A DNA stretch of 64,000 bases from an uncultured Bacilli bacterium (GTDB taxonomy: Bacteria; Bacillota_I; Bacilli_A; RF39; UBA660): NCBI GenBank assembly GCA_934101795.1, contig CAKORY010000001.1, forward strand, positions 76,878 through 140,877, read 5' to 3'. Made by a program: the position numbers and the translations under genes. Within the stretch, counting starts at the first letter, position 1. Each line of letters starts with the position of its first letter. Positions 1 to 64,000 of this stretch are shown here, in pieces. The notes under the pieces are model-generated. The model was not told the origin of the DNA and made no database searches. It saw only the letters and a list, made by a program, of their open reading frames with translations.

Positions 1-714
1 ACCACTTATTAATATTGATGGTTTATTATAAAATCTTTCCCATGTTTTTAAAGGTATAACAATGTTATTAGCAAAGTCAAATACTAATTCATGATTTAAA
101 TCAAGTAATACTGAATGTTCCATATAACCTTTAAATTCAAATGGAATGTAGTAATAGGCTCCATATAAATCTGGATTATATCCAAGAATATCACTAGTTA
201 GATTATGACAAAAACCTCTTCTTTTTTGGGCATCTATTTTTCCCATGTTAAAGCATGTATCAAGTGGATAAAGAAAAATGTTTCCATAACTTGATTTTAA
301 ACTTACTTTTTGAAGTGATGCTCCTTCAATGTTTTTTATTTGGGTAGCTCCATAAATTAATTTTGAATATGTTATAAAATTTATATCTTTATTAAAATAA
401 TAATCAGTATTTTGCATTATTTTAAGTAATTCAGAACTAGTATTATAATTATATTTTTTTAGCACTTCTAATACAATATTAATTAGTCTTTTATTACCAC
501 TATTTAGAAATAATGATATTAAATAACTTACTTTTTCACTATCAGACATATCACTTGGCATAGTTATAATTTCACTTGGAAATTCAAAGAATACTTCTTT
601 AGCTATTTCATTATTTAATCTACTGTTTTCTTTTTGCCTTTCTGTATAAGTTTTATTAATTTCACTATCACTAGTGCAACTATAAACAGCTTTTATATCA
701 TCAAAAGTTACCAT
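1..714 (-). CDS. hypothetical protein (5'-partial at window edge; start ATG at 712-714)
   Basis: I translated the minus strand by hand from the ATG at 714 (MVTFDDIKAVYSCTSDSEINK...). The reading frame stays open to the window edge. I recognise no family. Confidence 0.5.
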   Translation of the reverse strand, partial: MVTFDDIKAVYSCTSDSEINKTYTERQKENSRLNNEIAKEVFFEFPSEIITMPSDMSDSEKVSYLISLFLNSGNKRLINIVLEVLKKYNYNTSSELLKIMQNTDYYFNKDINFITYSKLIYGATQIKNIEGASLQKVSLKSSYGNIFLYPLDTCFNMGKIDAQKRRGFCHNLTSDILGYNPDLYGAYYYIPFEFKGYMEHSVLLDLNHELVFDFANNIVIPLKTWERFYNKPSILISG

Positions 715-801
715 AACAAACCCCCATTTGTTGGTAAGTATTATATACTAAGTGGGCACATTTGTCAACTTAGGCATATATTACTTTAGGGAGGCTCTTT
801 T

Positions 802-1044
802 ATGAAATTTGGGGATGAATTCTTTAAAAAGGTGGAAAAGAAAACTAAAGTAGATAAGAATACTATCATAAGCTTAGCAGAAAAACTACAAAAAGGAAAT
901 ATGAAGGATGAAAAAACTTTAACGGAAGTAATAGATACTTTAAGTAAAATGACAGGTAAGAAAGTAACTGATGAACAAAAGAAGAAAATAATAAGTAAAA
1001 TAGTGGATGATAAAGTACCTAAAGATGTTGAAAAAATGTTTTAA
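802..1044 (+). CDS. stage VI sporulation protein F-like small protein
   Basis: The 80-aa product has the N-terminus FFKKVEKKTKV.. and a KDE/K-rich architecture typical of the SpoVIF (YjcC) family. An RBS (gggagg) lies upstream. Confidence 0.55.
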   Translation: MKFGDEFFKKVEKKTKVDKNTIISLAEKLQKGNMKDEKTLTEVIDTLSKMTGKKVTDEQKKKIISKIVDDKVPKDVEKMF

Positions 1045-1105
1045 CATCTTTTTCTTTACAAATAATGTATCACGTGATACAATTTAGTTATAAGAAGGTG
1101 ATAAG

Positions 1106-1681
1106 TTGCCAAAACAAGTAAAAATAAGTAAAGATGATATACTTAGGGCAGCACTTGAAATAGTTAGAAATGATGGTATAGAGAGGTTAAGTAATAGAGA
1201 AATTGCTAAGAAGTTAAATTGTTCTATAAGACCAATATATTATCAGTTTGAAAATAGTGAAGATTTATTAAATGAGTTAAATAAGAAAATGATAAAATAT
1301 TTTTATGATTTTATTACAAACAATATGAATGATGAAATACCAAAGTATAAGCAAACAGGTATTAATTATATAAAGTTTGCTAAGGAAGAAAATAATATAT
1401 TTAAAGTGTTATTTATGAGTAAAACTAATCTTTCTATAAGAGAATTTATTGATACTGCTGAAGAAAACTTTGATGAAGTGGAAAAATATATTAATATGAG
1501 TACTAGTTTAACTGGAGAAAATTTAAAGTCATTTCATGTTAAGATGTGGTTATTTACTCATGGACTAGCTACTTTAATTGCATGTAAAGCTGTTAATTTA
1601 ACTGATGAAGAAATAAGCAATCTTTTATCAAGTGAGTTTAGAGCTTTAGTACTTTTGGAAAATAATAAAGAAGGAGAATAA
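1106..1681 (+). CDS. TetR/AcrR family transcriptional regulator
   Basis: An N-terminal TetR HTH is present (ILRAALEIVRNDGIERLSNREIAKKLNCSIRPIYYQF). It is the first gene of an operon with an ABC transporter. Confidence 0.8.
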   Translation: MPKQVKISKDDILRAALEIVRNDGIERLSNREIAKKLNCSIRPIYYQFENSEDLLNELNKKMIKYFYDFITNNMNDEIPKYKQTGINYIKFAKEENNIFKVLFMSKTNLSIREFIDTAEENFDEVEKYINMSTSLTGENLKSFHVKMWLFTHGLATLIACKAVNLTDEEISNLLSSEFRALVLLENNKEGE

Positions 1682-2623
1682 ATGATGAAAAAAATAATTG
1701 AAGTAAAAAACTTAAGTAAAAGTTATAAGAATTTAAAAGCAATAGACGATTTGTCTTTTGATGTTTATGAAGGTGAAATACTAGGACTACTTGGACCAAA
1801 TGGAAGTGGTAAGTCTACGACAATTAATTCTATACTTAATTTGCTAGAGTTTGAAAAAGGTACAATTAAGATATTTGGTAAAATAATGAAGCCAGATGCT
1901 TATGATATAAAAAGAGATATTGGAGTAATATTTCAAGAAGTAGCAGTTTTTGAAGAATTAACTGTTTATGAAAATATAGATTATTTTTGTGGTCTTTATG
2001 TAAGTGATAAACTTTTAAGAAAGTCTTATGTAGAAGATGCCATAAATCTTGTAGGCTTAAAAGAATTTACTAAGTTTTATCCCAAACAATTATCTGGGGG
2101 ACTTCTTAGAAGACTTAATATTGCTTGTGGTATAGCTCATAAACCTAAATTAATATTTTTAGATGAACCAACTGTTGCGGTAGATCCTCAAAGTAGAAAT
2201 AATATTTTAGATGGTATTAAAAAATTACGTGATGATGGAGCTACGATTGTTTATACAACTCATTATATGGAAGAGGTAGAAATGATTTGTGATAGAATAA
2301 TAATTCTTGATAAAGGTAAAATTTTAGCCGAGGGCACCACAGATGAGTTAAAATCACTTGCTAAACTTGAAGAAAAAATAACTTTAGAAGTTAAGAAAAT
2401 AAGTTCAAAAGTAGTTGATGAAATTAAAGCATTTAAAACTGTTGATAGTGTTATAGAAAATGGAAATAATTTAGTTATTACTTATAAAAAGGGTAAAGAT
2501 AATCTTGGTGAATTAACTAGCTTTTTACATTCTAAAAAAGTTACTTATTCTAAGATATTTAGTGAAAGACCAACCCTTAATGATGTGTTCTTAGAGCTTA
2601 CTGGAAAGGATTTGAGAGATTAA
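1682..2623 (+). CDS. ABC transporter ATP-binding protein
   Basis: Walker A is GPNGSGKST, the ABC signature is LSGGLLRR, and Walker B is LIFLDEPT. Confidence 0.9.
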   Translation: MMKKIIEVKNLSKSYKNLKAIDDLSFDVYEGEILGLLGPNGSGKSTTINSILNLLEFEKGTIKIFGKIMKPDAYDIKRDIGVIFQEVAVFEELTVYENIDYFCGLYVSDKLLRKSYVEDAINLVGLKEFTKFYPKQLSGGLLRRLNIACGIAHKPKLIFLDEPTVAVDPQSRNNILDGIKKLRDDGATIVYTTHYMEEVEMICDRIIILDKGKILAEGTTDELKSLAKLEEKITLEVKKISSKVVDEIKAFKTVDSVIENGNNLVITYKKGKDNLGELTSFLHSKKVTYSKIFSERPTLNDVFLELTGKDLRD

Positions 2624-3780
2624 TGTTTATTCATAATTTTAAATATTCTTTAAAAGTTCTTTTTAGAAATAAATCTCTGATATTTTGGACTTTTATTTTT
2701 CCAATATTACTTGGTACATTTTTTCATATGGCATTTAAAGATATTGAAAATAATGAAACTTTTCATGCCTTTGATATTGCTGTTGTGGATAGTCCTGATT
2801 ATGAAAATAATACTATATTTAAAGAAGCTATTAGTGAAGCAAGTAAAGAAAGTGATAATAAATTATTTAATGTAAAAATGGTAAATAAGGAAGATGCAAG
2901 TAAAATGCTAGAAAATAAAGAAATAACTGGGTATCTAGAATTTAGTAATAGTGATGTAAATATAACTATAAATGATAATGGTATATATGAGACTATACTT
3001 AAATTTTTTGTAGATGAAGTAAATAGTAATAAGAAAATAATTGAAAATACTGTAAATGAGGAAATAAGTAAAGGTAATTTAGATTATCAAATGGTAATTA
3101 GTAATGTAATGGAAAAATTAAATGAAACAATAGAATTTAAAAATATATCTAGAAGTAATTTAAGTTATACAATGATTGAATATTATACTTTAATTGCTAT
3201 GGCTGCTTTATATGGTGGAGCAATATCAATGTATATTATAAATAAAAATATGCCAAATATGAGTAGTGTAGGTAAGAGAAATAGTACAGCTCCGATACCT
3301 AAAAGTACTCTTTTACTTAGTGGGTTGCTTGCAAGTTTAATGGTGCAAATAACTGGTTTAATTTTACTATTTATTTATACAATATTTATTTTAAAGATAG
3401 ATTATAACTCTAATATTTGGTTAATTGCTCTCCTTGCTGTTGTGGGTTCTCTTGCAGGTTTATCACTTGGATGTATTATTGGTACTATTTTAAAAACAAA
3501 TGAAAATGCTAAAAGTGGTATTTTAATTGGTGTTACCATGTTTTTATCATTCTTATCAGGTATGATGGGTATTACAATGAAATATGTAATTGATAAAAAT
3601 ATTCCTATTTTAAATATGATAAATCCTGCTGCAATGATTACAGACGGCTTCTATGCTCTATATTATTATGGATTTGAAAGTAGATATATTTTTAATATTT
3701 TAAGTTTAATTGTATTTTCACTTATAATGTTACTTATTTCAAGTATCAGTTTAAGGAGGCAAAAATATGACAGTATTTAA
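2623..3780 (+). CDS. ABC-2 family transporter permease
   Basis: The product is multi-TM and hydrophobic. The gene is translationally coupled to the upstream ATPase by an ATGA overlap. Confidence 0.75.
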   Translation: MFIHNFKYSLKVLFRNKSLIFWTFIFPILLGTFFHMAFKDIENNETFHAFDIAVVDSPDYENNTIFKEAISEASKESDNKLFNVKMVNKEDASKMLENKEITGYLEFSNSDVNITINDNGIYETILKFFVDEVNSNKKIIENTVNEEISKGNLDYQMVISNVMEKLNETIEFKNISRSNLSYTMIEYYTLIAMAALYGGAISMYIINKNMPNMSSVGKRNSTAPIPKSTLLLSGLLASLMVQITGLILLFIYTIFILKIDYNSNIWLIALLAVVGSLAGLSLGCIIGTILKTNENAKSGILIGVTMFLSFLSGMMGITMKYVIDKNIPILNMINPAAMITDGFYALYYYGFESRYIFNILSLIVFSLIMLLISSISLRRQKYDSI

Positions 3781-4909
3781 GACATTTTGGAAAGTAGTAA
3801 AAAGATATAAAGGTACTATTATAGGATTTACTTTAATGTTAGTAATATTTGGGTCAATAAATATGAGTAGTAATGATGTAACAAGTTCTTTTAAAGAAAC
3901 TAAGCCTGATATAATAATAGTAAATAATGATAATGGAGTTTTTTCTAAAGCTTTAGTTAATTATTTAAAAGAAAATGCTAATATAATAGATGTAAAAAAT
4001 ACTGAAAAAGATATAGATGATGCAATATTTTATCGAGAAGCAAGTTATGTAGTATATATTCCTAAAGAATATGAAGAAAGTATTTTAAATGGGGGAAATG
4101 GTAATATAGAAATTAAATCTAGTGGGGATTATACATCAAATTTAGCAGAAATGCTTTTAACTAGATATATTAAAACTATCAAAGTATTAAGTAAAGAATA
4201 TAGTGATAAAACTACTTTATTAAGTAAGGTAAATAGTGCATTAGATGAAAATAGTAAAGTAGAACTTACTACTAAAATAAATACTACAGAATTAACAAGA
4301 TTATCAAGATATTATAATTTTGCAAGTTATACTTTAATTGCTGTTATTCTCTTTATTATATGTTTAGTTTTATCTAGCTTTAATAAGGAAAATACTAGAA
4401 AGAGAATTATTGTAAGTAGTATGGATTATAAAAAACATAATAAATATATTTTAATAGCAAGTAGTTTATATTCTATTTTTGTAGTTATTTTATACACTAT
4501 TTTAGCTTTTATTATATTTGGCTCTTTAACATTTTCAGAAAGAGGTTTATTATATATCCTAAATACATTTATATTCTCATTTGTTGCTTTATGTATGGCA
4601 CTATTTATTAGTACTTTAGTTAAGAGTAAAGAAGCAGTATCAGGCATAGTTAATGTAGTTGCATTATCACAAGCATTTTTATGCGGAGCATTTATACCTA
4701 CTATGTGGCTTCCAGAAAGTGTCATAAAAATAGCACATATATTACCTGCATATTGGTATATTAATACAAATGATTTTCTAGCAGAACTTGAAGTCTTATC
4801 GTTTACTAATTTAAAACCGGTATGGATTAACATGTTAGTTTTAATCGCGTTTGCTATTATATTTATTATTTTAAATAATATTGCATCTAGAAAGAAAATG
4901 GTATCATGA
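3767..4909 (+). CDS. ABC-2 family transporter permease (second subunit)
   Basis: An N-terminal TM is followed by a large extracytoplasmic loop and then a C-terminal 5-6 TM bundle. It overlaps the previous permease. Confidence 0.75.
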   Translation: MTVFKTFWKVVKRYKGTIIGFTLMLVIFGSINMSSNDVTSSFKETKPDIIIVNNDNGVFSKALVNYLKENANIIDVKNTEKDIDDAIFYREASYVVYIPKEYEESILNGGNGNIEIKSSGDYTSNLAEMLLTRYIKTIKVLSKEYSDKTTLLSKVNSALDENSKVELTTKINTTELTRLSRYYNFASYTLIAVILFIICLVLSSFNKENTRKRIIVSSMDYKKHNKYILIASSLYSIFVVILYTILAFIIFGSLTFSERGLLYILNTFIFSFVALCMALFISTLVKSKEAVSGIVNVVALSQAFLCGAFIPTMWLPESVIKIAHILPAYWYINTNDFLAELEVLSFTNLKPVWINMLVLIAFAIIFIILNNIASRKKMVS

Positions 4910-5439
4910 GATGTAAGTGGTGTAATTTAGATAATCTTTTGTATGTAAAGTATCATGATGAAGAATGGGGAGTACTAAACTTAGATGAACATTATTTATT
5001 TGAAATGCTTATTTTAGAAAGCTTTCAAGCAGGACTTTCCTGGGAATGTGTTCTAAATAAAAGAGATGCTTTTAGAAAAGCATATGATAATTTTGATATT
5101 GAAAAAGTTGTTAAATATGATGATAAAAAAATAGATAAATTAATAAATAATGAGAGTATAATTAGAAATAAATTAAAAATTAAAGCAAGTATTAATAATG
5201 CTAAAATATTTAAAAGTATTTCTTTAGAATATAATGGTTTTAAAAATTATTTGCTTAGGTATTTTAAAGAGTATCCAATATATGAGGTAAATAAAACTAC
5301 ATCAAAGGTATCTGATGATATTTCTAGTGATTTAAAGAAGCATGGTATGAAGTTTGTTGGATCAGTTATTATTTACTCATATTTACAAGCTATTGGATTA
5401 ATTTATTCACATGAAAATGACTGTTTTATGAAAAACTAG
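4906..5439 (+). CDS. tag: DNA-3-methyladenine glycosylase I
   Basis: The motifs YHDEEWGV and FEMLILESFQAGLSWECVLNKRDAFRKAY are diagnostic of Tag. Confidence 0.85.
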   Translation: MRCKWCNLDNLLYVKYHDEEWGVLNLDEHYLFEMLILESFQAGLSWECVLNKRDAFRKAYDNFDIEKVVKYDDKKIDKLINNESIIRNKLKIKASINNAKIFKSISLEYNGFKNYLLRYFKEYPIYEVNKTTSKVSDDISSDLKKHGMKFVGSVIIYSYLQAIGLIYSHENDCFMKN

Positions 5440-5499
5440 GTAAAATTTATTGCACTAGTTTTTTAATTATGATATTATTTTAATGGAAGTGATAAAGAT

Positions 5500-6228
5500 A
5501 TGGAAAAAAGTAATAAAATATATTTAGGTATAATACTAGTATGTACAGTATTAGTAATTGGTTTATGTGTGTATGCTATTGCAACTCATAAAGAAGAAAA
5601 ATTAACGGATGCAGTAAAATTTAAAAATGAATATGAAAGTTTAAATGAAGCTGTAAATGAAAATGGGGAAAAACAATATATGGAAATTTCAATTGATGAG
5701 GAAAATCCAATAGTGTATAAAACTGGTCAAGAGATCGTAGAAATCATGAAAAATGAAGATGCAATAATTTATTTTGGTTTTGCAACTTGTCCTTGGTGTA
5801 GAAATGCTGTACCAGTATTACTTGATGCTGCGAAAGAATTAAATGTTGATAAGATTTATTATGTTGATATTTTAGATATTCGTGATACTTATAAGTTTTC
5901 TGGAAGTATTGAACCTGAACAAACTAAAAAAGGTACTGATGCATATTATAATATATTAAAAATACTTGATAAAAAATTAGATAAATTTTATGTTAAAGAT
6001 GAAGCTGGAAATATGTATGATACTGGTGTTAAAAGATTATATGCTCCGACTTTGGTAGCTGTTTCAAAGGGAAATGTTAAAGGCTTTCATGCATCAACTG
6101 TAGAAAGTCAAAAAGACCCATATTCTGCATTAAATGATGAACAAAAGAAAGAATTAAAAAGCACTTATAAAACAGTTATTAATTCTATTAAAGATTTAAA
6201 AGCATGTAAAGGTGATAAGGCTTGTTAA
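5500..6228 (+). CDS. membrane-anchored thioredoxin-fold protein (CPWC active site)
   Basis: An N-terminal TM helix is followed by an FGFATCPWCRNAVP thioredoxin CxxC motif. Confidence 0.6.
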   Translation: MEKSNKIYLGIILVCTVLVIGLCVYAIATHKEEKLTDAVKFKNEYESLNEAVNENGEKQYMEISIDEENPIVYKTGQEIVEIMKNEDAIIYFGFATCPWCRNAVPVLLDAAKELNVDKIYYVDILDIRDTYKFSGSIEPEQTKKGTDAYYNILKILDKKLDKFYVKDEAGNMYDTGVKRLYAPTLVAVSKGNVKGFHASTVESQKDPYSALNDEQKKELKSTYKTVINSIKDLKACKGDKAC

Positions 6229-6308
6229 ACTAGGTAAATGCCTAGTTTTTTCTTGATTTTTTTGAATATTTATAGTAGTATATGTTTATATTTATTTAAG
6301 GAGAAAAA

Positions 6309-6797
6309 ATGAAAGTATTTAAAAATGGAAAAGTATATGTTCAAAATGAAGATTTGATTTTAATTCTTCGATCTGGTGAGTTAATGCCAACATCAGTTTT
6401 AGAAAAAATTTATGGAAATGGCCCAGTTATTATAGTTAAAGATAATATGGAAGATTATGTGGAATTTGAAGAAGCAGATCAAGTTGAATTTTTCAAAAGA
6501 TTAGATTGGATAGTAGATTATGATGAAATGAAAAATTTATCACTTGAAGAATTGGAAAAGCTTTATGATGATACTAAAGATGAAATGGTAAAAATAAGAA
6601 ATAAATATAGTGATTTGAGTCAAAAGGATGATTGTTATGAAAAAGATTCTATTAGGTTTGAACTACTAGGTAATAAATTGTATTCAATTTCTAAGATTCA
6701 ATATTTTAAATCTCATAATCTTAAGTTAGCTTTACCGAATGAAACTGGTATTAGTAGATTAATAAGAAAATTTAAAAATAAAATTAAAGAGAAATAA
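6309..6797 (+). CDS. hypothetical protein
   Basis: The ORF has a good RBS (aaggagaaaaaATG). I see no recognisable motif. Confidence 0.45.
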   Translation: MKVFKNGKVYVQNEDLILILRSGELMPTSVLEKIYGNGPVIIVKDNMEDYVEFEEADQVEFFKRLDWIVDYDEMKNLSLEELEKLYDDTKDEMVKIRNKYSDLSQKDDCYEKDSIRFELLGNKLYSISKIQYFKSHNLKLALPNETGISRLIRKFKNKIKEK

Positions 6798-6977
6798 TCT
6801 TTTTTTTTGTTGTATCATTTTATAAAAAATAATATTAATCAATTATATAAATAGTGGTGCCGAAAATGGTGCCGAAAATTTCTAAATTTAATAATAATAT
6901 GAGAAATGTTGTGGTATTTTTCATAAATAAAAAGACTAGGAAATATTTATTTCTTAGTCTTTTACTATTAATATAAA

Positions 6978-7054
6978 TGGTGTCCTGGGCGAGATTCGAA
7001 CTCACGACCGATCGCTTAGAAGGCGATTGCTCTATCCAGCTGAGCTACCAGGAC
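6978..7054 (-). tRNA. tRNA-Arg (anticodon TCT)
   Basis: The reverse complement reads GTCCTGGTAGCTCAGCTGGATAGAGCAATCGCCTTCTAAGCGATCGGTCGTGAGTTCGAATCTCGCCCAGGACACCA. It has a cloverleaf with a 7-bp acceptor stem, a GTTCGAATC T-loop, the anticodon loop CCTTCTAAG, and an encoded CCA. Confidence 0.9.
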
Positions 7055-7087
7055 ATTCCTTTTTCGTTGGTAATCTAATTATAGTAT

Positions 7088-7118
7088 AAAAAAAGACTTA
7101 TGGCAAGTCTTTTTTTGA
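7088..7118. terminator. bidirectional rho-independent terminator (AAGACTT/AAGTCTT stem flanked by A- and T-runs)
   Basis: The hairpin aaaaaagacttatggcaagtcttttttt lies immediately downstream of the minus-strand GerM-like gene. It overlaps the -35 (TTGCCA) of a TATAAT promoter that reads into the tRNA on the minus strand. Confidence 0.7.
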
Positions 7119-7129
7119 AAAATTTGGCA

Positions 7130-8062
7130 TTATATACTAATTTTTGTGTTTTCTGTGTCTGGAATATTAAAAATTACTTCATTAATGCCATAAGTATCTC
7201 TGATAGATAAAGCAATTGAATATTTTACTTCTTCTAAAATATCTTCTTCTTTTATATTAGCTATTAAGTAATTATTAAAAGATAGAGATATTGCATTTTC
7301 TAACATTTCATAACTTGTCATATTTGCAGAAGCTGCTAGATAACTTATTAAATTTGTGTGATATATCGGAGTACTTTTAAGTTCTTTAATGATTATTTCA
7401 ACTCGTTCTGTTTTTTCATTACTAACTTTAGTAACTGGCACATAGTAATAGTAATCTTTATTTTTACTTAAATAATATATCGTGGTTTTGGTAGTTTCTT
7501 TAATAGAATCTATATTGTATATCTTATTAATGCCATATGATTTATCTAGATATTCTGGTAATTTTTTATTTGAATTTGGCAAATTTGTTAATGGTTTTCC
7601 TTCAACTAATATTTTTATCTTTTTAATATCTTTTATTTCTGTTAAAGAGTATATTATTGCTTCGATCATTTTTTGTTCATCACAATGTACGACATTTAAT
7701 AATTCCTTACTAAAATTTATTGTTAAAATATTTTCTTCAAGTTTTAAATCTAGTATTTTAGTACCATCTGGTATAATTGGCTTAAAACCATCTCTAATAT
7801 AACTGGATTTTTTAGTATTTTTAGTTAATGCTTCAATTATTTCTTTTATTTGTTCTATAGTTTCACTACTATTTTTAACAATACTGGTTCTAGCAACATA
7901 ATCTTTATTATCTACTAAAAATATTGGCATTTCATCTTTAGTTATATAGCTTAAATGTTCTTTGATAACTGTATCATTACTTGGAAAAAAGTAAATTATA
8001 AGTAAAATAAATAGAGTAAGTGTAGCTACACAAATACGTCTTATTGAAGATTTTTTTATCAT
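7130..8062 (-). CDS. GerMN-domain sporulation/germination protein (GerM-like, two GerMN repeats)
   Basis: An N-terminal TM anchor is followed by two approximately 130-aa repeats with the GerMN pattern (...ILDLKLEENILTINFSKEL... / ...ISLSFNNYLIAN...). Confidence 0.6.
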   Translation of the reverse strand: MIKKSSIRRICVATLTLFILLIIYFFPSNDTVIKEHLSYITKDEMPIFLVDNKDYVARTSIVKNSSETIEQIKEIIEALTKNTKKSSYIRDGFKPIIPDGTKILDLKLEENILTINFSKELLNVVHCDEQKMIEAIIYSLTEIKDIKKIKILVEGKPLTNLPNSNKKLPEYLDKSYGINKIYNIDSIKETTKTTIYYLSKNKDYYYYVPVTKVSNEKTERVEIIIKELKSTPIYHTNLISYLAASANMTSYEMLENAISLSFNNYLIANIKEEDILEEVKYSIALSIRDTYGINEVIFNIPDTENTKISI

Positions 8063-8120
8063 TTTTAAAACACCTAATTAATTATATTTTAGAAATAAAA
8101 AAAAAGACCGAAGTCTTTAT

Positions 8121-8327
8121 TTAAATTGATAATTCTCCGAGTTTTATAAGTTCAATGATGGCTTGTGCCCGACCTTTAACACCAAGTTTTTGAATAGCAT
8201 TAGAAACATGATTTCGAACAGTTTTTTCACTAATATAAAGTTCTTTTGCAATTTCTGTAGTTGTTTTATTTTTAATGAGTAATTCAAATACTTCTTGTTC
8301 ACGGTCAGTTAGTATCTTTTTTTTCAT
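8121..8327 (-). CDS. LuxR/GerE-family small HTH transcriptional regulator
   Basis: The 68-aa product is LTDREQEVFELLIKNKTTTEIAKELYISEKTVRNHVSNAIQKLGV, a stand-alone LuxR C-terminal HTH like the sporulation regulator GerE. Confidence 0.7.
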   Translation of the reverse strand: MKKKILTDREQEVFELLIKNKTTTEIAKELYISEKTVRNHVSNAIQKLGVKGRAQAIIELIKLGELSI

Positions 8328-8395
8328 AAATAATCTCCTTAAAATTAAAATACTTCATAGTATTGTATGAAATATTTTAAAAAATGTATAGGATA

Positions 8396-8881
8396 TTATT
8401 CAAATTTAACGGTAATATATTTTTGTTTATCGTATAGGCTTTGAACTTCTCTGATAATGTTATTTGCTATTTCTTTGTTATGATCTTTAGCGGCGATTGT
8501 AATACTAATAGCATCACCATCTATTTTGACAAAATTGTCAAATTTGAATTTTTCAGTTATTAGTTTCTTAATTTTTTCACATTCTGTTTTAGAATTACTT
8601 AGTGCTTGTAAAGCATTGTAAGCATCGTTTTTTTCTTCGATAGTTGCAGTATCATCTAGTAGTATACTTTGATATTCATTCATTTCTTTTAAGACTGCTT
8701 CATCTCTGTCTACTTGAAGTGCTACGATAACATCAGATTCTTTAACACTTACATCTTTACTTATGTTATTTTCCCCGGCCAGTACACTTAAGCTCTCATC
8801 ACCCATTGTTACATAATATATTCCAAGAACTAGTATCAAGGAAAATAAAGTAACGAACCACAAATTTTGTTTGTTTATCAT
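8396..8881 (-). CDS. SpoIIIAH-like membrane-anchored sporulation protein (putative)
   Basis: An N-terminal TM is followed by a C-terminal region (KNDAYNALQALSN...FVKIDGDAISITIAAKD) resembling the YscJ-like domain of SpoIIIAH. Confidence 0.35.
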   Translation of the reverse strand: MINKQNLWFVTLFSLILVLGIYYVTMGDESLSVLAGENNISKDVSVKESDVIVALQVDRDEAVLKEMNEYQSILLDDTATIEEKNDAYNALQALSNSKTECEKIKKLITEKFKFDNFVKIDGDAISITIAAKDHNKEIANNIIREVQSLYDKQKYITVKFE

Positions 8882-8933
8882 AATATTCCTCCATCTAAAG
8901 CTATTTAACTATATGAAGGATATAATTATAATA

Positions 8934-9173
8934 TTACTTATTAAGTATTGATTTTGGGTAAGGTGTTCTTACATCTGTTAAACCAAGTAGGTAGTCAGTA
9001 GAAGTTTGGTAATATATTGCAAGTTTCTTTAATAAATCAATTGGTAGTTGTCTTTTGCCAATTTCATAGTAACTGTAGGCAACTTGACTAACATTTAATA
9101 TTTTGGCAATATCACTTTGTAGTAAATCTTTATCTTCTCTTATTTCTTTTAATCTATTCATATTTATCACCAA
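8934..9173 (-). CDS. XRE-family HTH transcriptional regulator
   Basis: LKEIREDKDLLQSDIAKILNVSQVAYSYYEIGKRQLPIDLLKKLAIYY is a Cro/C1-type HTH. Confidence 0.8.
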   Translation of the reverse strand: MVINMNRLKEIREDKDLLQSDIAKILNVSQVAYSYYEIGKRQLPIDLLKKLAIYYQTSTDYLLGLTDVRTPYPKSILNK

Positions 9174-9184
9174 TTTAATTTTAA

Positions 9185-9264
9185 ATTAAAACAAAATGTT
9201 ATATTGATTATTAAAACAAAATGTTATATAATTGATTTATGATAAAACATTGTGTTTTATATAG
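9185..9264. promoter_or_regulatory. putative operator region: two 20-bp direct repeats (ATTAAAACAAAATGTTATAT) plus an AAAACA-TTG-TGTTTT palindrome
   Basis: Direct repeats lie at 9185-9204 and 9210-9229 with 25-bp phasing. The palindrome lies at about 9243-9257 in the divergent intergenic region between the XRE regulator and the secreted-protein gene. Confidence 0.45.
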
Positions 9265-10729
9265 TGGAGGATTTATGAAAAGAAGGATATTTTGTTTTAT
9301 ATTATTTTTATTTGTATTCATTAGCTTGTTGTTTGTTAAAAGTTTTAAAAAAGAAGAAATTGATTATAGTGCTTCTCCGGTTAAGAAGAATAATAATACT
9401 TTAAGTATGATGCTTGAAAACGATGATGGGGTATATGAATATACTACGAGTGATAGTTGGCCTCAAAAAGGTTATAGTTTTAATGCTGAGTTATCTAAAT
9501 GTGAAAATGGTGGAGAACTTTCCTGGGATGATGTTAGTAAAAAAATATATATGTCTGGGAATGTTTCAGATAAATGCTATGTGTATTTTGATAAAAAGCC
9601 TTTAGGAAAAATTTGTGAAGGACAAAATATGGCAACTTGTTTTAAAGAAAATTATACTTTTGATAATGCATTATATCATCATGACAAAAGTTTAGAAAAT
9701 AGTGCAGAAGATAATTCTTATAGATATTCTGGTGGTGATTTTATTATAACACAGAAGGCTATTGATGCTGGCTTTACATTTCTTAGAGACTTTAATAATA
9801 CTAGTAATGAAGGTGTTATTAAATTTTATTGTAATGATGAAAAATCAACGTTAGGAGATAATTGCCTTTTGTCACAAAGTCATTATTATCTACTTGGTAA
9901 TAATACAGAAAACAAATATTCTACATATTCAGAAGTTTTAACTAAAGCTATTGAACTTGGATATGTAAAAAAGAATAATGTTAATAATTTTGTTTGTTTT
10001 GGAAGTAATGATGATATTTGTCCTGAAGATAATCTATATCGTATTGTTGGGATTTTTGGTGATAATGTAAAATTAGTCAAAGCTTATCCAGCAACTAGAA
10101 AATTGCTAGGTGAAGATGGAGCATATTATGGATATTATAAAAACACTAAATTTTGGAGTCTTAATCTTTCATCACTTTATGTATCTGATGAAATGAACTA
10201 CTCATATTATTATTGGAATAAGGCAACTGGGACTAATAAGTGGAGTGAAAGTGATTTAAATAAGGTAAACTTAAATAAAAATTATGTAAATAATATTGGT
10301 GCTAGTTGGTCAGATAAAATAGAAACATATAAATGGCATACAAAAGGTGATACGTATGAAAATTTAACAACAAATATTAATCAAGTTTATAAAAATGAAA
10401 TAAGTAATGATAACTCTTCATTGTATGAAGCAAAGATTGGACTTTTATATGTAAGTGATTATTATTATGGAATAGATAAGTCATATTGGAATAGTCCATA
10501 TTATTCACGTTTTAATGTTACTGATTGGCTCGTTTTTGGTGGAAATGATATTTTTATAACTCCAATATCAAATACAACCGAAGCTATGGCAACATATGGA
10601 GGAGAAATTATTGGTTGGAATACTGTAAATAAAAATATATTTGATGTAAGACCTGCATTTTATTTAAAAAATACAATTAATTTATCGCATGGTTTAGGTA
10701 CAATTGATGAACCATATCGTATATCATAA
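9239..10729 (+). CDS. secreted/membrane-anchored protein of unknown function; its C-terminal domain is homologous to that of the 39378 gene (likely true start near 9275, MKRRIF...)
   Basis: An N-terminal hydrophobic segment is present. The C-terminal blocks NLYRIVGIFGDNVKLVKAY, IGLLYVSDYYYG and VRPAFYL match NLYRIIGVFGDKVKLIKS, IGLMYASDYGFA and VRPVFNL in ORF 39378-40832. Confidence 0.6.
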   Translation: MIKHCVLYSGGFMKRRIFCFILFLFVFISLLFVKSFKKEEIDYSASPVKKNNNTLSMMLENDDGVYEYTTSDSWPQKGYSFNAELSKCENGGELSWDDVSKKIYMSGNVSDKCYVYFDKKPLGKICEGQNMATCFKENYTFDNALYHHDKSLENSAEDNSYRYSGGDFIITQKAIDAGFTFLRDFNNTSNEGVIKFYCNDEKSTLGDNCLLSQSHYYLLGNNTENKYSTYSEVLTKAIELGYVKKNNVNNFVCFGSNDDICPEDNLYRIVGIFGDNVKLVKAYPATRKLLGEDGAYYGYYKNTKFWSLNLSSLYVSDEMNYSYYYWNKATGTNKWSESDLNKVNLNKNYVNNIGASWSDKIETYKWHTKGDTYENLTTNINQVYKNEISNDNSSLYEAKIGLLYVSDYYYGIDKSYWNSPYYSRFNVTDWLVFGGNDIFITPISNTTEAMATYGGEIIGWNTVNKNIFDVRPAFYLKNTINLSHGLGTIDEPYRIS

Positions 10730-10813
10730 ATTAAAGTTTAAAATATATGTAAAACATCTTAAAAAGGATGTTTTTTTTCTATAAAGTTTGATATAATTAA
10801 ACGGGGTAATTAA

Positions 10814-11878
10814 ATGGAAAAAAATATAAAGAAAATACTTAATACTTTAGAAGAAAATGGCTACCAAGCATATTTAGTAGGTGGTTTTGTTCGTGATTAT
10901 TTACTGGGCATAACTTCTCATGATGCTGATATTGCCACAAATGCCTTACCTAAAGATATTCATAACATCTTTAATAGTAGTAAAAGTAATTATGGAAGTG
11001 TAAACATAAAATTTGATAATTATAATATAGATATAACAACATTTAGAAAAGATTTAAATTATGTAAATAGAAGACCTAGTAATGTTTTGTATATTGATAA
11101 TTTAGAAGAAGACTTGAAAAGAAGAGATTTTACTATTAATGCTATATGTATGAATAAAGATGATAAAATAATTGATCCTTTGAATGGGTGTGAAGATTTA
11201 AATAATAGAACTATAAAAATGATAGGTGATATTGATACAAAGTTAGAAGAAGATCCCCTTAGAATAATGCGTGCTATTAGATTTGCTTCTGTTTTAGATT
11301 TTGATATTGAAAAAGAACTTTATGAAAAAATTAAAAAGTATAGTTATTTAGTGGAAACACTTTCTAAAGAAAGAATTAAAAGTGAACTTGAAAAAATACT
11401 TTTAAGTAAAAATTACATGAAAGCTTTGAAAATAATGAAAGATACTAATGTTTCTAAGAGTTTAGGCATATCTTATAGCCACATAAATTATGTAGATGAC
11501 TTACTTGGTATGTGGGCTCAAGTTAAAGTTTTAAATATCCCATTTACAAATGTTGAAAAAGGGAATATAATAAAAATTACCGAGGTAATTACTTTGGGAC
11601 AAATAGATAATTTAGTTCTTTATAATTATGGATTATATATATGCACTATTGCAGGTAAAATACTTAATATTAATCCTAAGAAAATAAGTAAAATGTATAA
11701 TAATTTACCTATTAAATCAAAATCTGATATTAATATAACAAGTAAAGAGATATCTGATATTTTTGGAACCGGTAAAGTAATAGGTATTATTTATAGTGAG
11801 TTAGAAAAAGAAATATTAAATAAAAATATAAAAAATAATAAAGAGGAAATACTTAAATATTTAAAGAAAAGGAAGTGA
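10814..11878 (+). CDS. cca: CCA-adding enzyme / tRNA nucleotidyltransferase
   Basis: The polymerase beta-like head motif GGFVRDYLLG..HDADIAT, then RRDFTINA, then an HD-like tail. Confidence 0.8.
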   Translation: MEKNIKKILNTLEENGYQAYLVGGFVRDYLLGITSHDADIATNALPKDIHNIFNSSKSNYGSVNIKFDNYNIDITTFRKDLNYVNRRPSNVLYIDNLEEDLKRRDFTINAICMNKDDKIIDPLNGCEDLNNRTIKMIGDIDTKLEEDPLRIMRAIRFASVLDFDIEKELYEKIKKYSYLVETLSKERIKSELEKILLSKNYMKALKIMKDTNVSKSLGISYSHINYVDDLLGMWAQVKVLNIPFTNVEKGNIIKITEVITLGQIDNLVLYNYGLYICTIAGKILNINPKKISKMYNNLPIKSKSDINITSKEISDIFGTGKVIGIIYSELEKEILNKNIKNNKEEILKYLKKRK

Positions 11879-12507
11879 GAAATATGTTTAAAGATAATAA
11901 AAAACTAGTGGCAGAAAGTATATTTATTAAAGAAGCCTTAAAGTTGAATTTATCTTTAAATGAATTTTTACTTCTTTTATATTTTGATAATTCTTATGAT
12001 GTAGTATTTGATATAAAAGTTGTTGCTAAGACTTTAAATATGAAGGAAGAAGATGTTTTAAATGCTTATGGTTCATTAATGGCTAAGAAAATAATAAGTG
12101 TTAAAGCTGAAAAAGATGGTTTTGGTAAAATAAGAGAATCTGTTTCTTTAGATAATTTTTATAATGAGATTAAACGTGATTATAAAACACGTGAAAAAGA
12201 AGAATCTAAAACTGATATTTATGAAATATTTGAAAAAGAATTTGGTAGAACATTATCAAATACAGATTTTGAAATTATAAATGCTTGGATAGAAAGTGGA
12301 TTTAGTGAAGAATTGATTGAAGCTGCATTAAAAGAAGCTGTGTATAATGGTGCTCTTACTCTTAGATATGTTGATAAAGTATTATATGAATGGAATAGGA
12401 AAGGAATTAAAGTACCAGCTGATATAAAGAAGGCAATGGAAAAAGTACCTGAGGCTCCTTTGTATGAAGCAAGTGTTATGAATTTTGATTGGTTAAATGA
12501 AAAGTAA
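11875..12507 (+). CDS. dnaD: DnaD-domain replication initiation/membrane attachment protein
   Basis: The C-terminal DnaD/DnaB2 domain motif YVDKVLYEWNRKGIKV is present. The gene is syntenic with nth, as in B. subtilis dnaD-nth. Confidence 0.7.
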   Translation: MRNMFKDNKKLVAESIFIKEALKLNLSLNEFLLLLYFDNSYDVVFDIKVVAKTLNMKEEDVLNAYGSLMAKKIISVKAEKDGFGKIRESVSLDNFYNEIKRDYKTREKEESKTDIYEIFEKEFGRTLSNTDFEIINAWIESGFSEELIEAALKEAVYNGALTLRYVDKVLYEWNRKGIKVPADIKKAMEKVPEAPLYEASVMNFDWLNEK

Positions 12508-13108
12508 TGAAGTATTAAAAAAGTTAGATGAAATAGTACCTAATCCTGTTTGTGCGCTTTTGTATAATAGAGATTATGAATTACTTATTGCAACTGTACT
12601 TGCTGCTCAATCAACTGATAAAAGAGTAAATGAAGTAACTAAAGTATTATTTTCTAAATATGATATATTTAGTTTAGCAAAAGAGAATATAAAAAATATT
12701 GAAGATATTATATATCCAGTTGGAACTTATAAAAGAAAAGCAGAATATATATCTGTAATTGCTAAAAGATTAGTAAATGATTATGATGGAAAAGTACCAA
12801 ATGATAGAAAGTATTTAGAAAGTTTACCAGGAGTTGGTAGAAAGACTTGTAATGTGGTTTTATCAAATATTTATGATGTGCCAGCGATTGCAGTTGATAC
12901 TCATGTTGCTAGAGTTTCTAAAAGATTAGGGTTAACTAAAAGTGATAATGTGCTTGAAATAGAAAAAGATTTAATGAAATTTTTTCCAGAGAATAAATGG
13001 AGTAGAGTTCATCATCAATTAGTTTTATTTGGAAGATATACTTGTAAAAGTAAAAATCCTTTGTGTGATAAATGCCCATTTAAATGTAAATATATGAGGA
13101 AATATTAA
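12497..13108 (+). CDS. nth: endonuclease III
   Basis: HhH-GPD motif LPGVGRKTCNVVL. A C-terminal 4Fe-4S cysteine cluster is C-x6-C-x2-C-x5-C. Confidence 0.9.
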   Translation: MKSNEVLKKLDEIVPNPVCALLYNRDYELLIATVLAAQSTDKRVNEVTKVLFSKYDIFSLAKENIKNIEDIIYPVGTYKRKAEYISVIAKRLVNDYDGKVPNDRKYLESLPGVGRKTCNVVLSNIYDVPAIAVDTHVARVSKRLGLTKSDNVLEIEKDLMKFFPENKWSRVHHQLVLFGRYTCKSKNPLCDKCPFKCKYMRKY

Positions 13109-13223
13109 AAAATAATATTTCTTTTTTTATATAATAGGAAAGTCATCCAAGTTTTATAAAATTAATTCTTGATATGTGGCCAAACATATGGTATAATTAT
13201 ATTATCTAAGGGGGCCAAGTTTT

Positions 13224-14366
13224 ATGAATATTTATAAAGCATATAAATTTAGAATTTATCCAAATAGAGAGCAAAAGATAATGATAGATAAAACTTTTGG
13301 ATGTACAAGATTTATTTTTAATAAATTTTTATCTGAAAGAAAAACGAAATATGAAGAAAGCAAAATTAAATTAAGTGCTTATGATGAGTTAAAAGAACTA
13401 ACTGATTTAAAGAAAGAAAATAAGTGGCTTAAAGAAGTAGATTCATGTGCCCTTCAAAAATGTGTATTTAACTTAGATGATGCATTTAAGAATTTTTTTC
13501 ATGGAAATGGTTATCCAAAATTTAAAGCTAAAGGAGAACATGAAAGCTATACAACAAATAATATTTTAAATGAATATAAAAATGTTAAATATGAAAGTAT
13601 AAGAATAGATTTTAAAAATAAAGTAATAACATTACCAAGACTAAAAAAAGTAGAGTTTCGAGGATATAGAACAACCAAAGAAATAGTAGGAAAGATAAAA
13701 TCAGCAACAATTAGTAAAGATGCTAACAAGTATTTTGTAAGTGTCCTTGTTGAAGTTCCATTTATTAAACCAACTATAAATCTAACATCAATCGTAGGAT
13801 TAGATTTAGGCATCAAAGATTTTATAGTAACATCTAATGGAGAAAAACTAAAAAATGAAGTGAAAGTAAATGAAAAAAGATTAAAAGGATTACAAAAAGG
13901 TTTAGCTAGATGCAAACCAGGAAGTAAGAATAGATATAAACTAAAATTAAAAATACAAAGATTATATTTAAAAATTAGAAATGCCAGAAAACATATGATA
14001 TATAAACTTGCAAATAATATCTTAAAGGAAAATGACATTGTAGCTGTTGAAAGCTTAGATGTTAAAAGCATGTATCAAGTCCATAAAATAGCTAAACACT
14101 TAAAAAACATACCAATCAGTGAATTTATGCGAGTCTTAAAATATAAATCAAATTGGCTAGGTAAAAAAGTAATTGAAATAAATAAATATTATCCAAGTAG
14201 TCAATGCTGTAATAGATGTGATTATAAAAATGAGGAAGTAAAAAATTTAAGTATAAGAAAGTGGACATGTCCAAGATGTGGTTTAATACATGATAGAGAT
14301 ATAAATGCAAGTATAAATATAATGTTTGAAGGATTGAAAATATATATGAAAGAGTGTATAATTTAA
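13224..14366 (+). CDS. tnpB: TnpB (OrfB) RNA-guided endonuclease-like transposase accessory protein
   Basis: The N-terminus is MNIYKAYKFRIYPNREQ (OrfB_IS605). RuvC-like motifs are present. The C-terminal Zn finger is CNRCDYKNEEVKNLSIRKWTCPRCGLIHDRDINASINI. Confidence 0.9.
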   Translation: MNIYKAYKFRIYPNREQKIMIDKTFGCTRFIFNKFLSERKTKYEESKIKLSAYDELKELTDLKKENKWLKEVDSCALQKCVFNLDDAFKNFFHGNGYPKFKAKGEHESYTTNNILNEYKNVKYESIRIDFKNKVITLPRLKKVEFRGYRTTKEIVGKIKSATISKDANKYFVSVLVEVPFIKPTINLTSIVGLDLGIKDFIVTSNGEKLKNEVKVNEKRLKGLQKGLARCKPGSKNRYKLKLKIQRLYLKIRNARKHMIYKLANNILKENDIVAVESLDVKSMYQVHKIAKHLKNIPISEFMRVLKYKSNWLGKKVIEINKYYPSSQCCNRCDYKNEEVKNLSIRKWTCPRCGLIHDRDINASINIMFEGLKIYMKECII

Positions 14367-14500
14367 ATAAGAACGAAATAAATATAAGTAGGGTGGCGAC
14401 CATCCGAAGTTGGTCTGCGGAGAAGCCTTAGGTTTCTGTGAAACAGAAAAAGTGTTACCGTGAGGTAACACAGATACTTGAATTTCGTTAGAAATTTAAG
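14250..14500 (+). ncRNA. putative TnpB-associated omega (re)RNA derived from the 3' end of tnpB and the IS right end
   Basis: The GC-rich structured segment gggtggcgaccatccgaagttggtctgcggagaagccttagg...gtgttaccgtgaggtaacac lies directly after the tnpB stop. This matches the known placement of omega-RNA scaffolds. Confidence 0.45.
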
Positions 14501-14633
14501 TTATGTTCTTTTAACATATTATAAATATTGTGAAGAGTACCGGAGTTAAATTATAATTCCAAACTCTTAATAATTACCATGATTTGAAGAAACATATTAT
14601 ATAGTATAAGATGCCTTATATAATATGTTTTAT

Positions 14634-14672
14634 GAAAAATACTGCTTGATATTTTCAAGCAGTATTTTTTAA
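14634..14672. terminator. bidirectional terminator (AATACTGCTTGA/TCAAGCAGTATT stem)
   Basis: A perfect 12-bp stem with a T-run on one side and an A-run on the other. It lies immediately 3' of ponA on the minus strand. Confidence 0.8.
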
Positions 14673-17224
14673 TCTAAATCATCATCATTATTATTGTTAT
14701 TATCATTATTGTTATTGTTTTCATTTTGACCAGGTGATATAATGTTTTCTACATTGGAGTCAACGCCGGTATTAACTTTTATTTCTAGACCATCACTCAT
14801 ATTTGCTGTAAATAATGAATATGCAGATTTTATAATATATGTTACATTACCACTGGATGGATTAGTGATTGTATAATTTGTACTATCTGTTCTTCCAAGG
14901 TACGTAAGAGTTCCATCAGAAGCTTTTTCATAAATATTATATCCCAGTGAACCAATATAATTATTATTATATGTTATTCTTTGTTCATAATATTTACTTG
15001 CAGATGTATCAAAATATTTATTGAAATGTTCTTGCAAGTAGTTGGTACTTATTGCATCTGGGGTACTTATTCCATTCCATTTAAGTTTTATTTGTGTACC
15101 ATTATTAGTGTACGTTCCATTTGTAGGAGCGTTTAATTTTTCAAATCTAGTAGAATTTTCTGTAGGTTCAGTTCCTTCTTTAAATATTTCTATCATTCTT
15201 AATGCTTCAGGGGTATATTCTGATGCTAGAGTAGTTGGGATTGTTTCTTTTTCTACTTCTACTTCGATGATGCCACTTGGTTTAGAAAATGTTTTATTTT
15301 TACTATATACTCTTGAACCAACTGCTTTCATAACAGCATTTCTGACTCTTCCCCCAATTGTTGCTGTTAGATAGTGATCAGAATTATTTATATCGTATCC
15401 AATCCATAAAGCAATTGCATATTCTGGAGAGTAGGTAATGTTCCATGCATCTCTGGTTGCTGATGCTGGTATTCCAAGTTTATCTGTTGTAGCTTTATCT
15501 AAGTTTGTTGTACCTGATTTAGCAGCGATTTGTGTGCCACCTACTGATACACCCCCAACACCCCTTTGAGCAGCTGTTATAAGTATGTCTGTAATCATGT
15601 ATGCTGTTTCTTCACTCATAACTTTTACTTTTTCACTAGTTTTATTGTAAACTTTTCCATTTTCTAAAATGGTAGCTTCTGTATATGAGTAAGGTTTAAT
15701 GTAGTAACCACCACGTCCATAAGCTGCATAAGCTGCTGACATTTGAACTGGACTAACACCATCGAAACCACCAATTGCAGCAGATTCATATAATTCTCCG
15801 CCATAATCAATACCTAAGTTTTTGACAAAGTTTTTGATATAGTCAGGATTTTCTTTATAAACAGCTTTAAAAGCCCTTAGTGCTGGAATATTTCTTGATG
15901 CTGCCAAAGCATCACGCATTGTCATAAGACCATTATATTTTCCATCAGCATTTTTAATTGGCGTTCCATTTGAATAAGTTGTTTCTTCATCTAAGAAAAG
16001 TGTAGCAGGTGAACCATTTAAATATTCAATGTAAGGACCGTAGTCAAATAATATTTTGGCAGTTGATCCTGGTTGTCTTTTGATTGTAGCTCTGTTTGTA
16101 CCTCTGGCACTATAATTTCTACCACCAGATATGGCAGATAACCCACCAGTTTCCATATCAGTAATTGCTATACCTTCTTGCATATATTCATTTGGAAATT
16201 CGTAAATTTCACCTTTTTCTAGTTTATTTAATACATCTTGAACATCTTTATCTATAGTTGTAACAATTTTCATTGGGGTTTCACGTAAGTCGTAACCTGT
16301 ATCATTTGCAACTTCATTAATGATATAGTCAATTGCAGCTCTACTTTCACCATTTGCAACATTATCTTTTTTAACTAGTAAGCTTTCAATTGGAATATCT
16401 AAAACAGCATTTTTTTCTTCTTCAGTTATATAACCATGATTTACCATAAGGGTTAAAACTATTTTTTGACGTTTTCTGGTATTATTTGGTTTTGTATATG
16501 GGTTGTAAAGTCCTGGATTTTGAAACATTCCTGCAAGAATTGAAGCTTCTGCAAGAGATATATCTGATACTGATTTACCAAAGAAGTTTTGACATGCTTG
16601 TTCAACTCCTGCAAAACCAGAGTTATTAAGTGAACCAGTTGAACCAAACCATTGGCTATTTACATAAAACTCTATAATTTCTTCTTTTGTATAGTTGCTT
16701 TCTACTTTAAATACAGCCATATAAATATCTGTAAATTTTCTTACAATTCCTTTTATACCATGTGATTCTCCGGATGTGTAAGCTCTTTTTACAACTTGCA
16801 TTGTTAGGGTAGAAGCACCACCTGCTTTATCATTTCCAATAAGTTGTCCAACACTTGCTTTAGCAAAACGGGCAATATCTAGACCACTATGTTGAAAAAA
16901 TCTTGAGTCTTCAGTTGCTACGATGGCATCTATTAAAACTTCAGGAAGTTCATCATAATTTACTAATGCTCTATCATACTGACCAAGTCTAGCAAGTTCT
17001 GTTTTTCCATCATTATAATATAGAACACTTGACTCTTTAGAATATAATTTTTCTTTATCAAAATCTGGTGAAGAAATAATTATATATAATGCAAATATTA
17101 ATATTATTGATATAACTGCTATACCTCCAATTAAAATAATTGAAAGAATATTTTCTTTAATATTTATTTTTTTCTTACCATCTTTCTTTTTTAAGTTAAT
17201 TTTTTTAATTTTTAATTTTTTCAT
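14669..17224 (-). CDS. ponA: class A penicillin-binding protein 1A (transglycosylase/transpeptidase) with an N/D-rich low-complexity C-terminal tail
   Basis: GT51 motifs EDSRFFQHSGLD and RNIPALR are present, with an SxxK transpeptidase and a KSGTT motif. The tail is NENNNNNDNNNNNDDDLD. The gene is syntenic with recU. Confidence 0.9.
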   Translation of the reverse strand: MKKLKIKKINLKKKDGKKKINIKENILSIILIGGIAVISIILIFALYIIISSPDFDKEKLYSKESSVLYYNDGKTELARLGQYDRALVNYDELPEVLIDAIVATEDSRFFQHSGLDIARFAKASVGQLIGNDKAGGASTLTMQVVKRAYTSGESHGIKGIVRKFTDIYMAVFKVESNYTKEEIIEFYVNSQWFGSTGSLNNSGFAGVEQACQNFFGKSVSDISLAEASILAGMFQNPGLYNPYTKPNNTRKRQKIVLTLMVNHGYITEEEKNAVLDIPIESLLVKKDNVANGESRAAIDYIINEVANDTGYDLRETPMKIVTTIDKDVQDVLNKLEKGEIYEFPNEYMQEGIAITDMETGGLSAISGGRNYSARGTNRATIKRQPGSTAKILFDYGPYIEYLNGSPATLFLDEETTYSNGTPIKNADGKYNGLMTMRDALAASRNIPALRAFKAVYKENPDYIKNFVKNLGIDYGGELYESAAIGGFDGVSPVQMSAAYAAYGRGGYYIKPYSYTEATILENGKVYNKTSEKVKVMSEETAYMITDILITAAQRGVGGVSVGGTQIAAKSGTTNLDKATTDKLGIPASATRDAWNITYSPEYAIALWIGYDINNSDHYLTATIGGRVRNAVMKAVGSRVYSKNKTFSKPSGIIEVEVEKETIPTTLASEYTPEALRMIEIFKEGTEPTENSTRFEKLNAPTNGTYTNNGTQIKLKWNGISTPDAISTNYLQEHFNKYFDTSASKYYEQRITYNNNYIGSLGYNIYEKASDGTLTYLGRTDSTNYTITNPSSGNVTYIIKSAYSLFTANMSDGLEIKVNTGVDSNVENIISPGQNENNNNNDNNNNNDDDLD

Positions 17225-17766
17225 ATTTTATCTCCTAACTTTGATAAGTAATCTAAACCCTTTAAGGTCATATTTACTTCGATAGCATTATTTTTTATAT
17301 ATTCATAGGGAATACTTTTTCTTTCATTATTATCAATATAATCAATAAAATCTTTACCCATCAGCATAAAATATTTATTATTCATACTGATGATTAGAAA
17401 AACTATACCTCCATGTTTATATATATTTCTTATATGTTTTATTTGGTGATCATGAACATTACTTATAGGAAATGACGTTTTATTGTTTGTTTCTTTAGCA
17501 TCAAATTCTATGTATTTTCCTTTATAGATGCCATTAAAATCTAGTGTTGATGGCATTTCGTAAAAAGCATCTGTTATTCTTTTGCCTAAACTTGAATAAT
17601 CAGTTTTAACTACTCTGATAGGAGTAGGCTTTTTATAAATGTATGCTATATCATTATCTCTATAATAAATATTAGCTTGTTCAATTAAATATTCAAGTTC
17701 CATACCACGATTCTTATATGAAACTTCTTTTTTGTATGTTTTTTTAGTACCTCCAGGATATAACAT
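17221..17766 (-). CDS. recU: Holliday junction resolvase RecU
   Basis: The 181-aa product has the RecU pattern (..YKNRGMELE..IYKGKYIEFDAKET..). It overlaps the ponA start, as in the recU-ponA operon. Confidence 0.8.
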   Translation of the reverse strand: MLYPGGTKKTYKKEVSYKNRGMELEYLIEQANIYYRDNDIAYIYKKPTPIRVVKTDYSSLGKRITDAFYEMPSTLDFNGIYKGKYIEFDAKETNNKTSFPISNVHDHQIKHIRNIYKHGGIVFLIISMNNKYFMLMGKDFIDYIDNNERKSIPYEYIKNNAIEVNMTLKGLDYLSKLGDKI

Positions 17767-17920
17767 GCAATCACCTTTAAGTATTATAACATATTTAAGA
17801 AAAGATTTATAGGGCCTTATGCAAGTTTGTCAAAAGTAGACAGTTAAAAGTTTTGACATGTTTTGTCGAAAGTAATGAAAATTATTTAAAGTTGTTATAC
17901 TATATTGTTGGTGATAAAAA

Positions 17921-18031
17921 TGCGTTTAGAATACTATATAAATTTAATGATGGAAAGATTAGATTTTGGCTTGTTAAATGTGCCTTTTTTAGAAGTGGAA
18001 GAAATTAGTAGTGATGATGATATTGACTAAA
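17921..18031 (+). CDS. small acidic hypothetical protein (36 aa)
   Basis: MRLEYYINLMMERLDFGLLNVPFLEVEEISSDDDID, with a GGTGA RBS 5 nt upstream. It lies in the divergent recU/gpsB intergenic region. Confidence 0.25.
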
Positions 18032-18065
18032 ACGAAAAATTAAGTTATAATTTTTTTGTTAGTAG

Positions 18066-18401
18066 GTGATATTTTTGTATAATGATCGATTATATTTAAC
18101 TCCTCAAGAAATACTTGAGAAAGAATTTAAGATTGATGCCAGGGGATATCGACCTCAAGAAGTTGATAAGTTTTTGGATATGGTTATCCGTGATTATACG
18201 GAATATGCAAATATTATTAGAAAGTTAGAAAAAGATGTAAAAGATTTAACTGATGATAATATTAAGTTAAAACAAGAGATAAGAAGACTTCAAGAAGTAG
18301 CTAGTACAAGTAGTGAAGCGCCTTCAAGAAGCACAAATAATGTTGATTTACTTAAAAGAATTAGTCAACTTGAAAAAGTAGTTTACGGAAATAATGAATA
18401 A
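18066..18401 (+). CDS. gpsB: cell-cycle protein GpsB (DivIVA-domain)
   Basis: A DivIVA N-terminal domain (LTPQEILEKEFKIDARGYRPQEVDKFLDMVIRDY) and the approximately 110-aa size. It sits immediately upstream of rnpB, as in B. subtilis. Confidence 0.8.
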   Translation: MIFLYNDRLYLTPQEILEKEFKIDARGYRPQEVDKFLDMVIRDYTEYANIIRKLEKDVKDLTDDNIKLKQEIRRLQEVASTSSEAPSRSTNNVDLLKRISQLEKVVYGNNE

Positions 18402-18745
18402 TCTAGTGGCAAATGCTGCATAAGATAGTTATGTAGAGGAAAGTCCATGCTCGCACAGGCTGAGATGTCTGTAGTGTTTGTGCTTAGGAAAAAAATAACC
18501 TAAGAAAGCGAAAGTTTATGGCTTCGAGGAAACCTTAAATGGTTTTATTAGATATAAAAGTGCCAAAGAGACGAGCTACAAGGGAAACTTTGTAGGTGGA
18601 ACGTGGTAAACCCCGCAAGCGAGAAACCCAAATTATGGTAGGGGAGCTTAAAGTAAAGAAATGAATTTGCTTTGGGTGCAGAAATGTAAGATAAATATTT
18701 GCCTCTTCTTTATGAAGAACAAAACATGGCTTATTAAGATTATTT
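18395..18745 (+). ncRNA. rnpB: RNase P RNA (bacterial type B)
   Basis: Conserved blocks GTAGAGGAAAGTCCATGCTCGCAC, GGAACGTGGTAAACCCC..AAGCGAGAAACCCAAATTATGGTAGGGGA and AACAAAACATGGCTTA match Bacillus rnpB. P1 forms between AATAATCT (about 18393-18400) and AGATTATT (about 18737-18744). Confidence 0.9.
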
Positions 18746-18778
18746 TTTATTTTGAATTAAAAAAGGAGTGAAAAAGTT

Positions 18779-19252
18779 TTGAACGAAATTGGTGAGGAGC
18801 TTCAGTATGCAAGGGAGTCATCAGGTGTTAGTTTAAATGAAGCAAGTAAGGACCTTGGTATAAAAGTAGAAATACTTGAAAATATCGAGGATGGAAGAAC
18901 CGGAGCATTTAAAGATATATTTGAACTTAAAGAATATATATCGAGTTATGCTAAATATTTAGGTTTAGATGAACAAGAATTAATAGATGAATTTAATGAG
19001 TATATGTTTGAATATACTTCTAAGATACCTATTAAAGAAATAGAAAAAACAATTGAACTTAAAATTAAAGAAGAAAAAAAAGATGATATTATTTCATCAC
19101 CATATACAAAACAAGCTAAAAAATATAATAAATGGGTGTATGTTACTATTTATGCATTTATATTTTTACTTGTAATGTTTGCAATTCTTTGGTCAGTAAA
19201 ACAAGTTACAATTAATCGAAGTAGTACTGATACAATAAGTTATGGAAAGTAG
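18779..19252 (+). CDS. RodZ-like HTH-domain membrane protein (TTG start)
   Basis: An N-terminal XRE-like HTH (LQYARESSGVSLNEASKDLGIKVEILENIEDG), a C-terminal TM, and a position upstream of pgsA as with B. subtilis ymfM(rodZ)-pgsA. Confidence 0.6.
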   Translation: MNEIGEELQYARESSGVSLNEASKDLGIKVEILENIEDGRTGAFKDIFELKEYISSYAKYLGLDEQELIDEFNEYMFEYTSKIPIKEIEKTIELKIKEEKKDDIISSPYTKQAKKYNKWVYVTIYAFIFLLVMFAILWSVKQVTINRSSTDTISYGK

Positions 19253-19260
19253 GGAAGTAT

Positions 19261-19860
19261 ATGAATTTACCAAATAGAATAACAATGGCTAGAATATTTT
19301 TATCAATATTGTTACTTGTAATGCTTTTAGTGCCTTGGTATAGCTTAGGAGTTGAATTTCCAGTTTATCAAGTTGCAACAATTACTGTTAATTTAAAATA
19401 TATAATTGCAGGTATAATATTTTTAATAGCTTCAACATCAGATTTTTTGGATGGTTATCTAGCTCGTAAAAATAATATGGTAACTGATTTTGGAAAAGTT
19501 ATGGATGCCATTGCAGATAAGTTACTTGTTAATGGACTTTTAGTAATACTTGCTTATGATAGAATTATTTCTATTGTAATTCCAGTTGTTATTATATCTC
19601 GTGATATTGTTGTTGACTCATGTAAGATGATTTCAGGACAAAATGGAAAAGTTGTGGCAGCATCAATTATGGGAAAACTTAAAACAATTTGTATGATGAG
19701 TGGACTTACCCTTACAATGTTTTATAATTTACCATTTGAACTTATTGGTTTCCCAGTTGCAGATATTTTACTTATAGCTGCAGTAATACTTTCAGTTATA
19801 TCTGGTGCCCAATATTTCTATAGTGTTAGAGATATATTGTTTCCAAAGAAAAGTAAATAG
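19261..19860 (+). CDS. pgsA: CDP-diacylglycerol--glycerol-3-phosphate 3-phosphatidyltransferase
   Basis: The CDP-alcohol phosphatidyltransferase motif is DFLDGYLARK...G...DAIADK. Confidence 0.9.
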   Translation: MNLPNRITMARIFLSILLLVMLLVPWYSLGVEFPVYQVATITVNLKYIIAGIIFLIASTSDFLDGYLARKNNMVTDFGKVMDAIADKLLVNGLLVILAYDRIISIVIPVVIISRDIVVDSCKMISGQNGKVVAASIMGKLKTICMMSGLTLTMFYNLPFELIGFPVADILLIAAVILSVISGAQYFYSVRDILFPKKSK

Positions 19861-19879
19861 TGCTTCGGCACTTTTTTTG
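19859..19879 (+). terminator. rho-independent terminator after pgsA (GTGC-TTCG-GCAC plus T7)
   Basis: gtgcttcggcacttttttt, a tetraloop hairpin followed by a T-run. Confidence 0.75.
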
Positions 19880-20111
19880 TTATAAGCAAATTTTCATAAG
19901 AATTATAAAACTAATAGTTAAATAGTTGCTAAAAATAAATATGTATATACTTGTATATACATATTTTTTATTTGATTATTATAAATTTTATAAAGTGGCT
20001 TAAATTTCTTGTTTTTGAAACTGTTTAGTAATATAATTAATTTATGGAACATCCTGTTTGATTGGATGCTACCTCTTTTAAAGTTTTGGAACTGAAAGAG
20101 AGGTGATGTTA

Positions 20112-20195
20112 ATGAACATAAAGAATTTGTTTATTCTTATGTTGTTCTTCATCATAGTATGTTTGCTAATAATTGTTTTTGTATTAGCAATCTAA
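20112..20195 (+). CDS. candidate type I toxin: 27-aa hydrophobic peptide
   Basis: The peptide is MNIKNLFILMLFFIIVCLLIIVFVLAI, a single TM. A strong RBS (agagaggtga) is present. In the mRNA, the 5' UTR segments GGAACATCC (20046-54) and GATTGGATGCTACC (20060-73) are perfectly complementary to the 3' UTR segments GGTAGCATCCAATC (20246-59) and GGATGTTCC (20271-79). Confidence 0.5.
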   Translation: MNIKNLFILMLFFIIVCLLIIVFVLAI

Positions 20196-20290
20196 CAAAA
20201 AGCATCTAAATCAACGAGGTTGATTTAGATGCCATCCACATTATTGGTAGCATCCAATCTCGCTAAAAACCGGATGTTCCATTTTTTTAT
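20196..20290 (-). ncRNA. candidate antisense antitoxin sRNA, convergent and overlapping the 3' UTR of the toxin mRNA
   Basis: Read on the minus strand, the perfect hairpin GCATCTAAATCAAC-CTCG-TTGATTTAGATGC (20202-20232) is followed by UUUUUGUU, which is an intrinsic terminator only in that orientation. A TATAAT-like element lies near 20300 on the minus strand. Confidence 0.4.
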
Positions 20291-20408
20291 TATATGCAAA
20301 TTTTCTTTGCTAAATACATAATAACATAAATGTGGCTAAAAGTCAAATTTAAAAATATAAAAATTTTTCTGTTTTTATGTTATAATGAAACTATAAGGAG
20401 CAAAATAT

Positions 20409-20813
20409 ATGAAAATATTTATTATATGCAGTAAAGCATTTTATGATAAAATACCACCAATTAAGAGTGCACTAGAAAAAGCGGGACATATAATATCATT
20501 ACCTAATTGTTATGATTGTCCTGAAACAGAAAGTAAATATCGTGGCACAGATGAACATGCTAAGTGGAAAGCTGGAATGATTAAACATAGTGAAGAAGTT
20601 ATTTCTGGAGTTGATGCTGTGCTTGTTTTAAATTATGCTAAAAATGGCATTCAAAATTATATCGGAGGTGCAACATTTCTAGAAATGTATGATGCTTTTA
20701 GATTAGAAAAAACAATATATATGATAAATGATATACCAGATGGTTTATTGAAAGATGAGATTATTGGCTTTAATCCAATTATTTTAAATGGAGATTTAAA
20801 TAAATTAGTTTAA
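20409..20813 (+). CDS. nucleoside 2-deoxyribosyltransferase-like fold protein (putative)
   Basis: KIFIICSKAFYD ... VDAVLVLNYAKNG..GGATFLEMYDAF loosely resembles the PF05014-type Rossmann-like family. The assignment is weak. Confidence 0.3.
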   Translation: MKIFIICSKAFYDKIPPIKSALEKAGHIISLPNCYDCPETESKYRGTDEHAKWKAGMIKHSEEVISGVDAVLVLNYAKNGIQNYIGGATFLEMYDAFRLEKTIYMINDIPDGLLKDEIIGFNPIILNGDLNKLV

Positions 20814-20871
20814 TATTTTGACTACTTGTATTCGTTGTGATATAATTTTATTATCATAAGGAGTGATTAAT

Positions 20872-22872
20872 ATGAGTAAGATGGATGATGCAGCACTAAA
20901 TAGTATAAAGGTGCTTGCACTTGATATGATAGATAAAGCTGGTAGTGGGCATCCTGGAATAGTTTTAGGAGCTGCTCCGATTTTATACGCTTTATATAAA
21001 GAACAAATGGATGTTATACCTAGTAATCCAAATTGGATAAATAGGGATAGATTTGTTATGTCTGCAGGTCATGGTTCTGCTCTTTTATATTCAGTTTTAT
21101 ACCATATGGGATATGGAATTGATATGGAAGAGTTAAAACACTTTAGAGATTTAAGTAGTCTTACACCAGGACATCCAGAAGTTAAAGTAACACCGGGAGT
21201 AGATGCATCAACTGGTCCCCTTGGTCAAGGGATTGGAATGGCAGTTGGTATGGCCCTTGCTGAAAGATACTTAAATGCTATTGTAAATATTGAAGATAAA
21301 AATTCAAAATTAATTGACTATTATACATATTGTTTATGTGGTGATGGGGATTTAATGGAAGGTATTAGTTATGAAGCATTAAGCTTTGCAAGTACTCAAA
21401 ATTTAAATAAATTAATTCTTTTATATGATAAGAATAATGTTTCTTTAGATAGTGATACTAAAAATACTTTTACTGAAGATATTGAAATACGTTTTGAAGC
21501 TTTAGATTTTAATATTATTAATGTTAAAAATGGTGATGATTATAAAGAAATATCTAGAGCTATTAAACAAGCTAAAAGGGCTGATAGACCATCAATAATT
21601 ATTTGTAATACAATAATTGGTGAAGACTCTAAATTAGAGGGAACTAATAAGGTACATGGTAAGCCACTTGAAAAAGATGATTTAATGGCTATTAAAGCTA
21701 AATATAAAATTACTAGTGAACCTTTTGAAGTAAGAAAAGATGTTTTAGAATTTTTACAAAATTATGTAAATAAGAGAGTTTCTAAAAAATATTTGGATTG
21801 GCAAGAAGATTATACTAATATAAAAGAAGAAAATAGTAATTTACATGCAATGGTTAATTTACTTGAAAGAAATGCTTTTGTAATTGATTTTGATGATACT
21901 AAATTTAAAATAAGTGATGAATATAGAGAAGCTTTAAGGGAGTCAAATCATAAAATTATGAATTTTATTTCACCAAAAAGTCCATTCTTTCTTGGTGGTT
22001 CTGCTGATCTTTCATCATCGTGTAAAACAAATTTAGATAAATCAACGATTCAAAGTGAAAAAAATCCTGTTGGTAAAAATATTTATTTTGGGGTTAGAGA
22101 ACATGCCATGGGTGCAATTTTAAATGGGATGGCATTATCAAATTTAAAAGTTTTTGGGTCAACATTCTTAGCATTTTCTGATTACTTAAAACCAGCGATT
22201 AGAATGTCAGCACTTATGAATTTACCAGTTACTTATATTTTTACACATGACTCCGTGTATGTTGGGCAAGATGGACCAACTCATGAACCAGTTGAACAAC
22301 TTACTAGTCTTAGAACTATACCAAACTTTACAACATTTAGACCCGCAGATATCAATGAAATCATGGGAGCTTGGGAATATATTCTTAAAAATAATTGTGC
22401 AACAGCGATGGTTATAAGTAAAGAAGAGAGAAGTAAACAAAAAAATACTAATGCTAGATTTGTGAAATATGGAGCTTATATGGTACGTAAAGAAAAGTAT
22501 CGTTTAGATGGAATTATTATTGCAACTGGTCAAGAACTTGAAATGGCAATGGATATATCAAAAGAATTATTTACTTTAGGAATAGATACTAGAGTAGTTT
22601 CAATGCCAAGTATGGAGCTTTTCTTAAAACAAAATCCTAAGTACGAAGAACAATTATTACCAAAGGATGTTCCGACATTTGTAATTGAAGCTGGAAATAG
22701 TCTTATTTGGAATAGATTTGCATCAAAACCAGATTATATTTTCGGAGTAAATAAATTTGGTATGAGTGGTAAAGCAGAAGATGTTGTTAAATATTTAAAG
22801 ATAGATAAAACTACTATTTTAGAGAAAATTGCTACTTATTTAAAAAAAGATGATATCATCGACATAATCTGA
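20872..22872 (+). CDS. tkt: transketolase
   Basis: The TPP-binding motif GSGHPG is present, as are GDGDLMEG and a C-terminal transketolase domain. The start is chosen at the ATG with an AGGAG RBS; the ORF track starts at the GTG at 20863. Confidence 0.9.
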   Translation: MSKMDDAALNSIKVLALDMIDKAGSGHPGIVLGAAPILYALYKEQMDVIPSNPNWINRDRFVMSAGHGSALLYSVLYHMGYGIDMEELKHFRDLSSLTPGHPEVKVTPGVDASTGPLGQGIGMAVGMALAERYLNAIVNIEDKNSKLIDYYTYCLCGDGDLMEGISYEALSFASTQNLNKLILLYDKNNVSLDSDTKNTFTEDIEIRFEALDFNIINVKNGDDYKEISRAIKQAKRADRPSIIICNTIIGEDSKLEGTNKVHGKPLEKDDLMAIKAKYKITSEPFEVRKDVLEFLQNYVNKRVSKKYLDWQEDYTNIKEENSNLHAMVNLLERNAFVIDFDDTKFKISDEYREALRESNHKIMNFISPKSPFFLGGSADLSSSCKTNLDKSTIQSEKNPVGKNIYFGVREHAMGAILNGMALSNLKVFGSTFLAFSDYLKPAIRMSALMNLPVTYIFTHDSVYVGQDGPTHEPVEQLTSLRTIPNFTTFRPADINEIMGAWEYILKNNCATAMVISKEERSKQKNTNARFVKYGAYMVRKEKYRLDGIIIATGQELEMAMDISKELFTLGIDTRVVSMPSMELFLKQNPKYEEQLLPKDVPTFVIEAGNSLIWNRFASKPDYIFGVNKFGMSGKAEDVVKYLKIDKTTILEKIATYLKKDDIIDII

Positions 22873-22905
22873 CAAATTATTTGAAGTCTTTATGTTATCA
22901 TATAT

Positions 22906-23337
22906 TTGGAAGGTGATAATATGAGGACTTTTTATATTTTTAGAATTAACAAAGAAATGGAAGTGTTACTTAAAGATAATCCCTATAATTTGTTTAAATC
23001 TTTAGAAGATATATACCTTTTAGATAAGACAAGTATAGGGATTGGAAAGGATTTATTAGATCAATTAATTGTGCCAATAGATAAACTAAAATATAATAAA
23101 TTAATATATGAACTAAATAAAGATAATGATTTTTATATGAAAAGTGGTGATACACATAAAGTAATTAATAAATATCGTAAAGAAGAAACTGTGATTATTG
23201 TTAAAAATAGCCATATTCTTCTTAAAACTAATATAATTAATCGAGATATTAAGAAATTTTTGCCAATTACGCAGGCTTTTGCTTGTGATTTTCAAAATAA
23301 AGATTATTTCTGGCTTGAAGAACTCATATATTTATAG
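22906..23337 (+). CDS. hypothetical protein, possible SirA (YneE)-like sporulation inhibitor of replication, assigned by synteny
   Basis: It is about 140 aa and lies between tkt and a YneF homolog, as in the B. subtilis tkt-sirA-yneF order. There is no strong motif evidence. Confidence 0.3.
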   Translation: MEGDNMRTFYIFRINKEMEVLLKDNPYNLFKSLEDIYLLDKTSIGIGKDLLDQLIVPIDKLKYNKLIYELNKDNDFYMKSGDTHKVINKYRKEETVIIVKNSHILLKTNIINRDIKKFLPITQAFACDFQNKDYFWLEELIYL

Positions 23338-23365
23338 TAAAATATTGGTATAAAGGAGAAAATTT

Positions 23366-23575
23366 ATGGGTAAATTAATATTATATTTAGTAATTGGTAT
23401 TATAATTGGACTTGTTATTGGTTTTTTTGTAGCTAGAGCTTTAATGAAAAAAACTTTAGAAAAAAATCCTCCGATTAATGAGAAAATGATTGAGGCTATG
23501 ATGAGTTCAATGGGAAGAAAGCCAAGTCAAAAACAAATTAATCAAGTAATGCAACAAATGAATAGATTTAAGTAA
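23366..23575 (+). CDS. yneF: UPF0154 family small membrane protein YneF
   Basis: GIIIGLVIGFFVARALMKKTLEKNPPINEKMIEAMMSSMGRKPSQKQINQVMQQM matches the B. subtilis YneF pattern (..KNPPINEQM...MG..PSQKKINQ). Confidence 0.8.
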   Translation: MGKLILYLVIGIIIGLVIGFFVARALMKKTLEKNPPINEKMIEAMMSSMGRKPSQKQINQVMQQMNRFK

Positions 23576-23589
23576 TTAAGTCTATTTTT

Positions 23590-23967
23590 TTATATTAATC
23601 CTACATCTAAAGCATCATCTTTTCTAGTTATTTCATTTATTAAGTATATAGCACCTCCGATTAAAAATAAGATGGCAGCAATTAGCTGGATAAAAGTTGA
23701 TCTATATGCTGGGTCATTAAAATTTTTTTCCATAGAACCTAAATCTTCAGTTAAAAGAAGTAAAAAATATAAGTAGATAAAAAATGCTATAAAAAAGATT
23801 GTAATGTTTATATATTTTTCTCTTTTGTAAGCTTCATTATCTTTTTTTAATAAATAATCTCTATCAAGTTTATTAGAATATAAAGCAAATACAACGATAA
23901 AAAAATAAATAATCCATATAAAATCTTCGTTTTTAAGTCTTTTTAATTTTTTATTAATATCGTTCAT
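23590..23967 (-). CDS. hypothetical membrane protein (3 TM)
   Basis: A hydrophobic ORF in convergent orientation. Confidence 0.4.
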   Translation of the reverse strand: MNDINKKLKRLKNEDFIWIIYFFIVVFALYSNKLDRDYLLKKDNEAYKREKYINITIFFIAFFIYLYFLLLLTEDLGSMEKNFNDPAYRSTFIQLIAAILFLIGGAIYLINEITRKDDALDVGLI

Positions 23968-24065
23968 GTTAAAATAATATGTATGTTATTAGAATAAAAT
24001 TATTTACAAAGTGAATATTATTAGATATAATTTATAGGTAAGTATAATTGCTGGGAGGTAAAAAT

Positions 24066-24854
24066 ATGAGAACAAGAATAATTACAGCAATAGTTGCGCT
24101 TTTAATTGTTATTCCTTTAGTGTTACTTGGAGGAATATATTTTGAACTTTTAATATGTTTAGTAGGTGCTTTTGCTTTTAAAGAAATGATTGATTTGAAA
24201 AAATCACATGGTAAAATACCTAATATGATGATATTTATTGGACTTGTTTCTTTACTTAGTTTGATTTTATCAAATAATAGTAATTTATCTATTTATTATG
24301 GATTTTCTTATCAGACTTTAGCATTAATAGTAATAGGAATTGTAGTACCTGTTATATTTTATAAGGAAGAAGAATATTCATCAAAAGATGCTTTATATCT
24401 ACTTGGTATAGTATTGTTTTTGGGACTTGCCTTAAATTCATTTTTAATAATAAGGATGCGTAGTTTTAAGACTTTGTTATTCTTACTTATTATTCCAACA
24501 TTTAATGATATATTTGCTTATATTATTGGTTCTAAATTTGGTAAAAACAAAATGTGTGTAAGTATAAGTCCAAATAAGACTTGGGAAGGTTCTATTGGTG
24601 GTTTAGTACTTGGTACAATTGGGGGAGTAGTTTTATATAGATTACTACTTGGTAAAATTACTTTTAAAGTTATATTAATTACTATTATCCTTTCTATTGT
24701 TGGTCAAATGGGAGATTTAGTAATGAGCCGCATCAAACGTGAAAATGGTATTAAGGATTTTTCTAATCTTTTACCAGGTCATGGTGGTATTTTAGATAGA
24801 CTTGATAGTTCAATATTTGTATTTTTGGCATATATGTTTATGATAATATTTTAA
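24066..24854 (+). CDS. cdsA: phosphatidate cytidylyltransferase
   Basis: The CTP_transf_1 signature SPNKTWEGSIGG is present. The product is multi-TM. The start is chosen at ATG 24066 with a GGAGG RBS; the ORF track starts at 24048. Confidence 0.85.
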   Translation: MRTRIITAIVALLIVIPLVLLGGIYFELLICLVGAFAFKEMIDLKKSHGKIPNMMIFIGLVSLLSLILSNNSNLSIYYGFSYQTLALIVIGIVVPVIFYKEEEYSSKDALYLLGIVLFLGLALNSFLIIRMRSFKTLLFLLIIPTFNDIFAYIIGSKFGKNKMCVSISPNKTWEGSIGGLVLGTIGGVVLYRLLLGKITFKVILITIILSIVGQMGDLVMSRIKRENGIKDFSNLLPGHGGILDRLDSSIFVFLAYMFMIIF

Positions 24855-24867
24855 GGAGGAATAGATT

Positions 24868-25920
24868 ATGTGGATTGTATCTGTGTTAGTGCTTATATTA
24901 ATACTTGGAATTATTATTTTAGTTCATGAGTTTGGACACTTTATTTGGGCAAAAAAGTTTGGGGTTCATATTTATGAATTTTCAATTGGTATGGGTCCAG
25001 TTATTCATACCCACAAGGGTAAAGATAAAATTGATTATAATATCAGAGCTTTTCCAATTGGTGGATTTGTTTCCATGGCTGGGGAAGTTTATGAAGATGC
25101 CGATGAAAAGATAAAAAAAGAAGATTATATGTGTAATAAACCTTGGTGGCAAAGAGTAATTATTTTAGTAGCTGGGGTTGTAAATAATTTTATATTAGCA
25201 ATTGTTTTACTTTTTTTAAGTAGTCTTATTTGGGGTGGAAATACTTTAAAACCAGTTGTTAAAAATGTAGTAGATAATTATCCAATGGCTGAAGCTGGCA
25301 TAACTAGTGGAGATACTATAACAGCCATTAATGGTCATAAGGTATCTAGCTGGGATGTTGCTCAAATAGTTTTGGTTATGAAAAATAAAAATGAGTATTA
25401 CACTTTTGATGTAAAACATGAAGATGGGAAAATGGATACCTATAAAGTTGTACCAAAAGTAGAAAAAGATGCTGATGGTAATGAAAGGCAAGTTTTTGGT
25501 ATTGAAGTTGAAAGTAATACGTTATCTGGTTTCTTTGGTTCTATAAAATATGCATTTATGAAATTTAATAGTATTGTTCATTCAATGTGGCTTACTGTGA
25601 CAGGTTTAATTACTGGTAAAATTAGTGCAAGTGCTTTATCTGGTCCAGTTGGCATGTATAAAATAGTAGATGATGGTGTTGCTCTTGGACTAAATTATAT
25701 GATTTACTTAACTGCATTTTTGTCAATTAATGTAGGATTTATTAATATTTTACCATTCCCAGCATTTGATGGCGGTAGAGTATTCTTCCTTATCGTCGAA
25801 GCAATTAGAAGAAAACCAATTAATGCTAAATTTGAAAATGCTTGTCATTTAGTAGGATTTGCACTTTTGATGCTTTTAATGATATATATTACAATTCAAG
25901 ATATAATTAGATTATTTTAA
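24868..25920 (+). CDS. rseP: RIP site-2 zinc metalloprotease RseP/RasP
   Basis: The zinc-binding motif is HEFGHF. A PDZ domain and a C-terminal LDGG motif are also present. Confidence 0.85.
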   Translation: MWIVSVLVLILILGIIILVHEFGHFIWAKKFGVHIYEFSIGMGPVIHTHKGKDKIDYNIRAFPIGGFVSMAGEVYEDADEKIKKEDYMCNKPWWQRVIILVAGVVNNFILAIVLLFLSSLIWGGNTLKPVVKNVVDNYPMAEAGITSGDTITAINGHKVSSWDVAQIVLVMKNKNEYYTFDVKHEDGKMDTYKVVPKVEKDADGNERQVFGIEVESNTLSGFFGSIKYAFMKFNSIVHSMWLTVTGLITGKISASALSGPVGMYKIVDDGVALGLNYMIYLTAFLSINVGFINILPFPAFDGGRVFFLIVEAIRRKPINAKFENACHLVGFALLMLLMIYITIQDIIRLF

Positions 25921-25921
25921 C

Positions 25922-25950
25922 TTGCATATATTAAAAAAATATGGTAATAT
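25922..25950 (+). promoter_or_regulatory. sigma-A type promoter for rplS (TTGCAT-17-TAATAT with an extended -10 TG)
   Basis: cTTGCATatattaaaaaaatatggTAATAT. Confidence 0.55.
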
Positions 25951-26027
25951 ATTGGTGACCCAAAAAAGGTATATAATCCGCTATAAAATTTATATGATTA
26001 TAGGTAATGAAATAAGGAGGTAAGAAA

Positions 26028-26369
26028 ATGGCAAATTTAGTTGACAAAATTGCTGAAAAACATATTCGTAAAGATGTTCCAGAATTTAGAGTTGGGGACA
26101 CAGTTAGAGTTGATGTTTGGGTAAAAGAAGGAAAGAAAGAACGTATCCAATCTTTTGAAGGATTAGTAATCGCTAAAAGAGGTGGAGGAGTTTCTGAAAC
26201 ATTTACAGTTCGTAAGAAAAGTGGAACTGTTGGTGTTCAAAGAATATTCCCAGTTAATGCCCCAACAATTGATAAAATTGTGGTAATCAAAAAAGGTAAA
26301 GTTCGTAGAGCTAAGCTTAACTTTATCAAAGGAATGCGTAAAGAATATAAAGTTAAGGAAAGAAGTTAA
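26028..26369 (+). CDS. rplS: 50S ribosomal protein L19
   Basis: The 113-aa product has the L19 signature (..RVGDTVRVDVWVKEG.KERIQSFEG..). Confidence 0.95.
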   Translation: MANLVDKIAEKHIRKDVPEFRVGDTVRVDVWVKEGKKERIQSFEGLVIAKRGGGVSETFTVRKKSGTVGVQRIFPVNAPTIDKIVVIKKGKVRRAKLNFIKGMRKEYKVKERS

Positions 26370-26393
26370 TTCTTTCCTTTCTTTCATTTAGGA

Positions 26394-26885
26394 GTGATTT
26401 TTATAAAAAGAATAATTAAAGAATTATTACCTTATATTATAATTGTGGTTGTGGTTGTACTTATTCGTACATTTATTGCAACACCAGTTAGAGTTGATGG
26501 GGATAGTATGAATAAGACATTTAAAAATGGCGATATCTTAATACTTTATAAACTAAGTGAGATTAAAAGATTTGATGTTATTGTGCTTCATGAAGAAAAG
26601 GATAATGAAAAAATAATAAAAAGAATTATTGGTATGCCTGGTGATACTGTTGCAATTAAAGATGGAGAAATTTATATTAATGATGAAAAAATAGATGATA
26701 AGTATGCTTATGGTATGACAAGTGATTATGATAGAATAACTTTAAAAAGTGATGAATACTTTATCCTAGGGGATAATAGACTTATTAGTAAAGATTCAAG
26801 ATATTTTGGACCTATAAAAGAAAAAGAAATTAAAGGTAAAGTTGTATTTAGAATATTCCCATTTAGTAAGTTTGGAAAAATTTAG
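26394..26885 (+). CDS. lepB: signal peptidase I (bacterial P-type)
   Basis: The catalytic Ser box is DGDSM. GDNR..SKDSR is present, with a Lys in box D. Confidence 0.85.
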   Translation: MIFIKRIIKELLPYIIIVVVVVLIRTFIATPVRVDGDSMNKTFKNGDILILYKLSEIKRFDVIVLHEEKDNEKIIKRIIGMPGDTVAIKDGEIYINDEKIDDKYAYGMTSDYDRITLKSDEYFILGDNRLISKDSRYFGPIKEKEIKGKVVFRIFPFSKFGKI

Positions 26886-26892
26886 GTGTGTT

Positions 26893-27642
26893 ATGGATTT
26901 AGTAAATTTAATGTATAAATATATAAATAGATTAATAAATAGTGATGAATTATTAGAAAAAATGAATAGTTTAGATTTAACTAGAGTTTCAGATGATGAA
27001 AAGAAAAATATAGAAAGTATTATTCAAAGTATTGAGAATATAAAAGGTGATACACCAAATGAGGTAGATGAACTTGAGAAAAATAGAATGAAAACAATTG
27101 AAGAATTTATTGATGTATTAGATAAAGCTTTAGGAAGCAATAATTTGGATAATGAAACAAAAGAAATGTTTATAAAAAGAAAACAAGGACTTGTTCTTGA
27201 CAAAGAGAAGGTTAAAGATGGTGATAAATTATATGAAAAAATATTCACTTTACTTACTCATAATGATTTGATAGCAAATTATTGCAAGAAAATGAACAAT
27301 TATGAACTTTTAGAATTTATTGTACAGTATATTAGTGTTCCAATGCCACCAGAAATTGATCAAAAAGCATTTGATGAACTTGTTCAAATTGCTATAGACA
27401 AAGATGAAAGAGAATGGTTATGGCGCTTAGCATTTAACTATAATGGAAAAAATAAGGATTTTTCATTAATTGAAGATTATTTTATTAAAGTTAAAGATGA
27501 TTATTATCTAACTGAGCTTATAAGTGCTATACAAGAAGATTTAGATATGAAAAAGTTAAAAAAGAAAGTTTTAAATACTAAAGATAATGATTTTATAGAA
27601 AAAGTTGAAGACACTTTGAAAAATTATTCTATTGAATTTTAA
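26893..27642 (+). CDS. hypothetical protein (first gene after lepB; possibly island cargo)
   Basis: The ORF has an AGGTG RBS. I recognise no domains. Confidence 0.45.
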   Translation: MDLVNLMYKYINRLINSDELLEKMNSLDLTRVSDDEKKNIESIIQSIENIKGDTPNEVDELEKNRMKTIEEFIDVLDKALGSNNLDNETKEMFIKRKQGLVLDKEKVKDGDKLYEKIFTLLTHNDLIANYCKKMNNYELLEFIVQYISVPMPPEIDQKAFDELVQIAIDKDEREWLWRLAFNYNGKNKDFSLIEDYFIKVKDDYYLTELISAIQEDLDMKKLKKKVLNTKDNDFIEKVEDTLKNYSIEF

Positions 27643-27736
27643 ACGAAAAAGCAATTATAACAAGGACATGGCTGAAAAAATGACATTGGCAAGCATCAAA
27701 GCAGATTATGCTGAGAAAGAAATATATACTTGTAAG

Positions 27737-27762
27737 TAAGATGAGAAATCATCTTATTTTTC
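27737..27762 (+). terminator. rho-independent terminator (AAGATGA-GAAA-TCATCTT plus T-run)
   Basis: Stem at 27737-43 and 27748-54, followed by ATTTTT. Confidence 0.55.
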
Positions 27763-27774
27763 TTTCTAAAAATT

Positions 27775-27803
27775 GTTGACAGACAAATATTTGTATGGTA
27801 TAT
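27775..27803 (+). promoter_or_regulatory. strong sigma-A promoter (TTGACA-17-TATATT with extended -10 TG) for the Bro-N gene
   Basis: TTGACAgacaaatatttgtaTGgTATATT. Confidence 0.6.
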
Positions 27804-27862
27804 TTTGATTATGAGATTGATGTAAAAATATTGCTAATCATTTATATAAGGGGGAATAAAAT

Positions 27863-28420
27863 ATGGATAATAGATTAGAAACTTTGTCAAATTTATTTGA
27901 AGGAACAGAAATAAGAAGCGTGTGGGATAGTGAAAAAGAAGACTATTATTTTAGTGTGGTTGATGTTATTGGTGTACTAACAGAAAGTTCAAGAGCAAGA
28001 AAGTATTGGAGTGATCTTAAGAATAAGCTTAAAAATGAAGGAAGTGAGTTGTCCGAAAATGTCGGACAACTGAAGATGAAGGCAAAAGATGGGAAGGTTT
28101 ATGCAACGGATGTATTAAATACCAAAGGAATATTAAGACTCACTGAGTCTGTACCTAGTCCAAAGGCAGAACCATTTAAAATGTGGCTGGCTAGTCTTGG
28201 TGATGAAAGAATAAATGAAGTATTTGACCCAGAGGTTGCTATTAACAGGGCTGTAAATTATTATCGTAAAAAAGGTTATAGCGATGAATGGATAAAAGCT
28301 AGACTAAGTGGAATTGTTGATAGATTTAAACTAACTGATGTTTGGAAAGATGGTGGTATAAATAAACCTGTGGAGTTTGTTTTACTTATGAATGAGATTA
28401 TAAAGGTTGATCTGGTATGA
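27863..28420 (+). CDS. Bro-N domain protein (phage antirepressor-like / DinD N-terminal-like)
   Basis: The N-terminal Bro-N pattern is LFEGTEIRSVWDSEKEDYYFSVVDVIGVLTES. Confidence 0.65.
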   Translation: MDNRLETLSNLFEGTEIRSVWDSEKEDYYFSVVDVIGVLTESSRARKYWSDLKNKLKNEGSELSENVGQLKMKAKDGKVYATDVLNTKGILRLTESVPSPKAEPFKMWLASLGDERINEVFDPEVAINRAVNYYRKKGYSDEWIKARLSGIVDRFKLTDVWKDGGINKPVEFVLLMNEIIKVDLV

Positions 28421-29042
28421 AAGTAGCAAAAAAAAGGAAACCAGAATAACTGCAATATAAAGTAATAATGCTTTAAATTATAAATATATTGATAAAAATT
28501 TGATTGAAAGTTAATAGTGTAAAGAAATAATAAAAAATAATCAAAAAAACTATGAGATATAATAAAAAAATGGTATAATAAATTTTTGTAAAGAAAATAT
28601 TTTAGTTAATAAATATGTTTTGAATATATTAGGATATATAAAAGATAATTAATTGTCTAAAGGTAAGTTATGATAAAGTAGTTGACGAGGAATACTCGTT
28701 AACTGCATTTATATAAATTAAATATAAGAAGGATGTGAAAAATGTGGATAATAACGAAACAAACATAAACTGGTATAAACCGACTTTGATTAACTTCCAA
28801 GCAAACCTTTATTTTATAAGACTTTTTATTTAATTCCTTTTTACATTTTCGAGTATAAAAATAGTAAAAGAATTCAAAAAAAAGGTAATACCGACTTATA
28901 TTAACTTTAACTTTTTTTAAAAATATAATTGTATATAAGAAAAATTTAAAAATATTGTAAATCAATTTTGTAATGGATCCATAAAGAAACCTATTATGTA
29001 ATAATAATATAAAAAGATGAGATAAAAAATCAGGAGGTAAAT

Positions 29043-30986
29043 ATGTCAAATATAAAAATAAAATTTAAACAAGAATATAAAAGTTTTAAGAAAGATTCTG
29101 AATATGAATTTGAAGGTAGATTAAATATTTTATCTGGAATAAATGGCGCGGGAAAAAGTCAATTATTAGATTGCATTAAGAACGATATAACAAATGTTTA
29201 TATAGATGGGATTAAAATATTAAATCGAAATATTGCAAAATATAGTTTTAGAGATAATATTTCTTTGCCTTCTTTTGGTTCATATGATTACAATATAACA
29301 AGACAATATAATAGTTGTATAATTAATATTTATAGAAATTATATTTCTTTGTATAATCAATATAATCAACACAAACAAAATGGTTCTCGATTTTTTGAAA
29401 TGAATTATGGATTGTCAAATGATGTATCATTTGATTCTTTTCTAGAAACAGTTATTAATTCTTCAATTAACATTAAACAAGGTAATAGCAATATCGGAAG
29501 ACAAGTTTCTATGCATTCAATTTTACAAATAATAGAATATGTAAAAAACACTTATCAAGAAGATTTTTTAGAATTAACTGATGAACAAATTTTAGGATGT
29601 ATACCTAGCAATTTTATCATTAAGTTGGATGGCGAAGAAATTGATGGTATTACTAGAATATTTACTGATGCAGCTAGATTAAGAGTTTTAGAGCAAGCTA
29701 ATTGTGGGAAAAAAGGGGTAAAATTTGATAATGATGCGTGGTTAAAATCAGCGCCTTGGACAGAAATAAATAATTTATTTGAAAAATTAAATTTTAATTA
29801 TCGTTTTTCAAATGATTATGAATATGATATTCCAAATTTAAAAGAAGAACCAAAATTATTTGCTTTTGAAAACAATCAAATTAATAAAAGAAAAGTCAGA
29901 AAAATTAATGATTTAAGTGATGGTGAGAAAGCAATACTAAAATTAGTAGTATCAACATATGATAGAAAAGAAGATAATGCAACAAAAATTTTGTTATTAG
30001 ATGAATATGATGCAACTTTAAATCCTTCTTTAATAAATGATTTTTATATAACAATACAAGAATATTATTTAGAAAAAGGGATAACCGTGTTGTTATCAAC
30101 TCATTCTCCTATAACTATTGCTATGGCACCAGAAGATACTAAATATTATGAAATATTTAGACAAGTAGAAAATTCTCCTATAATTAAAGAAGTATCAAGA
30201 GAAGAATATAAAGAATTAGAAATGATTCAATCATATTATGAAAAAATTAAAAATCCATCCAAAAGACTGAAAGAATTAGAGGGAGAAAACCAGAAACTTA
30301 AAGAAAAAATAAATTCTATGACAATTCCTCTAGTAATAACAGAAGGAAAAACAGATTGGAAGCATATAAAAAATGCTAAAAATAAACTAAATATTAATGA
30401 ACAATATGATTTTTTTGAAACAACTAATGATATGGGAGATTCAGCAATATTAAATATGCTTAAAGCACAGTCTCAAATTAGTAATACTAACAAAAGGATA
30501 TTTATATTTGACAATGATAATAAAGCTATAATTAAAGATGTTTCTGAAGAAGGTAAAAAATATAAAAAATGGGGCAATAATGTATTTTCTTTTGTAATAC
30601 CTAAACCTAATATTAGACAAAATGAAGATAGTATATCAATTGAACATTATTATACAGATGATGTGCTAAAAAAAGAAATTGTTTGTGAAGGAGGTATTAC
30701 TAGAAGAATATACTGTGGCAACGATTTTTTTAAAAATGGAAATAGTAAAGATTTAACTAAAAGATGCAACAAGAAAAATGTATGTGGTGACACAGTTATA
30801 AGAGTTTTATCTGGATCGTCAGAGGAAAAAGTATTTGATATAACTGAAGAAGAAAATAATGGTGTAAATTACGCATTGTCTAAAGATGATTTCTTCGAAA
30901 AAATTATAAAAACTGACAACAATATAGATTTAACAAGTTTTAATCTTATTTTAGATATTATTAAAGAAATAATAGAAGATAATTAG
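29043..30986 (+). CDS. OLD/Gabija(GajA)/PARIS-like fused ABC-type ATPase plus Toprim nuclease (predicted anti-phage defense protein)
   Basis: In the N-terminal ATPase, Walker A is SGINGAGKSQ, the signature-like motif is LSDGEKAIL, Walker B is KILLLDEYDATL, and the H-loop is LSTHSP. A coiled-coil linker follows. The C-terminal Toprim-like domain has the conserved Glu (PLVITEGKTD) and DxD (IFIFDNDN). Confidence 0.65.
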   Translation: MSNIKIKFKQEYKSFKKDSEYEFEGRLNILSGINGAGKSQLLDCIKNDITNVYIDGIKILNRNIAKYSFRDNISLPSFGSYDYNITRQYNSCIINIYRNYISLYNQYNQHKQNGSRFFEMNYGLSNDVSFDSFLETVINSSINIKQGNSNIGRQVSMHSILQIIEYVKNTYQEDFLELTDEQILGCIPSNFIIKLDGEEIDGITRIFTDAARLRVLEQANCGKKGVKFDNDAWLKSAPWTEINNLFEKLNFNYRFSNDYEYDIPNLKEEPKLFAFENNQINKRKVRKINDLSDGEKAILKLVVSTYDRKEDNATKILLLDEYDATLNPSLINDFYITIQEYYLEKGITVLLSTHSPITIAMAPEDTKYYEIFRQVENSPIIKEVSREEYKELEMIQSYYEKIKNPSKRLKELEGENQKLKEKINSMTIPLVITEGKTDWKHIKNAKNKLNINEQYDFFETTNDMGDSAILNMLKAQSQISNTNKRIFIFDNDNKAIIKDVSEEGKKYKKWGNNVFSFVIPKPNIRQNEDSISIEHYYTDDVLKKEIVCEGGITRRIYCGNDFFKNGNSKDLTKRCNKKNVCGDTVIRVLSGSSEEKVFDITEEENNGVNYALSKDDFFEKIIKTDNNIDLTSFNLILDIIKEIIEDN

Positions 30987-30998
30987 AGGCAAAAAAAG

Positions 30999-32195
30999 AT
31001 GGATTATTTTAAAGTAGCAGCATATCTTCGTTTATCAAAAGAAGAATATAATAATGAAAAAGAATCTAATAGTATAACTAATCAAAGACAGATTATAGAT
31101 AATTATTTAAAAGAACATAAAGAATATAGGTTAGTTGATTATTATGTAGATGATGGATATTCAGGAACTAATTTTGATAGACCAGAATTTCAAAGAATGT
31201 TAGAAAATATCAAAAATAAGAAAATAGATGTAATAATTATAAAAGATTTATCAAGACTTGGTAGAAATTATATTGAAACTAGTAATTTTGTAGAAGTAGT
31301 ATTTGCGACTATGGGAGTATCCGTAATTTCAGTAGATGAAAATTATGAAATTGATTCATCTGATTACTATGGTGGTGATTACGTTCCATTAAAGAATTTA
31401 TTTAATGATATGTATGCAAAAGATATATCAAAGAAAGTTAGAAGCTCTTTAATTGTTAAGAAACATAATGGTGAGTTTGTTGGGAAATTAGCACCTTACG
31501 GATATATAAAAGATCCAAAAGATAAACATAAATTTTTAATTGATAAGAATGTATCAAATATTATTGTAAAAATATTCGATATGATACTTGAGGGAAAAAG
31601 TAGAAGAGAAGTTGCTGATTTTTTAAATCAAAATGATACATTAACTCCAAGTGAGTACTTAAATATTAATACAAATAAAGATGTAACAGTAATGAAAAAA
31701 TGAAATTCTGAAATGGTCAACTCAATACTAAGAAACGAAAACTATACAGGTACATTATTTCAAGGTAAGAAAAGAAAATTAAATTATAGAGTCAATAAGA
31801 AAATAAACATAGATAAAGAAGATTGGATTGTTACTGAAAATCATCATAAAGCAATTATAAGTAAAGAAAAATTTGATAAAGTGCAAGATATTTTAGATAG
31901 ACAAGCTAAAGTAAATAAAGACGGAAGTATAAATATTTTTTCAGGATTTTTAAAATGTGAATGTTGTAATAATGGAATGATAAAAAGAAAATCAAAGGAT
32001 AAGGTATATTTCTATTGTTCTAACTACTATAGAAATAAAACTTGTGAAAATAATAAATCTATGAGTGAAAATAGGTTGATTGAAATTATAAAGGAAAAAT
32101 TAAATTTAACTGATAATACTAGATTAGAATTAGAAAATAAAGTAAAATATATTTATATTGATAAAGATAAAAATGTTAAGATTGATTTTAAATAG
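30999..32195 (+). pseudogene. large serine recombinase interrupted by an in-frame TGA (31701-31703) at the conserved Trp position
   Basis: An N-terminal resolvase domain (YLRLSKEE..SITNQRQ...DDGYSGTNFDRPEFQRML...IIIKDLSRLGRN) is followed by a recombinase domain and a zinc-ribbon domain (CECCNNGM..YFYCSNYY). The two ORFs 30999-31703 and 31713-32195 share one frame and are separated only by the TGA. Confidence 0.7.
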
Positions 32196-32218
32196 AATAA
32201 CAGAAAGGAGAATAGTAT

Positions 32219-33241
32219 ATGGATAATAAAAGTTTACAAATAACTAATCATGATTTTTTAATATATAGGGATTCAAATAATGATGTTAAGGTTAGTGTAA
32301 TGTTAATAAATAATGATATATGGCTTACCCAAAATTTAATTGCAGAATTATTTGGTGTAGGAAGAAGTACAATAACAGAACATATTAATAATATATTAAA
32401 TAGTGGTGAACTTGATGAAAATAACACCGTCGGAAAAACCGACGTTGATAATTCTAAAAAACCTGTAAAGATATATAACCTTGATATGATTATTGCAGTT
32501 GGATATAGAGTTAATTCTAAAAAAGCAACAAATTTTAGAATTTGGGCAACAAAAATATTAAAGGAATATATGATTAAAGGCGTAGTTATTGATGATGAAA
32601 GATTAAAAAATCCTAATTACATATTTGGAGAAGATTATTTTGAAGAAACACTTGAAAGAATTAGAAATATTCGTTCAAGTGAGAGAAGGTTTTATCAAAA
32701 AATAACAGATATATATTCTTCTTGTAGTATTGATTATGATAAAGACTCAAAAATAACAAAAGAATTTTTTAAAACTGTTCAAAATAAGTTACATTATGCA
32801 ATAACAGGAAATACTGCAGCCGAAATAATATATAATAGAGTTGACTCAGAAAAAGAACATATGGGTTTAACTAATTGGAAGAATTCTCCTGATGGACCAA
32901 TCTATAAATATGATGTTGATATTGCTAAAAATTATTTAAACGAGAAAGAATTAAAAGACTTAAATAGAATAGTAACAATGTATTTAGATTACGCAGAATT
33001 ACAAGCAGAAAATCATAATGCAATGACAATGAAAGATTGGGTAGAAAAGCTAAATGCATTTTTACAATTTAATGGTAAAGAAATATTGCACAATGCTGGG
33101 AAAATATCTGCAAAAGTTGCACAAGAGTTAGCTTATAAAGAGTATGATAAATTTAAAATCAAACAAGATAAATTATATAAATCAGATTTTGATAATTTTT
33201 TAAATGAAGCAAGAATGATAGAGAATGGAAGTGATAAATAA
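32219..33241 (+). CDS. RhuM-family virulence-associated protein
   Basis: HDFLIYRDSNNDVKVSVMLINNDIWLTQNLIAELFGVGRSTITEHINNIL is the RhuM N-terminal signature. Confidence 0.75.
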   Translation: MDNKSLQITNHDFLIYRDSNNDVKVSVMLINNDIWLTQNLIAELFGVGRSTITEHINNILNSGELDENNTVGKTDVDNSKKPVKIYNLDMIIAVGYRVNSKKATNFRIWATKILKEYMIKGVVIDDERLKNPNYIFGEDYFEETLERIRNIRSSERRFYQKITDIYSSCSIDYDKDSKITKEFFKTVQNKLHYAITGNTAAEIIYNRVDSEKEHMGLTNWKNSPDGPIYKYDVDIAKNYLNEKELKDLNRIVTMYLDYAELQAENHNAMTMKDWVEKLNAFLQFNGKEILHNAGKISAKVAQELAYKEYDKFKIKQDKLYKSDFDNFLNEARMIENGSDK

Positions 33242-33282
33242 TGGATATGTACCAAAAAAGAGAGATGAGAAAAAATAAAAAG

Positions 33283-34158
33283 ATGGATGAAAATACAAAA
33301 AGTTTACCATCTACGAGTATCAACTGGTATCCAGGTCATATGGCAAAAGCCAAAAGAGAAATTAAAGAAAGAATTAAATTAATAGATATAATTTATGAAT
33401 GCATAGATGCAAGAATGCCATCATCTTCAAAATTAAAAGGAATGGATGATATACTTGAGGCTAAACCTCGTATTTTAGTTATGACTAAAAAAGATTTGTG
33501 TGATTTAGATGAGACAAATAAATGGGTAAAATATTATGAAGAAAAAGGATATAAAGTAATTCTTGTTGATTTAACAAATAATGATGATTATAAAAAGTTA
33601 ATTAAACTTACCTTAGAAGTAGCTAAACCTATTCAAGAAAAAAGAGTAGAAAAAGGTCTTAAAAGTAAAGAAATTAAAATTGGGGTAGTTGGTATACCTA
33701 ATGTAGGAAAAAGTACTCTTATAAATAAACTTGCTGGTAAAAAAGTAAGTAATACTGGTAATAAGCCTGGAGTAACTAAACAAGTTAATTGGTTAAAAAC
33801 TAGTAATGGATTTTTGCTTCTTGATACCCCAGGGATTTTATGGCCTAAAATCGAAGATAATACGGAGGCATTAAGTTTAGCATCAACAGCAACAATAAAA
33901 ATGGAAATTTTAAATATGACAGATATTGGTGGTTATCTTATAACATTTTTTAAAAACTATTATAAAGATATATTAGAAAATAAATATAAGATTGAAATAA
34001 GTGAAGATCCTAATGATATTTTTGCTTTATTAGCTGAAAAATTTAATTTTTTTGAAAAAGATGGGGAAATTGACTATGAAAAAGTGTCAACTAAGGTGTA
34101 TAATGATTTAGTGAGTGGTTCACTTAAAGGAGTAACATTCGATAGATGGAAGAAGTAG
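33283..34158 (+). CDS. rbgA: ribosome biogenesis GTPase A (YlqF)
   Basis: The motif INWYPGHMAKAKRE is present, with circularly permuted GTPase motifs (KKDL..; GIPNVGKST). The ORF track start at 33241 overlaps the RhuM stop, so the ATG at 33283 (MDENTKS) is the more likely start. Confidence 0.8.
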   Translation: MDENTKSLPSTSINWYPGHMAKAKREIKERIKLIDIIYECIDARMPSSSKLKGMDDILEAKPRILVMTKKDLCDLDETNKWVKYYEEKGYKVILVDLTNNDDYKKLIKLTLEVAKPIQEKRVEKGLKSKEIKIGVVGIPNVGKSTLINKLAGKKVSNTGNKPGVTKQVNWLKTSNGFLLLDTPGILWPKIEDNTEALSLASTATIKMEILNMTDIGGYLITFFKNYYKDILENKYKIEISEDPNDIFALLAEKFNFFEKDGEIDYEKVSTKVYNDLVSGSLKGVTFDRWKK

Positions 34159-34781
34159 ATTTATTAAAATATGAAAAAGAATTATATAAAGAAGGGATAA
34201 CTTTAATAGCTGGAACAGATGAAGCAGGTAGAGGTCCTTTGTGCGGTCCAGTTGTTGCTGCTGCAGTTATTCTTCCTAAAAATTATACTTTGGAAGGTTT
34301 AATAGACTCTAAACAATTAAGTGAAAAAAAGAGAGATAAATTTTATGATATTATAGTTAAAGATGCCATAAGTTATGCAGTGGGGGTTGTTGATGCCAAA
34401 ACTATAGATGAAATAAACATTTACGAAGCAAGTAGAAAAGCTATGTTAGAAGCAATTGATGGTTTAAGCGTTAAGCCAGAATATGTTTTAACAGATGCTA
34501 TGCCACTTCCTATGGAAAACTCAAAAGCTATAATTCATGGTGATGCATTATCCCTTAATATTGCAGCAGCTAGTGTAATAGCTAAAGTAACACGTGATAA
34601 AATGATGTACGAGTTAGATGAAAAATATCCTATGTATGGTTTTAAAGATCATAAAGGCTATCCAACTAAAAAACATCTTGAAGCAATTAAAAAATATGGT
34701 ATACTAGATAATTATAGACTTACTTATAAGCCTGTAAAAGCGTTGATGGAGGTAAATGATGAAGAATTTGTTAAAGAATAA
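34146..34781 (+). CDS. rnhB: ribonuclease HII
   Basis: The motifs GTDEAGRGPLCGPVVAA and DSKQLS are present. Confidence 0.9.
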   Translation: MEEVDLLKYEKELYKEGITLIAGTDEAGRGPLCGPVVAAAVILPKNYTLEGLIDSKQLSEKKRDKFYDIIVKDAISYAVGVVDAKTIDEINIYEASRKAMLEAIDGLSVKPEYVLTDAMPLPMENSKAIIHGDALSLNIAAASVIAKVTRDKMMYELDEKYPMYGFKDHKGYPTKKHLEAIKKYGILDNYRLTYKPVKALMEVNDEEFVKE

Positions 34782-36807
34782 TTTAATAAAAAACTATGTG
34801 ATATTGGTAGTATTCTTTTCACTTTTAGAAATATCATTCAGATTAATAAGTGGAATATCTTTAAATAATATAGCACTTTTAAGAATATTTATTGGAGTTA
34901 ATTTTGTAAGTATTTTACTAAGTTTTATTTTGTCTTGGTTTAATAAATTAATTAGTAAGATATTAGTTCTTTTAGTATCTTTTGCTCTAAGCGCATATAC
35001 ATTTTTTCAAATTGGTTTTAATAACTTTATCGGAGTATATGCATCAGTTAATACTAAAAGTCAACTTGGAGCTGTTAAAGACTATATAATAGATTTCTTT
35101 GCTTCTTTTAAAGCAACCTATTATTTAGCTTTTATACCATTTATATTACTAATCATTTACTATTTATTTTTAGATAAGTTAACTGAAAAGAGAATTGATA
35201 AAAGATTTCCTTTGAAAACAAATATAATGTTTGAACCTGGTATTAGAACAATTACTAGTATTTTAGTTTTAACATTTACTGGCTTTTTATATTACACATC
35301 TTTAGATGCATCATTTATGCAAAATAAACTTCAAACTATTAGTAATAAAGAACTATTTGCATATCCGAGTATAGCAAGTACAACTATAAATCAATTCGGA
35401 GTTTTAGGTTTTGGATTTCTTGATATAAAATCAACAATGGTTGAAGCACCGAGTAAAGTAATTTATACTGCTTTTGAAAATAATGGTAAAGATAATAATA
35501 ATTCAGAATCTAAAAGAGAAATAGATGATACTATATTAGATGAAATAATTAAAAATGAAAAAGATACTACATTAAATAATATTAATAATTATATTAAAAA
35601 TAAAGATATTACTGATTATAATAGTCATACTGGTATGTTTGAAGGTAAAAATGTTATTGTTATTATGATGGAAAGCACTAATGATATTATAATTAATAAA
35701 GATTTATATCCAAACTTTTATAAATTATATAGTGAAGGTATAAGTTTTAAAAATAATTATAGTCCTAGAAATAGCTGTGCAACAGGAAATAATGAGTTTA
35801 GTGGAATGACAGGTCTATATACAATTCAAAATAATTGTACAGCTAATGTATTTAGTAATAATACATATTTTACATCAATATTTAATATATTTAAAAATGC
35901 AGGTTATAGAGCAACTAGTATGCATGATTATACTGAACACTATTATGTAAGAAAAATAATACATAAGAATTTAGGAAGTGAAGCATATTATAATGTTAAT
36001 GACTTAAATATTAAGTATTATAATGAATATAAAAATTGGGCAAGTGATGAAGATTTCATGAATGCTGCTATGGATATAACATTAAATGATACTAGTAATA
36101 AACCATTTATGTTATGGCTTACAACAGTTTCAGGCCACCAACCCTATAAAGTTTCAAGTGTTGAAGGAGATAAATATTTAAGTATAACTGAAGGAACAGA
36201 CTATTCAATGGAAGTAAGAAGATATATGTCTAAGTTAAAAACATTTGATAATGGTTTAGGAATCCTTCTTGATAAATTAAAGGCATCAGGTAAATTAGAT
36301 GATACAGTTATAGTTATGTATGGAGACCACTATCCATATGGACTAAAAAATAAAGATATTTCTAGTGTTCTTACTTATGATTTAGATGATTATGAAGTAG
36401 AAAGAGTACCTATGGTTATCTATAATTCTACGATTAAAAGTGAAGTTGTAGAAAAGTACAGTTCTTATATTAATTTAACACCAACTCTAGCTAATCTATT
36501 TAATTTAGATTATGATCCTAGATATTATATGGGAACTGATGTCTTTAGTGATGATTATTTAAATATGGTAGCTTTTGCAGATGGATCTTGGAAAAATGCT
36601 GATGTATATTATAATGCAAGTAGTGGTAGTATTAAATACTATACAAGTAATGAATATACAACAGATGAATTAATTAGAATAAATAATATTGTAACTAATA
36701 GAATGCAAATTAGTGAATCAATAATCCGTAATAATTATTTTAATTATTTAGATAATAAAATAAAATCCTATAATTATGTAAATGCTACGGAAAGAGAGGA
36801 TAATTAA
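34756..36807 (+). CDS. LtaS-family sulfatase-fold membrane protein (lipoteichoic acid synthase-like phosphoglycerol transferase)
   Basis: Five N-terminal TM helices are followed by an extracellular sulfatase domain (MMESTNDII...NNYSPRNSCATGNNEFSGMTG...SGHQPY). Confidence 0.7.
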   Translation: MMKNLLKNNLIKNYVILVVFFSLLEISFRLISGISLNNIALLRIFIGVNFVSILLSFILSWFNKLISKILVLLVSFALSAYTFFQIGFNNFIGVYASVNTKSQLGAVKDYIIDFFASFKATYYLAFIPFILLIIYYLFLDKLTEKRIDKRFPLKTNIMFEPGIRTITSILVLTFTGFLYYTSLDASFMQNKLQTISNKELFAYPSIASTTINQFGVLGFGFLDIKSTMVEAPSKVIYTAFENNGKDNNNSESKREIDDTILDEIIKNEKDTTLNNINNYIKNKDITDYNSHTGMFEGKNVIVIMMESTNDIIINKDLYPNFYKLYSEGISFKNNYSPRNSCATGNNEFSGMTGLYTIQNNCTANVFSNNTYFTSIFNIFKNAGYRATSMHDYTEHYYVRKIIHKNLGSEAYYNVNDLNIKYYNEYKNWASDEDFMNAAMDITLNDTSNKPFMLWLTTVSGHQPYKVSSVEGDKYLSITEGTDYSMEVRRYMSKLKTFDNGLGILLDKLKASGKLDDTVIVMYGDHYPYGLKNKDISSVLTYDLDDYEVERVPMVIYNSTIKSEVVEKYSSYINLTPTLANLFNLDYDPRYYMGTDVFSDDYLNMVAFADGSWKNADVYYNASSGSIKYYTSNEYTTDELIRINNIVTNRMQISESIIRNNYFNYLDNKIKSYNYVNATEREDN

Positions 36808-38832
36808 ATGAAAAATTTAGTAATAGTGGAATCTCCAGCTAAATGTAAAACTATTGAAAAGTATTTAGGTAGTGATTATAAAGTTGTTTCTAGTAAAGGA
36901 CATATTAGGGATTTAGCTACAACTGGTAAGTTTGGTTTAGGACTTGATATTGAAAATGATTTTAAACCAAATTATGAAATAATTAAAGGAAAGAAAAAAG
37001 AAGTAACAGAATTAAAAAAAGATGTTAAAGATGCAGATATGGTATATCTTGCAACTGACCCAGACCGTGAAGGAGAAACAATTTCTTGGCATATTTATGA
37101 TGAAGTAAAAGTTCCAGAGGAAAAATATAAAAGAGTAGTATTTAATGAAATAACTAAAGATGTAGTTATAAATGCTATAAATAATCCTGGTAAAATAGAT
37201 ATGAACTTAGTTAAGTCTGGTGAAACTAGAAGATTCTTAGATAGAATAATAGGTTTTAGATTAAGTAAGTTAATGCAAAGAAAAACTGGGGGAAAGTCAG
37301 CTGGTAGAGTACAAAGTGTAGCTCTAAAATTAATTGTGGATAGAGAAAGAGAAATACAAAGCTTTGTACCTAGAGAATATTGGACAATTGAAGCTGATTT
37401 TAAAGATTTTAAAGCAATGCTTGATAAATATCATGGTAAGGATATTGAAATTGCAAATGAAGCACAAGCTGATGAAATATTAAGTAATCTTTCTAAATCA
37501 TTTAAAATAGAAAGTGTAGAAGAAAAAGAAAAGAATAAAGTAGCACGTGAAGTATTTAAAACTAGTACACTTCAACAAGCAGCATCTAATAAATTAGGGT
37601 TTGCACCAAGTAAAACAATGAAAGTTGCTCAAGATTTATATGAAGGTAAAACTTTAAAAAGTGAAACAGTAGGTTTAATTACTTACATGAGAACTGATAG
37701 TGTTAGAGTAAGTGATACATTTGTTAAAGAAACTTTTGGTTTTATTAAAGGTAAATTTGGGGAAAATTATATTGGATATGTTAAAAAGGGTAAAAAGAAT
37801 GAAAATATGCAAGATGCACATGAAGGTATTAGACCAACAAGTATTAATAGAACACCAGAAGAAGTTAAAGCATATTTAACAAATGATGAATATAAGCTTT
37901 ATAAACTTATATATACTAGAGCACTTGCATCACTTATGGCAGATGCTAAAACACTTGCAACTACTGTAATACTTGAAAATAATGGATATACATTTAAAGC
38001 AACTGGTAGTGTTTTAACATTTGATGGTTATTTAAAAGTATATAGTGAATATGAAGATAGTGAAGATGTAATACTTCCAGATTTAAAAAATTATAAATCT
38101 GGTTGTATAACAGCTGATGATATAACTAAAACACAACATTTTACTAAACCAGCTCCAAGATTTACGGAAAGTAGTTTAATTAAAGAAATGGAAAGTTTAG
38201 GTATAGGTAGACCATCTACATATGCAACTATAGTGGGTACTATTAAAGATAGAGGATATGTTATTTTAAAAGATAAGAAGTTTGTACCAACAGAAATTGG
38301 TATTGAAACAACTGATAAATTACAAGAATTCTTTAGTGGTATTGTAAATGTAGAATATACTGCTAATATGGAAGAAGATTTAGATAAAATAGCAGAAAAT
38401 AAAATGGATTATTTAAAAGTATTACATGAATTCTATGATGAATTTGAGCCACTTGTAGAAAAAGCATTCCATGAAATGGAAAAGAAAGGTCCAGAAGAAA
38501 CTGGGGAAGTTTGTCCAGAATGTGGTAGTGCTTTAGTAATAAGAAAAGGTAAATTTGGAGAGTTTATAGCATGTAGTAATTATCCAACATGTAAATATAT
38601 AAAAAAAGAAAAAAAAGAAGTTGTAGAAATTTGTAAATGTCCTAAATGTGATAAAGGTATGATAGTTGAAAGAAAAACTAAAAAGGGTAAAATATTTTAT
38701 GGATGTAATAATTATCCTAAATGTAATTATGCACTTTGGTATAAACCAACTGGTGATATATGTCCAAAGTGTGGTGAACTTTTAGTAGATAAAAATGGAG
38801 AAATAACTTGTGTTAATTGTAATAAAGAGTAG
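36808..38832 (+). CDS. topA: DNA topoisomerase I
   Basis: A Toprim N-terminus (LVIVESPAKCKTIEKYLG) is present, as are the active-site region GLITYMRTDS and three C-terminal Zn ribbons (CPECG, CPKCD, CPKCG). Confidence 0.95.
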   Translation: MKNLVIVESPAKCKTIEKYLGSDYKVVSSKGHIRDLATTGKFGLGLDIENDFKPNYEIIKGKKKEVTELKKDVKDADMVYLATDPDREGETISWHIYDEVKVPEEKYKRVVFNEITKDVVINAINNPGKIDMNLVKSGETRRFLDRIIGFRLSKLMQRKTGGKSAGRVQSVALKLIVDREREIQSFVPREYWTIEADFKDFKAMLDKYHGKDIEIANEAQADEILSNLSKSFKIESVEEKEKNKVAREVFKTSTLQQAASNKLGFAPSKTMKVAQDLYEGKTLKSETVGLITYMRTDSVRVSDTFVKETFGFIKGKFGENYIGYVKKGKKNENMQDAHEGIRPTSINRTPEEVKAYLTNDEYKLYKLIYTRALASLMADAKTLATTVILENNGYTFKATGSVLTFDGYLKVYSEYEDSEDVILPDLKNYKSGCITADDITKTQHFTKPAPRFTESSLIKEMESLGIGRPSTYATIVGTIKDRGYVILKDKKFVPTEIGIETTDKLQEFFSGIVNVEYTANMEEDLDKIAENKMDYLKVLHEFYDEFEPLVEKAFHEMEKKGPEETGEVCPECGSALVIRKGKFGEFIACSNYPTCKYIKKEKKEVVEICKCPKCDKGMIVERKTKKGKIFYGCNNYPKCNYALWYKPTGDICPKCGELLVDKNGEITCVNCNKE

Positions 38833-38854
38833 CATCAATAGATGCTATTTTTTA
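38829..38854 (+). terminator. rho-independent terminator after topA (TAGCATC-AATA-GATGCTA plus T6)
   Basis: tagcatcaatagatgctatttttt. Confidence 0.8.
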
Positions 38855-38871
38855 GAATAAAAACTAAAAGT

Positions 38872-38995
38872 GACTGCAAAAAGGTGTAAATGTGAGCAAA
38901 AAGTGCCTGCAAAAAGGTGTAAATATGAGCAAAAAGTGGTTACAAAAAGGTGTAAATATGAACAAAAAGTGGTTACAAAAAGGTGTAATTTACTG
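38872..38995. repeat. tandem array of about 3.7 copies of a 32-bp unit (nCAAAAAGGTGTAAATATGAGCAAAAAGTGGTT)
   Basis: Seen directly: tgcaaaaaggtgtaaatgtgagcaaaaagtgcc / tgcaaaaaggtgtaaatatgagcaaaaagtggtt / acaaaaaggtgtaaatatgaacaaaaagtggtt / acaaaaaggtgtaatttactg. The track ORF 38870-39169 is a translation artefact of this array. Confidence 0.85.
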
Positions 38996-39059
38996 AAAAA
39001 AAGCCAATGTTTTAGTTTATATGCAATGTTTATAAATACTTATATCGGAGGTTTAATTA

Positions 39060-39242
39060 TGATAGAAAGAATAGAATATCTTGAACAATTAAAAAGATTT
39101 ATTAGAAAGAGAGTTAAAATCTTTACAAAAAACAAAAGACCATTATCCAAAATATTTAATAACATATGATATGGATTTAGAAACAGATTATGATGGTATA
39201 ACAAAAATAAATATAGTTGATTGGTTATTAAAAGAAGAATAA
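39060..39242 (+). pseudogene. possible remnant of a COG1373/DUF4143-type AAA ATPase gene (N-terminal 36 codons, then a frameshift, then a 23-codon C-terminal piece)
   Basis: MIERIEYLEQLKRFI... resembles the characteristic N-terminus of COG1373 ATPases, but there is no P-loop. A second frame gives MDLETDYDGITKINIVDWLLKEE. Confidence 0.2.
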
Positions 39243-39377
39243 AAAACATGTAAAATTTAAAGAAAAGTTAAAAAAGACTTTTCTTTAAATTTTATTTATG
39301 GTATTATATGCTTATAGCATAGAGAACTTATTCTATGTGGCAATAACTATTGTCTTTTAGAAAGAAGGAGTGAAGAC

Positions 39378-40832
39378 ATGGAAAAAAGTAAAAAGAATGC
39401 AATAGTATTAAGTGTAATAGCAGTAGTTACATTAATTGCTTTAGTAGTTGGTGCAACATATGCATACTTTAAAGCACAAGGGGGAACAGGTAAGTCTACG
39501 GATGTTAAGGTTACAACATATACAACTGATATGCTTACATTTACAACTGGAAGTGCTATAAGTTTATATGCAGATCAATCATCATTTGGTCAAGAAAAAG
39601 GAAGTCTATCTGGAGAAACATTTGCCAAAGCAACATTAGTTGCAAATAATAAGACAAATGAAGCAACAGATAACTATTATGTATATTTTAATATTGAAAA
39701 TAATACATTCAAATATACATTAGGTAATGACAAACCAGAACTTATATTAACAGTTACAGGACCAGATGGAAGTGAAGTAACAGAAATTTCAGGACTAACT
39801 TATAAAACAGTTCAAGATAGGGAAAACAAAACTATCAAAGGTTTTGATGTTACCACAACTAATGGTTTAATAACTATAGCAAATAAGAAAACAATAACAG
39901 CAACACCAAGTAAAGAAGAACAATATACACTAAAGCTTACATTTGTAAACTATGAAGGCGATCAAACAGAAAATGCAAAAAGTACACTCAGTGCAAAGGT
40001 AATGATCCAAAAAGAACTAATACCTCAAGTAGTAAGTGATGTGTGTACAAATGGAGAAAACTTAGCAACATGTATAACAACGTTAGCAGGAAAAAGTTCA
40101 GCATCTTTAACAAAGATATATCATCATAATGCAAGCTTAACAAATGGAGCAGGAGATAATTCATACAGATTTGCAGGAGCAAGTGATCAAGTAAATAACT
40201 ATGTATGTTTTGGAAGTACAAAAAGTCCATGCCCAGCTGAAAATCTATACAGAATAATCGGAGTATTTGGAGATAAAGTAAAACTAATCAAATCAACATC
40301 TGTAGGAGACATGAAATGGAGTGATAATAGAAACACATGGTCAACATCAAGTCTAAATACATATTTAAATGATGAATTTATAAATACATTTGATACAGGA
40401 ACTGACTGGGCAGCTAAAATAGCAGATACAACATGGAGTGTTGGAGGATTTTCTGATCCTAGTCTACCTGCCAAAACGGTATATCAAAATGAAATTAATT
40501 CATCACCAAGTGAAACTAAAAAAATAGGCTTAATGTATGCAAGTGACTATGGGTTTGCAGCAGCTCCAAGTGCATGGACAATAAATCTTAATGATTATGA
40601 TGGCGCAGCCATCAAAAGTGTCAATTGGATGTATATGGGGCTTAATGAATGGACAATTTCCCGTTATGCGAACGATAAGGACGGTGCGTTCATTGTGAAT
40701 AACGCCGGCAACGTGAAACTCAACTTCGTTTACGGTGATGCGTTCGGTGTTCGGCCAGTCTTCAATCTCACATCTTCCGTGAACTATGCATCGGGTAGTG
40801 GCTCTGCCACTGATCCAATTGTGGTAAGCTAG
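39378..40832 (+). CDS. TasA/camelysin-like secreted protein with a SipW-cognate-like signal, fused to a C-terminal domain shared with ORF 9239
   Basis: The signal is KKNAIVLSVIAVVTLIALVVGATYAYFKAQ (compare TasA/CalY GGGTFAFFSD). The N-domain is homologous to ORF 58783. The C-domain is homologous to ORF 9239. The last approximately 65 codons are encoded by GC-rich DNA. Confidence 0.5.
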   Translation: MEKSKKNAIVLSVIAVVTLIALVVGATYAYFKAQGGTGKSTDVKVTTYTTDMLTFTTGSAISLYADQSSFGQEKGSLSGETFAKATLVANNKTNEATDNYYVYFNIENNTFKYTLGNDKPELILTVTGPDGSEVTEISGLTYKTVQDRENKTIKGFDVTTTNGLITIANKKTITATPSKEEQYTLKLTFVNYEGDQTENAKSTLSAKVMIQKELIPQVVSDVCTNGENLATCITTLAGKSSASLTKIYHHNASLTNGAGDNSYRFAGASDQVNNYVCFGSTKSPCPAENLYRIIGVFGDKVKLIKSTSVGDMKWSDNRNTWSTSSLNTYLNDEFINTFDTGTDWAAKIADTTWSVGGFSDPSLPAKTVYQNEINSSPSETKKIGLMYASDYGFAAAPSAWTINLNDYDGAAIKSVNWMYMGLNEWTISRYANDKDGAFIVNNAGNVKLNFVYGDAFGVRPVFNLTSSVNYASGSGSATDPIVVS

Positions 40833-41169
40833 GATAGGACATGCCTGCCAGAGCGCTACCGCGTGCTAGGTCAGGCCGGGTGCAAAATAAAAACGAAGGG
40901 AAGAAATTGGCGTGGTGGAAGACCCAACTGCCGAGTCTCGCGGTTTGTGCGAGGAGAGGCAGCGGCGCGCAAGTTATCAACACTAAAATAAAAAACAATA
41001 AGACTAAAAAAGGGTAATATTATAATAAAAATAAATTCTTGATATAAGAATTTATTTTTGTATAATAATATAGTCATCTAAATTTTATAAATTGTATAAC
41101 AAAAAGAAAAGAATGTAATACATCTACTTAAATTTCTAATAGAATTTAAGCTTTGTTAAAGAGGTAAAT

Positions 41170-43479
41170 ATGAATATAATAATAACTAATGAATCTAATA
41201 AACTAAAATTATTACATAAATTAAATAATAATAAAGTATTTAATAATAATAAGTTTATTACTTTTAAAGAACTTAAAAAGAAATTATTCTTTGATTATGA
41301 TGATAATACTTTAGAATATATTATGACTAAATATAATGTTAATATAAATATAGCTAAAATATATTTATATAATATGTATTTCTTAAAAGAAATAGATAAT
41401 GATAAAGTAATATTTTTAAATAAGTTAAAAAAAGAACTTGATGATAATAAGTTACTTATATATAATCCATTATTTAAAAAATATATCTTAAATCAGGAAA
41501 TAACTATATATGGTAAAGATATACTAACTAAAGAAGAAAAACTAATATTAAATAATTTAAACTATAAAATAGAATATAATCCTACATATGGTTTTAAACC
41601 ATATGTATATGAAGCTACAAGCATAAAAGAAGAACTTGAGTATATTTGTATAGAAATAAAGAAATTACTCCATAAAGGTATTAATATTAATAATATAAAG
41701 CTAATAGCAGATAAAGAGTATTATAAATATATAGAATATTATTTTAAATTATTTAATATACCTATTAATATAGATAATAATTCTTCATTTTTAAGTTTAA
41801 GTATATCTAAAGAATTTTTAAATCTTTATGATAATAAAGATATAGATGAAGTAATAGATATCTTAAGTAGAAAGTATAGTAATGTAAATGAACTTATTAC
41901 TATTATAAATAAGTCTGTACATGTAAAAGGTAAGAGAATTAGGAAAGAATTTATTAAAAGAGATTTAAAACTATGTAAAGTAGAAAATACTTTATATAAA
42001 GATGCTATTTCTATTCATTCTTTAGATGAAGTATATGATGAATTAGATTATGTATTTTTATTAGGTTTTAACATGGGAAGTTATCCAAAAACAATAATGG
42101 ATGATGACTTTTTAAGTGATAATATAAAGACTAAACTAGGTCTTGATACTTCTTTAGAATTAAATAGAATAAATAAAGATAATATTATTAAATTAATAAG
42201 TAATATCCCTAATTTAACTATAAGTTATTCTTTAAATGATTTTAATAAAGTATTATATCCATCAAGTTTAATTGAAGATTTAGGACTTGAGGTAAAAAAT
42301 ATTAATATAGATAAGAAAGTGTCTTTCAGCAAAAAATATAGTGAACTAGAATATGCTATGGATTTAGATAATTTATATAAATATAATGATGAAAGTAAGT
42401 ATTTAAAAATGTATCAACATAATTTAAATATACCATATAGAGAATATAATAATAAGTTTACTAATATAGATAATACTTTACTTAAAGAAAGACTTGAAGA
42501 GGAAATAAATTTATCTTATACAAGTTTAGAAACTTATAATGAATGTAGTTTTAGATATTATTTAGCTAAAATATTAAATTTAGATGTTTTTGAAGAATCA
42601 TTTAAAACTATAATTGGACAAATAGTGCATCATATATTAGAGATTGGTATAAATAAAGAAATTGATATAGAAAAAGAAATAAGTTTATTTATTAAAGATT
42701 TAGATTTTGAATTTAAAGAAAGAGAACTATTTTATATACATATATTAAGTAAAGAAATAGATTTTTTACTTAAATATTTAAATGAACAAAAAAAGGTAAG
42801 TAGTTTAAATGATTATTTATTTGAAACTGAGCTTAATGTGGAAAAAGAGTATGATGGAGTAAATGTAAACTTTAAAGGCTTTATAGATAAAGTAATGAGC
42901 ACTAAATACAATGATAAAGAAGTAATAGCTGTAGTAGATTATAAAACTGGGGATAAGAATATAAAACTTGATACTTTAGAATATGGTCTTAATATGCAAC
43001 TTCCAATATATTTATATTTACTTAAAACAAGTGCTAGATTTAAAAACTCTATTATTGCAGGTTTTTATATAGAAAGAGTACTTAATAATGTTTTAAATAG
43101 AGATAAGCTTAAGTCTTTGGAAACTTTAAAGAAAGATAATTTAAGATTATCTGGTTATACAAATAGTAATGAAACTATAATGAGTCTTCTTGATAGCAAC
43201 TATAAAGATAGTAAGATGATAAAAGGTTTAAGATTTAAAAAAGATGGTTCTTTTTATAGCAGTAGCAAAGTGTTATCTAATGAAGAAATGGATGATTTAA
43301 TAATTAAAGTAAATGAGATTATAGATGATGTAATAAAGAATATTGTGGAAGGTAATTTTAATATTAATCCTAAGGTACTGGGTGGTAAAAATATATCATG
43401 TACTTATTGTAAATTTAAAGATATATGTTTTAAAACAAAAGATGATGAAGTAATACTTGAAGATAGCAAAATCAATTGA
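41170..43479 (+). CDS. addB: AddB/RexB-like helicase-nuclease subunit (compact form)
   Basis: It lies directly upstream of the AddA-like gene. The C-terminal PD-(D/E)XK nuclease has an Fe-S Cys cluster (YNECSFRY...VDYKTGD...CTYCKFKDIC). Confidence 0.6.
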   Translation: MNIIITNESNKLKLLHKLNNNKVFNNNKFITFKELKKKLFFDYDDNTLEYIMTKYNVNINIAKIYLYNMYFLKEIDNDKVIFLNKLKKELDDNKLLIYNPLFKKYILNQEITIYGKDILTKEEKLILNNLNYKIEYNPTYGFKPYVYEATSIKEELEYICIEIKKLLHKGININNIKLIADKEYYKYIEYYFKLFNIPINIDNNSSFLSLSISKEFLNLYDNKDIDEVIDILSRKYSNVNELITIINKSVHVKGKRIRKEFIKRDLKLCKVENTLYKDAISIHSLDEVYDELDYVFLLGFNMGSYPKTIMDDDFLSDNIKTKLGLDTSLELNRINKDNIIKLISNIPNLTISYSLNDFNKVLYPSSLIEDLGLEVKNINIDKKVSFSKKYSELEYAMDLDNLYKYNDESKYLKMYQHNLNIPYREYNNKFTNIDNTLLKERLEEEINLSYTSLETYNECSFRYYLAKILNLDVFEESFKTIIGQIVHHILEIGINKEIDIEKEISLFIKDLDFEFKERELFYIHILSKEIDFLLKYLNEQKKVSSLNDYLFETELNVEKEYDGVNVNFKGFIDKVMSTKYNDKEVIAVVDYKTGDKNIKLDTLEYGLNMQLPIYLYLLKTSARFKNSIIAGFYIERVLNNVLNRDKLKSLETLKKDNLRLSGYTNSNETIMSLLDSNYKDSKMIKGLRFKKDGSFYSSSKVLSNEEMDDLIIKVNEIIDDVIKNIVEGNFNINPKVLGGKNISCTYCKFKDICFKTKDDEVILEDSKIN

Positions 43480-43546
43480 CAATGATACGGATAAATTATA
43501 AAATATCCGTATGAATGAACAAAATTAATGTGCGATATTAAAAGAG

Positions 43547-46500
43547 GTGAAGAAGATGAATTTGACTCCTGAACAAAGTTTGGCTGTTAATTTGGAAGGA
43601 AAAAATATTATAGTATCTGCGGGTGCAGGTTCTGGTAAAACTGCAGTATTATCAGAAAGAGTGATTAGAAAACTTAAAGATGGCGTAGATATTAGAAATA
43701 TTTTAATGTTAACATTTACTAATGAAGCTGCCGGAGAAATGGCTGATAGAATTAGAAAAAAAATAAAAAAAGCTGGTTTAAAAGAGCAACTTGAATATTT
43801 AGATCAAGCATATATTACTACATTTGATGCATTTGCCTTAAATTTAGTTAAAAAGTATCATTATGTTCTTAACATGAGTAAAGATATTAGTATAATTGAT
43901 GCATCAATTATTAATTTGAAAAGAAAAGAATTTTTAGAAGAAATATTCGAAGAATTTTATGAAAGTAAAAATGAATTATTTTTAAAATTAATCGAAGACT
44001 TTACTAATAGAGATGATGAATTAATAAAAAATGCTGTTCTTTCTATTAATAGATTACTTGATTTAAAATATGATAAATATGATTATTTAAATAATTATGT
44101 AAATAATTATTATAGTGATGAATATGTAAATAACTCTTTTGATGAATACTTTAAATATGTTAAAACCCTTTCTGATACATTAGAAAGTAAAATACTTGAA
44201 ATAGAAAGCTACATGGATAGTAGTTCTTATGAAAAGATATATAATAGTGTATCTAATTTATTTAATCCTAAGTCTTATAATGATTTATATAAGTATAAAG
44301 ATTGTACTTTAGGTAAGTTTACTAAATTAGATGAAGAAGGTATATCTTTAAAAGAAGAAATACAAAATACATATAAAACTATATCTGATTTAATATTTTA
44401 TAGTGAGGATGAGTTAAAAAAAGATTATTTAAGTACTAAAGATTATGTTAAAATAATAATAGAAATTATATATAAATTAGATGATAAAATAAATGCTTTT
44501 AAGAAAGAATTTGATTCTTATGAATTTACAGATATAGCTAAAATGGCTATTAAAATAGTTGAAGAAAATGAAAGTATTAGGGAAGAACTTAAAAGTAAGT
44601 TTAATGAAATAATGATTGATGAATATCAAGATACAAGTGATTTACAAGAAACATTTATTAAATATTTAGAAAATGATAATGTTTATATGGTCGGAGATAT
44701 AAAACAATCTATTTATAGATTTAGAAATGCTAATCCTTTAATATTTAAAAATAAATATGATAAATATAGTAATCATGATGGCGGTGTAAAAATAGATTTA
44801 CTTAAAAACTTTAGGTCAAGAGAAGAAGTTTTATTTAATATTAATGAAATATTTGCTCGCCTTATGACTAAAGAACTCGGGGGTATTAATTATAAAGAAA
44901 GTCACGCTATGATATTTGGTAATGAGGCTTATGTTACTCTTGGTGCTAATAATAACAATAATTATATGGGTATATATACTTATAATAATGAGGATAAAAA
45001 GTATTCAAATGATGAAATTGAAGCTTTTATAATAGCAAATGATATTAAGAATAAAATTGCTGAGGATTATGAAGTATATGATTTTGATTTAGGAAAAAAT
45101 CGAAAAGCAAACTATAATGATTTTTGTATTATACTTGATCGTGGTAGTAAAATGAATTTATTTAAGAAAGTATTTGAGTACTTTAGTATACCAATGGAAA
45201 TATATAAAGATAGTAATTTAATGGAAGAAAATGATATTTATATTATTAAAAATATTATTAATTTATGCTTTTCTATTAAAAATGAAGTTTATGATAAAAA
45301 GTTTAGATATTATTTTACTAGTGTTGCTAGAAGTTATGTCGGAGGCTTAAATGATGCTGAAATATTTAATGATTTAGAAAATAATGGTATATTTAGAAGT
45401 GAAGTATTTAGAATATGTAAAGAAATAAGTAAAGAAATAGATCTTTTGACTCCGAATATGCTTTTAAAAAGAATAATTGATGATTTTAATTTTTATGAAA
45501 AATTTATTCTAGTGGGTAATGTTGATGCTGGTATAAAGAGAATGAATTATTTACTTGAGTTGTCTCTTAATATTGAAAATCTAGGTTTTACATGTGAAGA
45601 CTTTAGTAAGTATCTTGAAGACTTAGCAACCTCTAATAGTGAGATTAAATATAAAGAAGCTAAATCAAGTAGTATATCTGTTAAAATGATGAATATTCAT
45701 AAATCTAAAGGTCTTGAATTTCCAATATGTTATTTTACTGGTTTTCCTAAAACATTTAATTTAAGTGATTTAAAAAATAAATTTATGTTTGATAATAAGT
45801 ATGGTATTATAACACCATATTATAAAGATGGTATTGGTGAAGTATTTATTAAACAACTTGTTAAAAATGAGTATTATTTAAATGAAGTGGCAGAAAAGGT
45901 AAGATTATTTTATGTAGCACTTACAAGAAGTAAAGAAAAGATTATTATGGTAATGCCTGAGGTAAAGGATAAAACTAGAGCATGTGAAGAAGTAGACTTT
46001 CTAGAGGGATTAAGTTTTAGATCATTTTATAACTTTTTAGAAAGTATATATGGCAATATTGAAAAATATGTAACAAGCATTAATTTAAATAATATTGGTT
46101 TATCTAAAGAATATGAATTTAGCAAAGTAATAAGTAGAAATTTAGAAAGTAAAAAAGAAGAAATGGTCATATATGATGATGAAGTTTTATATGAAGAAGT
46201 AGAAAAGAAACATGCTTCTAAAACTATAAAAAGTATTTTAACTAAAGAAGAAGCTAAGACTTTAGAATTTGGTACATATATGCATGAAATATTTGAATTA
46301 ACTGATTTTAAAAATATAGAAACTGATAATAAGTATATAAATAAGTTATTAGATAGCTTTGATTTTAAAAATGCAGAAATATATCAAGAACTAGAGTTTA
46401 TATTTATAAAAGATGATATTAAATATCATGGTATTATAGATTTAATGCTTGAATATAGTGATAAAATATATATTGTGGATTATAAACTTAAAAATATTGA

Positions 46501-46630
46501 TGATGAAAATTATATTAAACAATTAAGTGTATATTATGATTATGTAAAAAGTATAAGTGACAAAGAAGTTTATTTATATTTATATTCAATAATAGATAAC
46601 AAAGTAAAGAAAATAGAGGTGATGGCATGA
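43547..46630 (+). CDS. addA: AddA/RexA-like UvrD-family helicase-nuclease
   Basis: The N-terminal Walker A is VSAGAGSGKT. UvrD motifs are present (DEYQDTS, GDIKQSIYRFRNA). The C-terminal RecB-type nuclease is GIIDLMLEY..IVDYK. The start may be the ATG at 43556. Confidence 0.8.
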   Translation: MKKMNLTPEQSLAVNLEGKNIIVSAGAGSGKTAVLSERVIRKLKDGVDIRNILMLTFTNEAAGEMADRIRKKIKKAGLKEQLEYLDQAYITTFDAFALNLVKKYHYVLNMSKDISIIDASIINLKRKEFLEEIFEEFYESKNELFLKLIEDFTNRDDELIKNAVLSINRLLDLKYDKYDYLNNYVNNYYSDEYVNNSFDEYFKYVKTLSDTLESKILEIESYMDSSSYEKIYNSVSNLFNPKSYNDLYKYKDCTLGKFTKLDEEGISLKEEIQNTYKTISDLIFYSEDELKKDYLSTKDYVKIIIEIIYKLDDKINAFKKEFDSYEFTDIAKMAIKIVEENESIREELKSKFNEIMIDEYQDTSDLQETFIKYLENDNVYMVGDIKQSIYRFRNANPLIFKNKYDKYSNHDGGVKIDLLKNFRSREEVLFNINEIFARLMTKELGGINYKESHAMIFGNEAYVTLGANNNNNYMGIYTYNNEDKKYSNDEIEAFIIANDIKNKIAEDYEVYDFDLGKNRKANYNDFCIILDRGSKMNLFKKVFEYFSIPMEIYKDSNLMEENDIYIIKNIINLCFSIKNEVYDKKFRYYFTSVARSYVGGLNDAEIFNDLENNGIFRSEVFRICKEISKEIDLLTPNMLLKRIIDDFNFYEKFILVGNVDAGIKRMNYLLELSLNIENLGFTCEDFSKYLEDLATSNSEIKYKEAKSSSISVKMMNIHKSKGLEFPICYFTGFPKTFNLSDLKNKFMFDNKYGIITPYYKDGIGEVFIKQLVKNEYYLNEVAEKVRLFYVALTRSKEKIIMVMPEVKDKTRACEEVDFLEGLSFRSFYNFLESIYGNIEKYVTSINLNNIGLSKEYEFSKVISRNLESKKEEMVIYDDEVLYEEVEKKHASKTIKSILTKEEAKTLEFGTYMHEIFELTDFKNIETDNKYINKLLDSFDFKNAEIYQELEFIFIKDDIKYHGIIDLMLEYSDKIYIVDYKLKNIDDENYIKQLSVYYDYVKSISDKEVYLYLYSIIDNKVKKIEVMA

Positions 46631-47793
46631 TGATAGCAATTATTGGGGCTGGTCCAGCAGGCTTAGCAGCAGCTAAAATCATATCAAAAAAAAGTCAAGT
46701 TGTAGTATTTGAGAAAAATAGTGATGCTGGTAAAAAGCTTCTTTTAACGGGAAGCGGAAGATGTAATATTGGTAATACTAATAATGATTTAAGTAAGTAT
46801 CATTCAAGTAACAATGAACTTATAGAAAAGATAATAAATGATAAAAATTTAGATAAAGTAAATAATTTTTTCAAAGAAATAGGTTTAGTTTTAAAAGATA
46901 AAAATGGTTATCTTTATCCGTATAGTGAAAAATCATCTAGTGTTTTATCTTGTCTAAAGAATTCTTTAGATGTTGATTTTAGATTTAATACTAATATTGA
47001 AAACATTGAAAGGAAAAATGATAAGTTTATTATTAATCATGAAACTTTTGATAAAGTAATTATTACAACCGGAGGACTTAGCTATCCAAAGACTGGAAGC
47101 TCTGGTGAAGGTTTTTCATTAGCTAAAGATTTTGGTCATAAAGTAATTAATTTAAATCCATCTTTAATGGCCCTTGAAACAAATACTGGGCTAGAAAAAG
47201 AGTGGGCTGGCATTAGATGCGAGGTAAATGTATCAAGTTATATTGATAAAGCAAAAGTAAAAGAAGAACATGGTGAACTACAATTTACAAGTTTTGGTTT
47301 AAGTGGTATTTGTATTTTTAATTTAAGCCGGGATATAAGACTGGCTTTAAATGAAGAAAAGGAATGTGAAGTAAAACTTAACTTTTGTCCATGGACAGCT
47401 CATTTAAGTAACTATATGGAAGAAAATAAAGATAAATATCTAACAAATATATGTGATGGTTTTTTAGATTATAAATTAACTAATATAATACTTAAGTATT
47501 TAAAAATTAAAGATAAAAAATGGTGTGAATTAAAAATAGATGAAAAGAATAAATTTATCGAGACTTTAACTAATTTTAAAGTCAAAATTACAGATACTAA
47601 AGGTTATTTAGATGCGCAGGTAACTAGTGGGGGAGTATCACTTGAAGAAATAAATTTAGAAACAATGGAATCTAAACTTGTTAAAAATCTTTATTTTGCT
47701 GGAGAAGTCCTAGATTTAGATGGTGATTGTGGGGGATATAACCTAACTATAAGTTTTGTAACAGGTTTAATTGCAGGAGATAATCATGATTAG
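46627..47793 (+). CDS. HI0933/BaiN-family flavoprotein (NAD(FAD)-utilizing dehydrogenase)
   Basis: The N-terminal FAD-binding motif is IIGAGPAGLAAA. GSGRCN is present. The gene overlaps the addA stop. Confidence 0.7.
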   Translation: MMIAIIGAGPAGLAAAKIISKKSQVVVFEKNSDAGKKLLLTGSGRCNIGNTNNDLSKYHSSNNELIEKIINDKNLDKVNNFFKEIGLVLKDKNGYLYPYSEKSSSVLSCLKNSLDVDFRFNTNIENIERKNDKFIINHETFDKVIITTGGLSYPKTGSSGEGFSLAKDFGHKVINLNPSLMALETNTGLEKEWAGIRCEVNVSSYIDKAKVKEEHGELQFTSFGLSGICIFNLSRDIRLALNEEKECEVKLNFCPWTAHLSNYMEENKDKYLTNICDGFLDYKLTNIILKYLKIKDKKWCELKIDEKNKFIETLTNFKVKITDTKGYLDAQVTSGGVSLEEINLETMESKLVKNLYFAGEVLDLDGDCGGYNLTISFVTGLIAGDNHD

Positions 47794-49345
47794 AATTAAA
47801 AATATTAAAACTGAAATTAAGGAAAATATTGATGTTTATGAACTAGCAAGTAAAAAGTTAAAAGTAAGTAAAAATTCTTTGAAAAAAGTAATTATTCATA
47901 AAAAGGCGATTGATGCTCGGAGTAAACACATGTTTTCTTATGTATTTGATTTAGATGTTCAAATAGATAATGAAAATAGTTTTTTGAAAGAAAATATAAT
48001 TAAAGTAGAAAATGAAGAATATGTGTTACCTCAGATGGGAAAAGAAACATTAAATAAAAGACCAATAGTTATTGGGGCAGGCCCAGCAGGTTTGTTTTGT
48101 ACCTTTTTTCTTGCTAAAAACAGATATAAGCCGATACTTTTTGAACGCGGTGAAAAAATAGAACAAAGAGTTAAGACAGTCGAAGACTTATGGCAAAATA
48201 ATAATTTTGTATCAAATAGTAATGTTCAATTTGGTGAAGGTGGTGCTGGTACATTTAGTGATGGTAAACTTAATACTTTAGTTAAAGATAAAGCTGGTAG
48301 AATGAGGGAAGTATTTAAGATTTTTGTTGAGTGCGGAGCTCCGGAAGAAATACTTTATGATAGTAAACCTCACATAGGTACTGATATTTTAAGAAAAGTA
48401 GTAATAAATCTAAGAGAAAAAATAATATCTATGGGAGGAGAAATCCATTATAATTCTTGTTTGGAAGATATTATAGTAGAAAATAATAAGATAAAATCTG
48501 TTATAGTTAGTGGTAAATGTATCGATACTGATGTACTAGTCTTAGCTATTGGTCATTCAGCTCGTGATACATTTAAAATGCTTAATAATAAAAAGATTTA
48601 TATGGAAGCTAAACCTTTTGCAGTTGGCATTAGAATAATTCATCCACAGAAAATGATTAATGAAAATCAATATCCAATAAATTATCCGTTTTTACCATCT
48701 GCATCATATAAACTTACATATAAAAGTAAAAGTGGACGTGGTGTTTACAGTTTTTGTATGTGTCCAGGTGGTTATGTTGTAAATAGTAGAAGTACCATAA
48801 ATGGTATTTGTGTAAATGGTATGAGTAATTATAAAAGAGATTCAGGCTTTGCTAATAGTGCTATTGTTGTAACTGTATCACCTGAAGACTATGGTAATAA
48901 TCCTTTAGATGGAATAGGTTTTCAAGAAAATTTAGAACAAAAAGCATATAATATTGGAAATGGTGTTATTCCTATTCAAAGGTATGTTGATTATAAAAAT
49001 AATACTATTTCAGAAAATATTGATATAGATGCTTTTAAAGGTAAAACCCATTTAGCTAATATAAATGATATTTTTCCAAAGTATATAAATGAAAGTTTAA
49101 AAGAAGGAATAGATTATTTTAATAATAAAATAAATGGATTTAATGGTAATGCTTCAGTTATAGCAGCACCAGAAGCCAGAACTAGTAGTCCAGTTCGTAT
49201 TGTTCGTGATGAAGATTTTAATTCAAGCGTTAAAGGTATTTATCCATGTGGTGAAGGTGCAGGTTATGCCGGAGGTATCACAACAAGTGCTATGGATGGC
49301 ATAAAAGTTTTTGAGAGTATATATAAAAGATACAAAAATAAATAG
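47771..49345 (+). CDS. FAD-dependent protein (COG2509-type uncharacterised dehydrogenase)
   Basis: An internal FAD motif is VIGAGPAGLFCTFFLA. GEGGAGTFSDGKLNT is present. Confidence 0.65.
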   Translation: MQEIIMIRIKNIKTEIKENIDVYELASKKLKVSKNSLKKVIIHKKAIDARSKHMFSYVFDLDVQIDNENSFLKENIIKVENEEYVLPQMGKETLNKRPIVIGAGPAGLFCTFFLAKNRYKPILFERGEKIEQRVKTVEDLWQNNNFVSNSNVQFGEGGAGTFSDGKLNTLVKDKAGRMREVFKIFVECGAPEEILYDSKPHIGTDILRKVVINLREKIISMGGEIHYNSCLEDIIVENNKIKSVIVSGKCIDTDVLVLAIGHSARDTFKMLNNKKIYMEAKPFAVGIRIIHPQKMINENQYPINYPFLPSASYKLTYKSKSGRGVYSFCMCPGGYVVNSRSTINGICVNGMSNYKRDSGFANSAIVVTVSPEDYGNNPLDGIGFQENLEQKAYNIGNGVIPIQRYVDYKNNTISENIDIDAFKGKTHLANINDIFPKYINESLKEGIDYFNNKINGFNGNASVIAAPEARTSSPVRIVRDEDFNSSVKGIYPCGEGAGYAGGITTSAMDGIKVFESIYKRYKNK

Positions 49346-49418
49346 AGTTAAACAAAATTTATTGCTATTTAAATAATGAATATGTTATAATTTATGAGAA
49401 AAGAAGTGAGGTGCATTT

Positions 49419-49528
49419 ATGAAAACATTTAAGAAAAATTTACCTGAAGGCGTAAAAAAACAATTTGCTTTATATAAAGGTGTAAAGGTAAGATTAATTA
49501 ATAAAAATACTAAAAAGAAAAATAAATA
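49419..49528 (+). CDS. small basic hypothetical protein (36 aa)
   Basis: MKTFKKNLPEGVKKQFALYKGVKVRLINKNTKKKNK has a GAGGTG RBS. It is followed by a terminator at 49555-49580. Confidence 0.3.
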
Positions 49529-49554
49529 GTATATATTATGACAAAAGTCGACAT

Positions 49555-49580
49555 GAAGGATGAAAATCCTTCTTTTTTTG
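49555..49580 (+). terminator. rho-independent terminator (GAAGGA-TGAAAA-TCCTTC plus T7)
   Basis: gaaggatgaaaatccttcttttttt. Confidence 0.75.
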
Positions 49581-49643
49581 TCAAAATCTCTTATGTACTT
49601 TTAGAAATTTTAGTGTTAGATTATTTCTTGAGGAGGAAAGAAA

Positions 49644-50657
49644 ATGAAAAAAATTGCAGTATTTTTAGCTTTAATGCTAACTGTTGTAACTAATTGTTAC
49701 GCCCAAAAGGAGGTGAGTGGAAAAAATTATGTAGAATTTGATATTGATATGACATATTCTAATTTAACTATTGATGTTTATAATAATGATACTAATAAAT
49801 TTATAGAAAAAGTAATTCTTAATAAAATTGGTAATATTTATTATTATAATAAAGGTTTAAATATTAAGATAGTTGAAACTACAAGTGATAGTGCTTATGA
49901 ATATATGGAAGATATTATTTTAAATAATGAAAGTAAAGTAATAAAGTTTAATAGAAAAGTAAAAAATAAAAATGTTACTTTTAAAACAATTTATCGAGGA
50001 TATGGTAAATATATTGAATCTGTAGATAGTGATACTGATATTACTATATACGACGAATATTTTAATGAAGTAGGTTATTGTAAAAGTGAAGGCATGTGTG
50101 AAAAAGTTTTACTTGCAGGAAAATACTTTATTAAGGATAATAAAACTGGTAGAGTAGCATGTGAATTTGTTACTAATAATACACTTATTTATGTATCAAG
50201 ATATTTTATTGATGGAATATATAGTGAAGATGAATTAGAGTTAGATAATGTAACTAGAAAAGGTAAATTATATTATTTTAATGATCCAGCATATCCAGAG
50301 AAACATACTATTTTGGGAGAAGAATTAGATTTTTCAGATAGTAGTAATTACTATTATATATTCGGGGAAGGTATATTTTATAAATATAGTAAGAAAGATG
50401 AGGTTATTGATATTCCTAAAAAAGATGATGCTACTAGTGATAAAGTAAATGATACTGATATTTCAGATAACACTTCTAGTGATACAAAAAAAGATGATAT
50501 TACTAGTGATAAAGTAAATGATACTGGTATTTCAGATAATACTTTTAGTGATACAAAAAAAGATGATATTTTAGATGAAGAAATATATATAAATGTTCCT
50601 GATACACAAACAAATAGCAATGATATTATTTATTTTAAGAAAAAATATTATTTTTAA
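49644..50657 (+). CDS. secreted protein with a signal peptide and a C-terminal 21-aa tandem repeat
   Basis: The signal is MKKIAVFLALMLTVVTNCYA. The repeats are DDATSDKVNDTDISDNTSSDTKK and DDITSDKVNDTGISDNTFSDTKK, encoded by an approximately 63-bp nucleotide repeat at 50432-50557. Confidence 0.6.
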   Translation: MKKIAVFLALMLTVVTNCYAQKEVSGKNYVEFDIDMTYSNLTIDVYNNDTNKFIEKVILNKIGNIYYYNKGLNIKIVETTSDSAYEYMEDIILNNESKVIKFNRKVKNKNVTFKTIYRGYGKYIESVDSDTDITIYDEYFNEVGYCKSEGMCEKVLLAGKYFIKDNKTGRVACEFVTNNTLIYVSRYFIDGIYSEDELELDNVTRKGKLYYFNDPAYPEKHTILGEELDFSDSSNYYYIFGEGIFYKYSKKDEVIDIPKKDDATSDKVNDTDISDNTSSDTKKDDITSDKVNDTGISDNTFSDTKKDDILDEEIYINVPDTQTNSNDIIYFKKKYYF

Positions 50658-51140
50658 ATGAAAAAGTTAATTTTATTAATTATGTTACTTTTTTTAACAG
50701 GATGTAAAAATGAAGTACAAAATAGTGAAATGTCAAAATATAAAAGCAATTATTATGGTTATCTTATAATACCCAGTATTAATATGACATATGGATTTTA
50801 TGATACCTTAAATGAATTTAATGATGTTAATAAAAATGTTACTTTGCTAAAATCAAATATTAAAAATACTTATATTTTAGCTGCTCACTCAGGTTCAGGT
50901 TATCTTGCTTACTTTAATGATTTAAAGTTTTTAAAAATAAATGATGAAGTATATCTTAAATTTGGAAATACTACTTTAGAGTATAGTGTTGTAAATATTA
51001 AAAGTGAAAAGAAAAACGGTAAGATAAAGATTAAGAATAAAGAAAATCAATTAATTTTGACAACTTGTGATCAAGTAAGAAAAGGTAATCAGTTAATAAT
51101 TGAATCTGATCTAATAATAGATAAAACATCAAATAATTAA
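50658..51140 (+). CDS. sortase-like lipoprotein (putative)
   Basis: The lipobox is LLFLTGC. A His motif (ILAAHSGSG) and a TLxTC-like catalytic Cys motif (LILTTCDQVRK) are present. Confidence 0.4.
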   Translation: MKKLILLIMLLFLTGCKNEVQNSEMSKYKSNYYGYLIIPSINMTYGFYDTLNEFNDVNKNVTLLKSNIKNTYILAAHSGSGYLAYFNDLKFLKINDEVYLKFGNTTLEYSVVNIKSEKKNGKIKIKNKENQLILTTCDQVRKGNQLIIESDLIIDKTSNN

Positions 51141-51234
51141 AGAGGGAATGTAACTAAAAATGTTACATTCTTTTCAAAAATAACTATGAATTTAAAAGAA
51201 AATTTGCTATAATTTATAAAGAGGCGATAAGTTT

Positions 51235-51627
51235 ATGAAAACTAGAAGTGAATTAAGAAATATAGCAATGATTATATTATATCAAATTGATATTTATGAA
51301 GATAGAAAAATTCCATTTGAAATAGATAAAGTAATAAAAGAAAATTTAAATGTTGATAATGAATTTGTTAAAGATATTGTGTATGGTGTAACAACATATA
51401 AAAATGATTTAGATGAAATTGCAAATAAATATATTGATGGATGGACTATAGATAGAATTGATAAAACTGGAGCAGCTATACTTAGAATGGGATTATATGA
51501 ACTTAAGTTTACTGATACACCAGAGGTTGTTGTTATTAATGAAGCTGTAGAACTTTCTAAAAAATATTGTGATGATGCAGTTAGAAAAATAATTAATGCA
51601 GTTTTAGATAAGTTTATAAAAGAATAA
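51235..51627 (+). CDS. nusB: transcription antitermination factor NusB
   Basis: The 130-aa product has the NusB pattern (RSELRNIAMIILYQ.. DRIDKTGAAILRMGLYEL). Confidence 0.85.
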   Translation: MKTRSELRNIAMIILYQIDIYEDRKIPFEIDKVIKENLNVDNEFVKDIVYGVTTYKNDLDEIANKYIDGWTIDRIDKTGAAILRMGLYELKFTDTPEVVVINEAVELSKKYCDDAVRKIINAVLDKFIKE

Positions 51628-51679
51628 TAAGACTATTTTAAAAATAGTCTTAATTTATATAATATAGAAAGGGTAGTTT

Positions 51680-52939
51680 ATGAATATTGAATATATTAAA
51701 ATAAGTGATTTAAATAATTATATTAAGAATGTATTAGATAGTAATACTTTTTTAAATAAAGTATATTTAAAAGGTGAAATTAGTAATTTTAAAAATCATA
51801 CAAGAGGACATCTTTATTTTACTTTAAAAGATGATTCATCAAGACTTAGTGCTGTTATGTTTCAAAGTAGTGCATCAAGACTTACATTTACACCAGAAGA
51901 TGGAATGAATGTGTTAGTTGAAGGAAGAATTAGTGCATATCCAGCACAAGGGTCTTATCAAATTTATATTGAAAAGATGGAACCTGATGGTCTTGGAGCT
52001 TTATATATAGAGTATGAAAAGTTAAAGAAAAAACTTGCTCTAGAAGGATTATTTGATGGTGTGCATAAAAAAGCTATCCCGAAGTTTCCTGAGAAAATTG
52101 GGGTAATTACAGCATCAACTGGAGCAGCTGTAAGGGATATTATGAGTACAATAAGAAGAAGATATCCAGTTTGTGAAGCAATACTTTTTCCATGTTTAGT
52201 TCAAGGTAAAGATGCAGCACCAGATATTGTAAGACAAATTAAAAGAGCAGATGAATTTGGTGTTGATACAATTATTGTTGGTCGTGGTGGAGGTTCTATT
52301 GAAGACTTATGGGCCTTTAATGAAGAAATTGTTGCTCATGCTATTTATGAATGTAAAACCCCGATTATAAGTGCTGTTGGTCATGAAATTGATTGGACAA
52401 TCGCCGATTTTGTGGCAGATTTGAGAGCTCCAACACCGACCGGGGCAGCAGAAATGGCAGTGCCAACTGTGTTAGATATTAATACTTTGCTTAATAATTA
52501 TAAAATTAGACTTAATAAGAATATTAAAAACATGGTTAATACTAAGTTTATTAAATGGAGAAGTTTAAAAAATAGTTTCATTTTAAAAAATCCAATGACC
52601 ATGTATGAAATGAAGGAACAAAAACTAGATACTTTAATAGACAATTTAAATAAAGATATTAAAGTAATAATTCAAAATAATGAAGTAAAACTTAATAAAG
52701 TAAAAATGTCTGTTGCTCTTCAAAATCCAATGAGTTTAATTGATAAGAAGAAAAATGAATATAATCTACTTATTAATACTTTAAAACTTGTTAATCCTTT
52801 AGGTATTTTAGAAAAGGGATATTCACTTGCAACAATTAATGATAAAGTAATTAAGTCTAGTAATGATGTAAATGTTGGTGATTTAATTAATGTTAAGTTA
52901 CATGAAGGGGCTATTAAGGCTAAAGTTGTAGAAAAATAG
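51680..52939 (+). CDS. xseA: exodeoxyribonuclease VII large subunit
   Basis: An OB-fold N-terminus (VYLKGEISNFKNHTRGHLYFTLKD) is followed by the GVITASTGAAVRD catalytic core. Confidence 0.9.
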   Translation: MNIEYIKISDLNNYIKNVLDSNTFLNKVYLKGEISNFKNHTRGHLYFTLKDDSSRLSAVMFQSSASRLTFTPEDGMNVLVEGRISAYPAQGSYQIYIEKMEPDGLGALYIEYEKLKKKLALEGLFDGVHKKAIPKFPEKIGVITASTGAAVRDIMSTIRRRYPVCEAILFPCLVQGKDAAPDIVRQIKRADEFGVDTIIVGRGGGSIEDLWAFNEEIVAHAIYECKTPIISAVGHEIDWTIADFVADLRAPTPTGAAEMAVPTVLDINTLLNNYKIRLNKNIKNMVNTKFIKWRSLKNSFILKNPMTMYEMKEQKLDTLIDNLNKDIKVIIQNNEVKLNKVKMSVALQNPMSLIDKKKNEYNLLINTLKLVNPLGILEKGYSLATINDKVIKSSNDVNVGDLINVKLHEGAIKAKVVEK

Positions 52940-53044
52940 TGTTGTTATACCATTTTTCCCATGCCGGAAAAATTGTAAGATTTATTGGAAAAAAGGTGAA
53001 GTTAAATAAATAATTGGTAAATACAATTTAAGGGGGAGTGAAAA

Positions 53045-53884
53045 ATGAATGAATTAATGTTAAATAATAGTATTTTTGAAAATGTAAAGCATGTTGATGA
53101 AAATGGTAATGAATATTGGTTTGCAAGAGACCTACAAAAAGTATTAAATTATTCTCAATGGAGGAGATTTGATGAAGTAATGGACAAAGCTAAAATTTCA
53201 TGTCAACTAAGTAATTTAAATGTTGAAGACCATTTTGCCGATGTCGGCAAAATGGTCGAAATAGGTTCTAAAACAAAAAGAAAAATTGAAGATTATAAAT
53301 TATCACGTTATGCATGTTACTTAATTGCTCAAAATGGTGATTCAAGAAAGAAGACGATAGCTCTTGCTCAAACTTATTTTGCAGTTCAAACTAGAAAACA
53401 AGAAATTTCAGAAAGAGAATATTCTAGTTTAACAGAAGATGAAAAAAAATTTTATCAAAGAAATTTAACTAAAAAAGGTAATTATTCTTTGAACCAAGCA
53501 GCTAAAGATGCGGGAGTAAAGAACTTTGATAAATTTCATAATGCTGGTTATAAAGGGTTATATAATGGTGAGACTGCTAATGATATTGCCAAAAGAAAAG
53601 GATTAAGATATAGAGAAGATATCTTAGATAATATGGGTAGTGATGAATTAATAGCAAATCTTTTTAGAATTTCTCAAACAGAACAAAAATTAAAAAGAGA
53701 TAATGTCAATGGAGAAGTAAATGCAAATGATGTACACTACGAAGTAGGTAAAAAAATAAGAAATACTATAAAAGAACTAGGAGGAACAATGCCAGAAGAT
53801 TATCCAACTCCAGAAAAAAGTTTAAAAGTATTAGAAAAAGAAAATAAAAACAAAATAACTAGCAATAGTAAATTATTAAAATAA
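53045..53884 (+). CDS. dinD: DNA damage-inducible protein D (DinD) homolog
   Basis: Extended colinear similarity to E. coli DinD: an N-terminal Bro-N domain, then SRYACYLIAQNGD, AQTYFAVQTRKQE, GYKGLYNGET, DNMGSDELIANLFRISQTEQKLKRDNVNG and ELGGTMPEDYPTPEKS. Confidence 0.85.
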   Translation: MNELMLNNSIFENVKHVDENGNEYWFARDLQKVLNYSQWRRFDEVMDKAKISCQLSNLNVEDHFADVGKMVEIGSKTKRKIEDYKLSRYACYLIAQNGDSRKKTIALAQTYFAVQTRKQEISEREYSSLTEDEKKFYQRNLTKKGNYSLNQAAKDAGVKNFDKFHNAGYKGLYNGETANDIAKRKGLRYREDILDNMGSDELIANLFRISQTEQKLKRDNVNGEVNANDVHYEVGKKIRNTIKELGGTMPEDYPTPEKSLKVLEKENKNKITSNSKLLK

Positions 53885-53915
53885 ATGATATAATAAAAAA
53901 GAAAGGAAAAATAAT

Positions 53916-54134
53916 ATGGAAGAAAATAAAAATTTTGAAAGTTCACTACAAGAACTTGAAACTATAGTTAAAGAATTAGAAAGTGGCAATGTTAATTTAG
54001 ATGATGCTATTAATAAATATACTGAAGCTATGAAATTAGCTAAGTATTGTGGTGAAAAATTAAATGATGCTACACAAAAAGTAAATAAAATTTTAACTGA
54101 AGATAATGAATTAAAAGAATTTAAAGCAGAATAG
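53916..54134 (+). CDS. xseB: exodeoxyribonuclease VII small subunit
   Basis: The 72-aa product has FESSLQELETIVKELESGNVNLDDAINKYTEAMKLAKYCGEKL. Confidence 0.9.
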   Translation: MEENKNFESSLQELETIVKELESGNVNLDDAINKYTEAMKLAKYCGEKLNDATQKVNKILTEDNELKEFKAE

Positions 54135-54145
54135 GAAAGTTAATT

Positions 54146-54886
54146 ATGAAATATATTAAAGATTTTTTGAAAACAATATCTATATTAATCTTTATATTAA
54201 CGTTTGCATATGTATTATATATTGTTTTATCAAATGCTTTGTTTGGTGTTTTGCTTGGATTTGAAGCTGGTTATGGAATTTTTTTAATAATAAGTTGGAT
54301 AATTGTTTTAGCCATAGAATCAAATTTAAAAGGAAGTGTATCTAAATATATATTACCAATATTTTTGGCGTTATGTATGGTTTGCTCATTAATTTTTGCC
54401 AATCAGTTAGATTTTAAACCAAGTGGATTTTCAGCAAGTACAAGTGCGGAAGAACAATTTTATTTTATTATTACACTTATAATTATTCCAAATTTAGCAT
54501 TATGTTTTTTAATTTCACTTATTTTTTTGGAAAGATTTACTATAGTATATTTAAAAAAAGAAAAAATTAATCGATATAATAATGTAATTTCGGTTACTAA
54601 TGGAGATGTTTATTGTATTAAAGTTAAACCTTTTAGAGAGGTAGTAGGTTACCTAACATTTAATGAGATGAATAATAATGAATATAAATTAAGTATTATA
54701 ATGGATGACACCTATGAAAATGAGAGAAAAGAAACTAAAACAAAAGTAATAGTAAAAAAACTAATGAAACTTGGTTATAAAAAGATAATCGTAGATAAAG
54801 AAAATTATGATTATTTAAAAGAATCGCTTAATTACTATAATATAAAATCTATTGAAGATGAAGATAGTTATGTGTTAGAGATATAA
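54146..54886 (+). CDS. paralog 1 of a tandem triplet: 4-TM membrane protein with a conserved approximately 100-aa C-terminal domain of unknown function
   Basis: The C-terminus ...LGYKKIIVDKENYDYLKESLNYYNIKSIEDEDSYVLEI is shared with the next two genes. Confidence 0.6.
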   Translation: MKYIKDFLKTISILIFILTFAYVLYIVLSNALFGVLLGFEAGYGIFLIISWIIVLAIESNLKGSVSKYILPIFLALCMVCSLIFANQLDFKPSGFSASTSAEEQFYFIITLIIIPNLALCFLISLIFLERFTIVYLKKEKINRYNNVISVTNGDVYCIKVKPFREVVGYLTFNEMNNNEYKLSIIMDDTYENERKETKTKVIVKKLMKLGYKKIIVDKENYDYLKESLNYYNIKSIEDEDSYVLEI

Positions 54887-54888
54887 AA
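54770..54888 (+). repeat. approximately 119-bp near-identical direct repeat (copy 1; copy 2 at 55432-55550) covering the 3' ends of paralogs 1 and 2
   Basis: cttggttataaaaagataatcgtagataaagaaaattatgattatttaaaagaatc[g/a]cttaatta[c/t]tataatataaaatctattgaagatgaagatagttatgtgttagagatataaaa. Confidence 0.9.
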
Positions 54889-54900
54889 ATATGAATTGGA

Positions 54901-55548
54901 GTGATAATTTTGATTGAATTATTAATTATATTTATAATTGTTCCTTTGTTAATTGCAGAAATTATTATATTTTTGCAAGATAAATTAAAATTTAAGTTTA
55001 TAATTCCTATTTTGATTGGAATAGTGTTAATTAATACTTATTTTAAAACTAAAACATGTTCAGGTGGAACTTTTGAATCAATAGGTTGTGCTGCTTTTTA
55101 TGGTTTTGGTATATTTTATTTAATTATAGCATTAATAATTTCTATAGTGTGTTTATATAAAACTTCAGGTATATTAATTGCATTTAAAGATATTGGAAAA
55201 AAACCAAAAGAAATATTTGAAAATAAAATGCCAGAAAATAAAAAGTTTTTGCATAATAGTAATTATGATATTTATTATTTAAAAAAAGATATGTATGGAA
55301 AAATATATGGTTGTTTAGTAATTGATAAAAAGAGTGATGATACATGTGAAATAGACGTTGTAGATTTAGATAATAGAAATATATTAAAAAAGAATAGAAA
55401 ATTTGAATTGATATTAGAGAAACTAAAAGAACTTGGTTATAAAAAGATAATCGTAGATAAAGAAAATTATGATTATTTAAAAGAATCACTTAATTATTAT
55501 AATATAAAATCTATTGAAGATGAAGATAGTTATGTGTTAGAGATATAA
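54901..55548 (+). CDS. paralog 2 of the tandem triplet (3-TM membrane protein plus the conserved C-terminal domain)
   Basis: GTG or TTG start. The C-terminal 39 aa are identical to paralog 1. Confidence 0.6.
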   Translation: MIILIELLIIFIIVPLLIAEIIIFLQDKLKFKFIIPILIGIVLINTYFKTKTCSGGTFESIGCAAFYGFGIFYLIIALIISIVCLYKTSGILIAFKDIGKKPKEIFENKMPENKKFLHNSNYDIYYLKKDMYGKIYGCLVIDKKSDDTCEIDVVDLDNRNILKKNRKFELILEKLKELGYKKIIVDKENYDYLKESLNYYNIKSIEDEDSYVLEI

Positions 55549-55561
55549 AAGGAGTAGAAAA

Positions 55562-56209
55562 ATGAATGATATTTTAGTTTATATTTTTATGTCACCAATT
55601 ACAATGATAGGTGTTGCTACAATTATTATGATAATTCAAAATAGAATTAAAAATAAAATTATATTTCCCATTTTATTGTTGTTTGGCTTGTTATATTGTT
55701 TCTATAAAATCAAGACGCGGCCTTCTGGAAGTTGGGACGCTGTTGGTCATGGCTTATATTATGGATTTTTTTGTTTCTATTTTATTATATGTTTGTTATT
55801 TTTGATATTAAGTTATGTTATGCAGTTTATGAGAATATTGGAATTAGTTAGAATTCCTGATATTGATGAAAATGATTTAAATGAATTTAAAAGTCAAATA
55901 TCAGCTAATAAAATATATTTGATAAATACAAATAATGATATATATTTTTTTCGCAAAGAGGCAAGTAATAAGTTGTTGGGATGCTTGATAATTATTTCAA
56001 AAGATGATGGAATGAAAAAAGTTGAAATTATTGATTCTGATAAAAATAATAAAAATATAAAAATAAAACTAATTATAAAAAAAATAAAAGAATTAGGTTA
56101 TAAAAAAATAATAGTAAATAAAGATGCTTATAATTATTTGGAAAATTCGTTTGATAAATATAATATAAAATCAATTGAAAATGCAGATGGGTATATGTTA
56201 GAATTATAA
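55562..56209 (+). CDS. paralog 3 of the tandem triplet (diverged copy)
   Basis: It has the same architecture. The C-terminus LGYKKIIVNKDAYNYLENSFDKYNIKSIENADGYMLEL is about 70% identical to paralog 2. Confidence 0.6.
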   Translation: MNDILVYIFMSPITMIGVATIIMIIQNRIKNKIIFPILLLFGLLYCFYKIKTRPSGSWDAVGHGLYYGFFCFYFIICLLFLILSYVMQFMRILELVRIPDIDENDLNEFKSQISANKIYLINTNNDIYFFRKEASNKLLGCLIIISKDDGMKKVEIIDSDKNNKNIKIKLIIKKIKELGYKKIIVNKDAYNYLENSFDKYNIKSIENADGYMLEL

Positions 56210-56224
56210 ATGGAGGTTTAATTT

Positions 56225-57637
56225 ATGGAAGTAAAAGATATAACAAATAGAGATGTAGATTTTGCTAAATGGTATACAGATGTATGTAAAAAAGCTGATT
56301 TAGTAGATTATTCAAGTGTAAAGGGTAGTATGATTATAAGACCACTTGGTTATGCTATCTGGGAAGAAATGCAAAAAGTGTTAGATAGAATGTTTAAAGA
56401 AACTGGGCATGAAAATGTGCAAATGCCTATGTTTATTCCTGAGTCACTTTTAAATATTGAAAAAGAACATGTTGAAGGTTTTGCTCCTGAAGTTGCTTGG
56501 GTTACTTATGGTGGAACAGAAAAACTTGAAGAAAGAATGTGTGTAAGACCAACTAGTGAAGTTTTATTTTGTGATCATTATAAAAAAATAATTAATACTT
56601 ATAGAGATTTACCGATTCTTTATAATCAATGGTGTACAATTGTTAGATGGGAAAAAACTACTAGACCATTTCTTAGAAGCAGAGAAATACTTTGGCAAGA
56701 AGGCCATACAATGCATGCAACTGCTGAAGAAGCTAGAGAAGAAACACTTAGAATGTTTAATGTTTATAAAAAGTTTCAAGAAGATTATTTAGCACTTCCA
56801 GTTATAACAGGAAAGAAAACTGATAAGGAAAAATTTGCTGGAGCTGAAGAAACATATACTTTGGAAGCCATGATGTATAATGGTTATGCTCTTCAAAATG
56901 GTACAAGTCATTATTTTGGAAATCATTTTGCTAAAGCTTTTGGTATTAAATTTACTGATAAAGATAATACACAAAAAACTCCATATCAAACTAGTTGGGG
57001 AGTTACTACAAGAATGATCGGTGCTATTATAATGACTCATGGTGATGATCATGGACTTGTTCTTCCACCTAGAATTGCACCATTTAAAACAATTATTATT
57101 CCAATTGGTGATGTTTCAGAAAAGCTTGAAGAATTAAAGTCTAGTCTTAAAAATAATAATATTACATTTAAAGTTGATGAAAGAGATAAAACTCCAGGAT
57201 TTAAATTTGCTGAAGCTGAAGTAAAAGGGTATCCAGTTAGAATAGAGCTTGGCAAAAGAGATTTAGAAAATAATTTAGTTACCTTAGTTAGAAGAGATAC
57301 TTTAGAAAAAGTACAAGTTTCTTTCGAAGAAGTTATTCCTAAATTAAATGAACTTCTTGATATTATTCAAAAAGATATGTTTGAAAGAGCTAAAGCTAGA
57401 CGAGATAGTATGATTTATGATGCTAAAACTTATGAAGAATTAAAGACACTTGCTACCACTAAAGATGGTGGATTTATTAAAATCAATTGGTGTGGTAATG
57501 TAGAATGTGAAAATAAAATTAAAGATGAATTTGGTATTAAGTCTAGATGCTTAATTGAAAATGAACAAGTCACAGGTCCATGTACTGTATGTGGTAAGGA
57601 AGCTAAAACAAGATTATATATTGGCAGACAATATTAA
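56225..57637 (+). CDS. proS: proline--tRNA ligase (archaeal/eukaryotic-like type)
   Basis: The N-terminus is DFAKWYTDVCKKADLVDYSSVKGSMIIRPLGYAIWE. Class II motifs are present, and the C-terminal Zn-binding tail is CGNVECENK...CTVCG. Confidence 0.9.
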   Translation: MEVKDITNRDVDFAKWYTDVCKKADLVDYSSVKGSMIIRPLGYAIWEEMQKVLDRMFKETGHENVQMPMFIPESLLNIEKEHVEGFAPEVAWVTYGGTEKLEERMCVRPTSEVLFCDHYKKIINTYRDLPILYNQWCTIVRWEKTTRPFLRSREILWQEGHTMHATAEEAREETLRMFNVYKKFQEDYLALPVITGKKTDKEKFAGAEETYTLEAMMYNGYALQNGTSHYFGNHFAKAFGIKFTDKDNTQKTPYQTSWGVTTRMIGAIIMTHGDDHGLVLPPRIAPFKTIIIPIGDVSEKLEELKSSLKNNNITFKVDERDKTPGFKFAEAEVKGYPVRIELGKRDLENNLVTLVRRDTLEKVQVSFEEVIPKLNELLDIIQKDMFERAKARRDSMIYDAKTYEELKTLATTKDGGFIKINWCGNVECENKIKDEFGIKSRCLIENEQVTGPCTVCGKEAKTRLYIGRQY

Positions 57638-57640
57638 AAT

Positions 57641-57676
57641 AAAAAATGAATAAAGCAATTGCTTTATTCATTTTTA
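57641..57676. terminator. bidirectional terminator between proS and the convergent DUF1292 gene
   Basis: A 12-bp stem AATGAATAAAGC-AATT-GCTTTATTCATT with a flanking A-run and T-run. Confidence 0.8.
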
Positions 57677-57900
57677 AATTTATTTGCAAATTTTTGTAAT
57701 ACTTTTATTACTTCTTCTTTATCATTTAAACCAACTAGATATTCATTATTATTAATTGTATTTATTTTTCTTAAACAAAAATCTGCAACATCATCTTCGT
57801 TTGTTAAAAATAAATATTTTATATTATTAATTTCTAATTCTGCCGTAACCATGTAGTCTTTGCCATCTTCAAGTGTTACTACTTCAATATTTTCGTTCAT
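57664..57900 (-). CDS. DUF1292 (UPF0473) family small protein
   Basis: VTLEDGKDYMVTAELEINNIKYLFLTNEDD...EYLVGLNDKEEV is the DUF1292 pattern. Confidence 0.65.
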   Translation of the reverse strand: MNENIEVVTLEDGKDYMVTAELEINNIKYLFLTNEDDVADFCLRKINTINNNEYLVGLNDKEEVIKVLQKFANKFKNE

Positions 57901-58601
57901 CTTGAACCTCCGTTTAATTCTTTAAGTAAATTATTAATTTCTTCTTGTGATTTATCTTCTTTAACATAAGCTTTTATAACTTTTTCCATTAATTTAGTAT
58001 AATCTTCTAAAGTTATATTTTTACTTTCTAGATATTCATCAAATGAACTATGTAAACAAGCTTTAATTTCTTCTTCTGTATATTTTTCTGGAGAATCACC
58101 AATTAATCTACTCATATTTCTAAATATTTCATCCATAAATTCATTTTTCTTATATTCATTTAGATTACTGTAGCAGCCATATATTCTAGTATCAATATCA
58201 AATTCTTTATTTTTATCTAATATATCTTCGGCCATATTATGTGTGTTATAATCCCAGTATGGTCTTTCTTCATTTGGATTATATCCAAAATATTCGGTGT
58301 TTTCACTAACTGAACTACCAATTGTGTTTCTTACTTCCTGAGTTTTATTTAAATTATCTATACCATCTTTAAATGCATTTGCCCCAACAATAAGTCCTGC
58401 TCCAAGTGATACAAATATAATTGCTTTTTTAGCTAGTTCATTTATACCTTTTGGTTTTTGTTTTTTTCTTCTTATATTTCTAGTTGGGGTACAATTAGTA
58501 CTTTTTCTGACAATATTATCAATTCTGTCATATTTTTTTGTGCCATCTTTGTTAAATAAAACATCAACTGTATAATCTAAATCATTAATATCATTTGTCA
58601 T
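57897..58601 (-). CDS. hypothetical single-TM protein
   Basis: The ORF overlaps DUF1292 by 4 nt and has a basic N-terminus plus one TM. Confidence 0.45.
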   Translation of the reverse strand: MTNDINDLDYTVDVLFNKDGTKKYDRIDNIVRKSTNCTPTRNIRRKKQKPKGINELAKKAIIFVSLGAGLIVGANAFKDGIDNLNKTQEVRNTIGSSVSENTEYFGYNPNEERPYWDYNTHNMAEDILDKNKEFDIDTRIYGCYSNLNEYKKNEFMDEIFRNMSRLIGDSPEKYTEEEIKACLHSSFDEYLESKNITLEDYTKLMEKVIKAYVKEDKSQEEINNLLKELNGGSR

Positions 58602-58818
58602 TTTTATACCTTCTCTCTATATTAATTTTACATTAAAATTATATCTTTGGCAACATTATTTTAAAAATAAATAAAAAACAATTGAATAAAGTGACAAATT
58701 ATTATATAATTAAGTTATGGTAAAGGAAATATTTGTGTTCAGTTGAAAGCCTTAATCATGTAATGATAAACTATAATTTGTTATGGTTTATACTATTAAG
58801 AATAGAAAAGGTGATATA

Positions 58819-59457
58819 ATGAATAAAAAGACAAGAAATATTATTTTAGGGTTATATGTGGTAGCACTTCTTACTTTAGTAACTGGGGCAACATATGCAT
58901 ACTTTACAATGGTTAGGGTGGCTCATGTATCCCCTAAATTAGAAGCAAAAACTGCAACACTTAATTATATGCTTTTTGATGCTGGAAATCCTATAAGTAT
59001 TTATCCTGATACTTTTAATTTTGCAGAAGGAATGGGTAATTTATCATCAGAAACATTTGCAAGAGTGTATTTAAGACATAGTGAAGGTGATATAGCTGCT
59101 AGTGTTAAATATAATTTGTTTTTAAATATTGAAAGCAATACTTTAACTTATTCAACACCTTCAGAAAAACCTGAATTAATACTTGAAGTTAAAGATTATA
59201 ATGGAAATGAAGTAACTAGTATTGAAGGTTTAAATTATGTAAGTGTAGTTGATGGTAAAGGTAATACTATTAAAGGCTTTGATATAACTACCACAACTGG
59301 TAAATATTATATAACTAAAAATAGAGAAATAACCACAGATACTGAACTTACAGAAAGATGGAATGCTAAAGTTACTTATGTTAATTTAAGTGAAAATCAA
59401 AATAATAATTTAGAAAAAGAATTAAAGGGTTATATACGTATAGAAAAGGCGGAATAG
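58819..59457 (+). CDS. TasA/camelysin-like secreted protein with a SipW-cognate-like signal peptide
   Basis: The signal is MNKKTRNIILGLYVVALLTLVTGATYAYF. The product is about 210 aa, like TasA/CalY. It is homologous to the N-domain of ORF 39378 (PELILEVKDYNGNEVTSIEGLNYVSV..GNTIKGFDITTTTG). Confidence 0.5.
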   Translation: MNKKTRNIILGLYVVALLTLVTGATYAYFTMVRVAHVSPKLEAKTATLNYMLFDAGNPISIYPDTFNFAEGMGNLSSETFARVYLRHSEGDIAASVKYNLFLNIESNTLTYSTPSEKPELILEVKDYNGNEVTSIEGLNYVSVVDGKGNTIKGFDITTTTGKYYITKNREITTDTELTERWNAKVTYVNLSENQNNNLEKELKGYIRIEKAE

Positions 59458-59458
59458 T

Positions 59459-59851
59459 ATGACTTTAGAAGAAAAAAAACAACAATATCAAAAAATTTTA
59501 GTTGAAGAATATCGTAGTAGTCATCCAGAAGAAACTGAAGGATTAACTGATGAAGAAGTAACTTTAATGAATCCTATTACCGATGCTGATTTTACATTTC
59601 TTATAGGAAATGAGTTAAGTAAAATTAAAGCAGAAATTGATGGATTATTAGAAGATATTCAATATAGCGAAAGTATGATAAATACTATCGGAACTCGTTA
59701 TGATGTAAAAGCTGAGTTACAAAATGATATAGTTTATGCTAGAAGAAGAAATGCTGAATTAGAAAAAAAACGTGAAAGTTTACAAAAACAATATGATGAG
59801 TTAAGAAGTATTTGGTTTGAAAGAGATATTAATGATGAAAGAAATAGATAA
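59459..59851 (+). CDS. hypothetical coiled-coil protein
   Basis: It follows the TasA-like gene with a 1-nt gap. Confidence 0.4.
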   Translation: MTLEEKKQQYQKILVEEYRSSHPEETEGLTDEEVTLMNPITDADFTFLIGNELSKIKAEIDGLLEDIQYSESMINTIGTRYDVKAELQNDIVYARRRNAELEKKRESLQKQYDELRSIWFERDINDERNR

Positions 59852-60692
59852 TTTTTTATATTTTTTAAAAAAAGAATTAAATTATTCAGATTATACTATT
59901 AAAAATTATCAGTTAGATTTAACTGATTTTTTTAAATATGTTAATAAAAGTAATATAGATTTTTTAAATATAAAAAATACTCATGTAAGAGGATATCTTA
60001 AATATTTGGATACATGTAATTTGAAAAATACTACTATATCTAGAAGAATAAGTGCTCTTAGAACATTTTATAATTATTTACTTGAAAAAGGATTTGTTAA
60101 AAGTAATATATTTTTAAATGTAAAAAATCCTAAATTGGAAAAGAAACTTCCTAATTATTTGAATTATACTGAAATAGAAGAATTACTTGCATCTATTGAT
60201 ACGAGTAATTATGAGGGATTAGAAAGAAGACTATTAGTTGAAATGTTTTATTCAACTGGTTGTCGGGTTGGGGAAATGGTAAATATTAAAATAAGTGATA
60301 TTGATTTTAGTAGTAAAACTATTAAAGTAATGGGTAAGGGAAGTAAAGAAAGAATTGTATATTATGGTGACTATGCAAGTAAGTATTTGGAAGATTATTT
60401 AAAAAATAAAGATAGAAAAGGATATTTATTTACAAATAAAAGGGGAGAAAAATTAACTATAGAAGAAGTTGAGTATATTGTTAGGGATATTATGAAACAT
60501 ATTTCTATTAAGACTCATGTTACACCTCATGCTCTTAGACATACATTTGCAACTCACTTACTTAATAATGGCGCAGATATTAGAACTGTTCAAGAACTTC
60601 TTGGTCATGCTAATTTAAGCACAACTGGTATTTATACTCATGTTTCTAGTGATAGATTAAAAGATGTATATTTTAAAACTTTTAAAAGATAA
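59832..60692 (+). CDS. tyrosine site-specific recombinase XerC/XerD family
   Basis: An N-terminal SAM-like domain is present. The catalytic motifs are HALRHTFATHLL and LGHANLSTTGIYTHV. Confidence 0.8.
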   Translation: MMKEIDNFLYFLKKELNYSDYTIKNYQLDLTDFFKYVNKSNIDFLNIKNTHVRGYLKYLDTCNLKNTTISRRISALRTFYNYLLEKGFVKSNIFLNVKNPKLEKKLPNYLNYTEIEELLASIDTSNYEGLERRLLVEMFYSTGCRVGEMVNIKISDIDFSSKTIKVMGKGSKERIVYYGDYASKYLEDYLKNKDRKGYLFTNKRGEKLTIEEVEYIVRDIMKHISIKTHVTPHALRHTFATHLLNNGADIRTVQELLGHANLSTTGIYTHVSSDRLKDVYFKTFKR

Positions 60693-60756
60693 ATATATTT
60701 AATGACTTTTTATTAGAGATTTGATATAATACAAATATGTTTGAAGGAGTAGTATT

Positions 60757-62334
60757 ATGCATAGTGTGTTAAGTAAATATTATAATTATTTCTTTTTGAT
60801 TGTAATATTATTTTATAATTTGTTTCCAAAGAAAGTAAGACCTTATGTCTTATTATTATCTAGTTTGTTATTTTTTTATTTGTTAAGTGGTTGGAGAGTT
60901 TTGTTTATTGTAATTACAATAATAACTATTTATTTAAGCACCTTATGGATGGAGAAAATAGATGATAAGAAAAATATTGAATTAAGTAATTGTAATAGTG
61001 ATGATAAAAAGAGTATCAAAGAAAAATATAAAAGACAAAAAAGATTAGTTTTAATACTTTGTTTATTAATTAATGTATCTTTCTTATTTGTATTTAAATA
61101 CTTAAAGTTTTTTACAATTAATATTAATTTATTACTTAATTTATTTAATGCTGGTTATGAGTTTAGTATACTTAGATTAATTGCTCCGATTGGAATATCT
61201 TTTTATACATTACAAGCTTTATCATACCTTTTTGATGTTTATAATGGTAAAATAGAAGCTGATAAAAATTTCTTTAGAGTAGCACTTTTTATGTCTTTCT
61301 TTCCAAGTATTATGGAAGGTCCAATTACAAGATATAGTGATACTGCAGAAGATTTGTTTAAGGGAAATAAAATAACATATCAAAATTTATGTTTTGGTTT
61401 ACAAAGAATATTATGGGGATTATTTAAGAAAATAGTTATAGCAGATAGACTTAATATTCTTGTTAAAACAGTATTTAGTGGTTATATGGAATATTCTGGT
61501 CCAGTTATATTCTTAGGAGCTTTATCATACACCATTATGCTTTATATGGATTTTTCTGGTGCTATGGATGTTGTATGTGGTATTGGAAATATCTTTAATG
61601 TAAATGTTCCTGAAAACTTTAAACAACCATTTTTTAGTAAAAATATATCTGAATTTTGGACAAGATGGCACATTAGTTTAGGAACATGGTTTAAAGATTA
61701 TATTTATTATCCAACATCACTATCTAAACCAATGAAGAAAATGACTAATAGCTTAAGAAAGTTACTAGGTAATCATTATGGACCTTTATTAAGTGGGACA
61801 GTTGCTCTTTTAGTGGTATGGCTCTTGAATGGTTTATGGCATGGAGCAGGTTGGACATATATTTTATTTGGTTTATATCATTTTGTTATGATTTCAATTG
61901 GTAATATTTCAAGAACGCCTTTTAATAAGTTATATGTTAAATTAAATATTCAAAATAGTAAAATACTTAAAGGGTTACAAATAATTAAAACAATATTTTT
62001 AGTTATTTTAGGTGAACTAATCTTTAGGGCAGAAACTGTAAATAGTGCCTTTATAATGATTAAAAAAATATTTACAAGTTATAAAGTTAGTTCATGGGAA
62101 ATTTCAAGTCTAGGGCTTGATGTGCCAGATTTATTTATTCTTATAGTTGCTTTAATAGCTATATTTGTAATAAGTGTTTTAAGAGAAAAAGGTATTTCAG
62201 TAAGAGAAAAACTTGCAAATAAAAATATAGTCTTTAGATGGTTTATTTATTATTTGTTAATATTCTCAATTATTATTTTTGGTGCTTTTGGTCCTGGATA
62301 TGCTCCGGTTGATCCAATATATGCAGATTTTTAA
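60757..62334 (+). CDS. MBOAT-family membrane O-acyl/acetyltransferase (DltB/AlgI/PatA-like)
   Basis: The product is multi-TM. It has FYTLQALSYLFDVY and the conserved His region WRRWHISLGTWFKDYIYYP. Confidence 0.8.
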   Translation: MHSVLSKYYNYFFLIVILFYNLFPKKVRPYVLLLSSLLFFYLLSGWRVLFIVITIITIYLSTLWMEKIDDKKNIELSNCNSDDKKSIKEKYKRQKRLVLILCLLINVSFLFVFKYLKFFTININLLLNLFNAGYEFSILRLIAPIGISFYTLQALSYLFDVYNGKIEADKNFFRVALFMSFFPSIMEGPITRYSDTAEDLFKGNKITYQNLCFGLQRILWGLFKKIVIADRLNILVKTVFSGYMEYSGPVIFLGALSYTIMLYMDFSGAMDVVCGIGNIFNVNVPENFKQPFFSKNISEFWTRWHISLGTWFKDYIYYPTSLSKPMKKMTNSLRKLLGNHYGPLLSGTVALLVVWLLNGLWHGAGWTYILFGLYHFVMISIGNISRTPFNKLYVKLNIQNSKILKGLQIIKTIFLVILGELIFRAETVNSAFIMIKKIFTSYKVSSWEISSLGLDVPDLFILIVALIAIFVISVLREKGISVREKLANKNIVFRWFIYYLLIFSIIIFGAFGPGYAPVDPIYADF

Positions 62335-62343
62335 GGAGGTAAA

Positions 62344-63270
62344 ATGAAAAATTTATTTAAAAGTGTTATTTTTATAGCAATATTTATTTTTCTATATTAT
62401 GGTTTTTCATATTTACTTTTACCTAAAGAAAACATTAAAGAATTTGGTTTAATTAAAACGAGTGAGTATGAAATACTTGGTGAGGCTAAAAATTCTGTTG
62501 ATGCCATTATTGTTGGTGATAGTCTTGTTTATTCATCTGTTATACCAATGGAAATATACGGAAAGTATGGCTATACTGTCTTTGATTGTGCAGAAGCTGC
62601 TTTTATACTTCCGGATGCTTATGACTATTATAAGGTTGCTATGGAAAGTCAAAAGCCAAAGGTGGCAATACTTGGTGGAAATATGTTTTTTAGAAATACT
62701 AGAAAAAGAAAATGGTATGTAAAATATGAAAGGGCTTTAAAAAAAGCTATGCCTCTTTTAAATTATCATAATAATTGGAAAAATGTATTGTTTTCTGATT
62801 ATGGTATAATGAGTATTCAAAAAGGATATAAGTTAAATAAAACTATTAAGTCTGGTCAGTTTTTAGATTATATGAAAGAAAATGATAAAGAATATGTTAT
62901 GATTGAAAGCAATCTAGAATATTTAAAAAAGTTTGTAGATTTGGCTAAAGAATATAATACTAAACTTATAATAATAGGTTTTCCTTCACAAAACTCATGG
63001 AATTATCAAAGAGATAAAAAGTTTAATGAATTAAGTAAAGAATTAGGTTTTACCTTTATAAATTTAAATAAATATGATTTAAATATAAATTGGAAAACTG
63101 ATACTAAAGATGAGGGAGGTCACTTAAATTACTTTGGAGCTTTAAAAGCATCAAATGTAATAGGTAATCTTCTAAAAGATACTAATCTTTTAGAAGATCA
63201 TCGTGGTGATAAAAATTATAAACTTTGGGATACAGCATATTTAAGATATAAAGAAGAAGTAGAAAAGTAA
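62344..63270 (+). CDS. SGNH/GDSL-hydrolase-fold partner of the MBOAT (PatB/AlgJ-like O-acetyltransferase, putative)
   Basis: An N-terminal TM anchor is present. Block I is IIVGDSLVYS (GDSL Ser). Block V is DEGGHLN (DxxH). Confidence 0.5.
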   Translation: MKNLFKSVIFIAIFIFLYYGFSYLLLPKENIKEFGLIKTSEYEILGEAKNSVDAIIVGDSLVYSSVIPMEIYGKYGYTVFDCAEAAFILPDAYDYYKVAMESQKPKVAILGGNMFFRNTRKRKWYVKYERALKKAMPLLNYHNNWKNVLFSDYGIMSIQKGYKLNKTIKSGQFLDYMKENDKEYVMIESNLEYLKKFVDLAKEYNTKLIIIGFPSQNSWNYQRDKKFNELSKELGFTFINLNKYDLNINWKTDTKDEGGHLNYFGALKASNVIGNLLKDTNLLEDHRGDKNYKLWDTAYLRYKEEVEK

Positions 63271-63282
63271 GGAGGTTTAAAT

Positions 63283-63750
63283 ATGTTTAAAAAATGGAAA
63301 GGTTATGTACTTGATGTACAAGGAATGATTTATTGGAAAAGAACTTTAGATGAAAGTGGCAATGATGTTTTTGTGAAAACAAAATTAAATGAGCCTTTTG
63401 AACTTTATATAGAACTATTAAAGGTAAGAGATGGTTTTTATAAAGCATTAGATGTAGTTACTGGAAGAGAATTTGCAATTGTTGAAAATAATGGTTTATT
63501 TATGTTATTACCAAGTTTAATCGGTTTTAATAAAACAGCTATTTCCAAAAATGTAAATGTATTTGATAAATCTGCAGATATTGTTGGTGATGAAGAAAGA
63601 GAAAACTATTATACCAATATATCAGAAGATATTTTAAGCCATACATATTTTTGTGAAAAAATAAGTAATGAAAAAGGTATATCTGTAGTGCCAATAAATA
63701 TGCTAAAAGAAGAATTAGCTTTAAAAAGAAAAAAATTTAAGAGAAGATAA
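63283..63750 (+). CDS. hypothetical protein
   Basis: The ORF has a GGAGG RBS. I recognise no family. Confidence 0.4.
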   Translation: MFKKWKGYVLDVQGMIYWKRTLDESGNDVFVKTKLNEPFELYIELLKVRDGFYKALDVVTGREFAIVENNGLFMLLPSLIGFNKTAISKNVNVFDKSADIVGDEERENYYTNISEDILSHTYFCEKISNEKGISVVPINMLKEELALKRKKFKRR

Positions 63751-63757
63751 AAATAAT

Positions 63758-63786
63758 AAAAGTACTTGATAAGCAAGTACTTTTAT
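63758..63786. terminator. bidirectional terminator (AAGTACTTG-ATAAG-CAAGTACTT)
   Basis: A 9-bp stem flanked by A-rich and T-rich runs, lying between convergent genes. Confidence 0.75.
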
Positions 63787-63792
63787 GTTTGA

Positions 63793-64000
63793 TTAATATT
63801 CAGTTTCATATAAATCAATATATTCTTCCAAAGTTAATTTATTATCATAAATAATTTTAGCAGCATCAGTGCCAACATAACGTATGTGCCAATTTTCAAA
63901 TTGATATAGTGTTATGTTTTCTTTATTTTCTGGGAATCTAATAATAAATCCATATTTGTAAGCATTATTTTCTAGCCATGTATAATTTTCATCTGTAAGT
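63793..64000 (-). CDS. D-alanyl-D-alanine carboxypeptidase, VanY/peptidase M15B-like (3' part only; continues beyond the window)
   Basis: The minus-strand translation ends ...LTDENYTWLENNAYKYGFIIRFPENKENITLYQFENWHIRYVGTDAAKIIYDNKLTLEEYIDLYETEY*, which is the VanY C-terminal signature (W..A.KYGF..R.P..KE...EPWH.RYVG). Confidence 0.6.
   Translation of the reverse strand, partial: LTDENYTWLENNAYKYGFIIRFPENKENITLYQFENWHIRYVGTDAAKIIYDNKLTLEEYIDLYETEY

Follow-up and report, generated by a model that had tools for sequence, protein, structure and literature searches.

The 64,000-nucleotide stretch of DNA analyzed here (the window) carries, between xseB and proS, three open reading frames (ORFs) in one orientation, encoding proteins of 246, 212 or 215, and 215 amino acids (aa). 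The host operon, nusB-xseA-(dinD)-xseB-proS, runs on the forward strand, as do the three ORFs. It begins with nusB (51235 to 51627; Pfam NusB in syntenic loci, tblastn synteny) and continues with xseA (exonuclease VII large subunit, 51680 to 52939; Pfam Exonuc_VII_L in syntenic loci, synteny), a dinD-like gene with a Bro-N domain (53045 to 53884; NCBIfam NF008573, E value 9e-108; PADLOC PDC-S13, E value 1e-104), and xseB (53916 to 54134; Pfam Exonuc_VII_S, E value 4e-20), the left border of the insertion site. The right border is the last gene of the operon, proS (prolyl-tRNA synthetase, 56225 to 57637; Pfam tRNA-synt_2b, HGTP_anticodon, and ProRS-C_1), and a bidirectional terminator-like hairpin with a 15-bp stem (57642 to 57675) closes the operon. 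A reading made from the sequence only had placed the array directly behind dinD; the gene order is in fact xseA-dinD-xseB-array-proS, with xseB between the two.

Paralog 1 (long type, 246 aa; 54146 to 54886) has four transmembrane (TM) helices followed by a predicted GNAT-like domain (GNAT, GCN5-related N-acetyltransferase; approximately 54524 to 54883). Paralog 2 (short type A, 212 aa; 54910 to 55548) and paralog 3 (short type B, 215 aa; 55562 to 56209) each have three TM helices (all counts from hydropathy and AlphaFold), with GNAT-like domains at approximately 55171 to 55545 and 55838 to 56206, respectively. In all three, a conserved domain of about 120 aa forms the C terminus after the TM helices, and the C-terminal motif LGYKKIIV...YxYL...NIKSIE...YxLE(I/L) is present, so the sequence-only reading of three tandem membrane paralogs with a common C-terminal domain holds for ORFs, helices, and motif alike. 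For paralog 2, a TTG start at 54910, behind GGAG and giving the 212-aa database protein P0002, is more likely than the alternative GTG at 54901 (215 aa). Relatives of paralog 1 are P0004, P0008, and the L086 pseudogene; those nearest to paralog 2 are P0005, P0006, and P0011. An antisense ORF of 101 aa (55184 to 55489) was taken as spurious because it lies within paralog 2 and no relative of it was seen.

The array genes are separated by gaps of 11 to 23 nt, each has its own ribosome binding site (RBS), and the RBS of proS lies in the 3' end of the adjoining cassette. From nusB to the end of proS, no terminator-like site was found besides the 57642 to 57675 hairpin, save a weak one within proS, and a promoter scan of this AT-rich DNA was uninformative, with 70 matches against an expectation of 58.6 ± 8.5. 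On this layout, the array genes appear promoterless and co-transcribed with the host operon.

Between xseA and xseB, the dinD-like gene forms an accessory insertion of its own; it is absent, replaced, or pseudogenized in relatives and shares 84% aa identity with its counterpart in a conspecific strain, against 98 to 99% in the flanks. In relatives, DinD (PADLOC PDC-S13), HipA_2-like ORFs, and soluble GNATs fill other junctions of the same operon; the nusB-xseA inserts, considered as folD, are HipA_2-like or unknown ORFs. Neighbors in all haplotypes comprise nusB, xseA, dinD, xseB, proS, a sortase gene, a XerC-like gene, and an MBOAT gene. A survey of neighbors, suggested by the sequence-only reading, thus returned DinD/PDC-S13 within the operon, but no toxin, bacteriocin, T7SS, secretion, or known defense gene within about 8 kb on each side in any haplotype. 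The XerC-like recombinase gene lies 3.6 kb downstream; the downstream flank of one empty-site locus, L061, was inspected and has this gene too.

Distribution and copy number

Every locus recovered has the family at the junction of xseB and proS. This junction is free of the family in more than 30 related species, where proS starts within about 10 nt of xseB; these empty sites read xseB-TAG-GTGAGGTT-ATG(proS). Because proS follows xseB in so many relatives, ispA, which had been expected after xseB in place of the array, is not to be expected there in this lineage. Loci L006 and L061 are empty, though their proS is 94% identical to that of the window at the nucleotide level, and L008, likewise empty, shares 99.0% identity with L001, which is occupied. 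Strains carry zero, one, two, or three copies, which bears out the suspected copy number variation between strains, and array orders differ (long-short-short versus short-long). Two of the three family-bearing species have a single copy only, so an array is found only in the species of the window. Intact alleles are widespread (P0011 in 96 index blocks, P0025 in 29), and the G+C content of the family is very low (0.19 to 0.24).

Searches of Pfam, NCBIfam, PHROGs, and PADLOC with the three proteins gave no significant match. Weak matches (DUF6930, E value 0.1; phrog_10743, E value 0.015; Gelsolin; GTF2I) were dismissed as noise, as was the output of a PDB sequence-profile search (de novo TIM barrels and a cytochrome b556 TM match), which returned no GNAT. 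In PADLOC-DB 2.0, the three paralogs had no match at an E value of ≤1, and DinD alone matched (PDC-S13). The family amounts to 8 clusters among 5.8e9 proteins, or 7 representatives among 1.84e9 proteins by full HMMER, and all family clusters belong to one clade of uncultured gut Bacilli. Peptide-pattern scans of genome, viral, and metagenome contigs and tblastn against phages and plasmids found no relatives. The family is a lineage-restricted, accessory orphan; the host group consists of poorly known uncultured Bacilli of human and animal guts. The earlier statement that no family could be recognized stands for these databases, and is qualified by a predicted GNAT-like fold of the C-terminal domain. 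Origin by duplication of the soluble GNAT that lies beside xseB in sister species is unsupported (hhalign in the GNAT register, without significance, at a probability of 4%).

Recombination, decay, and selection

Two tracts at the 3' ends of paralog 1 (54770 to 54888) and paralog 2 (55432 to 55550; repeat family D1) are identical at 117 of 119 nt, in agreement with the 98% noted beforehand, whereas the remaining gene sequence is 49.7% identical. Both mismatches (54826 and 54835) are synonymous, and the tract borders are sharp. Gene conversion between paralogs 1 and 2, one of the two processes proposed from the sequence (ongoing gene conversion or recent duplication), is real. A corresponding "type B" 3' block (56087 to 56211) is found on whichever copy abuts proS: the final 123 nt are 87 to 92% identical among paralog 3 of the window, L004_b, L087, and L001, compared with 46 to 60% for the gene bodies, so that the 3' end of a cassette follows array position and not gene type. 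Between L004_a and L001, nucleotide identity reaches 92% in the gene bodies (whole-gene dS, 0.16) but 79 to 83% in the flanks (dS, 1.1 to 2.0), which indicates that one cassette type has moved between species. Inter-strain and inter-species exchange is best explained by homologous recombination in the conserved flanks.

The cassettes resemble those of integrons in being promoterless ORFs of the same orientation, stacked at a single site behind an upstream promoter, with strain-variable content. Unlike integrons, the family has no IntI or attI, and no attC-like inverted repeats, since the intergenic gaps are so short. Neither convincing attC-like repeats nor a target-site duplication was found at the cassettes, whose junctions have only the RBS-like GGAGGTT in common; integron and transposon models were rejected.

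Decay is common (frameshifts, an internal deletion, and one heavily decayed copy), and divergence among the alleles of a single species is high. Intact copies are under purifying selection, with an omega of 0.16 to 0.40 between orthologs in the N-terminal half of the GNAT-like domain; the overall dN/dS of 0.3 to 0.68 could reflect relaxed constraint instead of diversifying selection.

Predicted structure

Remote-homology searches and structure prediction, the checks proposed alongside the sequence-only reading, gave negative profiles and AlphaFold and Foldseek results that point to a GNAT-like fold. AlphaFold models were built on a 12-sequence alignment. The model of paralog 3 (pLDDT, 77.5 overall and 80 to 91 in the C-terminal domain) has TM helices at residues 2 to 28, 34 to 52, and 58 to 90 and the GNAT-like domain at residues 93 to 215; the C-terminal domain of paralog 1 was modeled with a pLDDT of 88 and a pTM of 0.82, and C-terminal domain pLDDT ranged from 80 to 95 across the two models. 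By the positive-inside rule, loop 1 and the C-terminal domain face the cytoplasm. DSSP strings of the two models give the C-terminal domain the predicted (not solved) topology beta1-alpha1-(alpha2)-beta2-beta3-beta4-alpha3-beta5-alpha4-beta6-beta7, which is that of a GNAT. With Foldseek against the PDB, the best 50 matches listed for the two models were all GNATs (best E value, 4.7e-6; 122 matches at an E value of ≤1e-3), with moderate TM-scores of 0.5 to 0.65, and matches carrying a name in the viral structure library (BFVD) were mostly acetyltransferases. The C-terminal domain is accordingly predicted to adopt a minimal GNAT-like fold. This shared predicted fold is retained, with confident models, at 30 to 40% identity.

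At the sequence level, Pfam HMMs of the GNAT clan (CL0257, Acetyltransf_*) did not match the family even at an E value of ≤1, and motif A (Q/R-x-x-G-x-G/A) is not present in its beta4-alpha3 loop. That loop reads D-x-D-x(2-5)-K-x-x-K, with no Gly and a 3-residue indel between paralogs; in contrast, the soluble GNATs neighboring in relatives carry SERGKGYG. Lack of motif A and a loop of variable length argue against canonical acetyl-CoA binding. A Tyr pair is conserved at the start of alpha4, and K164, K167, and K174 in alpha3, which holds further Lys residues, are invariant, yet the whole proteome is Lys-rich. Identity between paralogs is 20 to 34% in the TM region, 15 to 32% in beta1-beta4, 48 to 62% in alpha3-beta5, and 55 to 100% in alpha4-beta7.

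Comparison with known systems

Among GNATs, the nearest in size are the small members of the superfamily, namely, PanZ/YhhK (4cry_B, 2k5t), MJ 3eo4, SpeG, Staphylococcus aureus 3d8p, and HP0935. The predicted topology is shared with GNATs, as are a conserved C-terminal (donor-side) half and a variable N-terminal (acceptor-side) half, but the family has no profile match or motif A, its domain is shorter (about 120 aa), and it is fused to three or four N-terminal TM helices. The GNAT toxins of type II toxin-antitoxin modules (TacT/AtaT/KacT) are soluble, carry motif A, and have an adjacent small RHH/DUF1778 antitoxin gene, whereas the proteins of the array are membrane anchored and have neither motif A nor a small partner ORF.

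An N-terminal TM domain with a (here predicted) cytosolic GNAT-fold domain is also the arrangement of aminoacyl-phosphatidylglycerol synthases (aaPGS; MprF), for which 2 to 14 TM helices are described (PMC6103681), and the acetyl-CoA motif is absent from the family as it is from aaPGS, Fem, and L/F-transferase. In aminoacyl-tRNA-dependent GNAT-fold transferases, a positively charged helix binds the tRNA acceptor stem (PMC6103681); the very basic alpha3 of the family recalls this helix, although the proteins of this AT-rich genome are generally rich in Lys. The array also adjoins an aminoacyl-tRNA synthetase gene, but the proS adjacency marks an insertion hot spot, not a conserved functional pairing. 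The family differs from aaPGS and Fem proteins, which have tandem GNAT repeats of more than 300 aa, in being a single unit of about 120 aa, and no match to PF09924 or FemAB was found in Pfam.

TsaI-type immunity proteins are polytopic membrane proteins. Immunity-gene arrays against T7SS toxins of Firmicutes, such as those of esaG and tipC, consist of nonidentical paralogs in strain-variable number that recombine, expand, and are lost via conserved blocks (PMC9484751). Like esaG, tipC, and tsaI arrays, the family has nonidentical tandem paralogs, 0 to 3 copies, and a mosaic 3' block; unlike them, it has no linked toxin or T7SS that we found, no sequence relationship, a housekeeping-operon setting, at most three copies, and one homology block only, at the 3' end.

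Interpretation

Our overall best explanation, to which we give a probability of roughly 55%, is that these genes are lineage-restricted, accessory, membrane-anchored GNAT-like cassettes with a strain-specific protective or contingency function. Our confidence in the architecture and evolutionary behavior as described is high; a protective or acyl-transfer role is tentative, and an immunity or defense role is plausible. The promoterless cassettes sit at one fixed xseB|proS junction of the nusB-xseA-xseB-proS operon and represent at least three old body types (long, short-A, and short-B), whose TM and N-terminal GNAT halves share 15 to 35% identity. Rearrangement and homogenization of the arrays run through a conserved 3' block of 120 to 145 nt, and inactivation of copies is frequent. 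In true GNATs, alpha3-beta7 is the donor-binding half; the conserved C-terminal half of the family (alpha3-beta7) may give a common function, either binding of an acyl- or phosphate-bearing donor or oligomerization, and the divergent TM and beta1-beta4 half may set each type's own membrane-proximal target. A common C-terminal function and type-specific targets would together point to a strain-specific protective or contingency function, possibly exerted at the inner face of the membrane, where the proteins might protect against a membrane-acting agent (by resistance or immunity) or modify an envelope precursor.

The sequence-only reading had likened the genes to immunity, defense, or phage-exclusion arrays. 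Their accessory nature, diversification, and 0 to 3 copies agree with this, but no cognate toxin, defense HMM, or phage or plasmid link was found, so it is evolutionary behavior that suggests such a role. In its specific form, an orphan immunity-gene array would consist of noncatalytic paralogs that each bind and neutralize a single variant of a membrane-targeting, polymorphic toxin of competitors (a bacteriocin or a toxin of T7SS/LXG type), with the GNAT-like domain as a scaffold, not an enzyme. We regard this as unlikely: tandem nonidentical paralogs in variable number, recombination via a conserved block as in esaG and tipC arrays (PMC9484751), frequent pseudogenes, highly divergent alleles within species, and the loss of motif A speak for it, but none of the haplotypes has toxin or secretion genes linked to the array, the genes lie inside a housekeeping operon, two species have a single copy, and no known immunity family in Pfam is matched. 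Anti-phage membrane effectors (abortive infection or exclusion), in which sensing of a phage cue, or modification of a phage component, would fall to the cytoplasmic GNAT-like domain and the TM helices would target the membrane or stop DNA entry, are very unlikely, given a negative PADLOC search, no homologues on phages, plasmids, or viral contigs, apparent constitutive co-transcription with the essential proS, and no partner sensor gene. They would nonetheless fit the patchy accessory distribution, the inter-species transfer, and an insertion hot-spot operon shared with DinD/PDC-S13 and HipA-like genes, and TM-domain effectors are common in defense systems.

The family might instead be a nearly neutral, fast-evolving passenger with no organism-level function, persisting because it lies inside an essential operon and supplies the proS RBS, so that clean loss is rare. 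Its orphan status, low G+C content, elevated dN/dS, frameshifts, internal deletion, heavily decayed copy, and the proS RBS in the cassette 3' end are all compatible with this. However, the low omega between orthologs, the confident shared predicted fold, and the wide occurrence of intact alleles make it quite unlikely, as do clean empty alleles, the existence of which means that loss or replacement is feasible.

Returning to the protective or contingency cassettes that we prefer, a bolder form, which we consider a long shot, is a new class of minimal membrane-tethered GNAT-fold proteins without the acetyl-CoA motif, in a recombining, strain-specific immunity or contingency array riding an essential operon. 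Such proteins might, for example, use aminoacyl-tRNA or another phosphate-bearing donor via the basic alpha3 helix and thereby modify lipids, cell-wall precursors, or incoming peptides on the inner side of the membrane. Should the GNAT-like domain prove functional, it would stand out among membrane-anchored acyltransferase-type modules by its unusually small size and its noncanonical donor site. The locus is also a compact example of promoterless accessory cassettes colonizing a junction within an essential operon, of inter-species spread through conserved flanks, and of shuffling via a short conserved 3' block. Copy polymorphism points to a selective agent acting on these bacteria, e.g., phage, bacteriocin, or host factor, and its range from 0 to 3 could help to tell strains apart in gut metagenomes.

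The array consists of three co-directional open reading frames (ORFs) (54146-56209; 246, 215, and 215 aa; p1, p2, and p3), separated by 11 to 23 nt and each with a Shine-Dalgarno-like sequence 5' of it. From the sequence, the most likely start of p2 is TTG 54910, which has GGAG ahead of it and yields the 212-aa protein present in public data (P0002). Gene order was nusB-xseA-dinD-xseB-p1-p2-p3-proS; DinD (NCBIfam match, E 9e-108), which the sequence-only reading had placed directly before the array, is therefore set apart from it by xseB. No terminator-like site was found from nusB to proS, and a strong bidirectional hairpin lies 3' of proS (57642-57675). GC content was 0.19 to 0.24 across the array (54000-56250), below the 0.30 to 0.36 of xseA and proS, with nusB and xseB similar to the array. 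A 101-aa antisense ORF inside p2 (55184-55489, minus strand) probably arises only from the AT richness of the sequence.

Hydropathy identified four hydrophobic segments in p1 and three each in p2 and p3, bearing out the three to four N-terminal TM helices described earlier. Overall identity among the three proteins was 34 to 40%, ranging by segment from 15 to 34% (TM region and beta1-beta4) to 48 to 100% (alpha3-beta7), with the last ~40 residues nearly identical. The first impression that the proteins belong to no recognised family held: there was no sequence-family match in Pfam, NCBIfam, PADLOC, or PHROGs, and a PDB profile search returned no recognisable family. Structure prediction of the C-terminal domain, suggested at that stage, gave a GNAT-like fold. 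The AlphaFold model of p3 (12-sequence alignment; pLDDT 77.5) has long helices at residues 2-28, 34-52, and 58-90, then a domain (residues 93-215; pLDDT 80-91) of order beta-alpha-alpha-beta-beta-beta-alpha-beta-alpha-beta-beta. For p1, which diverges most from the others, the domain modelled by itself (residues 127-246; pLDDT 88; pTM 0.82) has the same topology with one helix fewer. For both models, the top 50 Foldseek matches in the PDB were all GNAT acetyltransferases (best E 4.7e-6; 122 matches at E<=1e-3), and the matches include 3eo4, SpeG, 3d8p, HP0935, and PanZ/YhhK (TM-scores 0.5-0.65). Named matches in a viral structure library were mostly acetyltransferases, i.e., GNAT-type. Because of this topology and the GNAT-only top matches, the domain is predicted to be GNAT-like. 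Motif A (Q/R-x-x-G-x-G/A) is missing from it, the corresponding loop having no glycine and differing in length from paralog to paralog; soluble GNATs of sister genomes do carry SERGKGYG, and hhalign placed the array domain in register with them, not significantly. Net charge is ~ +2 to +3 in loop 1 and less positive in the conserved loop 2 (KT.P.GS.EAVG), and the 4-TM form has a positive N-terminus and an acidic last loop, a distribution by which the GNAT-like domain is predicted to be cytoplasmic.

The proteins form an orphan family: searching 5.8e9 proteins with a word-indexed profile gave eight clusters, a full HMMER scan against 1.84e9 representatives gave seven matches (two of them fragments), and no member was found among phages, plasmids, or viral contigs. 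Hosts at the closest ProRS loci were uncultured gut Bacilli ('Clostridium sp. CAG:609', 'Tenericutes UMGS686/UMGS1410', and 'Erysipelotrichaceae RUG14232'), and source samples include human (Hadza) gut metagenomes.

The proposed surveys of genomic neighbours and of copy number were both run. At every occurrence the family lies between xseB and proS; in >30 related species, the nearest representative genomes among them, xseB abuts proS (spacer, 8 to 43 nt). Within the window's species, copy number was zero at loci L006 and L061 (proS ~94% and xseB 98-99% nt identical to the window), one at L087 and L088 (short-B type, that of p3), two at L004 and L005 (short-A, as p2, then long, as p1), and three in the window, L096, and L097 (long, short-A, short-B); one-copy and three-copy haplotypes co-occur in one metagenome sample. 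Across xseA and proS, empty locus L008 matched one-copy locus L001 at 99.0% identity. The family's two other species have one copy each, a common one (P0011 in 96 index blocks, P0025 in 29). The empty-site sequence, TAG-GTGAGGTT-ATG, is as in outgroups, so the empty state is ancestral, and it is still segregating within species.

The 98%-identical 3' tract had been ascribed to gene conversion or recent duplication, of which only conversion stood. Tracts 54770-54888 and 55432-55550 match at 117 of 119 nt, with both mismatches synonymous and sharp borders, and by these features represent a gene-conversion tract; outside the tract the p1 and p2 genes are 49.7% identical, which rules out recent whole-gene duplication. 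Short-A bodies of L004 and L001 are far closer (92% nt identical; whole-gene dS 0.16) than their core flanks (79-83%; dS 1.1-2.0), which indicates that a short-A cassette recently moved from one species to another at this same site. In one species, long-type alleles share only 45% protein identity, with flanks 98-99% identical. The last 123 nt track array position, not gene type: the 'type B' 3' end is always on the copy adjoining proS (ends 87-92% identical in four haplotypes; bodies 46-60%), and the 'type A' end is common to p1 and p2 of the window. This pattern places the crossovers in the conserved 3' block.

Overall omega of the array genes was 0.3-0.68 versus 0.02-0.24 for the flanks. 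Between orthologs, omega in the N-terminal half of the GNAT-like domain was 0.16-0.40, from small counts per segment, and purifying selection is evident on intact copies. From their sequences, copies are also often inactivated. A long-type pseudogene at the xseB/proS junction (L086, 140-902) is broken by a frameshift and by four or more in-frame stops, with only its last 61 codons still open (P0071). In the CAG:609-type species, alleles carry an in-frame deletion of alpha3-beta5 or are split at an A9 homopolymer (L091, 3340-3348; nt 340-348 of the P0011 allele), where +1/-1 frameshifts separate the TM half from the GNAT half; public alleles P0013, P0016, P0018, P0019, and P0021 break there. 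Runs of A>=9 are scarce in this genome (one in the 64-kb window), and the splits may reflect either phase variation or errors in sequencing.

Judged from the models, the family seems to work most like a membrane-tethered GNAT, and the way it evolves suggests a role at the membrane that differs from strain to strain and is protective or of a contingency kind. The conserved donor-side half of the domain would supply an activity common to all types, and the divergent part, made up of the acceptor side and the TM region, would direct each type to its own target; conserved donor-side and divergent acceptor-side halves are the usual logic of GNAT enzymes. Likeness to the GNAT superfamily was found in the fold of the predicted structures and not in sequence profiles or motif A. 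The layout of TM segments plus cytosolic GNAT is shared with aaPGS/MprF, which differ in having a tandem GNAT domain (PMC6103681).

Alternatively, the proteins may form a non-catalytic immunity array. T7SS immunity arrays have similar population dynamics, and crossovers in esaG and tipC immunity arrays likewise fall in a conserved block (PMC9484751), but no linked toxin was found within about 8 kb on either side and we consider this reading doubtful; with motif A lost and a linked toxin or defence gene missing, the catalytic and immunity readings are both uncertain. A phage-defence effector is less probable still, and a near-neutral passenger of the operon is scarcely more probable than that. 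Integron identity was rejected. The array is of value mainly for its orphan architecture and as a case in which cassettes can be seen cleanly to turn over within an essential operon.

Insertion is frequent throughout the operon, which acts as a hot spot; DinD and the array are the only inserts in the window. In relatives, the xseA-xseB junction holds DinD (intact, divergent, or pseudogenised), a soluble Acetyltransf_3 GNAT, or unknown ORFs, and the nusB-xseA junction (a gap of only 52 nt in the window) holds HipA_2-like or unknown ORFs. The dinD-like gene (53045-53884) is an accessory insertion that many relatives are without; it matches PDC-S13, a PADLOC candidate, as well as the N-terminal portion of a 'Type I specificity subunit' profile, has 84% aa identity to its counterpart in a conspecific strain with flanks 98-99% identical, and is frameshifted into two to three pieces in the CAG:609-type species. 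The soluble GNAT (174-178 aa; canonical SERGKGYG) lies immediately upstream of xseB in sister species (L003, 5168-5701; L007, 6205-6738; L008, 6185-6715; L091, 2132-2665), where a true GNAT and the TM-GNAT-like gene thus flank xseB; it is missing from the window. ORFs with a weak likeness to HipA_2 (HipA-like kinase), 240-270 aa long, occur between nusB and xseA (L001, 3174-3986; L007, 2424-3221; L018, 3770-4486) and, in L007, also after dinD (5393-6199).

Elsewhere in the window, 49644-51140 includes a 337-aa secreted protein with no Pfam match, carrying KKDDxTSDKVNDTxISDNTxSDT twice in a C-terminal near-duplicate segment. A sortase gene follows directly, and the two may be a sortase-substrate pair; among relatives the secreted protein is the more variable. 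Four small ORFs (57664-58601, minus strand; 58783-59851, plus strand) between proS and a XerC-like recombinase gene (59817-60692) had no informative Pfam match; one of 78 aa matched DUF1344 marginally, and one of 130 aa is only 70% identical in L087, whose other genes are 99-100% identical.
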